A model generated the notes under the pieces. It was not told the DNA's origin, made no database searches, and saw nothing but the letters and a program-made list of their open reading frames with translations. Positions 1 to 64,000 of a stretch of DNA of 64,000 nt are shown piece after piece. The stretch lies in assembly GCF_008326305.1 (NCBI RefSeq), contig NZ_BIXY01000010.1, forward strand, positions 51,137 to 115,136. Reading direction: 5' to 3'. A program made the translations under genes and the position numbers. The stretch's first letter is position 1. Each line of letters begins with the position of its first letter. The stretch is from Dictyobacter arantiisoli (GTDB lineage: Bacteria; Chloroflexota; Ktedonobacteria; Ktedonobacterales; Ktedonobacteraceae).

Positions 1-45
1 AAATCCCGCACACCCAGATCACATGCCCCATACGAACCACTCGAT

Positions 46-1938
46 GTGGATGAAGAAGATCCATTCACCTATATGGAAGATAAGCAATTTTCTGCATCAA
101 TCGAGCAACACGGCAATGCGCTATTAGATGAGGATGATCACTATGAGCATGTAATCCAGGATGTCGCAGATGCACCAACCAGCATTATTGGTCAGCACAC
201 TATCTATGGGGATGATCAGGACGAACTGAACTCGCCAGCACCAGCACCCCGAACAGGACGTGGCAACAACAAAAACGCTTCCTATCCTGATCCTGATACA
301 GCCAGAGCACGCAAACGTGAGAACACACAAACAAAAAGCCAGCGTCCAGCGTCACGGCGTTCAGGACAGATCGGTCCCCGATCCGCATCGACCATTTCGC
401 CCATCTCGCGCCTACGTCAAGAGGATCTCGATGATGCGGATCTGTTGCCGGTAGAAGACCGCCCGACCCGTGTGCAGCAGCACAACGAAATTATTGAAGA
501 GCAGCCCTCACGCTCCAATCGCCGGGACCCAGAGGCAGTACCGCTGGCATGGAGCGGACAAAATAGACCAAATCCGCGCCATAGTCCCACCCAGCGCCCA
601 ACAGCGCAGGTTCAGACAGGTGCAGGAAGCCGTGGCACAGGCTCGTTACGACCATCAACTGCAACGCTACGGGGAGAGCGAGCATCCCAGGACTTGCGCC
701 AACGCAAACCTACGCCATTGCCAGTTAAACGCAATGCAGGCCAGAAGCGCAGTCGGCGTGGTATGTGGATCGCGTTAGTAATAATTGTGTGTTTGCTGAT
801 TGGACTGGTCTTTGGTATCTATGCCATTCCGCAGACAACAGTCAAACTGACCTTTTCCACACGCAACTATACGCATCCCGTCAGCCTGACCGCCAGCCCG
901 AACGCACAGGCAGGAACGGTTCCAGCGCAACTGGTGGAGCATACTTTTTCACAAACTGGCAATGGGAAAGCAACTGGTAGCCGCGAAGTCGGGACCGCGA
1001 AAGCCCTGGGAGAGGTCTGCTTTAGCAATGCCAGCAATATAGTCGTCACCGTGCCCACAGGCAGCATTGTCACTGCCGCAGGTGGGAATGGGACCCAATT
1101 TATCACCACAGCGGAAGTCTCGCTGGATAAACAGTCATCCTGCGCCAATAATCCGCCAGTTCCGGTTCAGGCCGTCAATCCCGGCGAGAGCGGCAACCTG
1201 CTCGCCCAGAGCGTTACCGTCGTTCCGCCCAGCACGCTGGATACTATTGCCAAATACAATAACACAACCGCAGCCCAACTCAAACTGACAGTCAGGAATA
1301 ATGCTCCGATGAGTGGGGGCGGCATGCAGCCTGTACCCGCAATCACAGCAAACGATCTGACAAATGTGAAAACGGCGCTGCAAGGCCAGCTAAAAAACGC
1401 CATCACAGCCTGGACCAAAAGTCTGCCCCAGGACGGCGTTTACGGAAATTTGAACACGACTGATACACTGATTAATACACCTGCGGTAAACTCCACTATC
1501 ACAACCGGCCAGACATTCCCGGCCGAGTTACAGGTCAAGGCGACCCTTATCTATGTCAAAAACAGTACCATCCAACAGGCAGCCAAAACACAGTTAAATA
1601 CGGCCCTCAAGCTGGATAAAGCCTTCGCCAATGATGTGATCTTGAATGATACACCGCAGCCGATTACCATCACAAAGCTCAAACAAACGAATACCGTAGC
1701 CAACATACTCAAACTGGATTTCACAGCCACCGCTCACACGGCTGGCACCTTTGATCCTGATAAAATCAAAAGTGAGATTATCGGTCACTCGCCTGCGGAC
1801 GCCCAGCATATCCTGGAAACACAGATCGTCGGCCTCAAACAGGTCAACATTCATCCTGATTTCTTTCCCTGGGTAAGCTGGAACAAGGATAACATTACAA
1901 TCACTGTGGTTTCAGATACAGCCATAGCAACCAGATAA
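46..1938 (+). CDS. Hypothetical single-pass membrane protein. The N-terminal ~230 aa are Pro/Arg/Gln-rich and disordered, followed by a TM helix and a Thr/Asn-rich extracytoplasmic domain
   Basis: 630-aa ORF, no recognisable catalytic motif. Hydrophobic segment WIALVIIVCLLIGLVFGIYAI, then a T/N/A-rich region. Start is close to the window edge, so the true N-terminus is uncertain. Confidence 0.5.
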   Translation: MDEEDPFTYMEDKQFSASIEQHGNALLDEDDHYEHVIQDVADAPTSIIGQHTIYGDDQDELNSPAPAPRTGRGNNKNASYPDPDTARARKRENTQTKSQRPASRRSGQIGPRSASTISPISRLRQEDLDDADLLPVEDRPTRVQQHNEIIEEQPSRSNRRDPEAVPLAWSGQNRPNPRHSPTQRPTAQVQTGAGSRGTGSLRPSTATLRGERASQDLRQRKPTPLPVKRNAGQKRSRRGMWIALVIIVCLLIGLVFGIYAIPQTTVKLTFSTRNYTHPVSLTASPNAQAGTVPAQLVEHTFSQTGNGKATGSREVGTAKALGEVCFSNASNIVVTVPTGSIVTAAGGNGTQFITTAEVSLDKQSSCANNPPVPVQAVNPGESGNLLAQSVTVVPPSTLDTIAKYNNTTAAQLKLTVRNNAPMSGGGMQPVPAITANDLTNVKTALQGQLKNAITAWTKSLPQDGVYGNLNTTDTLINTPAVNSTITTGQTFPAELQVKATLIYVKNSTIQQAAKTQLNTALKLDKAFANDVILNDTPQPITITKLKQTNTVANILKLDFTATAHTAGTFDPDKIKSEIIGHSPADAQHILETQIVGLKQVNIHPDFFPWVSWNKDNITITVVSDTAIATR

Positions 1939-2245
1939 TGCTACCTTAGCAGTACTAACTGGACAGAATAAACAGTGCTTCGCTACAATGCACTATGTTG
2001 GTGCAATATATATACCAACAGAGTGTATGCAAAAAGCATGCACAATATCATTAGAAAGAAATAGTATCTATCGATGAGAGGCCTATAACAGGGAATAGGG
2101 AATGTGGAGGGCCGCAATCCCTCTGCGGGGTGTGGGGCCATCCCATACTTTTTCTCTTCTCTTTCCTGCCAAAGGCGACAAAAGAGAAGGCCTCTCTGTT
2201 GCCCATCAAAGATAAAACACTACAGGTCAGGAAATAGGAATTTAT

Positions 2246-2716
2246 ATGGCTCGCTTGATAGCATTGGATGTAGGGGATGCACGCATTGGAGTAGCATCCT
2301 GCGATTCAACAGGTTTTTTGGCCTCACCGCATAGCACCATCCACGTCACACGCAACGAACAACAAACCTGGGAGTCGATCCAAGCCGTCATCGAAGACAT
2401 TGAGGCTGAAGGGATGATCGTGGGGTTGCCAATCAGTCTGGATGGGCAGATTCATGGGCAAGGGCAAAAGGTTCAAGCCTTTGTGGAACGCTTAAAAGCC
2501 CATATCTCTATTCCCGTCACCTTCTGGGATGAGCGCCTCTCAACAGTTGAAGCCCAACGCCTTCTTTCACAACGCACCCAGGGTAAAGGGGAGAAACATG
2601 CCCAACGCGGTGGTCGGCAACGCGCCCAGGGGAAAAAACGTCGCAGTAGTCAGGAAATTGATGCGCTGGCCGCAGCAGTGATTCTGCAAGACTACCTGGA
2701 TCATCTGGGAAATTAA
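2246..2716 (+). CDS. ruvX: YqgF/RuvC-like Holliday-junction-resolvase-family nuclease (pre-16S rRNA nuclease)
   Basis: N-terminus MARLIALDVGDARIGVASCD is the classic YqgF signature. Good RBS AGGAAATAGGAA upstream. Followed by mltG, the conserved yqgF-mltG pairing. Confidence 0.85.
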   Translation: MARLIALDVGDARIGVASCDSTGFLASPHSTIHVTRNEQQTWESIQAVIEDIEAEGMIVGLPISLDGQIHGQGQKVQAFVERLKAHISIPVTFWDERLSTVEAQRLLSQRTQGKGEKHAQRGGRQRAQGKKRRSSQEIDALAAAVILQDYLDHLGN

Positions 2717-2736
2717 CACATAAGGGATAATGACGC

Positions 2737-3837
2737 ATGAGACGACGACCTAATTCACGAGCAGCTATTCTCTCAGTCCTGGTTGTAGGATTGATTGTTT
2801 TTATTGGAGTCATTCAGGTCTGGAATATTGCTTCGGATATTTTTCAACCCGCCAGTTCGAACGCCAAAAATGTCTCTATCAATATCCGGCCTGGAGAGAC
2901 CACGACCGAAATCGCCAATGATCTGCAACAAAAAGGGATCATTCGCAACGCTCTCGCCTTTACAATCTGGACACGCATTAAGGGCACTAACCTGGAAGCG
3001 GGCGTCTATAAAAAGATCAATGCCAGCATGACCATCAGCAATATTATCGATACCCTGCAAAATGGACAGCCTGATGAGCTATTGGTAACGATACCCGAAG
3101 GTAAGCGGCTGGAAGAAATTGCCAGGATTGCGGCTGCTTCAAATCTGCCAAATTTCAAAAAGGCAGACTTTTTGAACTATACCCGCAATATCAAAAACTT
3201 TCCCGATGCCAGTAAGTATCCTTTGCTTCTCAGCAGCGTGCCCGCTGGCAAAAGCATGGAAGGACTGCTCTTCCCCGATACCTATGAATTGTTACCCACA
3301 ACGACTGCACGCGGCCTCATCAACGTCATGCTGACAGAGATGACAACCAGTATTACTACCAATCATCTTGCCCAGCAAGCTAAACAGCACAATATGGATC
3401 TGTATAGTTTCTTGACGCTGGCCTCAATCGTGGAGCGTGAAGCAGGCAAGCACGACGATAAAACAAAAATTGCCAGTGTCTATTGGAATCGACTCTATAC
3501 TGATGTAGGACAAGCAGCAACCAGAAATCTTCTTCAGGCTGATCCAACTGTGCAATATGCCCGTGACACAGAAAGTCCTCCCACTGGCGCATACTGGCAA
3601 CCGTTAGCGAATTCCGGTGGCAATATTGCAAAGGATAGTCCCTGGAATACCTATGTTGCAACAGGACTGCCCCCGACCCCCATCTGTAGCCCTGGCCTTA
3701 AGAGCTTAATGGGTGCCGCAGATCCTGCGCCAACTCATGATCTCTATTTCTTTGCCGCCAATGATGATGGGAAAACCTATTACTTCTCGGACCTGAATGC
3801 TTTCAACGCAGCTTTGCATCAACATGGCAACAACTAA
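2737..3837 (+). CDS. mltG: Endolytic murein transglycosylase MltG (YceG family)
   Basis: N-terminal TM anchor, then a YceG-like domain of ~366 aa. Conserved neighbourhood downstream of yqgF. Confidence 0.75.
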   Translation: MRRRPNSRAAILSVLVVGLIVFIGVIQVWNIASDIFQPASSNAKNVSINIRPGETTTEIANDLQQKGIIRNALAFTIWTRIKGTNLEAGVYKKINASMTISNIIDTLQNGQPDELLVTIPEGKRLEEIARIAAASNLPNFKKADFLNYTRNIKNFPDASKYPLLLSSVPAGKSMEGLLFPDTYELLPTTTARGLINVMLTEMTTSITTNHLAQQAKQHNMDLYSFLTLASIVEREAGKHDDKTKIASVYWNRLYTDVGQAATRNLLQADPTVQYARDTESPPTGAYWQPLANSGGNIAKDSPWNTYVATGLPPTPICSPGLKSLMGAADPAPTHDLYFFAANDDGKTYYFSDLNAFNAALHQHGNN

Positions 3838-3873
3838 GAGCACTCGATCAAATATTAAAGAGAGAAACATAGA

Positions 3874-4776
3874 ATGGACTTAATGAAAATCATCCAGACG
3901 CTGGTGCTGGCACTCCTGCAAGGGGTGACCGAGCTCTTTCCCATTAGTAGTCTGGGTCACACGGTGATTCTACCTGACTTAATCGGTTGGGGTGATTTGA
4001 CGGGGGGTACGGCCTGCGGCGGAAAAAGTTGTTTCTTGCCGGTGGTCGTGGCCCTGCATCTGGGCACCAGCATCGCGCTGATCATCTATTTCTGGCGCGA
4101 CTGGCTTCAGGTCATCAGGACTTTACTCACGACTGCACGCACACGCAAGGTTAGCAAAGGGACCAATGAGTGGGTCAGTTGGATGATCATTATCGGTACC
4201 CTGCCCGCTGGCATCTTGGGAGTACTGCTCAAAAGCAAGCTTGAGGCGTTATTTTCCTCACCCCTGCTTGTTTCTGCCTTCCTGATCATGAATGGCTCGC
4301 TTCTCTTCATTGGCGAGGCCCTGCGCCGGCGTGCTGAAGCCAACTTGCTTACGTTTTCAGCCAAAGAGCGCGAATCAAAATTCCGTTCACTCTCCTCACT
4401 CTCAATTAAAGAGGCTTTACTGATCGGTCTGGCCCAATCAGTAGCCTTGATTCCTGGCTTCTCACGCTCCGGCTCAACGATTGTGGCTGGCCTGGCTGTC
4501 CGTCTGACACATGAGGATGCTGCTCGCTACTCATTCTTGTTAGGCACACCGATCATTTTGGCTGCCGCCGTACTCGAAGTGCCCGCTCTCTTTCATCAGA
4601 CCGCATTTCCATTCTGGCTGATCATCCTGGGTATGGTCGTTTCGGGCATTGCAGCCTATGTGAGTACCGCTTTCCTGACCAAATATTTTGAGAAGGGACG
4701 CCTCGATCCATTCGCATACTACTGCTGGATCGCCGGTATTATTTCCATCGTTCTCTTCCTGACAGTACGTGCTTAA
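3874..4776 (+). CDS. uppP: Undecaprenyl-diphosphate phosphatase (BacA/UppP)
   Basis: Motif LQGVTELFPISSLGH and GFSRSGSTI. Multi-TM protein of ~300 aa. Confidence 0.85.
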   Translation: MDLMKIIQTLVLALLQGVTELFPISSLGHTVILPDLIGWGDLTGGTACGGKSCFLPVVVALHLGTSIALIIYFWRDWLQVIRTLLTTARTRKVSKGTNEWVSWMIIIGTLPAGILGVLLKSKLEALFSSPLLVSAFLIMNGSLLFIGEALRRRAEANLLTFSAKERESKFRSLSSLSIKEALLIGLAQSVALIPGFSRSGSTIVAGLAVRLTHEDAARYSFLLGTPIILAAAVLEVPALFHQTAFPFWLIILGMVVSGIAAYVSTAFLTKYFEKGRLDPFAYYCWIAGIISIVLFLTVRA

Positions 4777-4796
4777 TTACTAGCTTCCGATCCTCC

Positions 4797-4852
4797 AAAA
4801 GACCAGGAAGGCCATCAATGCATGATCACATTGATGGCCTTCCTGGTCTTTT
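4797..4852. terminator. Bidirectional intrinsic terminator: 24-bp perfect inverted repeat flanked by A/T runs, between the convergent uppP and fmt
   Basis: aaaagaccaggaaggccatcaatg / catgatca / cattgatggccttcctggtctttt. Confidence 0.7.
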
Positions 4853-4901
4853 CACCTATTTGAATACTCTAGCTATGAAAATTTCTGCTAGGGTTGAAAC
4901 C

Positions 4902-5876
4902 CTATTCCAGAACATCGCCGACAATCTGGCCGTGCCCGCGCAGAAACTCTTCGGCATTGAGCGCCTTTTTGCCTTCGAGTTGGAGCTGCTTGATGAGCAA
5001 AACCCCTGAGCCGGTGGCGACGGATAGATAGCGATGCCCACCATCTTCACGTGCCCCGGTTGAGCCGGGTCGAATCGAGGCATCCAACTCGACGCTCAGG
5101 GGACGCGCCGCGATGATCTTGAGCAATTTGCCGCGCCAGTGGGTATAGGTTCCAGGCCAGGGCTGGTAGGCACGCACTTTACGGGCCAGCACCGCCGCCG
5201 GGCGCGACCAATCAATGATGCCATCCTCTTTATGGAGCATATGAGTGTGAGTAGCGCTGCCATCTTCCTGAGGCTCCGGGGTAATCTTGCCGGCAATCCA
5301 CTGTGGTATGGTTTCGACCAGGGCCTGCGCGCCTAGCTCAGCCAGTTTGACGGTCAGGGTACCAGTCGTGTCATCAGGAGTGATGGGAATGCTCTTGCGC
5401 GCCAGCACAGGGCCAGTATCAATCCCTGCATCCAGTAGCATAATCGAGACGCCCGTCTCGCGGTTCCCCTGCACAATGGACTCGGTGATAGGATCTGGCC
5501 CACGATATTTGGGTAGCAGTGAAGCATGAATATTCAAGGTACCATAGCGCGGCTGATCCAGGACTTTTTGTGGCAAGATTTGTCCAAAGGCGGCCACAAT
5601 ATACAGATCGGCTTGATAGGCGGCCAGGGCATCGCTATTCTCAGCCTTCTTGAGTGAGCCCGGCTGCCAGACTGGTATACCATGCTCAAGTGCTACTTGC
5701 TTTACAGGCGCAAAGGCCACACCGCGGCCACGGCCAGAGGGCTTATCCGGGCGCGTAATCACAGTTACAATTTCATATCCCGCAGGCACGATAGCCCCTG
5801 GTGCAGCCCCATCAATTAAGGCCTTTAAAGCCGGCACCGCAAACTGCGGCGTTCCCATATAAATAATCCGTAACAT
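4902..5876 (-). CDS. fmt: Methionyl-tRNA formyltransferase
   Basis: MLRIIYMGTPQFAVPALKAL N-terminus. Formyltransferase core of ~324 aa. Confidence 0.85.
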   Translation of the reverse strand: MLRIIYMGTPQFAVPALKALIDGAAPGAIVPAGYEIVTVITRPDKPSGRGRGVAFAPVKQVALEHGIPVWQPGSLKKAENSDALAAYQADLYIVAAFGQILPQKVLDQPRYGTLNIHASLLPKYRGPDPITESIVQGNRETGVSIMLLDAGIDTGPVLARKSIPITPDDTTGTLTVKLAELGAQALVETIPQWIAGKITPEPQEDGSATHTHMLHKEDGIIDWSRPAAVLARKVRAYQPWPGTYTHWRGKLLKIIAARPLSVELDASIRPGSTGAREDGGHRYLSVATGSGVLLIKQLQLEGKKALNAEEFLRGHGQIVGDVLE

Positions 5877-6015
5877 ACGCTATCCCCTCAACTTCAATAG
5901 ACATCTCTACAAAAAGGCTCAACTTACACTAGCACTTTCTGGCTATTTTATCACCTCAAGCCATAATTCGGTTATGCTATAGTTGCATTTATCTGTTTAT
6001 CAGAAGGAGTTTCTT

Positions 6016-8280
6016 ATGCAGCGGGGGGATCAACCAGGCAATCACTCTGCCGAGCCAATCGCGAGCTCACAAGCAACACCATTACCCTTGGCACAGGGCA
6101 ATACAAGTGGCGTCAACAACTACAACAATAATTACAATACCCATAGTGCTTATAATACATACAACACGGTTCTTTCGCCAACGCCCATAGCAGTTGAGCC
6201 AGCGCGGGATCAATCAGCTCGGGTTGCTTTTGGTATTAACGCGACAACGCCACCGCTGGCGAACCCCCAGACGACAATGCAGCGTGCTGATGAGATTAAT
6301 ACAATTCAAAGGATGTTTGGAGATGTCCATACGAGCGCGGTCTTCTTGATTGGCACGCCGGGCACCGGCAAGTCAACGCTCGCCGCGTTACTCTATCAAC
6401 GTTTACAGCTAGCAAAACGTACCGGTATGTCCGCGCCAAAGTATATGGTCTGGCTGACCATCGGAACCTATACAACCCTACCAGATATTATCGCGGCCAT
6501 TCTCGAAGGGCTGGGCGTACCAGATAATGGACTCTTCCTTTTGCGACCTGAACAACAGATATCCGCGCTACTACGTGCATTGCGCCGACCAGCCGATAAT
6601 GCATTGATCGTATTGGATCAGTTTGAATTGTTACTCCATCCTGAAACCAACCAGGGTGTAGCTGGCCGTGGCGTGCTCCCTTTGTTCCTGGAAATGCTAC
6701 AGACCGATCTGGGAACCAGCCGTATATTGCTCACCAGCTATAATTCTCCTTATAATGAGGAGAAAATCACCGATCCCCATGTCCGTTCTTATCTGGTAAC
6801 ACGTATCAGTGTGCCAGAAGGAACCGCCTTGCTGCAACAGCGAGGTATCCAGGGGCGGCCCGAAGAAATCACCTATATCTGGCAACGCTGCGCTGGACAT
6901 GCCTATGCACTGGTACTGTGTAGCGCCTTGATCCATCTCAGCAAATTTTCACTCGACCATCTCCTCAACTCACCCGATTACCGTCCACTCTGGTCAGGAG
7001 ATGTCACAGCTAACCTGATTATCGCCATTCACTACTTTCTGAATCCTACCCAGAATGCCATCGTGCATGCCCTGAGCCTCTTCTATGAGCCAGTGCCCAA
7101 AGAAGGCATATTTATGACTATCACAGGCGAGGAGCTACAAAATCAAAGGAAAAGTGGGCATGCTGAAGTGGTTGCGGCTTTTGAACAGGAGATGCAGCTG
7201 CTGACTCAATATGGATTAATACAGGCAGTCATGAATGCTTCTAACCATCCTTGCTATACTCTGCATCCGATTTTACGCCAGTATACCCTTGAGCATTTTA
7301 TGGAAGATATGAGTCAACGTGGTCAAACAGGTCACGTTCCTCCCTGGCCGGGCAAAAACGGGAACAAATCAACGTCTGATGATGACAAGCAGCTAAAAAA
7401 TGCACTGGTGGCTGGTCATGTACAGGTCGCCACCTACTATGAACATGTCATTCAGGAGGTTTGCCCGCCGCGTGAGCAACGGCAGGGACTCCAGGACATC
7501 GCGCCTATCATTACGACTTTACGTCATCTCTGCCTCGGCCAGCGCTGGCAACGCGCCTGCAATCTCTTATTCAATGAGGGGCTGCATGAATATATGGTGC
7601 AATGGGGGGCCTGGAGTACGTTGATTGGACTCTATACCGCCATGCTTCCTCCCTTTGGCGTCTTACGTCCCCAGGATGAAGGGCTGGTCGCTAGCCATGT
7701 CGGTATGCTCTATGGGCGTATCGGCGAACAGCAACAAAGTAAGGTCTACTTTGATCAGGCTGTGGCACTCCAACGCAGTATTGGCGATCAACATGGCGAG
7801 GCGATTACGCTTACGAACCAGGGCGAACTCCTCCGTCTGCATCGGGATTATAAGCAAGCACGCCAGAATTTTGAACATGCCTTATCCTTGATCACGTCAT
7901 TACCGGACAATCAGACGAAAAGCGTCATTTACCACAATCTTGGATTACTATCGCAGCAGGAACACGACTATACGCAAGCCTATACCTATTATGTGGATGC
8001 GCTCAAGCTCGCCATGCAGCTACAGCAAGCGCAAAATACAGGTATGATCTTAACTAATCTGGGCATGCTCCTCTACGAACAGCGTCATCATCAAGAAGCC
8101 CTGGCCGTCCTGTTTTCAGCTCTGCAAATCCGGCAGACGGCGCAAGATCCCACGACCTCGCTGCTTGAACGCTTCCTCGTCGCCATCGAACAAAAAATGG
8201 GCACAGAACAATACACAAAATTATGCGTCGAAGCCCTGGAGATCCAACCCCAGGTCCTGGCACGCTTTACCAACCCATAA
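6016..8280 (+). CDS. STAND-class NTPase: N-terminal Asn/Tyr-rich low-complexity region, NB-ARC ATPase, C-terminal TPR array
   Basis: Walker A GTPGTGKST, Walker B ALIVLDQFE, GxP-like CAGHAYAL, C-terminal TPR-like repeats. The ORF track starts at TTG 5983, but ATG 6016 has a strong RBS (AAGGAG-6nt-ATG). Confidence 0.75.
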   Translation: MQRGDQPGNHSAEPIASSQATPLPLAQGNTSGVNNYNNNYNTHSAYNTYNTVLSPTPIAVEPARDQSARVAFGINATTPPLANPQTTMQRADEINTIQRMFGDVHTSAVFLIGTPGTGKSTLAALLYQRLQLAKRTGMSAPKYMVWLTIGTYTTLPDIIAAILEGLGVPDNGLFLLRPEQQISALLRALRRPADNALIVLDQFELLLHPETNQGVAGRGVLPLFLEMLQTDLGTSRILLTSYNSPYNEEKITDPHVRSYLVTRISVPEGTALLQQRGIQGRPEEITYIWQRCAGHAYALVLCSALIHLSKFSLDHLLNSPDYRPLWSGDVTANLIIAIHYFLNPTQNAIVHALSLFYEPVPKEGIFMTITGEELQNQRKSGHAEVVAAFEQEMQLLTQYGLIQAVMNASNHPCYTLHPILRQYTLEHFMEDMSQRGQTGHVPPWPGKNGNKSTSDDDKQLKNALVAGHVQVATYYEHVIQEVCPPREQRQGLQDIAPIITTLRHLCLGQRWQRACNLLFNEGLHEYMVQWGAWSTLIGLYTAMLPPFGVLRPQDEGLVASHVGMLYGRIGEQQQSKVYFDQAVALQRSIGDQHGEAITLTNQGELLRLHRDYKQARQNFEHALSLITSLPDNQTKSVIYHNLGLLSQQEHDYTQAYTYYVDALKLAMQLQQAQNTGMILTNLGMLLYEQRHHQEALAVLFSALQIRQTAQDPTTSLLERFLVAIEQKMGTEQYTKLCVEALEIQPQVLARFTNP

Positions 8281-8378
8281 AACAATCGATTATGTAGGCA
8301 TCGACCTGTGCTACGCTTCATGCCGTTCCTACATCTTCCAACATTTATATCACCCTGGTATTTTTCTCATTTTGATGA

Positions 8379-8421
8379 ATGCCGAATAATGTTGTGCGGC
8401 CCCGACGTTTTCGGCATTTTT
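8379..8421 (+). terminator. Putative intrinsic terminator (9-bp stem gaatgccgaa/ttcggcatt, large loop, then T-run) downstream of the STAND gene
   Basis: Hairpin followed by ttttt. The loop is long, so confidence is moderate. Confidence 0.4.
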
Positions 8422-8488
8422 GGTAGGAGGACAAACATGGTACACTTATGAGTAATGTTTTATTTACAATGAAAGAGAGTTTCACTGT

Positions 8489-9208
8489 ATGTCCACCACT
8501 ACAGGTTCTCGGGAGACACAGGCCACTGTGGAGTCGGGGGCGACGATCAGCCGTACGGGATTACAGGGCTGGTTGTTGATGCTCCTGGTTTTTATCGCTG
8601 GCGCTGCTTCGCTCTCGATTGAGATGGCAGCCTCACGCCTGCTCGCGCCATACTTCGGCGATTCTTTGTTTGTCTGGGCCAGTATCATTGGCTTGATCTT
8701 ACTGTATCTCACGGTCGGCTATTATGTGGGTGGATTGCTCTCTGATCGCTATCCCAGACCAGCTCTACTCTATTGGATTACCGCCGCTGCCGCACTTCTG
8801 ATCGCACTGGTTCCCGTCATCGCTGGCCCGCTATTGAGCTGGGCCCAACTTGCCTTTGCTGGTTACGACAATGGAGTATTTTATGGTTCCTTGTTGACCG
8901 TCATTCTCCTCTTTGCGCTTCCCACGATCCTCCTGGGTTGTGTGTCGCCATTCTCGATTCGGATACGTATGCAACAGGTCGGTAGCGCGGGACGCGTCTC
9001 CGGGATGCTCTACGCCATTTCAACTGCCGGCAGTATTATTGGTACCTTTCTGCCCACACTAGTGCTTCTGCCCGATCTGGGTACCCGACAGACCTATCTG
9101 GTGACGGCACTTGCCCTGCTACTGATTGCGATTGCTGGCCTGCTCTTTGGAGGCCGGATAAATACACAATTGGTAATAATGCAAGATTCCAGCGAGCTTC
9201 CCGTCTGA
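8489..9208 (+). CDS. Polytopic membrane protein resembling only the N-terminal membrane domain of fused MFS/spermidine-synthase proteins; catalytic domain absent
   Basis: At least 6 hydrophobic helices. The ORF stops at 9208 and no continuation exists in any frame before the next gene. Confidence 0.45.
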   Translation: MSTTTGSRETQATVESGATISRTGLQGWLLMLLVFIAGAASLSIEMAASRLLAPYFGDSLFVWASIIGLILLYLTVGYYVGGLLSDRYPRPALLYWITAAAALLIALVPVIAGPLLSWAQLAFAGYDNGVFYGSLLTVILLFALPTILLGCVSPFSIRIRMQQVGSAGRVSGMLYAISTAGSIIGTFLPTLVLLPDLGTRQTYLVTALALLLIAIAGLLFGGRINTQLVIMQDSSELPV

Positions 9209-9350
9209 ATGGCTAGCGGCCAGATTAAACGGTAGAATATTCGACACAGGCAGCAGGACATTTAAAGCATATGGTCTTCGCGTTGTGATATACTACCTTT
9301 GTTTCCATCTGCGGCCTTCGCTCCTGTCGAAGAAAGGAATTTTTCAATAG

Positions 9351-10637
9351 ATGAGTAATCAACAAGGGTTACCCCCTAACTATTTCTATCATAAATTGCC
9401 GAATGGTATTGAGCTTATCGGTCAACGTATGCCCAGCCTGAGCTCTATTAGCTTTGGTTTCCAATTGGATGCAGCGGTTGTCCATGAGCCAGAGGAGCAG
9501 CAAGGGCTGGCTCATCTCTTTGAATATATGCTCTTCCAGGGTACAAAAACCAGGGATGCACGCGCATTGAACGAGGCGTTTGAGAGCCTGGGCGCACGCA
9601 AAGGAGCCAGCACCAGTCTGGAAACAGCGATGGTCTGGGGCCAGATTGTCAATACGAAATTCGATGCTACGCTCGATCTTTTCCGAGATATCTTGCTCAC
9701 ACCGACCTTCCCACGTGATGAGCTGGATCAGATGCGCAATCTTATCCTCCAGGAGATTCGTCGCCGTGACGATGAGCCGATGAGTAAGATCTTTGAGCTG
9801 GTACGCGCCGATTTCTATAAAGGGACAGCCCTGAGCCGTCTGGTACTGGGCACCGATGAGAGCGTACGTCAGTTAAAACAACAGGATCTCCGTAATTTCT
9901 GGCAAGCACGCTATCATCCCAATAACATCCTTTTCTCTATCGCTGGCAAATTCGAGTGGGATCAAGTGGTTGAGAAGATAGGTCATCTTTTCGGAGATTG
10001 GCAGGGGGAGGCCGCAGCATCGGCCGAGCAGACGCCCAATCCACAAACCAGCGTCTCGCTGGAGTTCCGTGAAGGCAAGCAGGAACATATTGGCCTGATG
10101 GTGCCATTTCCAAATTATAATGATCCAGACTACTATGCCGCGATGGTGATCGCGGAGGTACTGGGCGGCTCAATGGCCTCACGACTGTTTGTTGAGGTAC
10201 GTGAGAAGCGCGGTCTGGTGTATAGCGTTTCAGCCGGTCTGGCCGGAAACAAACACATCGGAGCCCTGCGCATCTACGCTGGTACCACTCCTGAGCAGGC
10301 CCATGAGTGCCTTGAAGTGATCATTAATGAGCTGCACAAATTAGAACGTGAAGGCATCACTGCCGATGAACTGGATCGCACCAAGGTTCAGTTGAAGAGC
10401 GAGCATGTGATGCACGGTGAAGGCTCAGCCTCACGTATGAGTGCCATTATCCGCTCCTGGTGGTATGAGCGCCAACTCAAAACAATTCAGGATGTCAAAG
10501 ATGGTATCGACGCCGTCACGCAGGAACAGGTATTGAGAGTGCTCAAACGTTACTCACCCGTTCAGCCTATGACAATCGCCGCCATCGGCCCCCTGTCCAA
10601 AGAAGAACTGGTAGGCACTACGCTTCCCAATTCCTAG
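9351..10637 (+). CDS. M16 (pitrilysin/insulinase) family peptidase, possibly a non-catalytic subunit
   Basis: M16 N-terminal signature GLAHLFEYMLFQGT. The inverted zinc motif reads HLFEY instead of HxxEH. RBS AAAGGAA. Confidence 0.75.
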   Translation: MSNQQGLPPNYFYHKLPNGIELIGQRMPSLSSISFGFQLDAAVVHEPEEQQGLAHLFEYMLFQGTKTRDARALNEAFESLGARKGASTSLETAMVWGQIVNTKFDATLDLFRDILLTPTFPRDELDQMRNLILQEIRRRDDEPMSKIFELVRADFYKGTALSRLVLGTDESVRQLKQQDLRNFWQARYHPNNILFSIAGKFEWDQVVEKIGHLFGDWQGEAAASAEQTPNPQTSVSLEFREGKQEHIGLMVPFPNYNDPDYYAAMVIAEVLGGSMASRLFVEVREKRGLVYSVSAGLAGNKHIGALRIYAGTTPEQAHECLEVIINELHKLEREGITADELDRTKVQLKSEHVMHGEGSASRMSAIIRSWWYERQLKTIQDVKDGIDAVTQEQVLRVLKRYSPVQPMTIAAIGPLSKEELVGTTLPNS

Positions 10638-10651
10638 CCTATCTTCAGCAT

Positions 10652-10708
10652 AAAAAGAAATGCGGCTGCTCCTTTTCATATATGAAAAGGACTGCCGCAT
10701 TTCTTTTT
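10652..10708 (+). terminator. Intrinsic terminator hairpin after the M16 gene
   Basis: aaaaagaaatgcggctgctcctttt ... aaaaggactgccgcatttcttttt. Confidence 0.6.
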
Positions 10709-10774
10709 CGCCTATTTATAATTACCACATCCATTGATTGGTACAATGAATATATTTAATCAGGAGAGCATCAA

Positions 10775-11062
10775 ATGAGCACAAGCAAAGATATCTTTAA
10801 GGATCAACAACCACATTGGGAAAGCATCTCAGGAATATTGGCCTTTCTGTGCAAATCTATCCATGATCCTCTCTATGGTCAGGGTGAGGAAATTGAACAG
10901 GACATGTTTATTAGAGACGGTCATGTCAGGCATTTTTTTAGCGAAGACTATGCAAAAGCTTGCTTAGGAAATAACTTCACAATAGAAACGCTCCAGAGTG
11001 GAACAGCAAAGTTCTATAGTCAACAGTCTGAATTTGTAAAAGTCATTGCACGAAAAATATAG
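10775..11062 (+). CDS. Hypothetical small protein (95 aa)
   Basis: ORF with good RBS (AGGAGAG 7 nt upstream). No recognisable motif. Confidence 0.4.
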   Translation: MSTSKDIFKDQQPHWESISGILAFLCKSIHDPLYGQGEEIEQDMFIRDGHVRHFFSEDYAKACLGNNFTIETLQSGTAKFYSQQSEFVKVIARKI

Positions 11063-11161
11063 AGCTTCGATCCTCTCACTCTCTTGTTACAATTGTGGAC
11101 TTACTAATCCCCCTCAAGTGGACATAGCGAGAACTTGCTTCATTCTAGAGATAGCTGTACT

Positions 11162-12625
11162 TCAGTCTCCTGACGCGAGAAAGCGTGCGTAACGCCTGGT
11201 ATAGAGCTCCCTCAATTGTGTATCAGGCAAGATGCGGCTCACTGGTCTGGGGGCCAGAGTATTCAAGGAGGCGATATCGGGCCAGGTTCCATTCGCCAGA
11301 CCGCCCAGTAGCGCCGCGCCTCGCGCGGATGCATCTGGAGCCTCAAGCAGAATGAGTTCACGTTGCAGGATGGTTGCCAGCATTTTTTGCCAGGCGGGAT
11401 GCTGTCCACCTCCTCCAGCTAAACGTAGCGGGATTGTCTGATCCGAACCAGGCAGAGCCGTTAGTGCCTCACGTATCCCAAAAGCGACGCCTTCGAGAGC
11501 CGCGTGTAAGAGGTGCACCCGCTGCTGATCAATACGCAGATGCAACCACGCTGCCTGACTGTGAGGATTAGCATGATGGGGGCGTTCGCGTGTGACATAG
11601 GGAAGGAAGAAGCCATGTTCCAGATCAGGAACGATCTGCTCGGCACTGGCATAGAGTTCATCCCAGCTCGCATGCAGGACGCGACAGACCCAATCCAGTG
11701 CCAGTCCAGCATTTTGTACTGCCGCCATGGCATACCAGTGAGAGCCATCCGCCGCACGATAGAGATGGGTGAGCAGGTTTGGATCAGACTGTGGCTGCTC
11801 ACAGATCTTGATAAGCTGTGCACCGGTGCCGATGGTCAGTTGCATCGTACCAGGAGTCAACAGTCCTGTCCCCAGGGCGGCAGCGGCGGTATCAGCCGCA
11901 CCGGCGGCAACGGGCAAGCCAACGGGTAAATCCAATTCACGCGCGGCCCGGGTGGTCAATGTACCAGCCGAAGCTGAGGATGCCATCAGAGTGGGAAAGA
12001 GCTCTCTGCGTAGTTCTAACGCCTCAATCACATCATGCGCCCAATTATCGGCGGGAAGATCATACAGCAAGGTGCCAGAAGCATCGCTGGCTTCAGTTAT
12101 GATCTTGCCAGTCAGCCGCAAACGTATCCAATCCTTGGGCTGCAGCGCCCAGCGGGCCTGCTGATAAGAGGCAGTCTCATGTAATGCTAACCAGCGCAAC
12201 AAGGGACCGGCCATACCGGGAACCAGAGGATTCGCCAGACGTTGCAGGGTCGCGGCTGGCAATTGTCGATAGAGATCCAGTTCCGCTGTCGCACGCGTAT
12301 CGGACCATAAAAGCGCCGGGCGTACTACTTGCTCATTCGCCGTTACCAGCACCACCCCATGCATTTGTCCAGAAAGACCCAGTGCAACGATCTGCGTCTG
12401 CGGAACCTGAGCCTGCACAGCATGGACCGCCGTCACCGTCCCTCGCCACCAGTCCTCAGGATCGCTTTCAGACCAGCCTGGTCGAGGCGATGCAACTGGA
12501 TACGCAGCTTTACTCACAGCCAGCGTATGTCCTTGCAGGTCCAGCAGTAAGGCTTTCACCGAACTTGTCCCTATATCGATGCCCAACATGGCACCGCCAG
12601 ATCCCTGTATCTTCATGCTACCCAT
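11162..12625 (-). CDS. FGGY-family carbohydrate kinase (xylulokinase-like)
   Basis: N-terminal MLGIDIGTSSVKALLLD actin-fold sugar kinase signature. About 475 aa. The true start is probably at the internal Met, near 12589. Confidence 0.8.
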   Translation of the reverse strand: MGSMKIQGSGGAMLGIDIGTSSVKALLLDLQGHTLAVSKAAYPVASPRPGWSESDPEDWWRGTVTAVHAVQAQVPQTQIVALGLSGQMHGVVLVTANEQVVRPALLWSDTRATAELDLYRQLPAATLQRLANPLVPGMAGPLLRWLALHETASYQQARWALQPKDWIRLRLTGKIITEASDASGTLLYDLPADNWAHDVIEALELRRELFPTLMASSASAGTLTTRAARELDLPVGLPVAAGAADTAAAALGTGLLTPGTMQLTIGTGAQLIKICEQPQSDPNLLTHLYRAADGSHWYAMAAVQNAGLALDWVCRVLHASWDELYASAEQIVPDLEHGFFLPYVTRERPHHANPHSQAAWLHLRIDQQRVHLLHAALEGVAFGIREALTALPGSDQTIPLRLAGGGGQHPAWQKMLATILQRELILLEAPDASARGAALLGGLANGTWPDIASLNTLAPRPVSRILPDTQLRELYTRRYARFLASGD

Positions 12626-13086
12626 GCCTTTCTAGAATCCACCTGAATCCATGTCTAGAATTCCTATACTCCCACAATAAACTATATTCATTTTGTGAGT
12701 GTAATGATATACTCTACCATACAACAAAAGGCTATGATTATGCTCATCTAATCTTAGTTCTCCCATATGAAAAATCAAAATGACGCAAAATTCATAGAGA
12801 AATCACCTCGTTATTTAACGCAGATGCTATACAATAGAAGCAATAGTTATTGCATAGTGGGCACGGGAACAGCCTCCGAAAAGGGTTCAGATAAAACACA
12901 TAGAAACCGGCCTGCGTCCAATCGCTGACAACGAAGAGCAACCGGGAATGTATGGCAAAACAATATACTGTACTCAACCACTTTTCGTACGTATAAGAGA
13001 TAGTAGATAGATGATCATTGTAACCATGGTCCGTCAATGCAGACGATAATACTAGAAAAGGCAACGAAGCAAAGGAGCAAACAAGT

Positions 13087-14484
13087 ATGGCAGATAAACG
13101 GGGAGACCACACCCTCTACGAACAGGTCATGGCTACCATTAAAAGCGAACGAATCAATTTCGTTAATCTGGAATTCACCGATGTTGTCGGCGTGGCAAAG
13201 TGTGTCACGATTCCAGCGGAACAGTTTGCAGATTGTGTGCGGCACGGCAAATGGTTTGATGGGTCCGCACTTGAGAATATTGCCCGGGTGGCCGAAAGCG
13301 ATATGTACCTGTATCCAGATCTCGCTACCTTTTCCATTCTACCGGGTCACGTACGCCCCCCATCAGGTACACGAAAAAATGACATTCATAATGATGGTGA
13401 TAATGTTATAGCCCGTGTTATTTGCGATGTACGCGAACCAGACGGCGAACGCTTCGAGGGTGATCCACGTGCTGCCTTATTCCATGTTCTGGAACTGGCA
13501 AAGGAGATGGGCTTCAAATACCAGGTCGCTCCTGAACTCGAATTCTTCCTACTGCGTTTTGATGACAAAAAACCCATGCCCCTGCAGGATGATCCAGGCA
13601 GCTATTTTGATCTTTCTACACAAACGACAATCAATATTCGCAGTGAAATGGTCCATGCTCTGCAAAGTATGGGGATGAAGATCGAGGGGAGCCATCACGA
13701 AGTCGCCTCTGGCCAGCATGAGATTGATTTTGATACCGGCGATGCGCTCCGCATGGCGGACAATCTATTGACGGCTAAATATGTTATCAAGGCCATTGCG
13801 GCCCAGCATCAACTTTACGCCACCTTCCTGCCTAAACCCTTTTATCGCATCAATGGATCAGGATTACATATCCATCAACAGCTGCTGCATCGTGACACCG
13901 GCCAGAACGCCTTTATCGATGACCATAGTGAATACGGCCTGTCGGAAATTGGACGCGGTTTTATTGCAGGACAACTGGCACATGCGCGTTCAATGTGTGC
14001 CATCCTTGCCCCACTGGTCAACTCCTACAAACGTCTGGTACGTGGCTATGAAGCTCCAGTCTTCATTAACTGGGGACGCGTCAATCGGCAAGCACTGATC
14101 CGGGTACCTCGTCCAGGGACCGATCCGCAAGCATCCATGCGCATCGAATTGCGCTGTACTGATCCCAGTTGTAATCCTCATCTCGCTCTGGCAGTGATGC
14201 TACGCGCAGGACTGGACGGCATCCAGCGCAAGTTAACGCTGCCGCCAGCCATGGATGAGACAATCTTCCTGCAAGATGATAGCGAACGCCTGCGCCCGCG
14301 CTCCCGTCTCTTACCAGCTACCCTGGGTGAGGCACTGGATAGTATGCGCGAAGATAGTCTGATCCGCGATGTATTGGGTGATACGATCTACGAAGGCTTC
14401 ATGGATGCCAAAAGCATTGAATGGACCGAATATCGCCAGCAAGTCCATCAATGGGAAATTGAGCGTTATCTGGCTCAGTTCTAA
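13087..14484 (+). CDS. Glutamine synthetase family protein (GS-I-like; could be a gamma-glutamyl-polyamine synthetase paralogue)
   Basis: 465 aa. N-terminal beta-grasp INFVNLEFTDVVGVAKCVTIP plus catalytic domain. Strong RBS AAAGGAG. Confidence 0.7.
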   Translation: MADKRGDHTLYEQVMATIKSERINFVNLEFTDVVGVAKCVTIPAEQFADCVRHGKWFDGSALENIARVAESDMYLYPDLATFSILPGHVRPPSGTRKNDIHNDGDNVIARVICDVREPDGERFEGDPRAALFHVLELAKEMGFKYQVAPELEFFLLRFDDKKPMPLQDDPGSYFDLSTQTTINIRSEMVHALQSMGMKIEGSHHEVASGQHEIDFDTGDALRMADNLLTAKYVIKAIAAQHQLYATFLPKPFYRINGSGLHIHQQLLHRDTGQNAFIDDHSEYGLSEIGRGFIAGQLAHARSMCAILAPLVNSYKRLVRGYEAPVFINWGRVNRQALIRVPRPGTDPQASMRIELRCTDPSCNPHLALAVMLRAGLDGIQRKLTLPPAMDETIFLQDDSERLRPRSRLLPATLGEALDSMREDSLIRDVLGDTIYEGFMDAKSIEWTEYRQQVHQWEIERYLAQF

Positions 14485-14509
14485 ACCCAGTTTTAACTGT
14501 GCTGAGAGG

Positions 14510-15649
14510 CTACAGCGGTTGGGCCGCAGGGACGCGCCCAACCGCTGTAGCCCTATCCATAGCCAGTGTATACACTTGCTCATGGGCATCCAGCATACGT
14601 TTGAGTGAAAAATTAGCTACGACATGGGCTCGACAGGCGCTCCGCTCGATAGTTGCCAACCGGGCTACGGCGGCGGCGGCCTGTGCGCAGTCCCCAGCGG
14701 GAATCAAAAATCCCGTCTGCTGATCGCGGATAACCTCGGTCACGGCTCCACGCTGGAAGGCGATCACGGGCGTGCCTGCAGCCATGGCTTCAACGGGCGT
14801 CAGGCCAAAGGGTTCGTCCCAGGCAATCGGAAAAAGTAAGCCTTGCGCCTGCCCCATCAGTTGCCAGAGCGTTGGATGGTCAAGCTGACCAAGATAGTGA
14901 ATGCGCCCCTGCCCGACTTCCAGGCGTGGGACAATGCGTTCGCTATAATAAGACTGATCATAAATGCCGCCAGCCAGCAATAGTTGACGCCCGGCCTGCT
15001 CGGCGATCTCAATCGCCTCCTCGACTCCTTTCTCTGGCGTGATCCGGCCAGCGAATAGGAGCGGAGCATCGTCGGCTACCTGTAGCACAAAGGGAATGGC
15101 ATCCAGATCCAGGCCATTGTAGATGATATGATCGAAGGTGGTATAGGATGCATAATCGCGTGCGCAGGCTTGCGAGACGGTGATCAAGGTGAATGGATGT
15201 TGCTGACGCTGTAGAATCCCTAGGACTGCATTAATCTCTGGCGAGACGGCTGGCAGATGAATGGTATGCAGTACCGGAAGCGTGGTGAGCAGGGCACTGG
15301 CAGTAAAGCAGGGCCAGTCAAAGGCGTGAGCATGCAGGATATCAAATTCACTGGCACGCTGGCGCAGCTGTAAAAAGAGCTCAAAAAAGACATTCGCCTG
15401 GATCATAAATCCTGGATCAGCGGATTGGGCGGTACCGGGCTCGGAGAAGCGTGAGGGAATCACGCTGTCAGGTACTACAACCGGCTCGATCTTAACGCCA
15501 GGAATAGATGAACCTTCGCGTGCAAACAATGTCACCTCATGACCACGTTGAACCATACCCAGAGCCAGATCAGCCACTAACGCCTGTGAACCTCCCACAA
15601 ATGGTTGCGCTATCGGAGTCACCAGTGGAGCAACCAGCGCGATCCTCAT
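14510..15649 (-). CDS. GT-B glycosyltransferase, family 4-like; candidate pteridine glycosyltransferase
   Basis: N-terminus MRIALVAPLVTPIAQPFVGGSQ...RGHEVTLFA, C-terminal EPFGLTPVEAMAAGTPVIA motif. Start overlaps the upstream PTPS stop by ATGA. Confidence 0.8.
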   Translation of the reverse strand: MRIALVAPLVTPIAQPFVGGSQALVADLALGMVQRGHEVTLFAREGSSIPGVKIEPVVVPDSVIPSRFSEPGTAQSADPGFMIQANVFFELFLQLRQRASEFDILHAHAFDWPCFTASALLTTLPVLHTIHLPAVSPEINAVLGILQRQQHPFTLITVSQACARDYASYTTFDHIIYNGLDLDAIPFVLQVADDAPLLFAGRITPEKGVEEAIEIAEQAGRQLLLAGGIYDQSYYSERIVPRLEVGQGRIHYLGQLDHPTLWQLMGQAQGLLFPIAWDEPFGLTPVEAMAAGTPVIAFQRGAVTEVIRDQQTGFLIPAGDCAQAAAAVARLATIERSACRAHVVANFSLKRMLDAHEQVYTLAMDRATAVGRVPAAQPL

Positions 15650-16083
15650 ACCTGACCTGCTTTCGACACGCTCTCACGATCTCCATGGTAGGTTGCAATA
15701 TTATTCTCTGTCTCATGCAACTTTACCTCATATAATAATCCTTCCGGAAAACCGCGCTCCAGGCGCTCCCAGAACTTGATTGCCAGCATCTCCGCAGTCG
15801 GGATCACCCCTTCCAACCAGGGAACATCGTAGTTGAGATGCTTATGATCCACCCAATTAACAACCTGCTCATTGGTAATCCGCTTTAAATCGGTTAAATT
15901 GATGACCATACCCGTATGCTCATTGGGCTCCCCACATACCGTCACCTCCAGGACATAGTTATGACCGTGACCATTGCCATTGGCACATTTATCATAGATG
16001 CGATAATTTTCTTCTTCAGTCAGATGATTGCTCCATAGACGATGTGCCGCACTAAAGGTGACACGCCGGGTCAGATAGACCAT
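15646..16083 (-). CDS. 6-pyruvoyl-tetrahydropterin synthase family (PTPS/QueD)
   Basis: 145 aa from the internal Met (MVYLTRRVTFSAAHRL...CANGNGHGHNY). The ORF-track extension up to 16347 runs into a repeat element and is not credible. Confidence 0.8.
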   Translation of the reverse strand: MVYLTRRVTFSAAHRLWSNHLTEEENYRIYDKCANGNGHGHNYVLEVTVCGEPNEHTGMVINLTDLKRITNEQVVNWVDHKHLNYDVPWLEGVIPTAEMLAIKFWERLERGFPEGLLYEVKLHETENNIATYHGDRESVSKAGQV

Positions 16084-16126
16084 GATCCTATCTCCTCTAT
16101 CATAATCGTAATAGTAAGCGTAGCAA

Positions 16127-16404
16127 CCACCCTTCACGGGCAATACCGCTTCAACAAGAGGAATCTCGACGAATACGGTAGGTGCGTGCCGAGGTCGCAA
16201 CCAAGGTGCGCTTGCCCATTCATCGTACGAGCATCCCGCCCATAGGCCATTCCTACCCCGACACCCATGCCGGAGAACAGTGCAGAGCGTTGGGGTGAGA
16301 GAGTCGTACGCGCAAGGGAGCATTGACCTGCGCTGCGCTCCGTGCAATGCCTACGTTTTGTTCATAATGCTCCGTATTGAAGCGGTATTGCCCGTGAAGG
16401 GTGG
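16127..16404 (+). mobile_element. Full-length MITE-like element (~278 bp) with 28-bp perfect terminal inverted repeats
   Basis: TIR-L ccacccttcacgggcaataccgcttcaa at 16127, TIR-R ttgaagcggtattgcccgtgaagggtgg at 16377. The internal core tgtaggtgcgtgccgaggtcgcaacc...cctacgtttt is shared with copies at 20647 and 57752. Confidence 0.7.
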
Positions 16405-16433
16405 TTACTACGATCTACGATCCTTTCTTTTCG

Positions 16434-17141
16434 CTAGGCGTTAGTGAACAGCTCGATGTTGCTGCCGCTGAACATGCTTCCAGAGTCATCGGCCAGGAAG
16501 CGGATAATTTCGGCTAACTGTTCAGGGGACATGGCTGCATTCAGATGCGGGGCCGCTTGCCGCAACATCTCGGTATCAATAGCACCGGGACTGACTGCCG
16601 TGACACGAATGTTATAAGGTTTGCCTTCGACAGCCAATATTTCAGTCAAGCCTGCTACACCTGATTTTGAGACGTTATAGGCACTCATTCCGGGGAATTT
16701 CTCTACTCCTTTGACGCCTGAAAGCGAGGAAATATTGATGATTACTCCCTGCTTCTGTTCCATCATCAGCCGGAACGCGGCATGGCAGCAGAGAAAGGTA
16801 CCACGCAGATTGATCCCCATCACTTGATCCCAGGTTGCGATATCCATATCGGCAAATGGCTTTACCGCTACAATAGCAGCACAATTCACCAGAATATCCA
16901 CGCGACCATGCGTCTCTTTGACACGCTGAAAAAGCGCCTCGACATCTGCTTCACGTGCAACATCACCAGCCATGGCGAGGACACTTCCAGCCGATGGCGC
17001 AATGTCAGCCACCAGCTCATCTAACTGGGATTGGGTGCGGCTGAAGAGCACAAGTTGTGCTCCAGCTTGCGCGAATAAGCGGGCTGTAGCGCGGCCTACG
17101 CCGCGACCAGCACCAGTAATAATTGCTACTTTATTTTTCAT
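16434..17141 (-). CDS. Short-chain dehydrogenase/reductase (classical SDR); candidate sepiapterin-reductase-like
   Basis: MKNKVAIITGAGRGVGRA Rossmann motif, YNVSK catalytic dyad. The start is set at the internal Met at 17141. Confidence 0.8.
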   Translation of the reverse strand: MKNKVAIITGAGRGVGRATARLFAQAGAQLVLFSRTQSQLDELVADIAPSAGSVLAMAGDVAREADVEALFQRVKETHGRVDILVNCAAIVAVKPFADMDIATWDQVMGINLRGTFLCCHAAFRLMMEQKQGVIINISSLSGVKGVEKFPGMSAYNVSKSGVAGLTEILAVEGKPYNIRVTAVSPGAIDTEMLRQAAPHLNAAMSPEQLAEIIRFLADDSGSMFSGSNIELFTNA

Positions 17142-17437
17142 GCTTGAATTATAACAGGCAACGAGCCGCAACGTGATTGCATACAACCATCTATCTACCC
17201 TGTATCCAGAGGCGGTATGGCTATGGAGAGCAAACGTCAATCTGACCTGCTCACCCGCTTAAAATACGAAATTAAAACCTTCTTGCGCATTTACTTATTC
17301 AGCTTGTTGAATTACCTATAGCTCTGATATAATGCAATGCACAGGCCTTGATAGTAAGAACACTGAATGCTAAGATTATCTTCCACATCACCGATACATA
17401 TTGTATCTAACTGACCAAGCTGGCTCATGGGGGGAGT

Positions 17438-18700
17438 ATGAATACTAACACCGTCTTGTCCGGTAATCTAAGGGATTTTGGCCTCATAGAGATTTTACAG
17501 ATGGTAGAGCTCGGAGGCATGACGGGAGCGATTCATCTCAAGCAGAATACCGGCCGCATGGGCATCCTCTATTTCAATGAAGGCCTCTTAGCCAACGCAA
17601 CTGAACTTGATCCAGGTGCTCTGGCCCTCGGCGACGTATTACAACAACTGGGAATGACAACGTACCAGCATATTGAAGAGGCATATGCCCAACAATTACA
17701 GGACCCATTGGGCAAGCGCATCGGTGAACGTCTGGTAATGATGAATGTGATTACAGAACAGCAGTTGCATGAAGCTCTACGCATCAAGACGTTATGGACG
17801 GCACGCGAAATTTCGCTCTGGAACGATGGTCACTATGAGTTTATCGCCAGTTCTAGTGTCCAAAAATTATTACCCTATGGCGAGGCTTCACTGGATATTG
17901 AAGTGGTGCGCGCCACGATGGAGATGGTCCGTTACAGCGATGAGTGGCAGGAATTAAGCCACATTCTTCCCCATGGCATGCGCACGATGCTACAGCTGGC
18001 ACCGACAATTTCCAGTGCCATGCGCTTCGATATCCGCAGCCTGGAACTCTTTACGCATGTCAACCTCTATCGCCGCGTGCGCCGGATCGCCAGCGCCTTG
18101 CGCCGCCCGGAATTGGATGTTGCACGCGAACTTGGTCAATTAACCAAACAACACTTCCTGTTGCCTCTCTATCAAGAAGCCCCACATCTCAACGGTCGCA
18201 AAGTACGCCTGCCTGGTCCAGCAGAAAAGCTACGCATGGAAAACTTTGAGTTATTGAATCTGATCAGTCGCATGGAACAGGCCTGGGAAACCAAAAACAC
18301 GCCTACCGAACAACTTTCCGCACTGGTGATGTTTATTAACTGGACCATGGATGCACTCTCCGAAACCTGCCGCACCAATGGTATAGATCTCGATGTCAAT
18401 ACATTACAGACACTTATGCGCAATGAAAATCTCTGGCATATGGGTAGTTATGAATTTCGAGTTGACCATAACCATATCGACATTGAGAACTTCGCAGCCT
18501 TATGTTATGAAATTCTCAATGGCGATATTAAAAAAGCCGCAGGCTTCTATGATGAAGCCTCTATGGTGCTCCAACGCTTGCTTAGTTGTATCTTTGAAAT
18601 GATCAATGGGCGTGTGGCGAATCCCCGAGAACGCATCGAAAACCAGGAGGTCTGGGAGGCGATGTTCGAGCAGTTCGCCTTACAACGTGGTGATGATTAG
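17438..18700 (+). CDS. DUF4388 (PATAN-like) domain protein
   Basis: N-terminal LRDFGLIEILQMVELGGMTGAIHL motif typical of DUF4388. The rest is of unknown function. Confidence 0.55.
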   Translation: MNTNTVLSGNLRDFGLIEILQMVELGGMTGAIHLKQNTGRMGILYFNEGLLANATELDPGALALGDVLQQLGMTTYQHIEEAYAQQLQDPLGKRIGERLVMMNVITEQQLHEALRIKTLWTAREISLWNDGHYEFIASSSVQKLLPYGEASLDIEVVRATMEMVRYSDEWQELSHILPHGMRTMLQLAPTISSAMRFDIRSLELFTHVNLYRRVRRIASALRRPELDVARELGQLTKQHFLLPLYQEAPHLNGRKVRLPGPAEKLRMENFELLNLISRMEQAWETKNTPTEQLSALVMFINWTMDALSETCRTNGIDLDVNTLQTLMRNENLWHMGSYEFRVDHNHIDIENFAALCYEILNGDIKKAAGFYDEASMVLQRLLSCIFEMINGRVANPRERIENQEVWEAMFEQFALQRGDD

Positions 18701-20502
18701 TTGTCTCTGGCAACGATATTCCCGGTCAGTGGCACCTCTGTGCTGACGGTTTCTAGCTGCACATCATCAATCCAGACCTGGCCGGAGCCGCTGAGCGCCA
18801 GCCCAAACTGGATATAGCTGCTAATGGCAGATACATCCAGCACTATCTCATAGCGGGCCCAATCTCTGGTACCCACAATTGGACGCGCACTCATATCATC
18901 AACAGACAGATGCCCGTCTGCATTGCCGATATGCATCCATAAACCAGCGTAGCCTGTAACATTGCGCGCTTTCACATTCGCCGATAAGCGAATACGGCGC
19001 TGGCGATAGAGATCAGATGGAAGCATTTGTCCCAGCCAACTGGTCTCAGCAGTAAGGGTTGCAGTGGATTGTAGATAGGCACAGACATGACCGCGATAGG
19101 CAAATGTTGTTTCAATTTCACAGGTGTATCCCTGGGGCGTCTTCCACTGCCAGAAAGCCAGCCCGGCTTCAAAACGTAGATTGCGCGGCCCCTTCAAATT
19201 TTTTGCTGTAAGCTGACGAGGAGCTTCCACAGCAGGCTGGATGGCATTCAACAATCTGGATGGCGTTCCCTCCTGCACATGCATAACCGCATCGAAGACA
19301 TCCGGTAAGCACACTGTTGCCCAGCACTGTTTTTCTAGCTGAGGCGTATAGGCTGCACCTATGAGTCTGTAACAATGGGGATTTTGTATCCATTGATAAG
19401 GAACATCCGGCAATCCTTGTAAATCAATCAGCAGGCGCGGCAGACCCACGGCGCCGAATAAGGCTTCATAACTCTGTTGCGGTGCCAGACCGACAGCAGG
19501 CGTAATGATTTTTCCGGGCTGGCTACGATCCTCAGCATTAAAGGTTCCACTGCCAAGTAACAGACAAAATGAAACCAGATCATTACCATACATTTCGTTG
19601 AGATAGGAACCAAGTGTACGTGGTTGTGCATTAGCACTGGCAGCAGCGGCATGTCCATTATGCGTCCAGATACATATTCTGGCCTCATACTCATACTGTG
19701 CCAGATGCCAGGCAACATTCTCTGCCATGGAGCGACTGCGCAATGAAAAGTCATGCCGAGAATACATTTCTTCCGCCTGCAAGACAATTTGTGCGCATTG
19801 GAGAGCATAGGCAAATGCCTCATGAGATGAGGATTTCTCATAGGTCGCCCGCCGCTCCACCAATAGATCATGAACCCGTTGCAATTGCGACCAGCATGTT
19901 TGCTTAACCTGGATGGTCTCGTTACTATACAGTTCCAGATCATCGGTATATTCGCCGAAAGCTTGATAGAGGTCAGTGATTTCACTCACTGCATCCGCAT
20001 CCACATAACCGATATAATTCAGCACGTTGATCATAGCTAAAGTGCACGATTGCATATCCAGACCAAGCAATTGCAAGGCAGGCTTCTCACCCCGCTGCTT
20101 ATTATACTCCCGCATCCACTCAATCACATCCAACATCTCCTGCGTCTTCCAGGTCCAGGATAACAAACCGTTGAGGAGTTCTTTAGGATCTCCTTCACCC
20201 GTTAAAACATAGTGATTAACGCATTCCACCTCACACAGACCATCCTCAATTGCCAGCAACGTAAACCCTTGTTCCCGCACCAGAAATTCCAGGCAACGAT
20301 GCTTGAGCATAAAAAACTCGTGATTTCCACGAGTCGCTTCTCCAAATGCTACGATATGAGCATCACCTACAATATTCGCCAGTGGTTGCAGATCGCGATA
20401 ATTTCCACCAGGCATACTATTTTTCAGCCGCAGCGCGCTTTCTTTCAACAACTCAATCACATCTTCCAACTGTATAACGTGCTGTCGTTGCATATATCTC
20501 AT
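18697..20502 (-). CDS. Erythromycin-esterase (Ere/ChaN)-family protein with an extra C-terminal ~200-aa beta-rich domain
   Basis: N-terminal ~400 aa resemble the Ere family (GEATRGNHEFF...). The stop overlaps the convergent DUF4388 gene stop. Confidence 0.65.
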   Translation of the reverse strand: MRYMQRQHVIQLEDVIELLKESALRLKNSMPGGNYRDLQPLANIVGDAHIVAFGEATRGNHEFFMLKHRCLEFLVREQGFTLLAIEDGLCEVECVNHYVLTGEGDPKELLNGLLSWTWKTQEMLDVIEWMREYNKQRGEKPALQLLGLDMQSCTLAMINVLNYIGYVDADAVSEITDLYQAFGEYTDDLELYSNETIQVKQTCWSQLQRVHDLLVERRATYEKSSSHEAFAYALQCAQIVLQAEEMYSRHDFSLRSRSMAENVAWHLAQYEYEARICIWTHNGHAAAASANAQPRTLGSYLNEMYGNDLVSFCLLLGSGTFNAEDRSQPGKIITPAVGLAPQQSYEALFGAVGLPRLLIDLQGLPDVPYQWIQNPHCYRLIGAAYTPQLEKQCWATVCLPDVFDAVMHVQEGTPSRLLNAIQPAVEAPRQLTAKNLKGPRNLRFEAGLAFWQWKTPQGYTCEIETTFAYRGHVCAYLQSTATLTAETSWLGQMLPSDLYRQRRIRLSANVKARNVTGYAGLWMHIGNADGHLSVDDMSARPIVGTRDWARYEIVLDVSAISSYIQFGLALSGSGQVWIDDVQLETVSTEVPLTGNIVARDN

Positions 20503-20635
20503 CCTTGTTAAGCTATGGAACAGCTACTATGATATATACGCCGGGAAGTCTGTATTTGTTCTATCAACCTTCTTGTATATATTCTTTCTGCTATTGCAAA
20601 AACCGGAAAATATATTTGCCAATAGAGAGGAATCA

Positions 20636-20846
20636 TGATGGAGAAATGTAGGTGCGTGCCGAGGTCGCAACCGAGGTGCGCTTTCCCGTGAATCGTACGA
20701 TTCAAGCCCCGAAGCCCTGTATCCATTTCCCTGGGATCGAGAGATGATGGAAGATGTAGGCACGAAGCGCAAGCGCAGGTCCGTGCAATGCCTACGTTTT
20801 TTCTCATACATCCTCTTATTTAAACGGTATTGCCCGTGAAGGGTGG
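20636..20846 (+). repeat. Truncated copy of the MITE-like element: core plus the right TIR only
   Basis: atgatggagaaatgtaggtgcgtgccgaggtcgcaaccgaggtgcgc...cctacgtttttt, then cggtattgcccgtgaagggtgg. No left TIR. Confidence 0.65.
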
Positions 20847-20914
20847 CTACTACGGAGGGACGATGCACGCAACCTCACCGTAAAGGATGAGGTTGCGTGC
20901 ATCGTATGTTGGGG

Positions 20915-22408
20915 TTAGTGCTTGCGATGGGTAGGATAGGAGATGAAGACGCTTTTGACTTCACTGAACTCGTTGACGGCGTCCGCGCCCAATTCGCGAT
21001 GGCCGTTGCCGCTGTTCTTCAGGCCACCGAAGGGAAGCTGGATCTCAGAACCAGTGGTAGCAGCATTGATATACACCAGACCGGATTCAATATCCCGCAT
21101 GGCTCGAAAAGCGAGACGTGCATCATCAGTAAAGATACCAGTCGAAAGGCCATATTCAGTAGAGTTCGCGACCGCAATCGCCTCTTCATAGGAGTCAACG
21201 GGAAGCAGGGAGAGAAAAGGACCAAAGACCTCTTCGCGCGCAATACGCATCTCGGAATGTACATCACCAAAGATGGTGGGCTGGTAAAATGCGCCTTCCG
21301 CATAGGAATCATCGGTCAGAGCATTTCCGCCTGTCAGCAGGCGTGCACCCTCCTGTTGTCCAATCTGTGTGTATTCATGGATCGCCCTGATACGACCGCG
21401 ATTGACGACAGGACCAACCTGCGTCTGACTATCCAGGCCATCACCAATGCGCAATTGCTCGGCAGCAGCCACCAGACGATCTATAAAGGGCTTATAGACT
21501 GCCCCATGCACAATGACACGACTGGTCGCAGTACAACGCTGTCCAGCCGTTCCAAAGGCACCAAGCGTAATGTTGTTAACGGCCAGATCGAGATCAGCAT
21601 CATCCATCACAATCACAGCGTTTTTGCCACCCAGTTCCAGGGCGCAACGGCGTAAATCACGCCCGCATAGTTCAGCGACACGGCGTCCCACCTCATTTGA
21701 ACCCGTCAAAGAGATCATATTGATGCGCTTATGACTGGCCAGCGCATCACCAAGGGAGCCACCGGGGCCAGTAAGCACATTTAATACGCCCGCAGGTAAT
21801 CCAGCCTCGTGCAGGATCTCTGCCAGTTTCAAGCTCGATAAGGGGGTATCGCTGGCCGGTTTGAGCACCACCGCGTTACCTGCCAATAATGCCGGGAAGG
21901 TCTTCCAGGCAGGAATCGCCATCGGAAAATTCCAGGGCGTGATAATACCCACAATGCCCAGTGGATGCCGCAATGTCAGACACATTTTATCAGGTAAAGC
22001 CGAAGGGATGGTTTCGCCTTCCGCGCGACGACCCTCGCTAGCGACAAATTTCGCTACATCGATCGCCGTCTGCACATCGCCACGGGTCTCATTCAGAATC
22101 TTCCCCATTTCGCGCGTCATCAAGCGTGCCAGTTCTTCTTTACGCTGCTCTAACAAGAGAGCTGTACGCAACAGGATATCCCCACGCCCTGGTGCAGGGG
22201 TGGCAGCCCAGGCACGTTGAGCCTGCGCAGCAGCCTCAACCGCATCCTCAAGATCCGCGACATTCGACAATTGGAAATGTCCAACAATCTCTTGCGTATG
22301 CGCTGGATTAGTACTGGCGAATGTTTCACCACTCTGCGAGTCACGCCATTGCCCGCCAATAAAATTCTGATAGGTGGAGGGTTGGATAGAGGATGCTGCT
22401 TGTGCCAT
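20915..22408 (-). CDS. NAD(P)-dependent aldehyde dehydrogenase
   Basis: About 497 aa. ALDH motifs ELGGKNA and the catalytic Cys region GQRCTA. The likely start is MAQAASS at 22408. Confidence 0.85.
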   Translation of the reverse strand: MAQAASSIQPSTYQNFIGGQWRDSQSGETFASTNPAHTQEIVGHFQLSNVADLEDAVEAAAQAQRAWAATPAPGRGDILLRTALLLEQRKEELARLMTREMGKILNETRGDVQTAIDVAKFVASEGRRAEGETIPSALPDKMCLTLRHPLGIVGIITPWNFPMAIPAWKTFPALLAGNAVVLKPASDTPLSSLKLAEILHEAGLPAGVLNVLTGPGGSLGDALASHKRINMISLTGSNEVGRRVAELCGRDLRRCALELGGKNAVIVMDDADLDLAVNNITLGAFGTAGQRCTATSRVIVHGAVYKPFIDRLVAAAEQLRIGDGLDSQTQVGPVVNRGRIRAIHEYTQIGQQEGARLLTGGNALTDDSYAEGAFYQPTIFGDVHSEMRIAREEVFGPFLSLLPVDSYEEAIAVANSTEYGLSTGIFTDDARLAFRAMRDIESGLVYINAATTGSEIQLPFGGLKNSGNGHRELGADAVNEFSEVKSVFISYPTHRKH

Positions 22409-22505
22409 AAATATCTCCCACTTGCTTTTGTGAAATTTGTAAATTCTAAGAACTATCAAACCATACGTTCACACCTTGTTATTATATCAGAGCTACATCC
22501 CCATC

Positions 22506-22579
22506 GTAGAATCTACCCTTCACGGGCAATACCGCTTCAATAAAGAGAAGCAGTATTGCCCGTGAAGGGTAGATTCTAC
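22506..22579. repeat. Minimal hairpin derivative of the MITE family: the two TIRs abutting with an 18-nt loop
   Basis: gtagaatctacccttcacgggcaatac(cgcttcaataaagagaagcag)tattgcccgtgaagggtagattctac, a perfect ~27-bp stem. Confidence 0.7.
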
Positions 22580-22650
22580 AGGCTATACAAATAGAAACGA
22601 GAGAATAATCAAATGATTATTCTCTCGTTTCTATTTGTATCTATATGCTA

Positions 22651-22959
22651 TTAGACGCTTTCGACGGTTGGGCCGCTACTGGCCGGAGGAGTTGGAGGTG
22701 CAGGGGTCTCCTCGCTAACAGCCGGTGCGGCTGGCTCTTCGTAGTCTCCATCTTGCGCCGGGCGCTTGAACACGTAGTATGCGGAGTTGGAGGTCAGTGG
22801 TTGTACGCTGACAAGTTCCCAACTATCGCGACCAACACTGTTAAAATAACGACGTACAAATGCACTGCGCCGCTCATTCCCGATCAGGGTCTCTTCGCCT
22901 TCACAAGAAATGCGTCCACGATAGTCAACATAGACGACTTTGTATGCCCATTGTCCCAT
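22651..22959 (-). CDS. DUF4177-like small protein with a Pro/Ala-rich tail
   Basis: MGQWAYKVVYVDYRG... fits the DUF4177 pattern. Confidence 0.55.
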   Translation of the reverse strand: MGQWAYKVVYVDYRGRISCEGEETLIGNERRSAFVRRYFNSVGRDSWELVSVQPLTSNSAYYVFKRPAQDGDYEEPAAPAVSEETPAPPTPPASSGPTVESV

Positions 22960-23568
22960 CGTATGATCCCTCCTCTACCGCTAAAAAATTTGTGCATGCT
23001 TTGAGTCGTCCACCAGTATGACGCCATCCATATCATATCCGATGCTATGCCCACAGACAGTTCGGGTATGCTGTGCGTGATCGTCATGCCTCGCCCACAG
23101 ACGCTACACACATCTTCAAACCGTCTCCGAACGCTAAGGTCAACGCCGGGTTCCACAATCAGCGCATCGCTTATCGCTGGGCATCATACCAATGGTTCCT
23201 CTACACAGTCATAGTATAGTTGCGTATCGTCCCTGGCGTACCGCTATTTCCACCAGTTTTTTAAGCAGAGCAAACTACCTGTATCTCTCCTGTCTATTTC
23301 TACAGGTATCCCTGCCACGCGAAACAGCACATATCTTTGATGCATACACACGAACAGAATTTAACAGACCCTACAAACAAGATCACAACGTCATACACAC
23401 ACACGCACAACAAGAATCCGACAAATTACGTCTTGCATTCCAACAATCCGAGCAGTATAACGTAATAAGCATAGAGGTTTTCTGGACAGTGCGATGCTGC
23501 ATCAATGCCATCGCCACATACCAGATAGGATAGGAATAGTAGAGACAAGAGATCAAAGGGGGGGCGAC

Positions 23569-23886
23569 ATGGCAGAGCGTCACTTATCACTCTCTGAGGC
23601 CCAGGAGCAATTTACGGCATTGCCCCAACTCTTTCAACAAGAGCAAGATCCGATTATTGTCACACAGAACGATCAACACGTCATGGCAATTTTGCCCATT
23701 CATCAGTATGCCCATATGCGTGAAACAATTGAAACGCTCAGTCAGACTCTCGAAATTCTCTCGAATGAGAAGTTTATGGCCTCGTTTCGACTGGCACAAA
23801 GGGGTATGAAAACCGATATATTGACTTCTCTAGAGCAAATCAAACAGGAATTAGGCTGGGAGGACGAAGAGCACGATCAACCATGA
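23569..23886 (+). CDS. Phd/YefM-family type II antitoxin (orphan; no toxin gene follows)
   Basis: LSLSEAQEQFTALPQLFQQEQDPIIVTQNDQHVMAILPIHQYAHM plus the C-terminal ETLEILSNEKFMASFR motif typical of Phd-like antitoxins. RBS AAGGGGGGG. Confidence 0.6.
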   Translation: MAERHLSLSEAQEQFTALPQLFQQEQDPIIVTQNDQHVMAILPIHQYAHMRETIETLSQTLEILSNEKFMASFRLAQRGMKTDILTSLEQIKQELGWEDEEHDQP

Positions 23887-23908
23887 ACGTGATGGGCATC
23901 TCTGCCCA

Positions 23909-24406
23909 TCAACCTTGCTCAGATGCCCTCTTCTGGGCATCTTCAATCAGATCGACAATCGCCTGTAGCTTCTTTTGTGTATGCTGTACATTCCGTTTGT
24001 TGCGCTCATAACCATCGGGCGCCAATTGTTTGAACCAACTCTGAATATCTTCGTCAGAAATGTCATACCACTTGGCATCGGCTTGCAGGCGCAGGTAGAC
24101 GCGCATCTGAGGATCTTGCTGCTTACGTACAGCCTTGCCGGGTACGCCAGTTGCACCAGTCACTCCCGCGCTCTCTTGCTCATCCTCAGCGACAGCCTCG
24201 GCTAACTCACTGGCTGGATGCAACTCATTATAAAGCGCCTCAACATCGCTGGCCCGAAAAAATACATCGCGACCAACACCACTGCGAGCCTTCAGACGTC
24301 CTTCTTTGATCCAACCTTCCAGTGTGATCCGATCAACTCCCAGACGCCGGGCCGCATCACCGGCATCAATAAACGCAAAACGTCCAGTACCAGGTTTACC
24401 CACCAT
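23909..24406 (-). CDS. Excisionase/MerR-type helix-turn-helix DNA-binding protein with a C-terminal domain of unknown function
   Basis: N-terminal HTH RRLGVDRITLEGWIKEGRLKA. Strong RBS AAGAGGAG. Confidence 0.6.
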   Translation of the reverse strand: MVGKPGTGRFAFIDAGDAARRLGVDRITLEGWIKEGRLKARSGVGRDVFFRASDVEALYNELHPASELAEAVAEDEQESAGVTGATGVPGKAVRKQQDPQMRVYLRLQADAKWYDISDEDIQSWFKQLAPDGYERNKRNVQHTQKKLQAIVDLIEDAQKRASEQG

Positions 24407-24647
24407 GACGTTATCACTCCTCTTTACTTTATGCTACTTTCTCTTCAATCTGCATTATATCCTATTCCAGTGTGCCTTTGTTCTCTAATAAAACAGGCAC
24501 TTTAGGAGTTCTTTACTGCTAAGTAGCCTGAGACTTGTATAGACATTTGGAAATATGCTATGCTTACAAACAAGTCAAAATTGTTTTAACTTTGTTATCG
24601 CAAAGAATAATAATTTAATAAGTTTAGGCCATAAGGAAGAGTAAGAC

Positions 24648-25970
24648 ATGTGTAAGAGGATGCGTTGGTCATGGCTTAGTGTATTTACGCGTGCACCCTT
24701 TGCCCTACGAATAGGAGTTTGTCTCTCAATGTTTCTCGGTAGCGCAATCTTTTACTTTCTCACCTTTGAAAAAATACGCAATAGCTATGTTTTGCTGCTT
24801 CCTATGCTGGTATGCACGGTCGCTTTTCACAAGAAAGGGGCCCTGGTCTGCTTTGTTAGCACATTCACAATTATGTTCTGCCACATGCTTCTCTTCCATA
24901 GCAACCATCCTGACATAAGTATGGTACTAGTAGTCTTTGTGTTTATTCTAAATATACTGGTGCTTGCGGCAGTTGGTATAGGCATGATTTCCTTGCGCAC
25001 AAAATATATAGCATCTCTAGCAGAAACAAAATATATAGCATCTCTAGCAGAAACAAAAGATACAGGCATAACAGGTATAACAGCAGATATAGCAATGACG
25101 CCAGCCGCTATCGAGGCTGAACAGGGTGAACTTGAACGTCAGATGGCTCTGGTTCAGGATCAGTTCCGCCAGTTACAGGAGACACAGGAACAGTTTGTCT
25201 CGAATATGAATCATGAGTTGCGTACCCCACTTACGGCCGTCTATGGATATTTTGGACTGCTTCAATATATCTTTGAGAAAAATGGTACGCTCGAATACGA
25301 ATCTCATGCAAGCTATATGCGCAACGCGGTGCAATATTGTGAAGATCTCTGCTCTATTGTAAACAATATCTTGAAGAATATGGATATCGATCACCAGCAG
25401 CAACCTATCCCAGGCGAGGAATGTTCTCTCGCTCAGATGATACAAGAACTTTGTAGCTCAGGTGACCTGGACACATCCGAACAGCAACGTCTTCAGATTC
25501 AGCTTCCTGCACACGATCTGATGGCTTACACTGATAGCTCATGTCTGCGCCATGTGCTACAACAACTCATCTCAAATGCATTCAAATACACGCCGGAGGC
25601 ATCACCAGTGATGATAAGCGCCACAGCTTATGACGATGCCATGGATTACATCTGCATCAGCGTCACTGATAGAGGTCCTGGCATTCCACCCGCAGAACAG
25701 GATCGTATTTTTGAGCAGTTTGTACGTCTCAAACGCGATATTGCCGGGACAGTACAGGGAGCGGGATTGGGACTGACAACCTGTAAGCATTTAATTGAAA
25801 GTATGCAGGGGAAGATCTGGGTGGAGAGTACAGGAATTATGGGTGAAGGGAGCAGCTTCCGTTTTATCCTGCCACGGACTGCTTCAGTCAGGAAACAGCC
25901 CGTACCAGGCATACAAGATATACAAGGCATACCAGAGATCAACCGCGTGCCCTCTCAGGCACTGCGTTGA
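24648..25970 (+). CDS. Membrane sensor histidine kinase (HisKA + HATPase_c); no cognate regulator adjacent
   Basis: H-box NHELRTPLTAV, G-boxes DRGPGIP and GAGLGLT. 4 TM helices N-terminally. Confidence 0.8.
   Translation: MCKRMRWSWLSVFTRAPFALRIGVCLSMFLGSAIFYFLTFEKIRNSYVLLLPMLVCTVAFHKKGALVCFVSTFTIMFCHMLLFHSNHPDISMVLVVFVFILNILVLAAVGIGMISLRTKYIASLAETKYIASLAETKDTGITGITADIAMTPAAIEAEQGELERQMALVQDQFRQLQETQEQFVSNMNHELRTPLTAVYGYFGLLQYIFEKNGTLEYESHASYMRNAVQYCEDLCSIVNNILKNMDIDHQQQPIPGEECSLAQMIQELCSSGDLDTSEQQRLQIQLPAHDLMAYTDSSCLRHVLQQLISNAFKYTPEASPVMISATAYDDAMDYICISVTDRGPGIPPAEQDRIFEQFVRLKRDIAGTVQGAGLGLTTCKHLIESMQGKIWVESTGIMGEGSSFRFILPRTASVRKQPVPGIQDIQGIPEINRVPSQALR
25002..25055 (+). repeat. Perfect 27-bp tandem duplication inside the kinase gene (encodes KYIASLAET twice)
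   Basis: aaatatatagcatctctagcagaaaca x2. Confidence 0.8.
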
Positions 25971-26599
25971 CGATAGAACATCAAGAGTGTGCTGCCATAA
26001 CGGCGCTCATCGGTTAATGCAAAATTGTGACATTCCACAGCTGCAACACCGGGGCGCTCTTTCGGATGGATCTGTACGATGATCAGTGTCTCACCTGTTA
26101 ATAGCGTTGAGCTATCCAGCAATTGCAAGGCTCGCGCTGCCATCTCTTCATATTGAGGAGGAGCGACATAAATAATGTCATACACGCGCTGCTGGCCCGG
26201 CAAAGGGGCAGGAAAATAGGAACGCTTCTCACGCTCACGCTCACGCGCCAGTACGGATGCAGATGACTGGTGTTGCTGGTGGGATAATAAGAACTTAAAT
26301 GAATCCGCTTGTAATGCCTCTGCACGATTGGTCATGCCAGTGATCTGTAAATTCTCACGTACCAGCTTTACGATCTGGGGACTCATCTCAATAAATGTCG
26401 CCCGGGCAGCGCCACGGCTCAATGCTTCAATTCCCACGCCTCCCGTACCTGCGAATAGATCCAGAAAACGGACATCGCTAATTTCAAACGCGAGAATATC
26501 AAACAGGGCCGTCTTCACACGGTCCATGATTGGACGTGTCCCAATCGTTTTCGGTGACTTTAATTTCTTGCCTTTAGCCTCGCCGGTAACTACACGCAT
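25955..26599 (-). CDS. rsmD: 16S rRNA (guanine966-N2)-methyltransferase RsmD
   Basis: MRVVTGEAKGKKLKSPKTIGTRPIMDRVKTALFD, DLFAGTGGVGIEALSRGA SAM motif. 214 aa. Confidence 0.8.
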   Translation of the reverse strand: MRVVTGEAKGKKLKSPKTIGTRPIMDRVKTALFDILAFEISDVRFLDLFAGTGGVGIEALSRGAARATFIEMSPQIVKLVRENLQITGMTNRAEALQADSFKFLLSHQQHQSSASVLAREREREKRSYFPAPLPGQQRVYDIIYVAPPQYEEMAARALQLLDSSTLLTGETLIIVQIHPKERPGVAAVECHNFALTDERRYGSTLLMFYRQRSA

Positions 26600-26609
26600 A
26601 ACGTTCCTC

Positions 26610-27827
26610 CTATAGCACTTCTAGAACAGCTTCCACCTGTTTCATAAAATCATCCTCTAGTTTGGCCCAGGAGATCAACGCCTCTGCCTGATCAACTTTC
26701 AGCTTCTTGGGTGTCTGAATATTCCAGACACCACTAATCAGTTTGTTCAGCTCCTGCTCACTGATTTGAGAAAGTACTACATTGCCAAGCACCTGTAAAC
26801 GTTGTGGACTGACAATGGTCGGACCCTGCGATTCGCGCAATGAGTTGACTTTGTTGCGTGCCCGCTCTAATTCCTGCTCACTAAACTCATCACCCAGCAT
26901 CGGCAAATCATCCAATTCATCGAAGCTGGTCACGTCATCAGCAGGGCGTCCCAGTTCCTCGTCAGCGATCTCTTCATCAAAGCCAACACTGGGACGGCGC
27001 ACGCGCATCTCAATAATGGGTGAATCTGGTTCAGGACGCACTATATGGGGTAATGCACTCGTCGGCTGGCGTCTGGGCAGTTCCTCACCCGACATGGCAT
27101 CCTCTCCATTACTTCGTTTCGGTACCTGTAGTGAGGCGGGAGCGGGTCCTACCTGTCCCACTTTTTCTTTAAGCAGCTCTAACGCATCCCGCAGATTGAT
27201 ACCTGTAGTGAGAGAACGAACATTCAACATTTCCATCGCCTGCTTCGGCGTCAAATCTAGATTATCTTTAATATACTGGATAAATTGTGGCAATGGTATG
27301 TTGCTGCCCGGCTCACTGGATGGCAAATTTAAGCCGCTACCATGACGGGCCTGTGTCTGTGAAGTATTGGCAGGCACGTTGTGATAATTATCAATACTCT
27401 GACCTGCGGACGCTTCTTCCTGCACATCCCCGGTGGGAGCGGCGGGTTGGGTTGCCGTCTGAGGAGCAGCCAATGCTGCGGAACGATTACCGCGTTGTAT
27501 AGCCGTTGCCTGTGCTGGCGTGGTGCGTGTGTTTACTGCTGGCTGGGGAGCGGAGGAACGTCCATTCTTTGATCCCGACTGTTGAGTCTGGCTGGTACCA
27601 GAGGGAACGCGCTGATCCATATGGGCTGCTAATTGCTGCATTCCCACTTCAGCCTCACGAATCAAAGCAGCACGCTCTTCGACACTCGCCCCGATAGGGA
27701 CAGGAACACTCATCTCCAGCGTCTGCGTACGACCATCCCTGATGGTATATTGGGTCGCGTAACGCAACCAGATATATGGTCCGGACCCTTCTTGTATCTT
27801 CCTGCTGCCATCCATGGGCGCACTCAC
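26610..27827 (-). CDS. Hypothetical, largely disordered S/T/Q/P-rich protein, co-directional and 10 bp upstream of rsmD
   Basis: 405-aa ORF with a small folded N-terminal segment and a long low-complexity region. No known motif. Confidence 0.45.
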   Translation of the reverse strand: MSAPMDGSRKIQEGSGPYIWLRYATQYTIRDGRTQTLEMSVPVPIGASVEERAALIREAEVGMQQLAAHMDQRVPSGTSQTQQSGSKNGRSSAPQPAVNTRTTPAQATAIQRGNRSAALAAPQTATQPAAPTGDVQEEASAGQSIDNYHNVPANTSQTQARHGSGLNLPSSEPGSNIPLPQFIQYIKDNLDLTPKQAMEMLNVRSLTTGINLRDALELLKEKVGQVGPAPASLQVPKRSNGEDAMSGEELPRRQPTSALPHIVRPEPDSPIIEMRVRRPSVGFDEEIADEELGRPADDVTSFDELDDLPMLGDEFSEQELERARNKVNSLRESQGPTIVSPQRLQVLGNVVLSQISEQELNKLISGVWNIQTPKKLKVDQAEALISWAKLEDDFMKQVEAVLEVL

Positions 27828-28334
27828 CTACTTTCTTCATACAGTGCTGCTCATCAAACGTCTACCGGTGTTCGTGTCATCAGAACACGTTGCACGCATA
27901 CAGATAAAACGCATGCATGGGCTTCAAATAACAGAACATGGCGACACATTTTGCTGGCATGCGATACAGCCAGTAAAGCACATTTGCTCATCTAACTGAA
28001 GAGCATAAGCTCGATTGTAACCAGTATATCTTCATTATATCAAAAACACCCTCCAGGTACATCCCCAACAGGCCTGAAAGTTGTGGCAAGAACTATCGTG
28101 GCGACGAAAGTGTCCGATACATTATCTCATACAGTTGTATATCTTGATTAATACCCGGATATAAGGTATGGTACTATCGTAAAATACTCTCTTGTGGATG
28201 AGTGAGGAAAACGGCTATTCATCAAACATAGCACGCTTTTTCATAAAGTGACAGGCCCTCGTAATTCGTACATTCTTGTCCCACCGATGTAGATCTCATA
28301 GGAAGCATGAGATTTATGGTGCGAGAAAGTTGAG

Positions 28335-29039
28335 ATGAGCGATCTTATGATACCAGCACCAACTCAACCGCCACCAACGCAGATAGTACCGGCAGCACCT
28401 CAAATAGAGACTCCCAATGAAGAACGGCCAAAGGTTGCGCTGACACCGGCGCGCAGAAGGCCAGGACAAACTCCACTTGCCCGGACGATTAAAGCTATTT
28501 TTCGTCCTGTCTTTAAAATACTCTACTACATCATCAGTTGGATTCGGACCCACAAGCTCGTCTCGTTACTCGCACTGGCACTGTTAATCGGAAGCATCGT
28601 GGCAACATCTTATTTTGTGGGCAATAATGCTCCTCTGGCTTCGCAGGATAGTATGAAAAGCTCGGTCCAGAAAAATACTCAGATCAGTCCTGATGTGCAA
28701 AACTGGTTGCTGGGACTCCGCGATGGCAAGCTGAATACTATGCTTGAAGTTGAGAAGGCGATGAGTACGGTGCATCGCCCACCGGATAGCTCACTTTATG
28801 TGCTGCAATTTAGCGAAAAATACAATCAGGTGAAATGGACCAATGTGAGCGTGACCAGTATCAATGCTGCCCCTGATGGCATGATAGACACATTCATTGA
28901 AACTGATCTTACAGTGACCAGCACAAGTAGTACCAGCACATCAACCGCCCCGACCAGATTAATCGTGCTCTGGCACTTTACCACGTTAGCCAATGGTCAA
29001 ATCTATTTGATCGATTATGTGTCGGCACGGAGCGCATAA
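28335..29039 (+). CDS. Hypothetical membrane-anchored protein (Pro-rich N-terminus, one TM, extracytoplasmic domain)
   Basis: 234-aa ORF with TM LVSLLALALLIGSIVATSYFV. Confidence 0.45.
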   Translation: MSDLMIPAPTQPPPTQIVPAAPQIETPNEERPKVALTPARRRPGQTPLARTIKAIFRPVFKILYYIISWIRTHKLVSLLALALLIGSIVATSYFVGNNAPLASQDSMKSSVQKNTQISPDVQNWLLGLRDGKLNTMLEVEKAMSTVHRPPDSSLYVLQFSEKYNQVKWTNVSVTSINAAPDGMIDTFIETDLTVTSTSSTSTSTAPTRLIVLWHFTTLANGQIYLIDYVSARSA

Positions 29040-29040
29040 C

Positions 29041-29115
29041 AGAACAGAACAGAACAGAACAGAACAGAACAGAACAGAACAGAACAGAACAGAACAGAAC
29101 AGAACAGAACAGAAC
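29041..29115. repeat. Pentanucleotide microsatellite (AGAAC)15
   Basis: 15 perfect tandem units immediately after the stop of the upstream ORF and ~110 bp upstream of the ftsH-like start. Confidence 0.95.
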
Positions 29116-29224
29116 ATCAGAATACGAAAATTGCAACCTCTGATGGCGCTGAAAAACCAATAACTTCATCGCTCACTCTACACATACTCATAGAAGCAGG
29201 CACTATGCAGAAGGGATAGATGCA

Positions 29225-31192
29225 GTGGCAACAAATACAACCAATACAAAACGGCCACGCAGTAGTCTGGATAAGTCAATCGATCTGGGTATGGACCAGT
29301 TTGGCCGCTTCTTACGACGAGCCTGGATCTGGCTTGCCCTGCTCGCGCTGGTTATCTGGTTCTTTGCCTCAGGTACGACGGTGGCAGGTATTGATCCTAT
29401 CACGGCTGTGGGTCTTTTGCTGCAAATTATGTTTGCCATCTTCTTTGTGCTCGTACAATTTATCGCGATTTTCTGGTTTCTAGGAAGACCCCGTCTCTAC
29501 TGGGTGATGCCCGGTGAAACAGGTGTAACCTTCGAGGACTATAAAGGGAATCCAGAGGTGCTTGAGTCGGCACGGCGCATTGTCACGCTACTCCAGGGGG
29601 TCAAAGAATTCCAGCAGATGGGCGGAAATCCTATTCGCGGTTTGCTCCTTTCTGGACCGCCGGGAACCGGGAAGAGCTATCTGGCACAATGTATGAGTAC
29701 TGAGGCCGGGGTACCCTTTGCCTATGCCAGTGCATCCAGTTTTAAAGCTATGTTCATGGGTATGGATGTACTGATGATCAGCAATCTCTATCGCAAAGCA
29801 CGCCGCCTGGCACGCGAATACGGTGGTTGCGTGGTGTTTATGGATGAAATTGATGCAATTGGCACGGCACGCGGCGCAAACGGTCCCACGATGGGCATGG
29901 GCGGTGGCATGATGGGCGGAATGATGGGTGGCGGCACAGGTGGGCTCAATCAGCTCTTGATGGAGATGGACCCACCAAACATCGAGACAGGTTGGTTTAA
30001 GAAGATCCTGCGTACGCTTGGCCTGACGCATGGCCGCGTACAAAACGAGCCGGTTCTGACCGTCGGAGCGACGAACCTGCCTGAAGCCCTCGATCAAGCT
30101 CTACTGCGGCCCGGGCGCTTTGATCGTCAGATCCATATTGCGGCCCCAACTGATAAATATCGTCCCGAAGTGATTGAGTATTATCTCCATAAGATTGAGC
30201 ATGAGCCAGACATCTCTATCAGCGCGCTTTCCGCACGGCTGGTCAACTATACACCGGTCGCCATTAAGCACGTTATCAATGAAGCGACTATCATTGCCCA
30301 CTTTGAAGGCCGTCAAAAGGTTACCTACAAAGATCTGATTGAGGCCCAGGATGTACATGAGTATGGCCTGCGCCAATCGAGCGAACTGACAGAGATTGAA
30401 CGCCGCCGTCTGGCCTATCATGAAGCCGGACACACGGTCGCCAGTTACTATCTGATGGATCGCTACTTCCCGGCCTATGTGACGATCCATATGCGGGGGG
30501 ATGTGGAAGGTGCCGCTGCCTTTGCCCATCCACGACCAAAAGAAACGGTGATCACGCATAACCGGGAAGATATCCTGGCTCGTATACAGGTCTCACTGGC
30601 CTCACGGGCCGCTGAAGAACTCTTCTTGAATACCAAACTCAGTGGTGTGACAGGAGATTTCCAGAGCGCGACACAACAGGCAGCCCTCTATATCGGTGCC
30701 TACGGCATGGATAATACCCTGGCCTCGATTCTGGCAATGCAGAGTACCAATGGAGCCCTCGGCAATATACCACGCTTCTCAGAGCGCGTCGAAAGTTTGC
30801 TTCAATCGCAGCTTAATGCTGTCAAGCAACTCTTCCTTGAACATAGCGAGGCGCTGATCGCGGTCGCCGAAGCACTGATCGAAAAGGACGAGTTAGTCAC
30901 GGAAGAAATCAAAACGTTGATCGATAATGCGGATGCACGGCGCGTGGCGCAGAACCTCTTTGGCGAGCTCACCCCTTTACCGAGTATCGACAGTGGTCAG
31001 AATAGCAACGGCAATAGCGAGCATAATACGAGCAATGGACGTGCACAGGGAACAGGCCATCTGGCTGAACCACATATCCTGAACAATACACTGCCTGATG
31101 GGACACTACAGTTCCCGATGTCCTCGCTGAATGGGTCCGGTTTTATAGAAACATTTGATTATCCAGACAATCCTGAATCACCTGCCCTATAA
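29225..31192 (+). CDS. Divergent FtsH-family AAA+ zinc metalloprotease paralogue
   Basis: Two TM helices with only a short loop between them. Walker A GPPGTGKS, Walker B VVFMDEID, SRH LLRPGRFDRQ, zinc motif HEAGH. GTG start with RBS AAGGGA. A Gly/Met-rich insertion (GMGGGMMGGMMGGG) lies between the Walker B and SRH regions. Confidence 0.8.
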   Translation: MATNTTNTKRPRSSLDKSIDLGMDQFGRFLRRAWIWLALLALVIWFFASGTTVAGIDPITAVGLLLQIMFAIFFVLVQFIAIFWFLGRPRLYWVMPGETGVTFEDYKGNPEVLESARRIVTLLQGVKEFQQMGGNPIRGLLLSGPPGTGKSYLAQCMSTEAGVPFAYASASSFKAMFMGMDVLMISNLYRKARRLAREYGGCVVFMDEIDAIGTARGANGPTMGMGGGMMGGMMGGGTGGLNQLLMEMDPPNIETGWFKKILRTLGLTHGRVQNEPVLTVGATNLPEALDQALLRPGRFDRQIHIAAPTDKYRPEVIEYYLHKIEHEPDISISALSARLVNYTPVAIKHVINEATIIAHFEGRQKVTYKDLIEAQDVHEYGLRQSSELTEIERRRLAYHEAGHTVASYYLMDRYFPAYVTIHMRGDVEGAAAFAHPRPKETVITHNREDILARIQVSLASRAAEELFLNTKLSGVTGDFQSATQQAALYIGAYGMDNTLASILAMQSTNGALGNIPRFSERVESLLQSQLNAVKQLFLEHSEALIAVAEALIEKDELVTEEIKTLIDNADARRVAQNLFGELTPLPSIDSGQNSNGNSEHNTSNGRAQGTGHLAEPHILNNTLPDGTLQFPMSSLNGSGFIETFDYPDNPESPAL

Positions 31193-31208
31193 AGAGCACG
31201 AGCGTCAG

Positions 31209-31247
31209 AAAAAGCGAGGTATCCAGCCGTTGGATACCTCGCTTTTT
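31209..31247 (+). terminator. Intrinsic terminator after the ftsH-like gene
   Basis: aaaaagcgaggtatcca gccgt tggatacctcgcttttt. Confidence 0.75.
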
Positions 31248-31395
31248 CCTATCCGATAGGTAAATAGAGTCTTCGCTCCCTGATTACTTGAATAATATGA
31301 CTTTCTTTGCTACTGTGATAGCAGATGAAAACGACCCTATCGGACAATGTAACAGGATGTTCCCCTGGTAGAATAGAGGAGATTGTTTTACAACC

Positions 31396-32928
31396 ATGAG
31401 CACAGTGCTATCAAATGCGGCCAGTACGCATGAACCAACCCCACCTGGCATCACTACACAGCAGAAATTCTTGCTCGCGGCTGGTCTGGTGCTGCTTTTT
31501 ATTGTAGCCCTGCTGATGCGTTTGCATACTCTAGGTGTACAATTCGACCGCGATTCCTACGATGAAGGGGTATACTGGCAGACACTGCGCTCGCTTGGCG
31601 CAGGCTATGGACTGTATAAGACAACCTTTTATTCACAGCCCCCCTTATTTTTGCTCTCGGTCTTCCCAACCTATCTCCTGTTTGGACAAACCATCTGGGC
31701 TGCCCGTCTGGGGATCGCCCTGCTTTCACTACTGGGCTTGCTCGGTATCTTTCTAGCTGGCTTCGCGTTGCGCCGCTGGACAGGAGGCTTTGCCGCCCTG
31801 ATCCTGCTGCTGCTCAGTCCCATTTACCTCTCGGCCTCGCAAACCCTGGAAGCTGAAGGTCCGCAGATAACTTACTCGATCCTGGCTGTGGCCTTTGCCT
31901 ATCTGTGGTGGGAAAATCCCAATGGCTGGCGGGGCAATCTTTATGCGGCCCTCAGCACTCTTACTCTTACCCTGAGCCTCTTCAGCAAATTATTTGCCGT
32001 CGCCACTTTTGTGCCCATTACGCTGCTCGCCCTGGCGCATATCTGGCGCATTAGCAAACAGCCTGGCGATACACGCTGGCGCTCGGCCCGCTCCCTTATG
32101 GTCGGCCTCGTTGTATTGATTGCCGTGTCTGTCTTGATCATGCTCCCTTATCTTAACTCGCTTTCCGCCTTCTGGTCGCAGGTCGTTTCATTTCACAACG
32201 CAGCTAAAGTCGTTAGTCATCAGGGTGGAAACCTTGGACTGATCGCGCGCTTCTTGCTCTCACCTCTGGGTGCCGCAGCGCTCTATGGAACAGTGATAGC
32301 CTGCCTCAAGAAAGACTGGCGTGTCATTCCTCTGCTCGCCTGGGCGGGCGTATCAGCGCTCCTGCTCTGGCAACAACAACCCTTATTTCAACATCATTTT
32401 GTGATTATTGTGCCGCCGTTGATCGCTTTGGCCGTCATGGGATTGGGAAGTCTGCCACGCAATAAAGCTCAATGGATGCAACGCCCCACACTGCTCACTG
32501 GTATGAGCCTGCTCCTCATGCTCATTACATTAGCCCTCGGAGCCTATCAAATCCGAGGAAATTATAATCAACTGCAAGCGCAAGATCTTACTGGCAGCAC
32601 CAGAGGTTCTTTGCGGGTCGCGCAGGATCTTCGACAGGCCGTCGCCCCCGATGCGTTTGTGATTACAGACGGGCAATTTATCGCTGGCCTGGCCGCGCGA
32701 AATACCCCCCCCGACCTGGTTGATACCTCCAGTGTCCGTATTAATACGCACTATGTTACCGGCCAGCAGCTTATTCAAAGCGCCTCACAATCCAAAGTCC
32801 AGGCCGTCCTCTTCTATACCGGGCGCCTCACTCATCCAGCTCTGGCGGATTTTCGAACCTGGGTCAAACAACACTTTCGTGAGGTGCACCACTATGGCAA
32901 TGGCAGTTCATTATGGGTTAAGATATAG
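31396..32928 (+). CDS. GT-C glycosyltransferase of the ArnT/PMT (family 39/83-like) type; polytopic membrane protein
   Basis: About 12 TM helices and a C-terminal soluble domain. General architecture of dolichyl/undecaprenyl-phosphate sugar transferases. Confidence 0.6.
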   Translation: MSTVLSNAASTHEPTPPGITTQQKFLLAAGLVLLFIVALLMRLHTLGVQFDRDSYDEGVYWQTLRSLGAGYGLYKTTFYSQPPLFLLSVFPTYLLFGQTIWAARLGIALLSLLGLLGIFLAGFALRRWTGGFAALILLLLSPIYLSASQTLEAEGPQITYSILAVAFAYLWWENPNGWRGNLYAALSTLTLTLSLFSKLFAVATFVPITLLALAHIWRISKQPGDTRWRSARSLMVGLVVLIAVSVLIMLPYLNSLSAFWSQVVSFHNAAKVVSHQGGNLGLIARFLLSPLGAAALYGTVIACLKKDWRVIPLLAWAGVSALLLWQQQPLFQHHFVIIVPPLIALAVMGLGSLPRNKAQWMQRPTLLTGMSLLLMLITLALGAYQIRGNYNQLQAQDLTGSTRGSLRVAQDLRQAVAPDAFVITDGQFIAGLAARNTPPDLVDTSSVRINTHYVTGQQLIQSASQSKVQAVLFYTGRLTHPALADFRTWVKQHFREVHHYGNGSSLWVKI

Positions 32929-32974
32929 CAAAGAGTGTTTTTAGCATTGATGAATTCCCAAAGGGGGTAGCGAT

Positions 32975-33085
32975 ATGCAAAAGAAGAAAACTTTTAGTAC
33001 GGTAGAATTAGCCCTGGTTGGAGTACTCGTAGGATCACTCCTGCTCTCCTTCCTTCAGGCCCGCCGTGAAGAAAAAAAACAGTGA
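32975..33085 (+). CDS. Candidate small membrane protein (36 aa)
   Basis: MQKKKTFSTVELALVGVLVGSLLLSFLQARREEKKQ. Strong RBS AAGGGGG 7 nt upstream. Immediately followed by a long palindromic terminator. Not in the ORF track (under 60 aa). Confidence 0.35.
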   Translation: MQKKKTFSTVELALVGVLVGSLLLSFLQARREEKKQ

Positions 33086-33135
33086 AGAGAAGAAAAACAG
33101 CTTTCTTGCTGGCAAGAAAGCTGTTTTTCTTCTCT
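33086..33135. terminator. 24-bp perfect palindromic bidirectional terminator
   Basis: agagaagaaaaacagctttcttgc tg gcaagaaagctgtttttcttctct. Confidence 0.65.
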
Positions 33136-33146
33136 TCTGACCCTAT

Positions 33147-33485
33147 TTAGTGCATGTTATTTTTGAGTTCGCGCACGAAACCGATGGCTCCTTCTTTCCA
33201 GGTCATGCGCTGGGTGTGTCTGGCCTGCTGGCGCTGTTTGATAATGAAATCAAGCACTATATCGCGTTTCATCGCTTCCAGACGTTGAATATCATAGATG
33301 GTACGTCTGGTGACATCGCTCAAGACGGCATAAGCCTCATTGATTTGTTTGATGCGACGATCTCCCACTTGCCTGTTTAGATCTGGATGATAGATGCGTG
33401 CCAGGCGTCGATATGCTTGCTTGATATCGGCGAGAGTCGCTGTACTCTCAATCTCTAGAATGGCATAATAATCTGGTAGAGCCAT
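33147..33485 (-). CDS. J-domain protein (DnaJ-like co-chaperone domain only)
   Basis: DYYAILEIESTATLADIKQAYRRLARIYHPDLN with the HPD motif. 112 aa. Confidence 0.75.
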   Translation of the reverse strand: MALPDYYAILEIESTATLADIKQAYRRLARIYHPDLNRQVGDRRIKQINEAYAVLSDVTRRTIYDIQRLEAMKRDIVLDFIIKQRQQARHTQRMTWKEGAIGFVRELKNNMH

Positions 33486-33488
33486 AAG

Positions 33489-33938
33489 CTAATCACCTGT
33501 ACTTCCGAAGCCCCCGCGCCCCTTTCCAACGTGCTCCACTTCATTCCATTCAAAACGTCCAATGGGAAGAAAAATACCTTGCGCGACCCGCTCGCCACGC
33601 AAGACTGTGACCGGCTCGTCACGAAAGTTATAGACGGAAACCATTAATTCGTCTCCGTCCCCACAATAATCCTGATCAATCACACCCACTCCATTCGGCA
33701 TTAAGAGTCCTTTGCGACGCGCGGTACTGCTGCGCATCGTCAGGAGCAACATATAGCCGGGAGGGGTTTCTACGATCAAATTACTGGGGAGCAAGGCCAG
33801 CCCGCGTGGCGCGACCTCAGTATCTACTCGACAGAGCAGATCAAATCCAACAGATCCGACCGTTGCATAGGTAGGCAACGGCAGTTCGGAATCAATTCTT
33901 TTTATATTTATCGTGAGAGGTTGTGTTGAAACGTCCAT
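33489..33938 (-). CDS. dut: dUTP diphosphatase
   Basis: dUTPase motifs GSVGFDL, RSSTARR, GVGVIDQDYCGD. 149 aa. Confidence 0.85.
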   Translation of the reverse strand: MDVSTQPLTINIKRIDSELPLPTYATVGSVGFDLLCRVDTEVAPRGLALLPSNLIVETPPGYMLLLTMRSSTARRKGLLMPNGVGVIDQDYCGDGDELMVSVYNFRDEPVTVLRGERVAQGIFLPIGRFEWNEVEHVGKGRGGFGSTGD

Positions 33939-34005
33939 ATAGGGTATATTCTAGAGAATAGAAAGTGCCACGTCAAGGGATAATTCAGGGGTTCATTTTG
34001 TAACC

Positions 34006-34434
34006 ATGCAAACAGAAGAAATGCCAAGAAAAACCATTCAACAACGCTTCATCTTGATTAGTTTTTGTCTGCTACTGGCAATTATCGCAGCAGGAATCGC
34101 GACCAATGCCACGATCCACGAGGTCCAAACCGTCCACCAACAACAGATAATGGTCGGTCAGGGTGATGTGCGACTGATTCGCCAATGGATGACCATTCCT
34201 TATGTCGCGCATGTCTATCGTGTTCCCAGTAATCTCATCTATACATCCTTGCAGCTCAAAGAGGACGCAGTGACACGCCATTGTACCCTTCAGGTTGTTG
34301 CTTTCCAGCGCAAACAGCCGGTGGATGTCGTTATCCACCGAATACAATCATCTATTCTATCCTACCATAAAAAACATCCATTCAAACCGTATCCCACCCC
34401 GACAACAGATAGAGGGGGGCAACGAAATATTTGA
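34006..34434 (+). CDS. Hypothetical membrane-anchored protein, translationally coupled (ATGA) to the downstream DedA gene
   Basis: One TM helix then a ~100-aa domain. 4-bp overlap with the next gene. Confidence 0.45.
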   Translation: MQTEEMPRKTIQQRFILISFCLLLAIIAAGIATNATIHEVQTVHQQQIMVGQGDVRLIRQWMTIPYVAHVYRVPSNLIYTSLQLKEDAVTRHCTLQVVAFQRKQPVDVVIHRIQSSILSYHKKHPFKPYPTPTTDRGGQRNI

Positions 34435-35141
34435 GCACACTACTTCCATTGATTTTAACCTGGCTGCAAATCTACGGATATCCAGCGCTGTGGGTATGCG
34501 TCTGCATTGCAGCCATTGGTTTACCGCTCCCTATTGGATTGCTACTTCTAGCTACCGGTGCATTCGCGGCCCTCGGCGACTTCAATGTAATCCTGCTCTT
34601 CATTACCACACTCACTGCATCCGTCTGTGGCGATAGTATCGGTTATCTGATTGGTCGTAAACTGGGATCGCGTATTATCGACTGGCTCAGCACACAAAAA
34701 CGCATCCGCTTTATCTCTCCCAAAGTTGTAGTTCGTTCACAGGAGTATTTTCAACGTCGTGGCATCTGGGCCATCTTTTTGAGCCGTTGCCTTGTGCCTG
34801 CGTTGGGAGGCTCTATCAATATTTTAGCAGGAGCCGAACGCTATCCCTATCGCAAATTTCTGCTCGCGGATGCCCTGGGAGAAACTATAGGCATTATGCC
34901 TTCTCTAATTCTAGGCTTTGCCTTTGGCACAAGCTGGGAAGAAATCAATAATTTAATGACCACAGCCTCAATCCTGTTATTTTTATTACTCATTGCCGTC
35001 TATCTGGTCGTCCTATTGGTACGCACCCTCCGCCGTATGCAAGCGGCACGGGCACAAACAGAGATAACAGCGGAAACAGAGCCGAAAAAGTTACAGTCAT
35101 TGGAGGTTATGAAGGTCACGGTGAACGCCAAAAAAAGTTAG
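34431..35141 (+). CDS. DedA/SNARE-associated (VTT domain) family membrane protein
   Basis: DedA-type motif pattern (GDSIGYLIGRKLG, FLSRCLVPALGG). 236 aa. Confidence 0.75.
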   Translation: MSTLLPLILTWLQIYGYPALWVCVCIAAIGLPLPIGLLLLATGAFAALGDFNVILLFITTLTASVCGDSIGYLIGRKLGSRIIDWLSTQKRIRFISPKVVVRSQEYFQRRGIWAIFLSRCLVPALGGSINILAGAERYPYRKFLLADALGETIGIMPSLILGFAFGTSWEEINNLMTTASILLFLLLIAVYLVVLLVRTLRRMQAARAQTEITAETEPKKLQSLEVMKVTVNAKKS

Positions 35142-35618
35142 CAAGAAGAAAATTCAAATAATGACTCTATTTCTTGCCACTTTAAGAAGGGTTCAAACGT
35201 ATAAAAATACAGATGGATTACATCCCTGTTAGGTTTTCCTAAGAAAATGACGCCAAATCCAGGCCATTGGGACTAGAATGAAAGGGTGACTTGCGTTATA
35301 ATTGAGGTAGGGATCTCGTTCCCTGACTCACTGGCAACGATATTGTCTTATCCACTGGTTGGCAATTATCGGTGGCATTGTATGCGCTCCGCACAGCGTT
35401 AGCAGAAAGAGGCATGGTGTGCCATAAGAATGAGGAATAAAATTCGCTCGGGCGATGTTTCTACCAGTAGAGACAAGATGCATGTCATTGATTTTCCTCC
35501 CACTCGGTTCGGACAGAAGGGTCCGGTGAAGGCTCGCTTTCTCTGAGTGTTGGACCAAACTGACTACGAACAGATATCTTGCTGCTTAGGATATACTACT
35601 TTTCATGGAGGGCGCACA

Positions 35619-36851
35619 ATGATAGACACAAAGCGTGCCATGACGGGAACAACGCTTACCTTACATAAATCGCATAATGCAGATCTAGAGAAGCCTTACG
35701 ACATTGTCGAAAAGTTGCTGACCAAAGATCTTGACTATACATCAGAGGATGATGTGGAAGTTGACACTGGCAAAGACGATCATGAGTTGGATGACGATTT
35801 GAACGGAGTGGATACAGGTTCACTCGATATCGAGACCGGACCATTGGAATTAGAAGATTTAGTTGATTCCGAAATCCATGACGGAGCCACAACTTCTGAT
35901 CTGGAAGTCGATGCAACGATCACAACTCCTACTAGCCATGCTGATGAAGAGACACCGGCCCGCCGTACCGCTGCGCGCCGTCGCCGCTCCGAAGATCAGG
36001 ATGATAATCAAGTAAATTCTGCCGATGCCGGTGAATCCGACGCGGTGATGACCTATTTGCGTGAAATCGGTCGCGTTCCTATGATTTCCCATGAACGCGA
36101 GGTTGAACTGGCGCAACGCATCGAATCTGGTGATCGCGATGCAATGAAGCAGTTTATCCTGGCAAATCTACGCTTAGTGGTCAGCATTGCCAAACGCTAT
36201 GTTGGTCGCGGCCTGACTTTGCTCGATCTTATTCAAGAAGGCAATATTGGTCTCATTCGTGCGGTACAACGCTACGATTGGCGTCGCGGACATCGCTTCT
36301 CGACCCATGCAACCTGGTGGATTCGCCAGGCAATCAGTCGAGCTGTGGCAGATAAAGGACGCACGATCCGCCTTCCCGTCTATGTAAACACCGCCTTGAA
36401 CCGTATCCGTCGCGAACGTCAGCGCCTCTTGCAGGAACTTGGTCGCGAACCAACCGAGATGGAGTTAGCCGAAGCAACAGGACTTGATCCTATTCGCATG
36501 GTAGAGCTTCAGTCAGCTCCCGGAGCCCCTGTTTCTCTTGAGCTACCAGTCGGCGAAGATGAGGAGCAGGAATTAGGTGATGTGCTGGCAGATACCGAGT
36601 CCTCATCTCCAGAAGAACTGGCTACCACTCAGACATTAAAGGATGAGGTGCAACGCGTGCTCGAATCGGTGCTGACGCCCCGTGAACAGTTGGTATTACA
36701 GTTGCGCTTTGGTCTTGGAAATGGACAAGCCCATCCGCTAGAGCAAGTTGGTCGCGAACTGGGAATTACGCGTGAGCGTGTTCGTCAGATCGAGGCTGGC
36801 GCGCTGGCCAAACTCAGACAGCCACCTGTGTTGGAACGCCTACGGAGCTAA
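35619..36851 (+). CDS. rpoD: Primary (group 1) RNA polymerase sigma-70 factor
   Basis: Regions 1.2 to 4.2: [26 protein letters not shown], the rpoD box [18 protein letters not shown], and region 4 [13 protein letters not shown]. The start is set at ATG 35619 with RBS GGAGGG. Confidence 0.85.
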
Positions 36852-36879
36852 ATCAAACGGCGTAACAAGAAAAGCTTTT

Positions 36880-36946
36880 GAGACCCAGGTTTATCCGAGA
36901 GGGTGTGCTTCAATGAAGCACATCCTCTCGGATAAACCTGGGTCTC
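36880..36946. terminator. Very long (~32 bp) hairpin terminator between the convergent rpoD and an RSH gene
   Basis: gagacccaggtttatccgagagggtgtgcttc aat gaagcacatcctctcggataaacctgggtctc. Confidence 0.7.
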
Positions 36947-36961
36947 ATTTGTGCCATATGC

Positions 36962-39472
36962 TTATTTACGTTGTCCGAGGTCACGGGCAACGTGGGTAAC
37001 TCCTTTGATGCGCTCCAGTTTGCTAAAGAGTCGATGCAATTGATCGAGATCGTCAATTTCTAATGTCGCCATGATCACGACGGTCTGATGATTGGTGCTG
37101 ACATTAGAATTGATTGACATCAGATTAGCCCCTGCATCAGAGACGACGGTCGCAACATCCCGTATCAAGCCAGTACGATCATTGGCAGTAATGACGACTG
37201 GAGCATTATAGCGCAATGGTCCCATGCCAGCCCAATTGACGTGGATCAGGCGTTCACGATCCTTTTCCCCTAAGCGAGCAACGTTACGACAATCAGAACG
37301 ATGAACGATAACGCCTTTACCTCGACTAATAAAGCCAACAATATTGTCATCTGGCAATGGATAGCAGCAGTTGGCGAGGCGCGTCAAGAGCCCGCTGACA
37401 CCCGCCACCTCTAATTGAGCAACAGCCTGTTTGCTCGGCGTAGCGGCTGGCAGAGAGATGTTTCCTTCAGCCTCCCTCGCATCCTTGTCTTTATCTTTCT
37501 CCCGATGGTCACGCTGCCAGTATTCCTGCAATTTGACAATAACGGCACGTGGTCGGAGATCATCCGCGCCAATAGCAGCCAGAAGATCATCGAATGAGTC
37601 AGCATTCAGACTGCTACAAACCCAATTTTCAGCATCCTCACTAATCGAGGAAGCATCGCGCGTCCCCAGTGCTTTTAACTCGCGCTCCAGACGTTCCTGT
37701 CCAATCTGGATATTGATTGGTCGCTCATTGATTTTAAGATAGCGCCGAATCTTATTACGAGCCGCAGTAGTACGTGCGGAATTTAACCAGTCGCGTGTTG
37801 GATGAGCACTACGGCTGGTCACAATATCGACAATCTCACCGTTTTTTAGCTCATAGTTCAGTGGTACCATACGCGATACCAGACGATCACCGCTTCCATC
37901 CCCATCCGAAGAAATGATACGCGCACCCGAACAATGATCCCCAATCTTCGAGTGGATGCGATACGCAAAGTCCAATGGTGTCGAACCAACCGGTAGATCT
38001 TTGACCTCACCCTTGGGCGTCAAGACAAAGATCTGTTCTTGAAAATAATCATCCTTGACCGCTTCCACAAACTCGGTATCACTGGCATTGGCGATGCGTA
38101 GATCTTGCTGCCATTCCGTCAGTTGACGCAGCCAGGTTAAGAGTTCTTTCGCCGAAGCCGAAGCCGTATCCCCCACATCTTTATAGTGCCAATGCATGGC
38201 GACCCCATATTCGGCTGTCTCATGCATTTCATGGGTGCGAATCTGAATCTCTACCAACTGATCGTCCAGGCAGAAAACAGTGGTATGCAACGCACTATAT
38301 CCATTGGGTTTAGGATTGGCGATAAAATCTTTAATACGTCCTTCCTTGGGACGCCAGAGGCTGTGTACATGCCCCAGGGCCACATAACAGTCTGTAGTGG
38401 TGTCAACCAGGATACGGAATGCCAGCAGGTCATGGATCTGGCTGATATCAAAAACAGCTTTTAAGCGTTCAAAATCAGTATCATCCTCGCCAATGCGCAC
38501 AATCTTTTTATAAAAGCTGTATGGATGCTTGACGCGTCCAGAGATTTCCGCTGTGACACCCAGCGAAGCCATTTCGGACCGCAACCTATCACAGACACGT
38601 TCAACATACGAACGCCACTGCTTTGTTTCCACATCCAGCGTATTGCGTACCCAAATGTAGCGATCAGGTTCGAGAATTTGAAAGGCCAGATCCTGTAGCT
38701 CACTCTCCACCAGAGACATACCCAGACGGCCAGCCAGAGGCGCATAAATCTCACGTGACTCCTCGGCCATCGTCAACATCTCTTGTGGATCGCCATGATA
38801 GTCTTGCTGACACATCAAACGCATAGCATGCAAGCGATATGCGAGCTTCAATAAGACGACGCGAGGATCATCGGCCATCGCCACAAACATCTTGCGGACA
38901 GTTTCGGCCTGCTGGCGACGCATAGCCTCACGTACACGTGGCTTCTTACTTTCTAAAGCAGACAGCGTCCCATCATCATCACGCTCGTTATAGGCTTTCT
39001 TTGACGACGAGAGTTGTGTATTCTGAATTGCCAGTATAGCGCCAGTAGCGGCATTCTGTTTTTTGCGTTCCAGGATATTGAGGCGTAGCATGCTTTCTGC
39101 GATACGTGCTGTAGCTGCTCCCAACACATACTCAACCTGTTCAATCAATAAAAGTTCAGCGTCAACAGCCTCATATACCAGACCAGCAGCGATTCCAATG
39201 GAATCAACATGCATCATCTGTGCCATAATAGTCGTCACAGCCAGTGCATGATCCAGAGGAGCAATTGGACGAGTGGGATTGCCAGGAACATCCTGGCACG
39301 TTTCTCGGGTAAGCTGAAAAGCTTTTACCACATAGTCCACCTCAGCTGGCGTCATATAGTGACGAACCAGCGAGAGTAATTGCATCATCGCAACCGGATA
39401 AGGAGGCTCAGCAAATTGTTGTTCTACAGACCTATCTATCATAATTCTTTTACGGCCATATGACATATCCAA
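36962..39472 (-). CDS. Long RelA/SpoT homologue, RelA-like: synthetase motifs intact, hydrolase HD motifs degenerate
   Basis: Synthetase motifs GRVKHPYSFYKKI, RPKEGRIKD, HTTV, EIQIRT, YGVAMHWHYKD are conserved. The hydrolase region has PLDHALAV...GLVYEAVD in place of HP...LLHDVVED. TGS, Cys-Cys zinc-finger and ACT C-terminal domains are present. Confidence 0.8.
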   Translation of the reverse strand: MDMSYGRKRIMIDRSVEQQFAEPPYPVAMMQLLSLVRHYMTPAEVDYVVKAFQLTRETCQDVPGNPTRPIAPLDHALAVTTIMAQMMHVDSIGIAAGLVYEAVDAELLLIEQVEYVLGAATARIAESMLRLNILERKKQNAATGAILAIQNTQLSSSKKAYNERDDDGTLSALESKKPRVREAMRRQQAETVRKMFVAMADDPRVVLLKLAYRLHAMRLMCQQDYHGDPQEMLTMAEESREIYAPLAGRLGMSLVESELQDLAFQILEPDRYIWVRNTLDVETKQWRSYVERVCDRLRSEMASLGVTAEISGRVKHPYSFYKKIVRIGEDDTDFERLKAVFDISQIHDLLAFRILVDTTTDCYVALGHVHSLWRPKEGRIKDFIANPKPNGYSALHTTVFCLDDQLVEIQIRTHEMHETAEYGVAMHWHYKDVGDTASASAKELLTWLRQLTEWQQDLRIANASDTEFVEAVKDDYFQEQIFVLTPKGEVKDLPVGSTPLDFAYRIHSKIGDHCSGARIISSDGDGSGDRLVSRMVPLNYELKNGEIVDIVTSRSAHPTRDWLNSARTTAARNKIRRYLKINERPINIQIGQERLERELKALGTRDASSISEDAENWVCSSLNADSFDDLLAAIGADDLRPRAVIVKLQEYWQRDHREKDKDKDAREAEGNISLPAATPSKQAVAQLEVAGVSGLLTRLANCCYPLPDDNIVGFISRGKGVIVHRSDCRNVARLGEKDRERLIHVNWAGMGPLRYNAPVVITANDRTGLIRDVATVVSDAGANLMSINSNVSTNHQTVVIMATLEIDDLDQLHRLFSKLERIKGVTHVARDLGQRK

Positions 39473-39770
39473 GAGGGACTGTCCGGTATATTGACTCAGT
39501 ATAAAAATACCTGCTTCGAGTTGTTGATACTACCAGGCAACAACCTACAATCATCTCCCCACAGTAGTATACGTACCACAATGCATCTTGTTGGATGAGT
39601 TTGTACTTTTGGTGAACAAAATGAAACATCCATATGCGTCACTCTAATGCACACTATACATTTTCGCACATTCACAACGCGTGCTTCTCACAATAAAAGT
39701 GGAATTACATCCTGCTGTTATGGGGATGGGGGCACTCGATTGCGACGAATGCCCCCCAATGGCAGGAGCC

Positions 39771-42230
39771 TTATTTTCCTGGTGCGCGCTCAACACTGAC
39801 AACCGTTTTGACCTGGCGCAAACGCCGTAAAATACGCTCCATCTGATCCACAAATGCTCCGGCGTTCGCCGCAATCTCAAGTGTCGCGGTAATCACTGCT
39901 TTCTGCGAAGCAGGATTTGTGGTTGAGGTCACAGATACCATATTGATACCCGCATCGGTTACCACTGCGGCAACATCGCGCAAAAGGCCCGAACGATCAT
40001 GAGCCACCAGCGTAATGGCAACCAGATAGTTCTCGGGATGAATCTGTTGCCAGCTAAATTCGATCAAGTGATTGGCTGTATCTGGATTGCGATGCAATTG
40101 CTCACAATCACAACGATGAATCACAACACCTTGATCACGGGTCATCTGTCCTACAATCGCATCCCCAGGAACGGGACAACAACAGCGGCCCAGTTGCAAG
40201 GGGCTGGCCTTTTCTCCATCTTTATGTGGATAAAAACTATTCTCGTTCTCGTCACTCTCTTCACAGGGTGGAAGTTGCTCCTGTAAAGGAGTAAGGACCT
40301 GTTCGACCTGCACATCTTCGCGGCCCAGAGCCACATAGATATCTTCAAGCATACTGTATTTCTTGGAGAGCAACAATGAACGCGGCTCTTCAATATACAG
40401 TTGATATAACAGGCTTTCAACCAATTCATTTAAGCCGGCCATACCCGCTGTCTTCAAGGCGAAGTCTAACCGTTCACGTCCCAGTTGCAAGTTGATTTCG
40501 CGCTCATACGTTTTAAGATAGCGCCGAATCTTATTGCGGGCCGCCGCCGTACGCGCAAAGGACAGCCAATCCCTGGTCGGGTGAACGGTCCGATTGACCA
40601 TAATCTCGACAATTTCGCCGCCCTTAAGCTCATAATCCAACGGCACCAGACGTGTCACCAGATGTCCACTATCATCAGTATTGGTAATGATGCGTGCACC
40701 AGCGCAATGATCGCCAAGATCAGTGTGAATGCGATAGGCCATATCCAGCGGAGTTGAACCACGCGGCAAATCCTTGACCTCTCCCTGTGGAGTAAACACA
40801 AAGATCTGCTCCTGGAAGATATCACCCTTGACCGCCTCAACGAACTCATCCGCACCTTGTGGCAAGGCACGTTGCCACTCGCGCAATTGCTCAATCCACG
40901 TCATCATCTCGCGATAGGAGAGACGCCAGCTTCCTGGTTTTGCCTCATCATGCTCATTTTGTTCTTTATCGGCGTGCCCCATACGTTCTTTAAGGAACCA
41001 GTAACTGGCGATGCCATAATCCGCAGTACGTTGCATATCATAGGTGCGAATTTGAATTTCAGCCAGACGATTCTCCAGACAAAAGACCGTCGTATGGAGG
41101 GATTGATAGCCATTCAGCTTGGGGGTCGCAATAAAATCCTTAATGCGTCCATCCTTTGGACGCCAGAGGGCATGGATGTGCCCCAGGGCCAGATAACACT
41201 CATAATCCGAGTCCACCAGAATGCGGAAAGAGATCAGATCGTGGATCTGACTCAACTCATTGCCGTTCAGCTGGGCGGGCACATCTTCCAACTTGCGGTT
41301 AATACTGGCGAGATGTTTCTGCCATGCCAGCACATCGGCGTGAATGCCCGCGCGTCTCATCTCATCGCGCAGCACTCGACAGACCTCGGTGATAAATGGC
41401 ATGCGTCGTTTCACCTCTTCAGCCACCTGTTTCGCCAGTTTGACATATTTTTCAGGCTCAAGATAGCCAAAGGACAGATCTTCAAGGTCAGCCTGCACCA
41501 GGGACATCCCCAGGCGACGGGCCAGAGGGGCATAAATCTCACTGGTCTCGCGCGAAGTATTCTGTTGCTGCGCGGTAGACATCGCGCCCAGCGTGCGCAT
41601 ATTATGCAGACGATCAGCCAACTTTACCACCACCACCCGTGGATCTTCAGCCATTGCCAGCAGCATCTTACGCACCGTCTCTGTTCGAATACGGCGTTTA
41701 TCAACCAGCGAAGGAGGAACACCTGCGGTCAGAGTGGCTTGATCCTCAACTGCAGTGCTGGCGCCTTCCTGCCCTGATTTCGCGGGCTTTGTACCGGCGA
41801 GCGTATCAAACTTCGTCACCCCATCCACAATATGGGCTACAGAGGAACCAAATTGCTCACGCAGATCTTCAAGTGAATACTCAGTATCTTCAACTACATC
41901 ATGGAGGAGTGCAGAGACAATACCATCCGCATCGATACGCATTCCAGCAAGCAGTAGGGCTACCTCCAACGGATGTTGAATATAAGGTTCGCCAGAGCGT
42001 CGCAAGGCCCCCTTATGTGCACGATGCGCTAAATCGTAAGCACGCTGAATCTTCTCCATGTCTTCTGGAGTAAGGTATTGCCGTGTCTCAGTTAACAAGT
42101 CCTGGATCGTCATACGCGACTGCGTGACTTTCGCTCCCATAGTCATTGTGGTGCGTACCATAGGAACAATCGCCTGCGTATCACTGGATTTATCGGACTC
42201 ATCAGCAATTTTGTCGAAATTGGTAGCCAT
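39771..42230 (-). CDS. Long RelA/SpoT homologue, SpoT-like: hydrolase HD domain intact, several synthetase motifs diverged
   Basis: Hydrolase HRAHKGALRRSGEPYIQHPLEVA...LLHDVVEDT is intact. The synthetase GRxKHxYSIYxKM motif is replaced by AWQKHLASINRKL and AHWxYKE by ASYWFLKE, while RPKDGRIKD, HTTV and EIQIRT are retained. Confidence 0.8.
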   Translation of the reverse strand: MATNFDKIADESDKSSDTQAIVPMVRTTMTMGAKVTQSRMTIQDLLTETRQYLTPEDMEKIQRAYDLAHRAHKGALRRSGEPYIQHPLEVALLLAGMRIDADGIVSALLHDVVEDTEYSLEDLREQFGSSVAHIVDGVTKFDTLAGTKPAKSGQEGASTAVEDQATLTAGVPPSLVDKRRIRTETVRKMLLAMAEDPRVVVVKLADRLHNMRTLGAMSTAQQQNTSRETSEIYAPLARRLGMSLVQADLEDLSFGYLEPEKYVKLAKQVAEEVKRRMPFITEVCRVLRDEMRRAGIHADVLAWQKHLASINRKLEDVPAQLNGNELSQIHDLISFRILVDSDYECYLALGHIHALWRPKDGRIKDFIATPKLNGYQSLHTTVFCLENRLAEIQIRTYDMQRTADYGIASYWFLKERMGHADKEQNEHDEAKPGSWRLSYREMMTWIEQLREWQRALPQGADEFVEAVKGDIFQEQIFVFTPQGEVKDLPRGSTPLDMAYRIHTDLGDHCAGARIITNTDDSGHLVTRLVPLDYELKGGEIVEIMVNRTVHPTRDWLSFARTAAARNKIRRYLKTYEREINLQLGRERLDFALKTAGMAGLNELVESLLYQLYIEEPRSLLLSKKYSMLEDIYVALGREDVQVEQVLTPLQEQLPPCEESDENENSFYPHKDGEKASPLQLGRCCCPVPGDAIVGQMTRDQGVVIHRCDCEQLHRNPDTANHLIEFSWQQIHPENYLVAITLVAHDRSGLLRDVAAVVTDAGINMVSVTSTTNPASQKAVITATLEIAANAGAFVDQMERILRRLRQVKTVVSVERAPGK

Positions 42231-42660
42231 TCTCTAATACCTGCTACTACATGCTGTACCATCTGCCCATACCTGTTGGAGAGTTGGCGAGCTTTTTACA
42301 ATGCCTGTTACGATAAAGTGTTCCCTCTCGAGAGATTTACTCGCATAAAAGAGCGTCTCTACATCTGGGAACACTTACATCCAGGCAAAAGTGATGTTAC
42401 TTCTCTATTATAAGGAGCAAAGTGAGACTGTCAAGCAGATACTATACCACTTACGTTGAAGAAGGGGTAAAAAGAGGACATTCAGGTGTAGTGACGAGGT
42501 ACAGATTATTTACTTCATCTATTTCAGATGACAGATACAGGCTCGCTGTTATTCCCGAATCGGCAAAAGTAGACGCTTTACACATAATTCCGGATCTTTC
42601 CTGTACTTTTACCATCCGGCTAGATCGTGGCCTTATCCACCCGGACAAATGTCCAATCCC

Positions 42661-42715
42661 TTTTTCATGTGGGGGCAAAAATGGGCTCTACCCATTTTTG
42701 CCCCCACATGAAAAA
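42661..42715. repeat. 25-bp perfect palindrome with a 5-nt loop
   Basis: tttttcatgtgggggcaaaaatggg ctcta cccatttttgcccccacatgaaaaa. Confidence 0.8.
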
Positions 42716-42756
42716 TCTCCTGAGCGCTGAAGACGCGAAAACTCAGGTACGCAGCT

Positions 42757-42795
42757 AAAAAGGCTTAGCTAAGAACACACCTTAGCTAAGCCTTT
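42757..42795 (-). terminator. Intrinsic terminator (minus-strand sense) for the zinc-ribbon gene
   Basis: 15-bp stem aaaggcttagctaag/cttagctaagccttt followed by a U-run on the minus strand. Confidence 0.65.
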
Positions 42796-42926
42796 ACATT
42801 TCTTTTGGAAAAAAATTAGTTATTTTCTGTCTATCGCACAGCAGAGAAGGAATTCCGTCCCTGGTGGTTCGGAGCACCCTTCACCTGAGTCACTGTACGC
42901 ATGGACTACCCGACTACCAGGGAATG

Positions 42927-43232
42927 CTAGTCGCGAGCCACACGGACCTTGTCATAGCAAGGGCTGCAATAGACGGGGCGATCATTCTTTGGCAAGAATG
43001 GCACCTGCGTTTCAGTACCACACTCGGCACAAGTTACGGTATGCATTTCGCGCGGGGCACGCTCGCGGCTACCAGAACCACCATTCGCCTGACGACGGGC
43101 GGCACGGCATGATGGACAGCGTCCAGGCTGGTTTAATAGACCTTTTTGCTGGTAGAATTCTTGCTCTCCGGCGGTGAATACGAAATCGCTTCCGCACTCA
43201 CGACATTTTAAGGTTTTGTCAGCTAAATTCAA
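42927..43232 (-). CDS. Small zinc-ribbon protein with two CxxC...CxxC pairs
   Basis: CRECGSDF...CPSCRAA and CAECGTE...CSPCYDK. 101 aa. Confidence 0.65.
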   Translation of the reverse strand: MNLADKTLKCRECGSDFVFTAGEQEFYQQKGLLNQPGRCPSCRAARRQANGGSGSRERAPREMHTVTCAECGTETQVPFLPKNDRPVYCSPCYDKVRVARD

Positions 43233-43765
43233 CTAGGGACCTCCTGTGTGATATGTTGGTAATCCTCCAGGTCCATATCCTAGCAGTTGTCACCAGTTTT
43301 ACTCCCCCTATCAGTGTGGGATTTTATACCCTGGACGAGTACTGTATGCAAGACCGAGATTGGATACCGTTTGAAAGCATACACTATTGTTTCGTGATTT
43401 GCAAGGGTTTTTATGATAAATTGTCTCTATGGTACATATTTTTATGTATCTTTTATATGGAACAGGATTTGCTAATTTACATATGATGATTACAGTTAGC
43501 TTTTATAAGCGTATTCTTAATCATGCGTATGTAGAGTTCATACCTATCCTTTCTATAACTGCTATCTTTTTGTTATATCCTACCGTGATGGACAGTAGAA
43601 AGTATCAGTAGAATTATTACCACACATTCCCTTCTCTTGATTGCCGCCTTCAGCGGCGCAGGGAGAGCAACCCAGACCAACCCGAGTTCCAACTTGACGC
43701 TCATGAGAAAATAAAGAGAACAATGGGTAGCTATTTTATTTGTTGGTGCCCATCTATACCGCATT

Positions 43766-44962
43766 GTGTTTGGGAATTACATGTCATCATTTAACTTTAC
43801 AATTGACGCTGAATCTTCCGAGACGTGGGCGCGGGCCGGAACGATTCAGACTCCCCACGGGACCATCGAGACGCCGATCTTTATGCCAGTTGGAACACAG
43901 GCAACAGTCAAAAGCGTTTCACCTGAAGAACTACACGGAGTTGGCGCACAAATCATTCTTGCCAATACCTATCATTTGATGCTACGACCGGGATCGGCTT
44001 TGATCGATTCCTTTGGTGGTCTGCACTCATTTATGAACTGGCAGGGCCCAATTCTGACGGATAGCGGCGGCTTCCAGGTCTGGAGCCTGGCCCATAATCG
44101 CAAATTAAATGAAGATGGTGTGGTCTTTAAGTCACACCTGGATGGCTCGTCGCACGCGCTCACCCCCGAACGCGTCATGCAGATTGAGGCTGAACTGGGG
44201 GCTGACATTGTCCTACCGCTGGACATTTGCGCGCCCTATCCCTCAAATCCTACCGAGGCCCGTAAGGCGATGGAATGGACCCACCGCTGGGAAGAACGTG
44301 CGCTGGTAGAAAAAGAGAAACTCCGTCCGGAGCAGACACTCTTTGGTATTGTTCAGGGGGCCTTTGAAGCTGATTTACGCGCCCAGAGCGCCCAGGTGAT
44401 CGGGAACATGCCTTTTCAAGGACTCTCGATCGGCGGCCTATCGGTCGGCGAGCCAAAAGAGCAGATGTGGGAGATGCTCAAGCATGTAACGCCAGAATTG
44501 CCACGCGACAAACCACGCCATCTGCTGGGAGTTGGATCACCCGAAGATCTGGTCATTGGCGTCGGGTTAGGCATGGATATGTTTGATTGTGTCCTCCCGA
44601 CACGCGTTGCCCGGCATGGTGGACTCTTTACCCGCGATGGACGGGTAAGCATCAAGGGTGCGCGCTTCCGCACTGCCCACGGTCCCATTGAGGAGGGCTG
44701 CGATTGCTACACCTGCCAGCATTATAGCGCCGCCTATGTCTGCCATCTGGCACGCGCAGAAGAACAGCTCTACTATCGTCTGGGTAGTATTCATAATATA
44801 CGTTTTATGCTCCGCCTCGCTAAAGAACTACGCGAGTCGATTATAAATGGTACCTATCCAACTTTTCGCGAGACATTTCTGGCACGCTATGTGCCAGCAT
44901 CTGAGAAAGTGCGCGAAGCACAACGCGAAAAATGGATCAAAGCGCGCGATCAACGCGCATAG
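43766..44962 (+). CDS. tgt: Queuine tRNA-ribosyltransferase
   Basis: TPHGTIETPIFMPVGTQATVK, DSGGFQ, and the zinc site CDCYTCQHYSAAY. 398 aa. Confidence 0.85.
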   Translation: MFGNYMSSFNFTIDAESSETWARAGTIQTPHGTIETPIFMPVGTQATVKSVSPEELHGVGAQIILANTYHLMLRPGSALIDSFGGLHSFMNWQGPILTDSGGFQVWSLAHNRKLNEDGVVFKSHLDGSSHALTPERVMQIEAELGADIVLPLDICAPYPSNPTEARKAMEWTHRWEERALVEKEKLRPEQTLFGIVQGAFEADLRAQSAQVIGNMPFQGLSIGGLSVGEPKEQMWEMLKHVTPELPRDKPRHLLGVGSPEDLVIGVGLGMDMFDCVLPTRVARHGGLFTRDGRVSIKGARFRTAHGPIEEGCDCYTCQHYSAAYVCHLARAEEQLYYRLGSIHNIRFMLRLAKELRESIINGTYPTFRETFLARYVPASEKVREAQREKWIKARDQRA

Positions 44963-44982
44963 CACCTGACAGGAACAGAGTT

Positions 44983-45828
44983 ATGCAGACAGCACCCTAT
45001 CGTTTTGTCGAGACCGGTATTCAAGATGCCGCTTTAAATATGGCTATTGATGAGGCTATTCTTTTTCATCATATTCAGGATCAGGTGCCACCAACGCTAC
45101 GCGTCTTTCGCTGGTCCCAACCGGCAATTTCACTGGGAAGATTTCAAAGCATTGAACGCGAGATCGATGTGACTGAGTGTGAGCGTCAGGGAACGATCCT
45201 GGTACGTCGTCCAACCGGGGGACGTGCGGTCTATCATCGCGATGAGTTTACGTATAGCATCGTGATCGGTAAACGTGACGGTGTACCTTCAGGAGTCGTC
45301 GCCGCCTATGCCTATCTCTCACAGGGACTGCTGGCAGCGTTGCGTCAAATAGGGGTGGAGGCCGAAATCAGTGATGAGCGCGTCAACAAACATCCATCGG
45401 CCGCCTGCTTTGCATCATCAACCCAGGCAGATTTAACCAGCGGAGGCTTTAAACTGGTCGGGAGTGCCCAGGTCTGGAAAGATCAGTCCTTACTTCAGCA
45501 AGGCTCATTGCCATTGGATGATCGGGCCGCTGAATTTTTCAACATGCTCCGTTTTCCTGATCCAGAAACCCGCCAGGAAGCCCTGGCACTCTACAGCGAA
45601 AAAACGACACCGCTCCATACCTTTGCGCCCCAGGCTAGCTGGAACGATGTTGCCACAGCCTTCAAGCAAGGCTTCAGCACCTTCCTACACCATGAATTTG
45701 AGCCTGAAGAACTCAGTACATCCGAATGGAATCTGGCACATCAACTGGTTGAGGAGAAGTATAACAAACTCAACTGGCGCAAAGAGCGTGTGAAATTGAT
45801 ATCAGAACGCCAGGACGTAGCCCTGTAA
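44983..45828 (+). CDS. Lipoate-protein ligase / octanoyltransferase family (BPL/LPL catalytic domain)
   Basis: RRPTGGRAVYH and the surrounding BPL_LplA_LipB-type core. The start is set at ATG 44983 with RBS AGGAACAGAG. Confidence 0.7.
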   Translation: MQTAPYRFVETGIQDAALNMAIDEAILFHHIQDQVPPTLRVFRWSQPAISLGRFQSIEREIDVTECERQGTILVRRPTGGRAVYHRDEFTYSIVIGKRDGVPSGVVAAYAYLSQGLLAALRQIGVEAEISDERVNKHPSAACFASSTQADLTSGGFKLVGSAQVWKDQSLLQQGSLPLDDRAAEFFNMLRFPDPETRQEALALYSEKTTPLHTFAPQASWNDVATAFKQGFSTFLHHEFEPEELSTSEWNLAHQLVEEKYNKLNWRKERVKLISERQDVAL

Positions 45829-46194
45829 CCCGAACACAAAAACCACGTACATAATAAATAAGGATAACAAAAACATCACACAATCAATTCTCCTGCCGGG
45901 GCACAAGGTGTCTTTACTCCTTTCCTGTTCTCTCTCCACGAAGGCTGCAACAAAGAGAACAGGAAAGCCCTGGACATAAAACCAATCCATTGCACGTGGA
46001 CGGTATGTGATGTACAATGAGCAAACGTACATGTTGTTATGTTTTTTACTTTTAAGTAGAGGAATTATCCAGAAATTTTTATCTACCGGAGATATAAAAA
46101 ACGCAACAGGTAGGGAATAGACACAGGTCATGGAAATATATTTCAACCTCTACGTTGCACGCGAAGCAGTCATTTAGTAAGGAGTTATCTGGGC

Positions 46195-46839
46195 GTGAGT
46201 ATATCGATTGAGATGGCGCACAAGGTCATGGAAGCCACCAAGCAAAAGGCACGTGAACGCCGTAGCCCGGTCAGTATCGCCATTGTAGATGCCGGAGGGC
46301 ATCTGGTACTGTTTGAACGCATGATGGCCCCCTACGGGTTCGCTACAGGCGATATCAGCATTGCCAAAGCACATACGGCGGTGATGTTTAATCAATCCAC
46401 CGACGAAGTTGCCCAATGGGGACCTGGCATTCCGGGCTTTGCCGCCAGTCTGGCTGGTATGACTCATGGTCAATTCATTATGGCTGCTGGTGGCTGGCCT
46501 TTGCGTGTCAATGGCATCACAATCGGTGGTATTGGCGTCAGTGGTGGCAATGCTCCCGGTCGTGATGATGAGATTGCGAAGGCAGGTCTGGCTGCCCTTG
46601 AGAGCATGACTCCTGTGGCAGTACCCGCGCCGCCAGTGCAACCAGCCTATGCCCAGCCAGCGCCAGCATCATCGGCATCCTACTCTCAGCCGCTCTATGC
46701 CCAGGCTTCTTTCTATGCCAATGGAACAAACGGGACAAATAATGTGCCCGCTAACGCCCCATCAGCATTTGAGACACAATCCCAGGGCTCGCTCGCGCAA
46801 CAGGATGCACCAACAGGCGAGCAAAATCCCGGCCATTAA
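46195..46839 (+). CDS. GlcG/HbpS-like (DUF336) haem-binding-family protein with an Ala/Pro/Gln-rich C-terminal tail
   Basis: SIAIVDAGGHLVLFERM...GGIGVSGG pattern of DUF336. GTG start. Confidence 0.65.
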   Translation: MSISIEMAHKVMEATKQKARERRSPVSIAIVDAGGHLVLFERMMAPYGFATGDISIAKAHTAVMFNQSTDEVAQWGPGIPGFAASLAGMTHGQFIMAAGGWPLRVNGITIGGIGVSGGNAPGRDDEIAKAGLAALESMTPVAVPAPPVQPAYAQPAPASSASYSQPLYAQASFYANGTNGTNNVPANAPSAFETQSQGSLAQQDAPTGEQNPGH

Positions 46840-46891
46840 TTCCGTTCTATTCAGCCAACCCACCTGAGGTGGACCATCCAGGAGACCAAGC

Positions 46892-47671
46892 ATGAGTCAA
46901 GAATATAAAACCGCTGCGAGAAGAACCCATCGTCGCGTACCCCATAACCGTCCAGTCCTTGTCACAGGCACCGAAACCCAGGAAGAAGTGGCCCTGCTTG
47001 AGCCACAAACAGAAGATCTGACTCGCGATACTGGAACGCTGGCAGAGCCAGAAATTGGTATTACCCCTGTGAAAAGCAGCAGACGGTCGCTAAGCCTTCC
47101 CAAATTCTTCTCTAAAGTTGAGAAGTCTGAAGTGGAAGAATCGACCGATGAGGATAAAGTCGTCGAAGCGCGCATGGCTCGTGCAAAAAAGAGCTTGAAT
47201 GGCAAAAACGCTACCACCAAAGAAAACGATCCTGTAGCGAGCAGCAAACCAGCTGCCAGAGCACAGACACCGGCCAAGCCACGGCTGTTCAAAACACGAC
47301 ACATTATCGGTATGGTTGTCTACCTGTTTGGTGCTAATCTAGTCCTGCCCTACGAGCGCACCCTCACAATTGGTATGAATATCGAGAAGAACTTATTCAC
47401 GATCCCTGGCATCAACCTGCCAGTCTCGACCTCTTTCCTCTTGAATATCATCACCTTGATCGTCCTGTTGTATGTGCTGGTCGCCCTGGATTTCCTGCCC
47501 AACGGCAAACAGATCGGTAACGCACAAGTCAACAGCAGAAATAACAACAAGTCCGTTAACGCCAATACCTCTGTACCGAAAGCCCCACAGGCTACCATAC
47601 GCCAGGGAGTAAAGGGCGAGCACGACAATCTTTATCAATCCTACCGCACCAATCAACGCAAAAAACGCTAA
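46892..47671 (+). CDS. Hypothetical membrane protein (basic disordered N-terminus, 2 TM helices)
   Basis: 259-aa ORF, no known motif. Confidence 0.45.
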   Translation: MSQEYKTAARRTHRRVPHNRPVLVTGTETQEEVALLEPQTEDLTRDTGTLAEPEIGITPVKSSRRSLSLPKFFSKVEKSEVEESTDEDKVVEARMARAKKSLNGKNATTKENDPVASSKPAARAQTPAKPRLFKTRHIIGMVVYLFGANLVLPYERTLTIGMNIEKNLFTIPGINLPVSTSFLLNIITLIVLLYVLVALDFLPNGKQIGNAQVNSRNNNKSVNANTSVPKAPQATIRQGVKGEHDNLYQSYRTNQRKKR

Positions 47672-47707
47672 ACAGCAAAGCATTGCCCGCCCAGGAGGGC
47701 ATATATG

Positions 47708-47754
47708 AAAGTTGAGGAGGAAGATCGGCGTGTCCGGTCTTCCTCCTCAACTTT
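47708..47754. terminator. Bidirectional hairpin terminator between convergent genes
   Basis: aaagttgaggaggaagatcgg cgtgt ccggtcttcctcctcaacttt. Confidence 0.6.
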
Positions 47755-47788
47755 ATACAGCGTTTATCTCCTAACAGGATGGCTCGAT

Positions 47789-50380
47789 TTACTTACCAAG
47801 CCAGGTAATCTCGACAGAGGATGCATCGTAGCCTTTGACTTGAATAATCTGAGGATCATTCGGTAAGACATCGAGCATATTGTCGCTCCAGGTGAGATTG
47901 CCCGGCGCGTTCAGCCAGACACCTTTGGCAGGACGCTTGGCGGTCACGCTGATACTGTTCTCATCAATCTGTTCGATCTCGATTTCAGGATCAGGGAGGG
48001 ACAGATATTTGAATGGTTCGGGCCAGAGGGTTGCGCGAGCAACGATGGCTTTGTCTTTGAGGAGACGAGCCTGCATCACCCAGTTTTCGCCCTGAGGACG
48101 GGATAAGGTTGCCAGTTCGCTCGCCTGATTGGGCGGTAACACGATAGTCTGGCTCTGCTCATCCAACAATTCACCGGCGAGATTCCAGGTACGTAGCTCA
48201 AGTTCGAACTGGACTTCGCGCTGCTCTCCATTGACGGCCCAGGCATGCACCGGTTCAGACTCGTGTTGTGCCAATCCAACTGCATAGCGAGCCAGTTCAC
48301 GTTTGATTGTGTAATAAGCTGGCTTGGGCCGCAAATAATAGTCCACAACGGCCCAACTGGTAACTGGCCAGCAGTCATTGAGCTGCCAGACAAGTGCTCC
48401 GGCTGTATATTCACGTCCAGGTCCCTGCCAGCGTCTGCGCCAACCACGGATCGCCGATCCCAGCGCCTCGGATTGAATAAACTGAGTATTATAGATGTAG
48501 CCTGGTAGATCGGCGGCCACACGAACATTATCGACGATATACGGGGCCAGACGGCGTGGACCACCGGCATCCTTGTTATGGAAGTCAAGCGTACGGCTCT
48601 GTGGATACCATTCAGACTCGGGCGCAAACTCCTTGATGGTTTCCATGACCGGGAAGGCTTCCATACCAAACTCGCTGACAAAACGGCCCGCCAGCTTATA
48701 ATAATCCTGATAGGCCACGCCACCATGCCAGACAGTCCAGACGTGAGTATCGCCCACGGTAGTATCATCCACTTTTGACCCCTGAGGATGGTTGGGACCA
48801 TGACCAAAGGGACTGCCAGGCCAGTAGGGACGAGTAGGATCAAGCTGCGCACATACCTGCGGCAGAATCTGCTCATAAATGACGCGCGCTGGAAACGCTG
48901 TCTCCTCAAAATTCTCTGTCACAGTAGGATCATATTTCGGCCCGGCGATAGCATAGTCCTCGTTATTGCCACACCAGAGTACAATGCTGGGATGATGACG
49001 CAACAACCGAACGTTCGCCTCCGCTTCAGTGCGTACACTCTGCTTGAACCAGTCGACAGCGGGATATATCCCACAGCCAAACAGAAAGTCTTGCCAGATT
49101 AAAATGCCCATTTCATCGCAGAGCTCATAGAAAGTAGCATCCTCAAAGATACCTCCTCCCCAGACACGCAACATGGTCATATTGCCATCCACCGCCAGTT
49201 GCAACCATTGACGATAGCGGGCGCGATCAATGCTCGTCGTGAACGAATCGGCAGGAATCCAGTTCGCACCACCACAGAAGATGGGGGTATTATTGATCTC
49301 AAAATAGAAACTACTGCCTGGCTCATCCTGCAAGGCATGCTGGATCAATCCCAGACGGCGCAAGCCCAGAACCAGAGAATGCTGATCCAGTACGCCCTGC
49401 GCGTCTCTCACGATCGTCTCAAGGCGATAAAGGGGCTGCTCGCCGTAGCCATGCGGCCACCATAATTCAACCTGCTCAAGTGTGAGCTGCACGTCGGTTC
49501 TCTCACTCTGGACGGGAACCGTTTGCTCAGCCACTAGCACACCGGCTGGATTATAGAGTGCGACAGAAAGTTCCGCCGCTGTGCTACGCTCACCGTTCTC
49601 AATCTGTACGTGGATCGGCAACAGCGCGCTGGATAAGTCCTCAGCTACCTCGTAGGGACAATGCACATCAGCGATACGTACCTCATATGCCTCTAAGTGG
49701 ATAGCTCGCCAGGGACCCGCTGTCATAAAGATCGGCCCCCAATCCCAACCATAGTGATATTGTGCCTTGCGCACATAGAGGCGGCTGGAATCGCCATTCC
49801 AGAGAGGAAGCTTGCCGCCATTCTGCTCCTCAAGCTCCTTACCACGTAGTAAGGCCGACTCAAATAAGATATGTAATTCGTTGTTCCCCTCCTGGAGCAA
49901 AGCTTTTACATCCAGGCGATAGGGAACAAACATATTATCGCTCTGCAAGATCTGGGTATCATTCAACCAGACAGTAGCATAGGTATCCAGGCCATCAAAG
50001 CATAACTGAAGTGCGCCATGCGCAAGATCCTCAGCCGTCAATGAGAAAGTAGTGCGATAGAGCCAATCACATTCGCCAATCCATTGCAGCTGTGTTTCAT
50101 TCAATCCCTCAAAAGGGGCCGGAATCTTACCAGCCGCCAATAAATCTAGCTGCACAACGCCAGGAACGCTTGCCGCAATCCATGTGTCTGCAGAGACAAA
50201 ATCATCGTTTAAAGCAATTTCAGCGTTCCGTTGCTTTAATTGCCAGCCAGCCGAAAGGTCTCGATAATTCACAGAATACACATTCCTTTCAAAGAAAGCA
50301 GTAAAAAGCGCTTGCTTTTGTACAGCATACCAGCCTGAAAGTGCTTCGACAACCATAAATTCTTTCAACCTGCCTTTCAT
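47789..50380 (-). CDS. Glycoside hydrolase family 2 beta-mannosidase
   Basis: 863 aa with GH2 sugar-binding, immunoglobulin-like and TIM-barrel regions (WWPHGYGEQPLY, NEDYA..., catalytic-Glu context). Confidence 0.8.
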   Translation of the reverse strand: MKGRLKEFMVVEALSGWYAVQKQALFTAFFERNVYSVNYRDLSAGWQLKQRNAEIALNDDFVSADTWIAASVPGVVQLDLLAAGKIPAPFEGLNETQLQWIGECDWLYRTTFSLTAEDLAHGALQLCFDGLDTYATVWLNDTQILQSDNMFVPYRLDVKALLQEGNNELHILFESALLRGKELEEQNGGKLPLWNGDSSRLYVRKAQYHYGWDWGPIFMTAGPWRAIHLEAYEVRIADVHCPYEVAEDLSSALLPIHVQIENGERSTAAELSVALYNPAGVLVAEQTVPVQSERTDVQLTLEQVELWWPHGYGEQPLYRLETIVRDAQGVLDQHSLVLGLRRLGLIQHALQDEPGSSFYFEINNTPIFCGGANWIPADSFTTSIDRARYRQWLQLAVDGNMTMLRVWGGGIFEDATFYELCDEMGILIWQDFLFGCGIYPAVDWFKQSVRTEAEANVRLLRHHPSIVLWCGNNEDYAIAGPKYDPTVTENFEETAFPARVIYEQILPQVCAQLDPTRPYWPGSPFGHGPNHPQGSKVDDTTVGDTHVWTVWHGGVAYQDYYKLAGRFVSEFGMEAFPVMETIKEFAPESEWYPQSRTLDFHNKDAGGPRRLAPYIVDNVRVAADLPGYIYNTQFIQSEALGSAIRGWRRRWQGPGREYTAGALVWQLNDCWPVTSWAVVDYYLRPKPAYYTIKRELARYAVGLAQHESEPVHAWAVNGEQREVQFELELRTWNLAGELLDEQSQTIVLPPNQASELATLSRPQGENWVMQARLLKDKAIVARATLWPEPFKYLSLPDPEIEIEQIDENSISVTAKRPAKGVWLNAPGNLTWSDNMLDVLPNDPQIIQVKGYDASSVEITWLGK

Positions 50381-50563
50381 TTTACAATTTCTCCACAGGC
50401 AAAAACCAGCGATACGTAACAGGCATATTCCCAGATAGGAATAATACTATAGAGAATGGGCAGGAGTGACGGTAGTCATAAGAAGATAATACAAAGGGAA
50501 CATCATAATACATCTTCAGGAAGTGTGGAAGCTGAAAAATACCACAAGAAAAAAAATTACCTC

Positions 50564-50593
50564 TTGACAGATGGATCAATGGGTACGTATAAT
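50564..50593 (+). promoter_or_regulatory. Near-consensus sigma70 promoter TTGACA-18-TATAAT with an upstream A-tract, driving the aroF leader
   Basis: ttgaca at 50564-50569, tataat at 50588-50593, 18-nt spacer, preceded by aagaaaaaaaatt. Confidence 0.7.
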
Positions 50594-50657
50594 CATGATA
50601 AGGATCTGAGCCAACGAGATAACGTGTTCGATCCAAAAAAGAAAAGTGGACAAACTT

Positions 50658-50723
50658 ATGCTTAGCCTGCATATCAAATTCGTACAATCGAGTTTTTATT
50701 ATTGGTTTAGCCCTCCAGCATGA
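50658..50723 (+). CDS. Attenuator leader peptide MLSLHIKFVQSSFYYWFSPPA with 5 consecutive aromatic codons (ttt tat tat tgg ttt)
   Basis: 21 codons plus stop. Located 60 nt after the predicted transcription start and followed by alternative hairpins and a terminator. Confidence 0.7.
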   Translation: MLSLHIKFVQSSFYYWFSPPA

Positions 50724-50772
50724 TGGTGGGCCCTTTGGGCTGAGCAAAAACAAACCACCAGCATGCTGGGCG

Positions 50773-50800
50773 AGCAGAGGAATATATCCTCTGCTTTTTT
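50773..50800 (+). terminator. Attenuator terminator (intrinsic) about 60 nt upstream of the aroF start
   Basis: agcagagg aatatat cctctgct followed by tttttt. Confidence 0.75.
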
Positions 50801-50860
50801 GTTTCTCAAATTCCGCCCCGGCTTGAATTATTTAGTGTTTGGAACTGAAAGGATTGCACC

Positions 50861-51925
50861 ATGATTATTACCATTCAGAATGAAGCGAGCAGTGATGAAC
50901 GAGCGCAGTTAATGGCCCTTTTATGTCGTATCACCGGGAGCCAGCACCCGATAACGTCAACGCAGATGGGTGAACGTGAGGTTATCGCCCTGGACTCAGC
51001 ATCGCTTGATGCTCAGGCACACACCGCCCTCTCCGCTCAGCCCGCCGTCGCCACCCTCCACTCTCCCAAGACCAGTTATCAATTAGCAAGTCGCCTCTTC
51101 CAAACACACAACACCACCATCACCATCGGTGAAACCCATGCCTGTAATCCTGTTACCATAGGTGGAGAGCAATCCATGCCAGTCGTGATGGCCGGGCCAT
51201 GTGCGGTCGAGAGCCGTGAGCAACTCATTACAACCGCACAAGCGGTCAAACGAGCAGGAGCACGTGTTTTACGTGGTGGTGCATTCAAGCCGCGTACATC
51301 ACCCTATCAGTTCCAGGGGTTGGGCATCGAAGGTCTGCATATGCTCGCCGAAGCACGAGAAGTAACTGGCCTACCAGTGATTACCGAGGTAATGGAGCCT
51401 GGAATGGTTGAAACGGTAGCGCAATATGCCGATGTCCTGCAAATCGGCACACGTAATGCTCAGAATTTCCCACTTTTATTGGCGGCTGGACGCAATAGTA
51501 AAAAGCTGCCAGTACTCCTTAAACGAGGATTCTCCTCTACTCTGGATGAGTGGTTGCTAGCAGCGGAATACATCCTGGCGGCAGGCAATCCCAATGTCAT
51601 TCTCTGTGAACGTGGTATTCGTAGCTACGATCCACAGACACGCAACGTTCTTGATCTTACCTGCATCCCATTGCTTCATCAATTAACCCACTTGCCAATT
51701 GTCGTCGATCCCAGTCATTCCACAGGTCGCCGCGAACTAGTTCCCATCATGTCACGTGCCGCTATCGCCGCCGAAGCCCAGGGATTAATCATCGAAGCCC
51801 ATCCAGATCCAGATAAAGCGCTCTGCGATAGCAAGCAATCTATTACGCCAACACAACTGGAAAAAATCATTCAGGAAACACATATGATCGCCCGTATGCT
51901 GCGGGGCGAGGCCTATGTAGCATAG
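50861..51925 (+). CDS. aroF: 3-deoxy-7-phosphoheptulonate (DAHP) synthase, type I-beta, with an N-terminal ferredoxin-like regulatory domain
   Basis: [44 protein letters not shown] and the C-terminal KDO8P/DAHPS-family core. RBS GAAAGGA. Confidence 0.8.
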
Positions 51926-52066
51926 ATTAGGAGGGATAGAGCAGACCACCCGCGGTGTCATATTCACTATCGACGCTTGATCCAGAGTTATGATATACTC
52001 TTTGTACGTAGAAAGAGTATTTTAGAAGATGGGTGGGAATAGACCAAAGGCTTTGAGGAGACACTA

Positions 52067-52639
52067 ATGCCAACACGAATTATTATTGCCGATGACGAAG
52101 CCATTCAGCGCATGGATCTGAAGGATGTGCTTACAAAACAAGGCTATCTCGTTATTGGAGAAGCAGGGGATGGACAGAGTGCGGTCAATCTGGCTCGTGA
52201 ATTACGACCAGACCTGATCATCATGGACATCCGTATGCCTGATATGGACGGCATCGCTGCCGCCGAAACGCTTACCCAGGAAAAAATTGCACCAGTGTTG
52301 TTGCTCACGGCCTTCGGTGACCAACAGTTGGTCGAGCGTGCTAAAGAGGCAGGGGTTGTTAACTATATTGTGAAACCTCTGCGCGAGAGTGAAGTCGCCC
52401 CGGCGATTGAAGTCACGCTGGCCCGCTATAGCGAATATCGTGCGATTGAAGATGAGAACCGCACTCTGACCGAGAAATTGGAGACACGTAAGGTTGTCGA
52501 GCGCGCCAAGGGACTGTTGATGGAAAAAAACGGTCTTTCGGAGCAGGAGGCCTTCCGTAAGATCCAAAAAGCGAGCATGAATAATCGCAAATCGATGCGC
52601 GAAGTAGCTGAGGCTATTTTACTTACCAATGAGATGTAG
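52067..52639 (+). CDS. Response regulator with a receiver domain plus an ANTAR RNA-binding output domain (PdtaR/AmiR-like)
   Basis: Receiver region ADDEAIQRMDL...IIMDIRMPDMDG, and the ANTAR motif VVERAKGLLMEKNGLSEQEAFRKIQKASMNNRKSMREVAEAIL. Confidence 0.8.
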   Translation: MPTRIIIADDEAIQRMDLKDVLTKQGYLVIGEAGDGQSAVNLARELRPDLIIMDIRMPDMDGIAAAETLTQEKIAPVLLLTAFGDQQLVERAKEAGVVNYIVKPLRESEVAPAIEVTLARYSEYRAIEDENRTLTEKLETRKVVERAKGLLMEKNGLSEQEAFRKIQKASMNNRKSMREVAEAILLTNEM

Positions 52640-52704
52640 GCAGGATCAAGGGATGTGGCAATGACGCACCATCCTTTGATAGTCTAGCAAAGAATTGAAA
52701 AACG

Positions 52705-53688
52705 ATGTCACTGGCAATGCAAACCGAAAAAACAGTTGCTGTGGTTGGTATTCGCTTTCGTCCTACGGGCCGTATTTACTACTTTGATCCCGTAGAACAG
52801 GTCTTTTCGAATGGCCAGTACGTCATTGTAGAAACAGTTCGTGGTGTAGAGGCTGGTCGTGTAGTGATTGCCTCAAAGAAACTGGCAGAAGGCGACCTGA
52901 GCGATCCCTTGAAACCAATTCTACATCTGGCGACAGAAGACGAACTGCGGATGATGCTTTCCTTTAAGAGTAAAGAAAAAGAAGCATTGGTTCGCTGCCA
53001 CGAGCGTGTGATGTATCACAAGCTTCCCATGAAGCTTGTTGAGGCTGAATATACGTTCGATGGGAGCCGCCTGACCTTTTACTTTACTGCGGACGAACGT
53101 GTAGATTTTCGGATCCTGGTCCGTGACCTGGCCTCTACGTTCCGTACGCGTATTGAGTTGCGCCAGATTGGTGCACGCGATCAAGCCAAATTGCAAGGCG
53201 GTGTAGGTCCTTGCGGCAAAACCCTCTGTTGTAGTTCTTGGATCACTGACTTTGGAATCGTCTCGATCAAAATGGCAAAAGAACAGGGGCTCCCTCTGAA
53301 TCCCTCCAAAATCTCGGGTGTCTGCGGACGCTTGATGTGCTGTCTCTCGTATGAAAATGACAACTACATTCAGGCCAAACAGCAGATGCCACAAATCGGG
53401 ACCTTTCTAGATACCCCCAGTGGTCGTGGCAAGGTTGTCTCAATCAATGTGCCACAAAATTCCGTTGAAGTCATGCTTGAGAGTGGCGTCACAATTCACA
53501 CCCCGGTTGAAAGTCAACCCGTGAAAGCGGGCGGCTGTAGCGCCAAAGGTGGAAGTTGTGGCTGTAGCGCCAAAGGTGGCGGCTGTGGAAGCGGTGGCTG
53601 TGGCTCCAAAGGTGGCGGCTGTGGAAGCGGTGGCTGTAGTACCAAAGGTGGCGGCGGCTGCGGATCATGTAGTCTGAACAGGAAATAG
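52705..53688 (+). CDS. PSP1 C-terminal domain protein (RicT/YaaT-like) with a Cys/Gly-rich tandem-repeat tail
   Basis: PSP1 core with conserved Cys clusters CGKTLCCSSW and CGRLMCCLSY. The C-terminus is GGCSAKGGSCGCSAKGGGCGSGGCGSKGGGCGSGGC, encoded by DNA tandem repeats at about 53521-53670. Confidence 0.7.
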   Translation: MSLAMQTEKTVAVVGIRFRPTGRIYYFDPVEQVFSNGQYVIVETVRGVEAGRVVIASKKLAEGDLSDPLKPILHLATEDELRMMLSFKSKEKEALVRCHERVMYHKLPMKLVEAEYTFDGSRLTFYFTADERVDFRILVRDLASTFRTRIELRQIGARDQAKLQGGVGPCGKTLCCSSWITDFGIVSIKMAKEQGLPLNPSKISGVCGRLMCCLSYENDNYIQAKQQMPQIGTFLDTPSGRGKVVSINVPQNSVEVMLESGVTIHTPVESQPVKAGGCSAKGGSCGCSAKGGGCGSGGCGSKGGGCGSGGCSTKGGGGCGSCSLNRK

Positions 53689-53738
53689 TGAACAAACGAC
53701 TAACTGGTTGTAGAGATGAGAGGAAGGTGCGTGTACAC

Positions 53739-55331
53739 ATGTCGTCGGACAGGAAGGACCCCGGGGATGGCAGTCAAGATCCCCCCAACTCAGCGTCTCA
53801 TTGGCATCAACTTCCTGATGAACAGTCTCCCATAGTAGAGGGGGAGTTGGTCCAATATCAAGACGATCAAGCAGATTTTGAGGATGACTATGCCGGTGCT
53901 CTCCCACCACATGGAGGGGATACCAGTAACGCACGTGCGGGTGGCTTTTCTAGCACGACTGCTCGTACTGCATCCTCAGCCGTTGAAGCCTTGAAAAATG
54001 TCAGTCAGTATATTACATCAATAGCGATTCCTCTCGTGCTAGGTGGTCTCACCTGCTTGATTGTCTTACCTCAAATTGCCTCAGGCCACGCCGTTTTTCC
54101 CGCCATAGCTTTTTGGCCTATCTTGCTGGTGATTCTCGGGGGAACGCTCGCACAGGGCTTGATTGTCTATTATACAGGAGCCGACCATGCACAATGGATA
54201 CTGGGTACGCTAGGAGGCTTCTGCTTTTTCTTGTTGTTGATCTGTTTCACCCTGTTTAATCCCCTGGTGGGCGTGGTGACACTGCTAGCGCTGGTCGCAC
54301 TTGGCGTGGTATTGATGCGTCGCTATCTTCATCCTGTACCAGAAGGTATGGTAGATATTGTTTTTAGCTTTAAAAAGTATGCTCGTACCCTGTATCCAGG
54401 CTTTAATATCCTGCTCCCCTGGGAAGAGGTTAAGGCCCAGCTCAGCGTGGTTGAGGTCGAATGGATCAGTCCAATACAGATTGTGCAGATCTCTCGCGAC
54501 GAAGATGTAATGCTGCGTGGCGTTGTTACCTATCAGTTGCTGCCAGAGGATGCCTATCTGGCGATCACGCAGGTTCTGGATTGGCAAACAAGCCTGCGCG
54601 ATCTCTTTCAAACGATACTCCAATCTATCCCGACTGTCTTTCAGCCAGATGATTTCTTGATCTGGCCGGATGGTCGACATAGCAGTAGCTTTCAGCCTGG
54701 CGATGATGATTTCACAGCCGGGTTCGAACGCCGTAAACAGATCGAAAACTTCTTGTTTGAACAGCTCCGCGACCGGGCCGCACTCTGGGGAGTGCAAATT
54801 AGCTGGGTCAGTATCCGGGATATCGAGATTGCTCCCCATGGATCATTTAAAATTGAATCTGTAGAGAGTTCAACGACAATGGCAACAAGTACGCCCGCAA
54901 TGACGAGTGCATGGGCCAAACCTGAGCCCGTGGCAGCGCGATCAACACAATCAGTCGCCCATACAACGCTACCGGATGAACGCTCCACATATCAACCAGC
55001 CATGCAAGCGCAATCTATTACGCCGCCCGCTGAGGTCAATCCACATCTTTCGGAGGCAGTCCTGGCATCCGCTTATCAGGAAGTGCAGAACGGTAAAATT
55101 ACCGATCCTATGACCATTCGCAATATCGCAGCCAGATTTGAAGCCGTGGCGCAAAACCCCGAGCTGGCACAAACCGTCAGCTTTGATCCAGCCCGCGCCG
55201 CACTCAATCTGTATGAGCAAGCTCGACAGAATGAGCAAGAGTATCCACAGGGAATATATCGTGATGAAACGCAGCCGGAACTGGTGATACAACGACCCGG
55301 GGATGAAAGTCTACCAGCAGCTGGCAGTTAG
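53739..55331 (+). CDS. Membrane protein with an SPFH/band-7-like domain and a long acidic/disordered C-terminal region
   Basis: Three TM helices, then VPEGMVDIVFSFKKYARTLYPGFNILLPWEE...WGVQISWVSIRDIEI, which resembles the stomatin/prohibitin fold pattern. The start is set at ATG 53739 (the ORF track begins at an upstream GTG). Confidence 0.5.
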   Translation: MSSDRKDPGDGSQDPPNSASHWHQLPDEQSPIVEGELVQYQDDQADFEDDYAGALPPHGGDTSNARAGGFSSTTARTASSAVEALKNVSQYITSIAIPLVLGGLTCLIVLPQIASGHAVFPAIAFWPILLVILGGTLAQGLIVYYTGADHAQWILGTLGGFCFFLLLICFTLFNPLVGVVTLLALVALGVVLMRRYLHPVPEGMVDIVFSFKKYARTLYPGFNILLPWEEVKAQLSVVEVEWISPIQIVQISRDEDVMLRGVVTYQLLPEDAYLAITQVLDWQTSLRDLFQTILQSIPTVFQPDDFLIWPDGRHSSSFQPGDDDFTAGFERRKQIENFLFEQLRDRAALWGVQISWVSIRDIEIAPHGSFKIESVESSTTMATSTPAMTSAWAKPEPVAARSTQSVAHTTLPDERSTYQPAMQAQSITPPAEVNPHLSEAVLASAYQEVQNGKITDPMTIRNIAARFEAVAQNPELAQTVSFDPARAALNLYEQARQNEQEYPQGIYRDETQPELVIQRPGDESLPAAGS

Positions 55332-55355
55332 ATCATAGCAGGAATAGTCATTGAG

Positions 55356-55400
55356 TCAAAAAAGAAGGGCGGCTATACGAACGTAGCCGCCCTTCTTTTT
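55356..55400. terminator. Bidirectional intrinsic terminator between convergent genes
   Basis: aaaaaagaagggcggcta tacgaacg tagccgcccttctttttt. Confidence 0.75.
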
Positions 55401-55412
55401 TAGTAGAGAGAG

Positions 55413-56414
55413 CTATTTGACCGCGCTACCGCTAAATTCACGCAGTACATTATTAAACTGGGCCGCCTGCTCATCTTGTAATTGCAGGGTAGCTTTATCC
55501 AACAGACGCACTTCAATACGAGAATTGACGCGCTTAAACGCTGAACTGGCCTCGGCAGGAGTCAGGAAACCTTCCCGTCCCCAGAGCGCCACCACTGGTA
55601 CCTGGAGACGTGCCAGCGGCTCATGCACATCCAGGTGTAGATGCCCGCTCAAGAAAGCAGCTGCCGCATGGCGACTGTTGGGCTGATGGGCGGTCGTATA
55701 GATATATTCTACCAGTTCATCGGTAATCAAGCCGGGATTATGATAACCCTGACCATCATAGTAATTACGAATAGCCGGACGTGATGTCAAAGTGTTGTAG
55801 ATGAATTGACCAACAATGGGAGTCCGTAAGACAAACTTCCATACTGCATTCAAGGGACCGGGATACGCTTCCTGTAAAATCGTGGGAGGAGCAGCAACCA
55901 GCATCAGGCGCTCAAACAGTTGTGGACGACGATAGGCGGCGGCAATCACATAAGCACTGGTGAGACCATGGGCCACCACGAGCGCGGGCTTACCAACCAC
56001 CTCACGGATAAAATCATTGAGCAGATCTGTATAGGTTTCAGCATCATAATCAATCACGGGATGATCGGAGAGACCATGCCCCAGCAAATCCAATGCATAG
56101 ACACGGAACTGCTCGGATAACGTATTGATGTTTTTGCGCCACTCATATGAAGATGCTCCCGGACCAAAACCATGAATCAATACCAGCGGCTTCACCTCAC
56201 GATCGCCCTTCACCTCATAGAACATATCCCCGTATTTCCACGGATAGCGGCGCTCTTCTCCCGTTAGAACAGTGTCAAGCTCGCCTGCCATCGTTTCCGT
56301 GACTTTATTATACAGAGCCAGTGCACCCAATGCACTGCCAAGCACCAGGCTGGTGTTAAACAATTTCTTTGCAATTGTCATCTGAATAAACACTCCTACT
56401 TGCTGTTCTACCAA
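55413..56414 (-). CDS. Alpha/beta-hydrolase fold protein, probably secreted
   Basis: HGFGPG...HGLTS (GxSxG-type nucleophile elbow) with a C-terminal His. Signal-like N-terminal segment. TTG start. Confidence 0.7.
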   Translation of the reverse strand: MVEQQVGVFIQMTIAKKLFNTSLVLGSALGALALYNKVTETMAGELDTVLTGEERRYPWKYGDMFYEVKGDREVKPLVLIHGFGPGASSYEWRKNINTLSEQFRVYALDLLGHGLSDHPVIDYDAETYTDLLNDFIREVVGKPALVVAHGLTSAYVIAAAYRRPQLFERLMLVAAPPTILQEAYPGPLNAVWKFVLRTPIVGQFIYNTLTSRPAIRNYYDGQGYHNPGLITDELVEYIYTTAHQPNSRHAAAAFLSGHLHLDVHEPLARLQVPVVALWGREGFLTPAEASSAFKRVNSRIEVRLLDKATLQLQDEQAAQFNNVLREFSGSAVK

Positions 56415-56922
56415 TTTTTATTTTTGCAACGACCATTCCATCGTATACCAAAGGGCCGTCTCAACATTCTACTATAGAAATCTTACCTATAAAAATATTC
56501 ATATCTCAATTCGAATTGAACGTCTAGAGCAGAGCAGGCTCAGCAGTTACTATAGCATGTGAGAATGCGAAAACGCAAACGGTACTAGCCCAAATATCCT
56601 TCTAATGCCCTAAAAAACAGCTATTACAACCTGCCTGCAAGTGTCTTCAAACTATCATTTGATAGAGCTGCTCAATTTTCAAGCAGGGATGCAGGAGAAA
56701 GCAGTCCTACTGCCGGGGATCTGGGATGAGTACATCCTATCTCTCTTCACTCCCTCACCGAAGCTGACAAAAAGAGAATTGGAAAGCCCTGCTTCATCTG
56801 AGCAGACGTTGATTTATTCTGATATAACGACTACAATACGAATACACAAAAAGATTTTTGTGCATTCTCACTGACTAGTCCTTTTCTTGTAACATATCCT
56901 CCTCGAAAGGAGCCGTATTGCC

Positions 56923-57315
56923 GTGAATAGTCCATTGGAGATTCGTAAGGTTGTAATAGGTGTTGTCCTGGCCATCCTCTGGATGTGTTTGTTCATATTT
57001 ATCAAGGACTCCATCGTCATCGACTGGAGTGGTGATGGCTCAAACCTTACCTCTTTAAAGATGGTATTAGGGGTGATCGGGTTAATTGTTGTAGCCTGTT
57101 ATCACCTGTTCATTAATGCCAATCCCGAAACTAAAAAGTTAAGCGCGACCGCAACCCTGACCATTATCTGGCTCTCCCTCATTTTCTTTTATCCGTTTAA
57201 AGATCCAGGCAATACCAATGGTGGAGCTGTCGGCTTTTTCGCTTTGATCGGCGGCCTGGCCGTAGTGGTACTCTGGGTACGCTTCTTCTCAGATGATCTC
57301 GTCGCTTCCGCATAA
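56923..57315 (+). CDS. Small hypothetical membrane protein (4 TM helices, 130 aa)
   Basis: GTG start. Hydrophobic profile only. Confidence 0.4.
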   Translation: MNSPLEIRKVVIGVVLAILWMCLFIFIKDSIVIDWSGDGSNLTSLKMVLGVIGLIVVACYHLFINANPETKKLSATATLTIIWLSLIFFYPFKDPGNTNGGAVGFFALIGGLAVVVLWVRFFSDDLVASA

Positions 57316-57345
57316 TACGCGCACCGCAGAAACAACCAGTACTGA

Positions 57346-57405
57346 GAAAAACAATGCTGATAACAGTTGCTATGTAAATTCGCAACTATTATCAGCATTG
57401 TTTTT
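57346..57405 (+). terminator. Intrinsic terminator (24-bp stem with a T-run)
   Basis: aaaaacaatgctgataacagttgc tatgtaaattc gcaactattatcagcattgttttttgcc. Confidence 0.7.
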
Positions 57406-57701
57406 TGCCACATTACACTCTAGGATTGAACAGCCTGATTGCTATCAAACTGAACCATTTCCCGATCCCTAGCCTATCAGCAGATGCTCGCATCGTCTCA
57501 TACTGCTCCGGGTCCTTCCTCCTCGCGGCCGCAGGATTGCTTGATGGTCGCCGCGCCACCGCCTATTGGGGATCAGCAGCAGAGATGGTAGCGCGCTTTC
57601 CCAAAGTACACGTTGATCCACAGGTGCTCTACGTCGATGACGGCCAGATACTGACCGCCGCTGTTCCAACGGCGATCAATAAAATAAAAACAACGCTTTA
57701 G
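57405..57701 (+). pseudogene. DJ-1/PfpI-family gene remnant: only the central/C-proximal part, lacking the N-terminus and truncated at its 3' end by a repeat element
   Basis: IVSYCSGSFLLAAAGLLDGRRATAYW...PKVHVDPQVLYVDDGQILTAAV matches the DJ-1/PfpI nucleophile-elbow region. A terminator directly upstream and a MITE-family core directly downstream. Confidence 0.5.
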
Positions 57702-57739
57702 AAAAACCACAAATGCCCAAAAACGGAGGAAATACCCAA

Positions 57740-57930
57740 ATCACGATGGAGAAGTGTAGGTGCGTGCCGAGGCCGCAGCCGAGGTGCGCTTTCCTCGTCT
57801 CGTACCATAATCTTGCCCCAACGCTCGGTGATTTACCCAAACGCGAATATTGGGATATGGATGGGTCTACGGTTGAGTACGATGTACAGGAAGCGGGACT
57901 CACATCCGTTCTTGCCGCACCTACGTTATT
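57740..57930 (+). repeat. Core-only copy of the MITE-family element (no TIRs), closed by a terminal stem gtaggtgcg/cgcacctac plus a T-rich tail
   Basis: atcacgatggagaagtgtaggtgcgtgccgaggccgcagccgaggtgcgctttcc...gccgcacctacgttattt. Confidence 0.6.
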
Positions 57931-57944
57931 TATTTATAATATCG

Positions 57945-59513
57945 CTAATGCCTGAAGTGTCGTTTGCCGGTGAAGATCATAGCCATGACATAGCGGTTCG
58001 CCATTCGTATGGCATCTTCGTCGCGTTGGGAGCCGCCGGGTTGAATGATGGCGGTGATGCCAGCTTTGGCGGCAGCTTCGATCCCGTCAGCAAAGGGGAA
58101 AAATGCATCGGAGGCGAGCACCGCGCCACGCGCGCGCTCTGAGGCTTTTTCAACCGCCAGGTGCACGCTGGTCATACGATTCATCTGACCAGCTCCAACA
58201 CCTACCACCATGAGCTTATGCGCCAGCACAATGGCATTCGATGTCACGCCCCGCACGACCTTCCAGGCAAACATCAGATCGGTAATCTCTTCCAGCGTTG
58301 GTTCTCGATCAGATACCACACGATATTCAGCATCCCCATCCCCAACAAAATCTGGCGTCTGGAGTAATAAGCCACCACAGACGGTGCGTACCTCTATATG
58401 TCCCATCAGTAAGCGCTGTGTATTGATCAGCCGGGGCTCGATGGGACAATGGGTCGCCAATAAGCGTATCGTTTTGTGTTTACGCAGAATTTGGAGAGCC
58501 TCAGCCGAGAAATCGGGCGCGATCACTGCTTCATACGTTAACTGGCTAATTTCTTGAGCGGTTGCTTGATCAATCTGGCGATTAGAGCCAATGACGCCAC
58601 CAGCCGCTGAAACGGGATCGGCCGCATGTGCCTTCGTGTAAGCCTCTACCAGCACATCATCACAGGCCAGTCCACATGGATTGGTTTGCTTGACGATCAC
58701 AACGGTGGGCGCGGTAAAGCTCTGGACCACATTTAAGGCTGCATCCAGATCCAGGACATTATTATAAGAGAGATCTTTCCCATGTAAAATTTCGGAGTCA
58801 GCAAGCGTGGGAAGATTCACAGCTGTTGGTCTATCAGCCCAGCGATAGAGTGCCGCGTGCTGATGAGGATTTTCCCCGTAGCGTAAGACATCAATACGTT
58901 CAAGTGCCAGCGTGAGCTCTTCGGGGAAGCGCTCCGATAGTGCACCGCGCAAGTACGTGGCAACCGCTGTATCATAACTGGCCGACTGCTGGAAGGCAAT
59001 TGCCGCTAAATAGCGACGCGTTTGCAGACTTATCTCACCTTGCTCACGCCATTCCTGAAGCACGGGGGCATAATCCTGCGGGCGCACCAGTACGACCACG
59101 TTCTGGAAATTCCTGGCAGCAGCTCGTATCAACGCAGCTTCTCCGATATCGATCTGCTCCAGTGCCATATCGAGCGAGATGGTTGGTTCACCAACCGTTT
59201 CAACAAAAGGATAGCGATTGACAACAACGATATCAATTGATTGAATATGTTGTGCTTTGAGCTCTTTTTCATGTGCAGGTAGGCCACGGTGTGCTAAAAT
59301 TCCTCCGAAAATGGCTGGATGCAAGGTTTTTACACAGCCATCTAAAATCTCAGGAAATTGTGTCAATGTACTCACCGGCTGGGATTCAATACCTTCTTTC
59401 CACAAGAACTGCTGGGTATCTGAGGTGGAAAAGATCGTGACATGATGACTTCGAAGTTCCTGCGCTAACAATGGGAGTCCCTCCCGATTAGCTACACTGA
59501 GTATCGCTTTCAT
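57945..59513 (-). CDS. purH: Bifunctional AICAR transformylase / IMP cyclohydrolase
   Basis: N-terminal MGS-like region MKAILSVANREGL, the AICARFT domain and conserved C-terminal motifs. 522 aa. Confidence 0.85.
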   Translation of the reverse strand: MKAILSVANREGLPLLAQELRSHHVTIFSTSDTQQFLWKEGIESQPVSTLTQFPEILDGCVKTLHPAIFGGILAHRGLPAHEKELKAQHIQSIDIVVVNRYPFVETVGEPTISLDMALEQIDIGEAALIRAAARNFQNVVVLVRPQDYAPVLQEWREQGEISLQTRRYLAAIAFQQSASYDTAVATYLRGALSERFPEELTLALERIDVLRYGENPHQHAALYRWADRPTAVNLPTLADSEILHGKDLSYNNVLDLDAALNVVQSFTAPTVVIVKQTNPCGLACDDVLVEAYTKAHAADPVSAAGGVIGSNRQIDQATAQEISQLTYEAVIAPDFSAEALQILRKHKTIRLLATHCPIEPRLINTQRLLMGHIEVRTVCGGLLLQTPDFVGDGDAEYRVVSDREPTLEEITDLMFAWKVVRGVTSNAIVLAHKLMVVGVGAGQMNRMTSVHLAVEKASERARGAVLASDAFFPFADGIEAAAKAGITAIIQPGGSQRDEDAIRMANRYVMAMIFTGKRHFRH

Positions 59514-59703
59514 TGATCATCCTTTCGGAATGTGTCATTGACACCAAATAACGAAATGAGGAAGGTAGGCATGACCACAACACATGACAACAATAGCTAG
59601 CCGCAATACATGACATGATTAAGCTTGCTTTGTGGCTTTTACACGCTTCAAGCAGTGCAACCGATGACAGCCATGTCCAATCAGGAAGGAGAGATGAGTT
59701 ACG

Positions 59704-60651
59704 ATGCAGATACTGATAATACGACCAGGAGCTATCGGTGATACCCTGCTAACCCTGCCGCTCCTACGCTATATACGCACCCACACACCTGATCCACAGG
59801 TAACCTTCGTAGGTAATTCCGCTGTGTTACCCCTTATCCAGGCCTGGCACCTGGCTGAAAGGACCTCAAACTATGAAAACCGGCTCTGGAGCGGCCTCTT
59901 CATGCAACCCTCCATCTCTACATCCACACGTCCTGCTCAGCAACAGTTACAACAATGCTTACAACGGATTGAGCGCGCCATCTGCTGGCTTCCCGATCCG
60001 GATGACTGCGTCAAAAGGAATCTCCAGGCCACCGGAATTGCGGAGATTGCTATCGCACCTGGCCGCCCGACACAGGCAATACCCATCCTCTCCTATCTGG
60101 CTCAGAGCATCGGTATAACTGATCTGCGGGCCTGCAACTGGCAACCACCGCAGGAGTATGAATGGATCAGGGAAGAGGCTCAAGCACAACAACACCGTAC
60201 CATTGCCATCCATCCTGGCAGCGGAGGCAGCCATAAATGCTGGCCGGTGACTCATTTCGCCACTGTTATTCGCTCACTCTGGCAACAGCAGATAGCTGTC
60301 AACATATTTACAGGACCTGCTGACTATGAACGCCAGGAGGAACTACTTCATTGCCTTCCACCACCACCACAGGCCGATCTTCTGCGGCTCAGCGAGAATG
60401 TTCCACTCTTGACGGTCGCACAAGAATTACGGCACTGTTGCGGATATCTCGGCAACGATACTGGCATTACCCATCTAGCTGCCCTGCTTGGCTTACCAAC
60501 CCTGGCGCTCTTTGGTCCCAGCAATCCCACCATCTGGAAACCAATCGGTCCGCGTGTCACGGTTTTGTATGAACCCTCCCTCGCCTCCTTAGCTCCACAA
60601 CAGGTACTGCCCCAACTTCTGGCAGGCTTGCATGCCGATAAGGATGTATAG
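59704..60651 (+). CDS. Glycosyltransferase family 9 (heptosyltransferase-like)
   Basis: MQILIIRPGAIGDTLLTLPLL N-terminus and C-terminal GNDTGITHLAAALGLPTLALFGPSNP. Both are GT9 hallmarks. Confidence 0.8.
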   Translation: MQILIIRPGAIGDTLLTLPLLRYIRTHTPDPQVTFVGNSAVLPLIQAWHLAERTSNYENRLWSGLFMQPSISTSTRPAQQQLQQCLQRIERAICWLPDPDDCVKRNLQATGIAEIAIAPGRPTQAIPILSYLAQSIGITDLRACNWQPPQEYEWIREEAQAQQHRTIAIHPGSGGSHKCWPVTHFATVIRSLWQQQIAVNIFTGPADYERQEELLHCLPPPPQADLLRLSENVPLLTVAQELRHCCGYLGNDTGITHLAALLGLPTLALFGPSNPTIWKPIGPRVTVLYEPSLASLAPQQVLPQLLAGLHADKDV

Positions 60652-60909
60652 CGCAATGTGCGCGCCTCGATTCTATGCACGATCAGCAACAGGAGCCATT
60701 CTCAGGTAACTGGCTTATGCTGTTGTATGAGTGCATCTGTTAAGTAGCACTTTTTGTTAGTTCACCTCTCATAATTTTACATAAATGAGGAGATCACATA
60801 TACTGATTTGTGTATGGGTATTTTTGACCACCTGTATATGTATTGATACAAAGATGAAAAACAGCACTGAGCATACATACAAACATAGTAATATTTTGAT
60901 AAATATTCA

Positions 60910-61812
60910 TTGCCGAGAGGAGAACATACAATGAACGGAGGCCCATCAGATCCACTCTATCGCCCGGATTTACTCGGAGGAGGTGAGCCGATACAGCATG
61001 ATGCTCCAACAGAAATGTTTACCCCTGCGGCATTCACTGATCCTCATGTACAAGCGGCGGCAGGACACCACCCTCCCCTGACGCAACCACGGCCAACAGT
61101 GCGACCAGAACAACTGATACGTCCGCAAAACAATCAGGCATTACCGCCAGGAGGGCCTCATGTCAAACTGGCAGCACTCTGGAAAAGAGATCCTGCTTAT
61201 AAAGTACTTTTTGTGGCAATTGGCGTCATTCTGCTGAGTAGTATTGTGGGAGTGGCCCTGCTAGGCAACGCTTTTATGCATGGATCTTCTTCGCCTCAAC
61301 AGCAAGCTGATATACCCACCACCACCACAACGCCAACCGGTACTGCAACACCAGCAACTGGACAGGCGGCTGGCGCACAGGCCACTGCCACTATCCAGGC
61401 TACCGCCATGCCGACGCCAACACCCACACCACAGGTGACACCAACACCTGTACCGTCGCCAACGCCCCAACCTTCACCTACGGCTAATCCCAATACACCA
61501 CTCAGCGTACAGATTACCAGCATCCCTACAACAGTAAATAATCATACAACCGTTTCAGTCTCGGTCAGCAGCATTCCAGGCGCGACCGTCTGGCTAACAA
61601 TAACTACTAACGCCAATCCACCTTATATTACAACTGCAGAACAACCAACGGATGGAAATGGGAATGCAGTCATTGCCTGGCAGATCAACGACAAAGCATA
61701 TATAGGATTTATTCGTACGGCAACTGCCAGTGTCGTTGCCGTAGCCCGGGGCGCGAATGGGCAACAGCTTAACTCACAACCGCAAACTGTCAAAATTCAC
61801 CTGGGAGGCTAA
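60910..61812 (+). CDS. Hypothetical Pro/Thr-rich anchored protein (disordered N-terminus, 1 TM, PT-linker, beta-rich C-domain)
   Basis: 300-aa ORF with a TPTPTPQVTPTPVPSPTPQPSPT linker. Confidence 0.45.
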   Translation: MPRGEHTMNGGPSDPLYRPDLLGGGEPIQHDAPTEMFTPAAFTDPHVQAAAGHHPPLTQPRPTVRPEQLIRPQNNQALPPGGPHVKLAALWKRDPAYKVLFVAIGVILLSSIVGVALLGNAFMHGSSSPQQQADIPTTTTTPTGTATPATGQAAGAQATATIQATAMPTPTPTPQVTPTPVPSPTPQPSPTANPNTPLSVQITSIPTTVNNHTTVSVSVSSIPGATVWLTITTNANPPYITTAEQPTDGNGNAVIAWQINDKAYIGFIRTATASVVAVARGANGQQLNSQPQTVKIHLGG

Positions 61813-62077
61813 AGATAGATATATGGAGGCACTGGCGCGTATTCAACCCAATGCGGAGACACTGTTAGAGGAGATATTGCTCGTCGGAGATAATCCACCC
61901 TCAACACATATCTCTGGCATTTCTGTGCACTACCTGGAGGCGAAACAGTCTGGGATACATTACAACACACATATGGCTTAAAAAGGGTGGTAAAACAGAG
62001 GTTACAGAGAAAAGCGCGGGCCTATACATCTAACGATATCAGGCCCACTCACGATGAGCGGACAGGGGCCTGATACA

Positions 62078-62338
62078 TTAAAGATCAGGTACCCAGTCCC
62101 TGGCGTACGGCAGTTCAGTCGTCTCTGACGCCGTGTCAGTTACGCTATCGCTACTTGAACGCAGGCGTAAGAGGGCTTCTAATTCAGTCTGTTTATAGAG
62201 CCGTTGACGCTTGATACCCTGTTTATAGCTCGAGAGAACTCCACGGCTTACATACGTATACAACGTCGAAATCTTAACACCCAGGAAGCTGGAAGCTTCG
62301 CGACCGTTCAGATAATTTTCTCCATTTAGCTCAATCAA
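62078..62338 (-). CDS. Excisionase-family helix-turn-helix DNA-binding protein
   Basis: LNGREASSFLGVKISTLYTYVSRGVL HTH. Divergent from citrate synthase. Confidence 0.5.
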   Translation of the reverse strand: MIELNGENYLNGREASSFLGVKISTLYTYVSRGVLSSYKQGIKRQRLYKQTELEALLRLRSSSDSVTDTASETTELPYARDWVPDL

Positions 62339-62611
62339 AGCTCAGCCCTCCTTTCAATTCAATTTACTATTGTGAAATGGTCCTCAAACACCAGGAGATA
62401 CGACACTATCTTTTCATGTTCGATTCCCACCGTTTTGACACTTTTTATCTTCGCATGTTTCCGTTGAAAAATCAAGCCTTATCAATTCTGGTCGATATAA
62501 GTCGAGTCAAGTCGAGTTATATTGACATTTATAGGCATTAATGATACAACATAGAGAGAAGATACAAATTGGCTAGTAATACCTGAAAAAAAGCAAAGGA
62601 GCAGACATAAT

Positions 62612-63790
62612 ATGTCGATGACGATACCAGATACCGGAAATACCCCGCAAAAAGATACTGGCTCAATGCCAACCGTGAAGCAAAATAAAGGAGGATTGGA
62701 AGGCATCATTGCTGCAACTACTGCGATCAGTAAGGTAGATGGAACTGCTGGACGCTTGATTTATCGCGGGTATGATATTCATGATCTGGCACGCACCTCG
62801 ACATTTGAAGAGGTGGCTCACTTGCTCTGGTTCGGACATCTGCCTGACCAGAAGGAACTAGCATCCTTACACGAGAAGTTTGTTGCAGAACGAACAATCC
62901 CCGAGCTCGTTTTACATAACATTCGCGAACTCCCCGACAACTCCCAACCGATGGATGTTTTGCGGACAGCAGTCTCTGCCTGGGGCGCGATTAGCATTTC
63001 AGGAAAACCCAGTATTGATCAGGCAATTGCCGCTACGGCGCGCTTCCCGCTTTTCCTGGCCGCCTTCAACCGCTATCGTCAGGGATTAGAGCCGCTAGAG
63101 TCACGGTCAGAACTGGGCCATGCAGCGAACTATCTTTACTTGCTTACGGGCGAACTCCCTAAAGAAGAACATGTACGGGGTTTAAATTCCTACCTGGTAC
63201 TCCTGGCAGACCACGGCATGAATGCATCAACCTTCACAGCACGTATCGTTGCCAGTACCGAATCAGATATTGCCTCATCCCTGGTTGCAGCCCTGGGCGC
63301 CCTGAAGGGTCCGCTCCACGGCGGTGCCCCCTCAAAAGTACAGGACATGATCCATTCCATTGGAAGCGTCGAAAATGCTGAGCCATGGATTCGCAATGCA
63401 ATTACGACTGGCGGCCGCCTGATGGGTTTTGGACATCGTGTCTATAAAACGTTTGATCCACGCGCCGAAGAGTTACGCGAAATGGCGCGTGTGGCCGATC
63501 CCGATAATTTCCTACTGGCCCATCATGTCGAAGAAACCGCACAGCGCCTGCTAGATGAATTAAAACCTGGACGCCGTCTCTATACCAATGTCGAATATTA
63601 TTCCGCCGCATTGATGAATGCAGTTGGACTCAGCGGAGACCTCTTTACACCAACCTTCGCCGTCAGCCGTTGCGCTGGATGGACCGCCCACATCCTGGAA
63701 CAGGCTAACAATAATCGTTTGATCCGTCCCGAAGCCGAATATACTGGACCATTAAGTGAAACATTCGTTCCCCTGTCCGAACGCAAATAA
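62612..63790 (+). CDS. Citrate synthase (type II-like / 2-methylcitrate synthase family)
   Basis: GYDIHDLA, MGFGHRVYKTFDPRA, and the conserved His/Asp catalytic context. 392 aa. Confidence 0.85.
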   Translation: MSMTIPDTGNTPQKDTGSMPTVKQNKGGLEGIIAATTAISKVDGTAGRLIYRGYDIHDLARTSTFEEVAHLLWFGHLPDQKELASLHEKFVAERTIPELVLHNIRELPDNSQPMDVLRTAVSAWGAISISGKPSIDQAIAATARFPLFLAAFNRYRQGLEPLESRSELGHAANYLYLLTGELPKEEHVRGLNSYLVLLADHGMNASTFTARIVASTESDIASSLVAALGALKGPLHGGAPSKVQDMIHSIGSVENAEPWIRNAITTGGRLMGFGHRVYKTFDPRAEELREMARVADPDNFLLAHHVEETAQRLLDELKPGRRLYTNVEYYSAALMNAVGLSGDLFTPTFAVSRCAGWTAHILEQANNNRLIRPEAEYTGPLSETFVPLSERK

Positions 63791-63807
63791 CATCAAGAGA
63801 AGGCCCG

Positions 63808-63900
63808 ATCCTTGCGGTCAATACCGCTTCAATACGAGGAATGAGGACGAAATGCACTCGTCGCAGCCACCCTTCACGGGCAATACCGCTTAAATAGCGA
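63808..63900 (+). repeat. Two tandem partial copies of the MITE-family left terminal repeat, at the window edge
   Basis: gtcaataccgcttcaatacgaggaatgagg ... ccacccttcacgggcaataccgcttaaatagcgag. Confidence 0.6.
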
Positions 63901-64000
63901 GAAGCGGAGGAGATGAATTCTGTAGAGACCGACGAGGAATGGGTTGCAGGAAGTCGGCAAAGGTGGTGTTCTTCAAGGTGATGTTTTGATGCTTTGGTTT

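Follow-up and report, generated by a model that had tools for sequence, protein, structure and literature searches.

Transcription attenuation by leader peptides has been studied mainly in Proteobacteria and Actinobacteria, and to our knowledge gene regulation in the Chloroflexota is almost unstudied. In pheL-pheA and trpL-trpE of E. coli, an ORF with regulatory codons has its stop in or beside a helix strand and is followed by an intrinsic terminator, and the position of the ribosome is coupled to RNA folding through overlapping 2:3 and 3:4 helices. In trpL, the ribosome-binding region of the leader also pairs with a distal segment. Experiments on aroR-aroF of Corynebacterium glutamicum have shown that an aromatic leader peptide controls DAHP synthase (Neshat et al. 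2014, summarised in PMC11802643); according to that summary, the leader contains Phe-Tyr-Phe and read-through rises when ribosomes stall under Phe limitation. For Deinococcus deserti, leaderless leader peptides of roughly 10 codons have been predicted upstream of amino-acid biosynthesis and tRNA-synthetase genes in 14 cases (PMC4007540).

We analyzed a comparable region upstream of a DAHP synthase gene in a stretch of 64,000 nucleotides from Dictyobacter arantiisoli (hereafter the window). This locus shares with pheL and trpL the ORF with regulatory codons, the stop in or beside a helix strand, the intrinsic terminator and the coupling of ribosome position to folding, but it lacks the overlapping 2:3 and 3:4 helices, its long helix abuts the terminator, and it matches no Rfam family even at E = 10. 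A short leader peptide with an aromatic run upstream of DAHP synthase, and thus both the enzyme and the sensing idea, is common to the window and aroR-aroF, although the phylum and the class of DAHP synthase are different. Compared with aroR as described in the summary, the window element has no recognisable anti-terminator, carries an overlapping mini-ORF and encodes all three aromatic residues. The D. deserti leaders and the 11-codon leaders that we found in Limnocylindria-type genomes are alike in being very short ORFs at or near the transcript 5' end (PMC4007540), whereas the leader in the window is preceded by a 5' UTR of ~57 nt. We found no description of a Chloroflexota aromatic leader-peptide attenuator in the searchable papers, in agreement with the original prediction, which knew of none; its novelty is nevertheless reduced by the fact that leader control of DAHP synthase had already been shown in C. 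glutamicum. Supply sensing by leader peptides is thus a control of a known kind (pheL, trpL, aroR-aroF), and because the element is conserved across the Chloroflexota it is very probably a real supply sensor, without the usual anti-terminator.

The DAHP synthase gene and its leader

The gene start at 50861 was borne out by protein family matches. The product matches Pfam DAHP_synth_1 with E = 2e-75 and NCBIfam PRK08673 with 414 bits against a cutoff of 335, residues 1-348 lying on model positions 1-334 of 338, and this full-length subfamily match, which includes the N-terminal extension, assigns it to the type I-beta DAHP synthases. Since Pfam finds no credible domain in residues 1-100, the extension is supported solely by the full-length NCBIfam match. 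1vs1 and the Thermotoga maritima-type 1rzm are among the best relatives with a solved structure, and we take the N-terminal part to have an allosteric role, as in the Thermotoga enzyme.

The promoter had been predicted as TTGACA-18-TATAAT and is present exactly so, with a score of 12/12; it was the top promoter-like site in a scan of 49800-52200. The Ktedonobacterales orthologues have a TTGACA...TATAAT pair at a comparable position, and the Limnocylindria-type loci have TTGACA. The transcript of the DAHP synthase leader presumably starts where the position of this promoter would place it (Table 1).

Table 1 Features of the DAHP synthase leader region (positions in the window).
Feature	Position	Strand	Description	Evidence
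Sigma-70-type promoter	50564..50593	+	TTGACA 50564-50569, 18-nt spacer, TATAAT 50588-50593	
5' UTR	50600..50657	+	predicted hairpin 50602-50634; weak purine-rich Shine-Dalgarno before leader AUG	
Leader ORF1	50658..50723	+	21 codons, MLSLHIKFVQSSFYYWFSPPA, stop UGA 50721-50723	ORF translation, tail conservation
Start-codon region	50659..50666	+	UGCUUAGC	complementary to 50739-50746
Regulatory codons	50694..50708	+	UUU UAU UAU UGG UUU (F-Y-Y-W-F)	aromatic identity kept across codon changes, 117 distinct leaders
Segment 1	50714..50729	+	5' strand of long helix, contains leader stop	pairs with 50755-50770 (fold); covariation
ORF2	50720..50743	+	7 codons (MMVGPLG, stop UGA); AUG overlaps ORF1 stop as AUGA	frame conservation; presumed to be translated
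Mini hairpin	50730..50740	+	GCCC-UUU-GGGC, within long helix	fold; closing-pair covariation
Partner of start-codon region	50739..50746	+	GCUGAGCA, contains ORF2 stop	compensatory change in L005
Segment 2	50755..50770	+	3' strand of long helix, 1-3 nt from terminator stem	fold, covariation
Intrinsic terminator	50772..50804	+	GA-GCAGAGG / loop AAUAUAU / CCUCUGC-UU, then UUUUUUGUUU; stem GCAGAGG 50774-50780 / CCUCUGC 50788-50794, U6 50795-50800	fold, scan, shuffles
Type I-beta DAHP synthase with N-terminal extension	50861..51925	+		Pfam DAHP_synth_1, NCBIfam PRK08673

The 21-codon leader ORF with its five consecutive aromatic codons was likewise found as claimed. Its Shine-Dalgarno sequence had been called acceptable; a purine-rich stretch is indeed there, but it is weak, and we count this against the attenuator reading. 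In L001-L012 and many metagenome loci the tail ...SFYYWFSPPA-UGA is kept and the N-terminal part of the peptide varies. Across a total of 117 distinct leaders, the N-terminal part and the length (11-43 codons) are free to vary and the run stays aromatic despite codon changes (FYYWF, FWYWF, YWYWF, WYYYYF, FYF, YWF, FWY and others), with its last Phe codon being UUU nearly everywhere, high-GC genomes included. The run is therefore conserved at the level of amino acid or codon class and not at the nucleotide level, and the only conserved coding feature of the short ORF is this run followed by x-x-Pro-Ala-UGA. An upstream ORF enriched in codons for the end products, which characterises the attenuator class, is thus found in all 117 leaders, which precede aromatic-pathway genes. 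Loss of the aromatic run from orthologous regions, named in the original prediction as evidence against itself, was not what we observed.

In front of DAHP synthase, 13/13 Ktedonobacterales loci have the leader, the 1:2 helix and the terminator. High-GC Limnocylindria-type genomes (~20 loci found through the protein alone) carry a shorter version, M-x-x-FFYF-x-x-PA-UGA, and these 11-codon leaders begin 10-13 nt after the -10 box. The same scaffold also lies upstream of genes for prephenate dehydrogenase, chorismate mutase and another DAHP synthase, and the scaffold is linked specifically to four different aromatic-pathway genes. In Bryobacterales, Calditrichota, Phycisphaerae and a deltaproteobacterium, genes of this DAHP synthase family are likewise preceded by aromatic-rich leaders with an intrinsic terminator. 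A search of 50300-51000 with a threshold of E <= 10 detected no Rfam family, neither a T-box nor a match to the covariance models Phe_leader, Trp_leader, His_leader, Leu_leader, Thr_leader and leu/phe-leader; the whole window contained no relevant match at the gathering level.

The intrinsic terminator predicted before aroF was found both by folding and by a terminator scan, which calls a stem of 10 pairs. The window has a single copy of the hairpin sequence, and 100 shuffles have none. A predicted G+C-rich stem of 7-10 bp followed by U6GUUU, as befits an intrinsic terminator, is kept in all related loci. The stem does not differ between 34 loci reached via the protein; the loop is variable in sequence and in length (3 to 9 nt or more). 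In both classes, Ktedonobacterales and Limnocylindria-type, 8/9 stem pairs are invariant, although for at least 80 of the 117 leaders the query had been the exact terminator sequence, so that the invariance is unbiased only in the 34 protein-found loci. As far as the sequences go, the core reading, in which a translated leader of aromatic codons and an intrinsic terminator would control DAHP synthase, is strongly supported.

Folding of the leader and the second mini-ORF

The minimum-energy fold of 50600-50860 has exactly these structures, the 1:2 helix and the terminator, and its energy is -80.4 kcal/mol compared with -64.3 +/- 4.9 for shuffles (z = -3.3). The sequence predicted for segment 1, ccagcatgatggtgg, exists but lies at 50715-50729, one base away from the 50714-50728 given before; segment 2, ccaccagcatgctgg, is at 50755-50769 and has the predicted 14/15 complementarity to segment 1. 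Covariation analysis of orthologous leaders, which had been suggested as a check, supported the helix, with five pairs altered on both sides and the observed score reached by 0/500 shuffles. The closing pair of the mini hairpin also covaries (CG 8, UA 3, AU 1). Between the two leader classes the strands change from CCAGCAUG/CAUGCUGG to CCGGCAUG/CGUGCCGG, and in leaders with an extended ORF the helix is wholly different in sequence and retained in position. The helix shares no stem nucleotides with the terminator. In 115/116 minimum-energy folds, 0-4 nt separate the two; the largest Limnocylindria subgroup has ~5 unpaired nt between helix and terminator stem, which weakens a purely steric model of its action.

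The start-codon region can form a further pairing, UGCUCAGC/GCUGAGCA, in most Ktedonobacterales. It is changed to UGCACAGC/GCUGUGCA by a double compensatory change in L005, and the window and L012 maintain it via G-U. This pairing and the 1:2 helix are mutually exclusive.

Overlapping the stop of ORF1 we observed a second mini-ORF that was absent from the original description. A stop before the terminator is present in its frame in 93/100 distinct sequences, compared with 21/100 and 16/100 in the other two frames, and UGA, UAG and UAA are all used. In 14 leaders without AUGA, ORF1 itself extends equally far. The last stop is positioned 26-37 nt (mode 33) upstream of the terminator arm. Two observations count against the attenuator mechanism: ORF2 has no stop before the terminator in 6/94 AUGA leaders, and the tyrA-type leaders, which have no AUGA, stop 59-61 nt upstream.

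We then modelled the folding by constrained minimum-energy calculations with the ribosome at four positions, and also by folding truncated before the terminator 3' arm. When the ribosome was on the first or middle aromatic codon, the 1:2 helix was intact, and when it was at the stop, the helix was lost; the dependence of RNA conformation on ribosome position that marks attenuators thus appears here in a model calculation only. The terminator hairpin stayed in the minimum-energy fold for every modelled ribosome position in 114/117 leaders, and the constrained folding of the 117 leaders gave no conserved partner for either terminator arm. As positive controls, we used leaders from other phyla (L025, L041, L045, L052 and L070), which are unrelated in sequence to that of the window. 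The same procedure recovered in them a conventional anti-terminator that forms with the ribosome on the aromatic codons and is gone at the stop. Folding of 50600-50860 yielded the predicted 1:2 helix and terminator but not an anti-terminator, which the original description did not show either. Its statement that all elements of a classic attenuator can be seen is not supported: there is no conserved 2:3 anti-terminator, and the geometry suggests that the 1:2 helix is the read-through state and not, as in the trp model, a pause or anti-antiterminator helix.

Several other candidates were tried and rejected. As partial complementarities for an anti-terminator we considered the aromatic codons CUUCUACUUU with GAAGCAGAGG in the Limnocylindria-type leaders; in Ktedonobacterales, UUUAGC or CCUC with a terminator arm; the mini hairpin, whose 5' arm could pair with a terminator arm; and GCUGAGC as a mimic of the terminator 5' arm. 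They are short, limited to one class or would lie under a stalled ribosome. A third ORF (50763-50864), which starts at an AUG of segment 2, passes through the terminator and reaches its end on the AUGA of DAHP synthase, but neither its frame nor its end point is conserved and we treated it as chance. As for frameshifting, a frame that is open through the terminator exists in the window but is not conserved. A palindromic DNA operator as a reading of the invariant hairpin was set aside because the spacer length varies, and there are too few (G/U)AG repeats for a TRAP-like mechanism.

Proposed mechanism and alternatives

It is highly likely, in our judgement, that the element is a leader-peptide attenuator sensing aromatic codons. 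That it ties DAHP synthase transcription to the supply of charged Phe, Tyr and Trp tRNAs in a ribosome-dependent manner, by the mechanism proposed here, has a probability of roughly 0.6. When aromatic aminoacyl-tRNAs are plentiful, the ribosome would complete ORF1, re-initiate at the AUGA and translate the seven codons of ORF2. At the ORF2 stop, 33 nt before the terminator stem, it would separate segment 1 behind it from segment 2 ahead of it, and with the segments kept apart while RNA polymerase transcribes the terminator, transcription would end. If stalled on the aromatic codons, the ribosome would not reach most of segment 1 with its front edge, so that the 1:2 helix and the mini hairpin could form against the terminator stem and the polymerase would read into the gene. 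Without translation, the start-codon region of the Ktedonobacterales leaders would pair with GCUGAGCA, exclude the 1:2 helix and lead again to termination. We give even odds to the 1:2 helix being the read-through state: the arguments that tie it to read-through, namely the geometry of ORF2, the abutting helix and the start-region pairing, are indirect, and because the terminator persists in all modelled states in 114/117 leaders, the step from the formed helix to read-through is a hypothetical one. Termination might be blocked because the base of the hairpin is sterically kept out of the RNA exit channel, because the stem loses its purine-tract/U-tract extension, or because the helix extends weakly into the terminator 5' arm. 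It is also possible, if doubtful, that we are dealing with an attenuator family that has no strand-sharing anti-terminator at all, in which a relay of two ORFs joined at AUGA, or a single extended ORF, would bring the unstalled ribosome to rest ~33 nt ahead of the terminator and so separate the two helix strands; on stalling, the helix would form flush with the terminator stem and block termination sterically in the RNA exit channel or act on RNA polymerase like phage put RNA, the invariant stem being part of the recognition.

A classic four-segment attenuator, as in the original prediction, would share the layout of trpL and pheL, which the locus does resemble, including a leader stop that overlaps segment 1. 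The stalled ribosome would mask segment 1, segment 2 would pair with the terminator 5' arm (2:3) to give read-through, and the 1:2 helix would be a pause or anti-antiterminator helix. A 4-bp UGCU/AGCA pairing of segment 2 with the terminator arm does appear in some constrained folds, but 4 bp is also the best that this pairing reaches, with conservation no better than chance, and a 2:3 helix sharing a strand with a 3:4 terminator was not found. Moreover, the leader stop lies inside segment 1, and a ribosome on most of the aromatic codons leaves segment 1 uncovered; the terminator persists under the stall constraints in the same 114/117 leaders, whereas the five control leaders show their anti-terminators; and in such an attenuator neither the conserved ORF2 nor the extended ORF1, which take the ribosome past segment 1, would have a role. 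We therefore regard it as unlikely. A TnaC-like sensor of free aromatic amino acids, in which the aromatic-x-x-Pro-Ala peptide would arrest the ribosome at UGA when these are abundant, mask segment 1 and favour termination, seems highly unlikely to us. Like TnaC, the window leader stops at UGA and has a conserved aromatic residue at a set distance from a Pro-x-UGA-like C-terminal end; Pro-Ala-UGA hardly varies, nor does the distance of four codons that separates the stop from the last aromatic residue, AUGA-type leaders always use UGA as the ORF1 stop, the A of this UGA is kept in Ktedonobacterales although it is mispaired in the helix (pair 36:81), and the direction of regulation would be sensible. 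TnaC, however, acts on Rho-dependent termination of a catabolic operon and needs specific residues, while the tail in the window covaries as RNA and is dispensable in some lineages. CCR-GCA-UGA doubles as a paired helix strand, and in L011 and L013 (...SPPT-W/S...) segment 2 compensates for a G-to-A change (Ala to Thr), and the peptide tail and the stop are lost. Long and different C-terminal tails are carried by 14 leaders, so peptide residues required irrespective of RNA pairing were not found; the two residues after the aromatic run vary freely, the leaders of other phyla upstream of DAHP synthase share only the aromatic run, and ORF2 would again have no role.

The identity of the terminator stem across two classes that differ in G+C, despite a varying loop, indicates a constraint beyond that expected of an ordinary terminator. 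It would suit an RNA acting mainly as a protein-, tRNA- or ligand-binding leader or as a trans-acting small RNA (as rnTrpL), with the invariant hairpin as the recognition site and the ORF secondary, and trans-acting attenuator RNAs are described in PMC7968998. Against this stand the missing Rfam match, T-box included, even at E = 10, the variable loop length and the conservation of the aromatic run by amino-acid or codon class instead of nucleotides, and a function in trans would supplement attenuation in cis and not replace it; we consider this reading quite improbable. That the terminator forms in all modelled states would also fit a constitutive partial terminator after a small conserved gene, with no regulation involved. 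This is extremely improbable, since the peptide is conserved only in its aromatic run, the linkage to four different aromatic-pathway genes is specific, and the covarying helix and the ORF2 geometry call for an explanation.

Possible meaning for Chloroflexota regulation

Even if this is an ordinary attenuator whose anti-terminator was overlooked, it would still be a well-supported addition to a known class. For annotation, the element offers a signature that is easy to spot, and if the mechanism is true it would make a compact part for aromatic-responsive control of expression. The proposed mechanism would widen the repertoire of attenuators by one in which the anti-terminator abuts the terminator instead of overlapping it, and the positioning of the ribosome by termination and reinitiation at AUGA would bear on transcription-translation coupling in these bacteria. 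In the same case, the Ktedonobacteria and the Limnocylindria-type lineages would possess an aromatic regulon, comprising DAHP synthase, prephenate dehydrogenase and chorismate mutase, that is built on one RNA scaffold.

Architecture and conservation of the aromatic leader

The intergenic region ahead of the DAHP synthase gene contains all the attenuator parts named in the original prediction, namely the promoter, the 21-codon aromatic ORF (ORF1), the paired segments and the terminator, at coordinates that were right overall except that segment 1 had been placed one base off. When the RNA of 50600-50860 was folded, as had been suggested, the minimum-energy structure was exactly the long helix formed by segments 1 and 2 (the 1:2 helix), enclosing a small inner hairpin, followed by the terminator (z = -3.3 versus shuffles). 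No Rfam family matched the leader region even at E = 10, and no match reached the gathering score anywhere in the window. The regulated gene encodes a type I-beta DAHP synthase, which matches NCBIfam PRK08673 over its full length including the N-terminal extension; by this protein the nearest genome is Dictyobacter kobayashii (82% identity). Downstream of it, 52067-52639 encodes a response regulator whose output domain is of the RNA-binding ANTAR type, and 52705-53688 encodes a PSP1-domain protein whose repetitive C-terminal tail is rich in Gly and Cys (GGCGSGGC...).

Features of the leader region and its flanking genes (window coordinates)
Feature	Position	Strand	Remark
GH2 glycosidase gene	47789-50380	minus	divergent neighbour bounding the intergenic region
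Promoter TTGACA-18-TATAAT	50564-50593	+	perfect; intergenic region
ORF1, MLSLHIKFVQSSFYYWFSPPA and stop	50658-50723	+	21 codons; intergenic region
Five consecutive aromatic codons	50694-50708	+	in ORF1
Segments 1 and 2	50715-50729 and 50755-50769	+	14/15 complementary
ORF2, MMVGPLG and stop	50720-50743	+	AUG overlapping ORF1 stop
Intrinsic-terminator-like hairpin	GCAGAGG 50774-50780; CCUCUGC 50788-50794; U6 50795-50800	+	7-nt loop
DAHP synthase gene	50861-51925	+	other boundary of the intergenic region

We read the upstream regions of 80 loci encoding DAHP synthase relatives (compared loci, including metagenome contigs, carry L handles). In the Ktedonobacterales, 13 of 13 loci share the TTGACA/TATAAT promoter, leader ORF, 1:2 helix and terminator; the ORFs have 20-35 codons, with a freely variable N-terminal part and the tail ...SFYYWFSPPA-UGA, in which the run may also read FWYWF, FYFYYWF or WYYYYF. 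A compact version was found in ~20 high-G+C loci of Limnocylindria and other Chloroflexota, comprising TTGACA, an 11-codon ORF (M-x-x-[FY]F[YW][FY]-x-x-P-A-UGA), the helix CCCGGCAUGA/UCGUGCCGGG with its inner hairpin, and a terminator stem identical to that of Ktedonobacterales. In the Limnocylindria-type loci L014-L038 the leader AUG lies only ~10-13 nt 3' of the -10 hexamer, and therefore the 11-codon leader would be translated from a nearly leaderless transcript. Scanning metagenome contigs with the exact terminator sequence as query returned 120 loci, nearly all upstream of DAHP synthase and with such an aromatic leader, and the distinct leaders came to 117 overall. The leader is thus clearly conserved upstream of DAHP synthase and of other aromatic genes; a lack of such conservation would have spoken against the original prediction.

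Substitutions in the aromatic run change nucleotides while the residues stay aromatic, a pattern that marks selection as acting on the class of codon rather than on the RNA sequence. The final Phe codon of the run (50706-50708 and aligned codons) is nearly always UUU, and this holds for high-G+C genomes too, where UUC and UAC come before it; a deliberately rare codon or an RNA-level constraint may account for this. L017, a MAG labelled Candidatus Polarisedimenticolia (Acidobacteriota), carries a Chloroflexota-type leader, MNAPYWFTPPA, with the same helix and terminator, which suggests horizontal transfer or a binning error. DAHP synthase copies at 47-55% identity in L048 and L050 (Ktedonobacterales) and in L039 and L066 (other Chloroflexota) have no aromatic leader upstream and may represent a second, differently regulated paralogue.

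The covariation analysis of orthologous leaders that had been proposed was positive for the 1:2 helix: five pairs changed on both sides in the Ktedonobacterales alignment, and the score exceeded all 500 shuffles and all slid controls; the inner hairpin in this alignment is closed by CG, UA or AU. Between the two leader classes the helix shows compensated differences, A-U to G-C. Of the 9 pairs in the terminator stem, 8 never change within either class, an observation that is unbiased for the 34 loci retrieved by way of the protein, and the loop differs in sequence and length. The GCAGAGG/CCUCUGC stem with UUUUUUGUUU (50774-50794; L001-L038, L064) is identical in ~50% G+C Ktedonobacterales and ~70% G+C Limnocylindria-type genomes.

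A second mini-ORF at the leader stop

The ORF1 stop overlaps an AUG (GC-AUG-A) that opens a frame of 5-7 codons, ORF2, ending in the inner-hairpin loop in Limnocylindria-type leaders and in GCUGAGC in Ktedonobacterales. A stop before the terminator occurs in this frame in 93 of 100 distinct GCAUGA sequences (UGA 58, UAG 30, UAA 5), against 21 and 16 of 100 for the other two frames. In 14 leaders without AUGA, ORF1 itself runs on to a stop at the same place; the extended-ORF leaders L094, L096, L110 and L135 have the helix at the same place with an entirely different sequence. In both architectures a distance of 26-37 nt (mode 33) separates the final stop from GCAGAGG downstream. A third lineage (L047, L059), judged by eye, has an overlapping ORF that begins within UAUGGC; its stop, UAG or UAA, falls in the hairpin loop, 35 nt ahead of a different terminator. 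The simplest reading of this geometry is that an unstalled ribosome would be brought to a constant site between segments 1 and 2. Another ORF (50763-50864), which opens at an AUG inside segment 2, reads across the terminator and stops on the AUGA where the DAHP synthase gene starts, is not conserved at other loci and was put down to chance.

Ribosome position and the direction of control

The original prediction had proposed a classic attenuator; in the classic four-segment design, segments 2 and 3 form an anti-terminator. We placed a model ribosome on the first, middle or last aromatic codon or at the stop, kept the bases under it single-stranded, and repeated the folding both with the 3' arm of the terminator and without it. 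The terminator hairpin was present in every ribosome state in 114 of 117 leaders, and no conserved partner for either of its arms appeared in the constrained folds of the 117. By the same method, aromatic-rich leaders of the same enzyme from other phyla (L025 of Bryobacterales, L041 of Calditrichota, L045, L052, L070) formed a conventional anti-terminator as long as the ribosome occupied the aromatic codons, and the terminator once it stood at the stop, and therefore the method is able to detect anti-terminators. Because the ORF1 stop falls within segment 1, a ribosome that terminates there removes the 1:2 helix in the model, while one on most aromatic codons leaves it intact; positions so modelled do not fit the trp scheme. 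With the second mini-ORF also speaking against it, the classic design fails, and the core leader-peptide attenuator interpretation of the original prediction, which is right for what is a real element, is retained.

Arrest at Pro-Ala-UGA, like that of the tna operon leader peptide TnaC at its stop codon, would give the right direction of regulation, but the tail acts as one strand of a helix, since in L011 and L013 it is first compensated and then lost, and 14 leaders end differently. It is possible that the invariant hairpin is in addition a protein- or RNA-binding site, as an added layer; no third partner for its stem was found.

For the leader-peptide attenuator itself, an unstalled ribosome would be delivered between segments 1 and 2 by termination-reinitiation or by the longer ORF, and would keep them separated while the polymerase transcribes the terminator. 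The Ktedonobacterales leaders have complementarity between UGCUCAGC in the region of the start codon (50659-50666 in the window) and GCUGAGCA (50739-50746), with a double compensatory change (UGCACAGC/GCUGUGCA) in L005. This pairing and the 1:2 helix are mutually exclusive, and it would form on untranslated RNA, leaving segment 2 free. Three independent features associate unpaired segment 2 with conditions of expected termination (sufficiency or no translation) and the formed 1:2 helix with stalling, and because of this we propose the helix as the read-through conformation. The helix and the terminator have no stem nucleotide in common, and 0-4 nt separate them in 115 of 116 minimum-energy folds. 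As candidate routes, the rigid helix, attached without linker, might sterically exclude the hairpin base from the RNA exit channel; the stem might lose its extension by the purine tract and the U tract (in the window, GGAGAA with UUUUUU); or the helix might extend weakly into the terminator 5' arm. In the largest subgroup of Limnocylindria the linker measures about 5 nt, which speaks against a mechanism that is steric alone.

Other genes, other phyla and known attenuators

The same scaffold lies upstream of prephenate dehydrogenase (L108, L131, L145), an AroH-type chorismate mutase (CM_1; L100) and a second kind of DAHP synthase (DAHP_synth_1; L096). The tyrA-type leaders (e.g. ...FAWYFYFSPPA-UGA) are without the AUGA overlap and have a local hairpin around the stop, 59-61 nt from stop to terminator. 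On metagenome contig Ga0187809_10014143 (L114), a short ORF containing ACU-ACU-ACC (Thr-Thr-Thr) lies ahead of aspartate-semialdehyde dehydrogenase and is followed by the identical terminator stem. The stop of this ORF is again 33 nt from GCAGAGG, and the module may here form an attenuator of the Thr type.

Unrelated aromatic-rich leader ORFs with terminators precede the same DAHP synthase family in Bryobacterales/Acidobacteriota (L025, L040, L055, L058, L063, L069-L071, L075), Calditrichota (L041), Phycisphaerae (L042, L052, L073), a deltaproteobacterium (L045) and Rokubacteria (L054), and in constrained folds several of them form anti-terminators of the conventional kind. Control of this enzyme by aromatic leaders therefore seems widespread across phyla.

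Control of aromatic genes by leader-peptide attenuation is textbook knowledge for pheL and trpL. For DAHP synthase it was shown in Corynebacterium glutamicum (aroR, Phe-Tyr-Phe; PMC11802643), and putative attenuators preceding the aromatic operons of many bacteria were catalogued long ago (PMC1173090). The nearly leaderless start of the 11-codon leaders resembles the very short leaderless leader peptides predicted in Deinococcus deserti (PMC4007540). We found no description of an aromatic leader in Chloroflexota in the searchable literature, which did not cover every relevant survey. From its conservation the element would work like a leader-peptide attenuator, and we infer the mechanistic steps beyond that conservation. 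Its interest lies in the missing anti-terminator, the two-ORF relay, the regulon and the breadth of its conservation.
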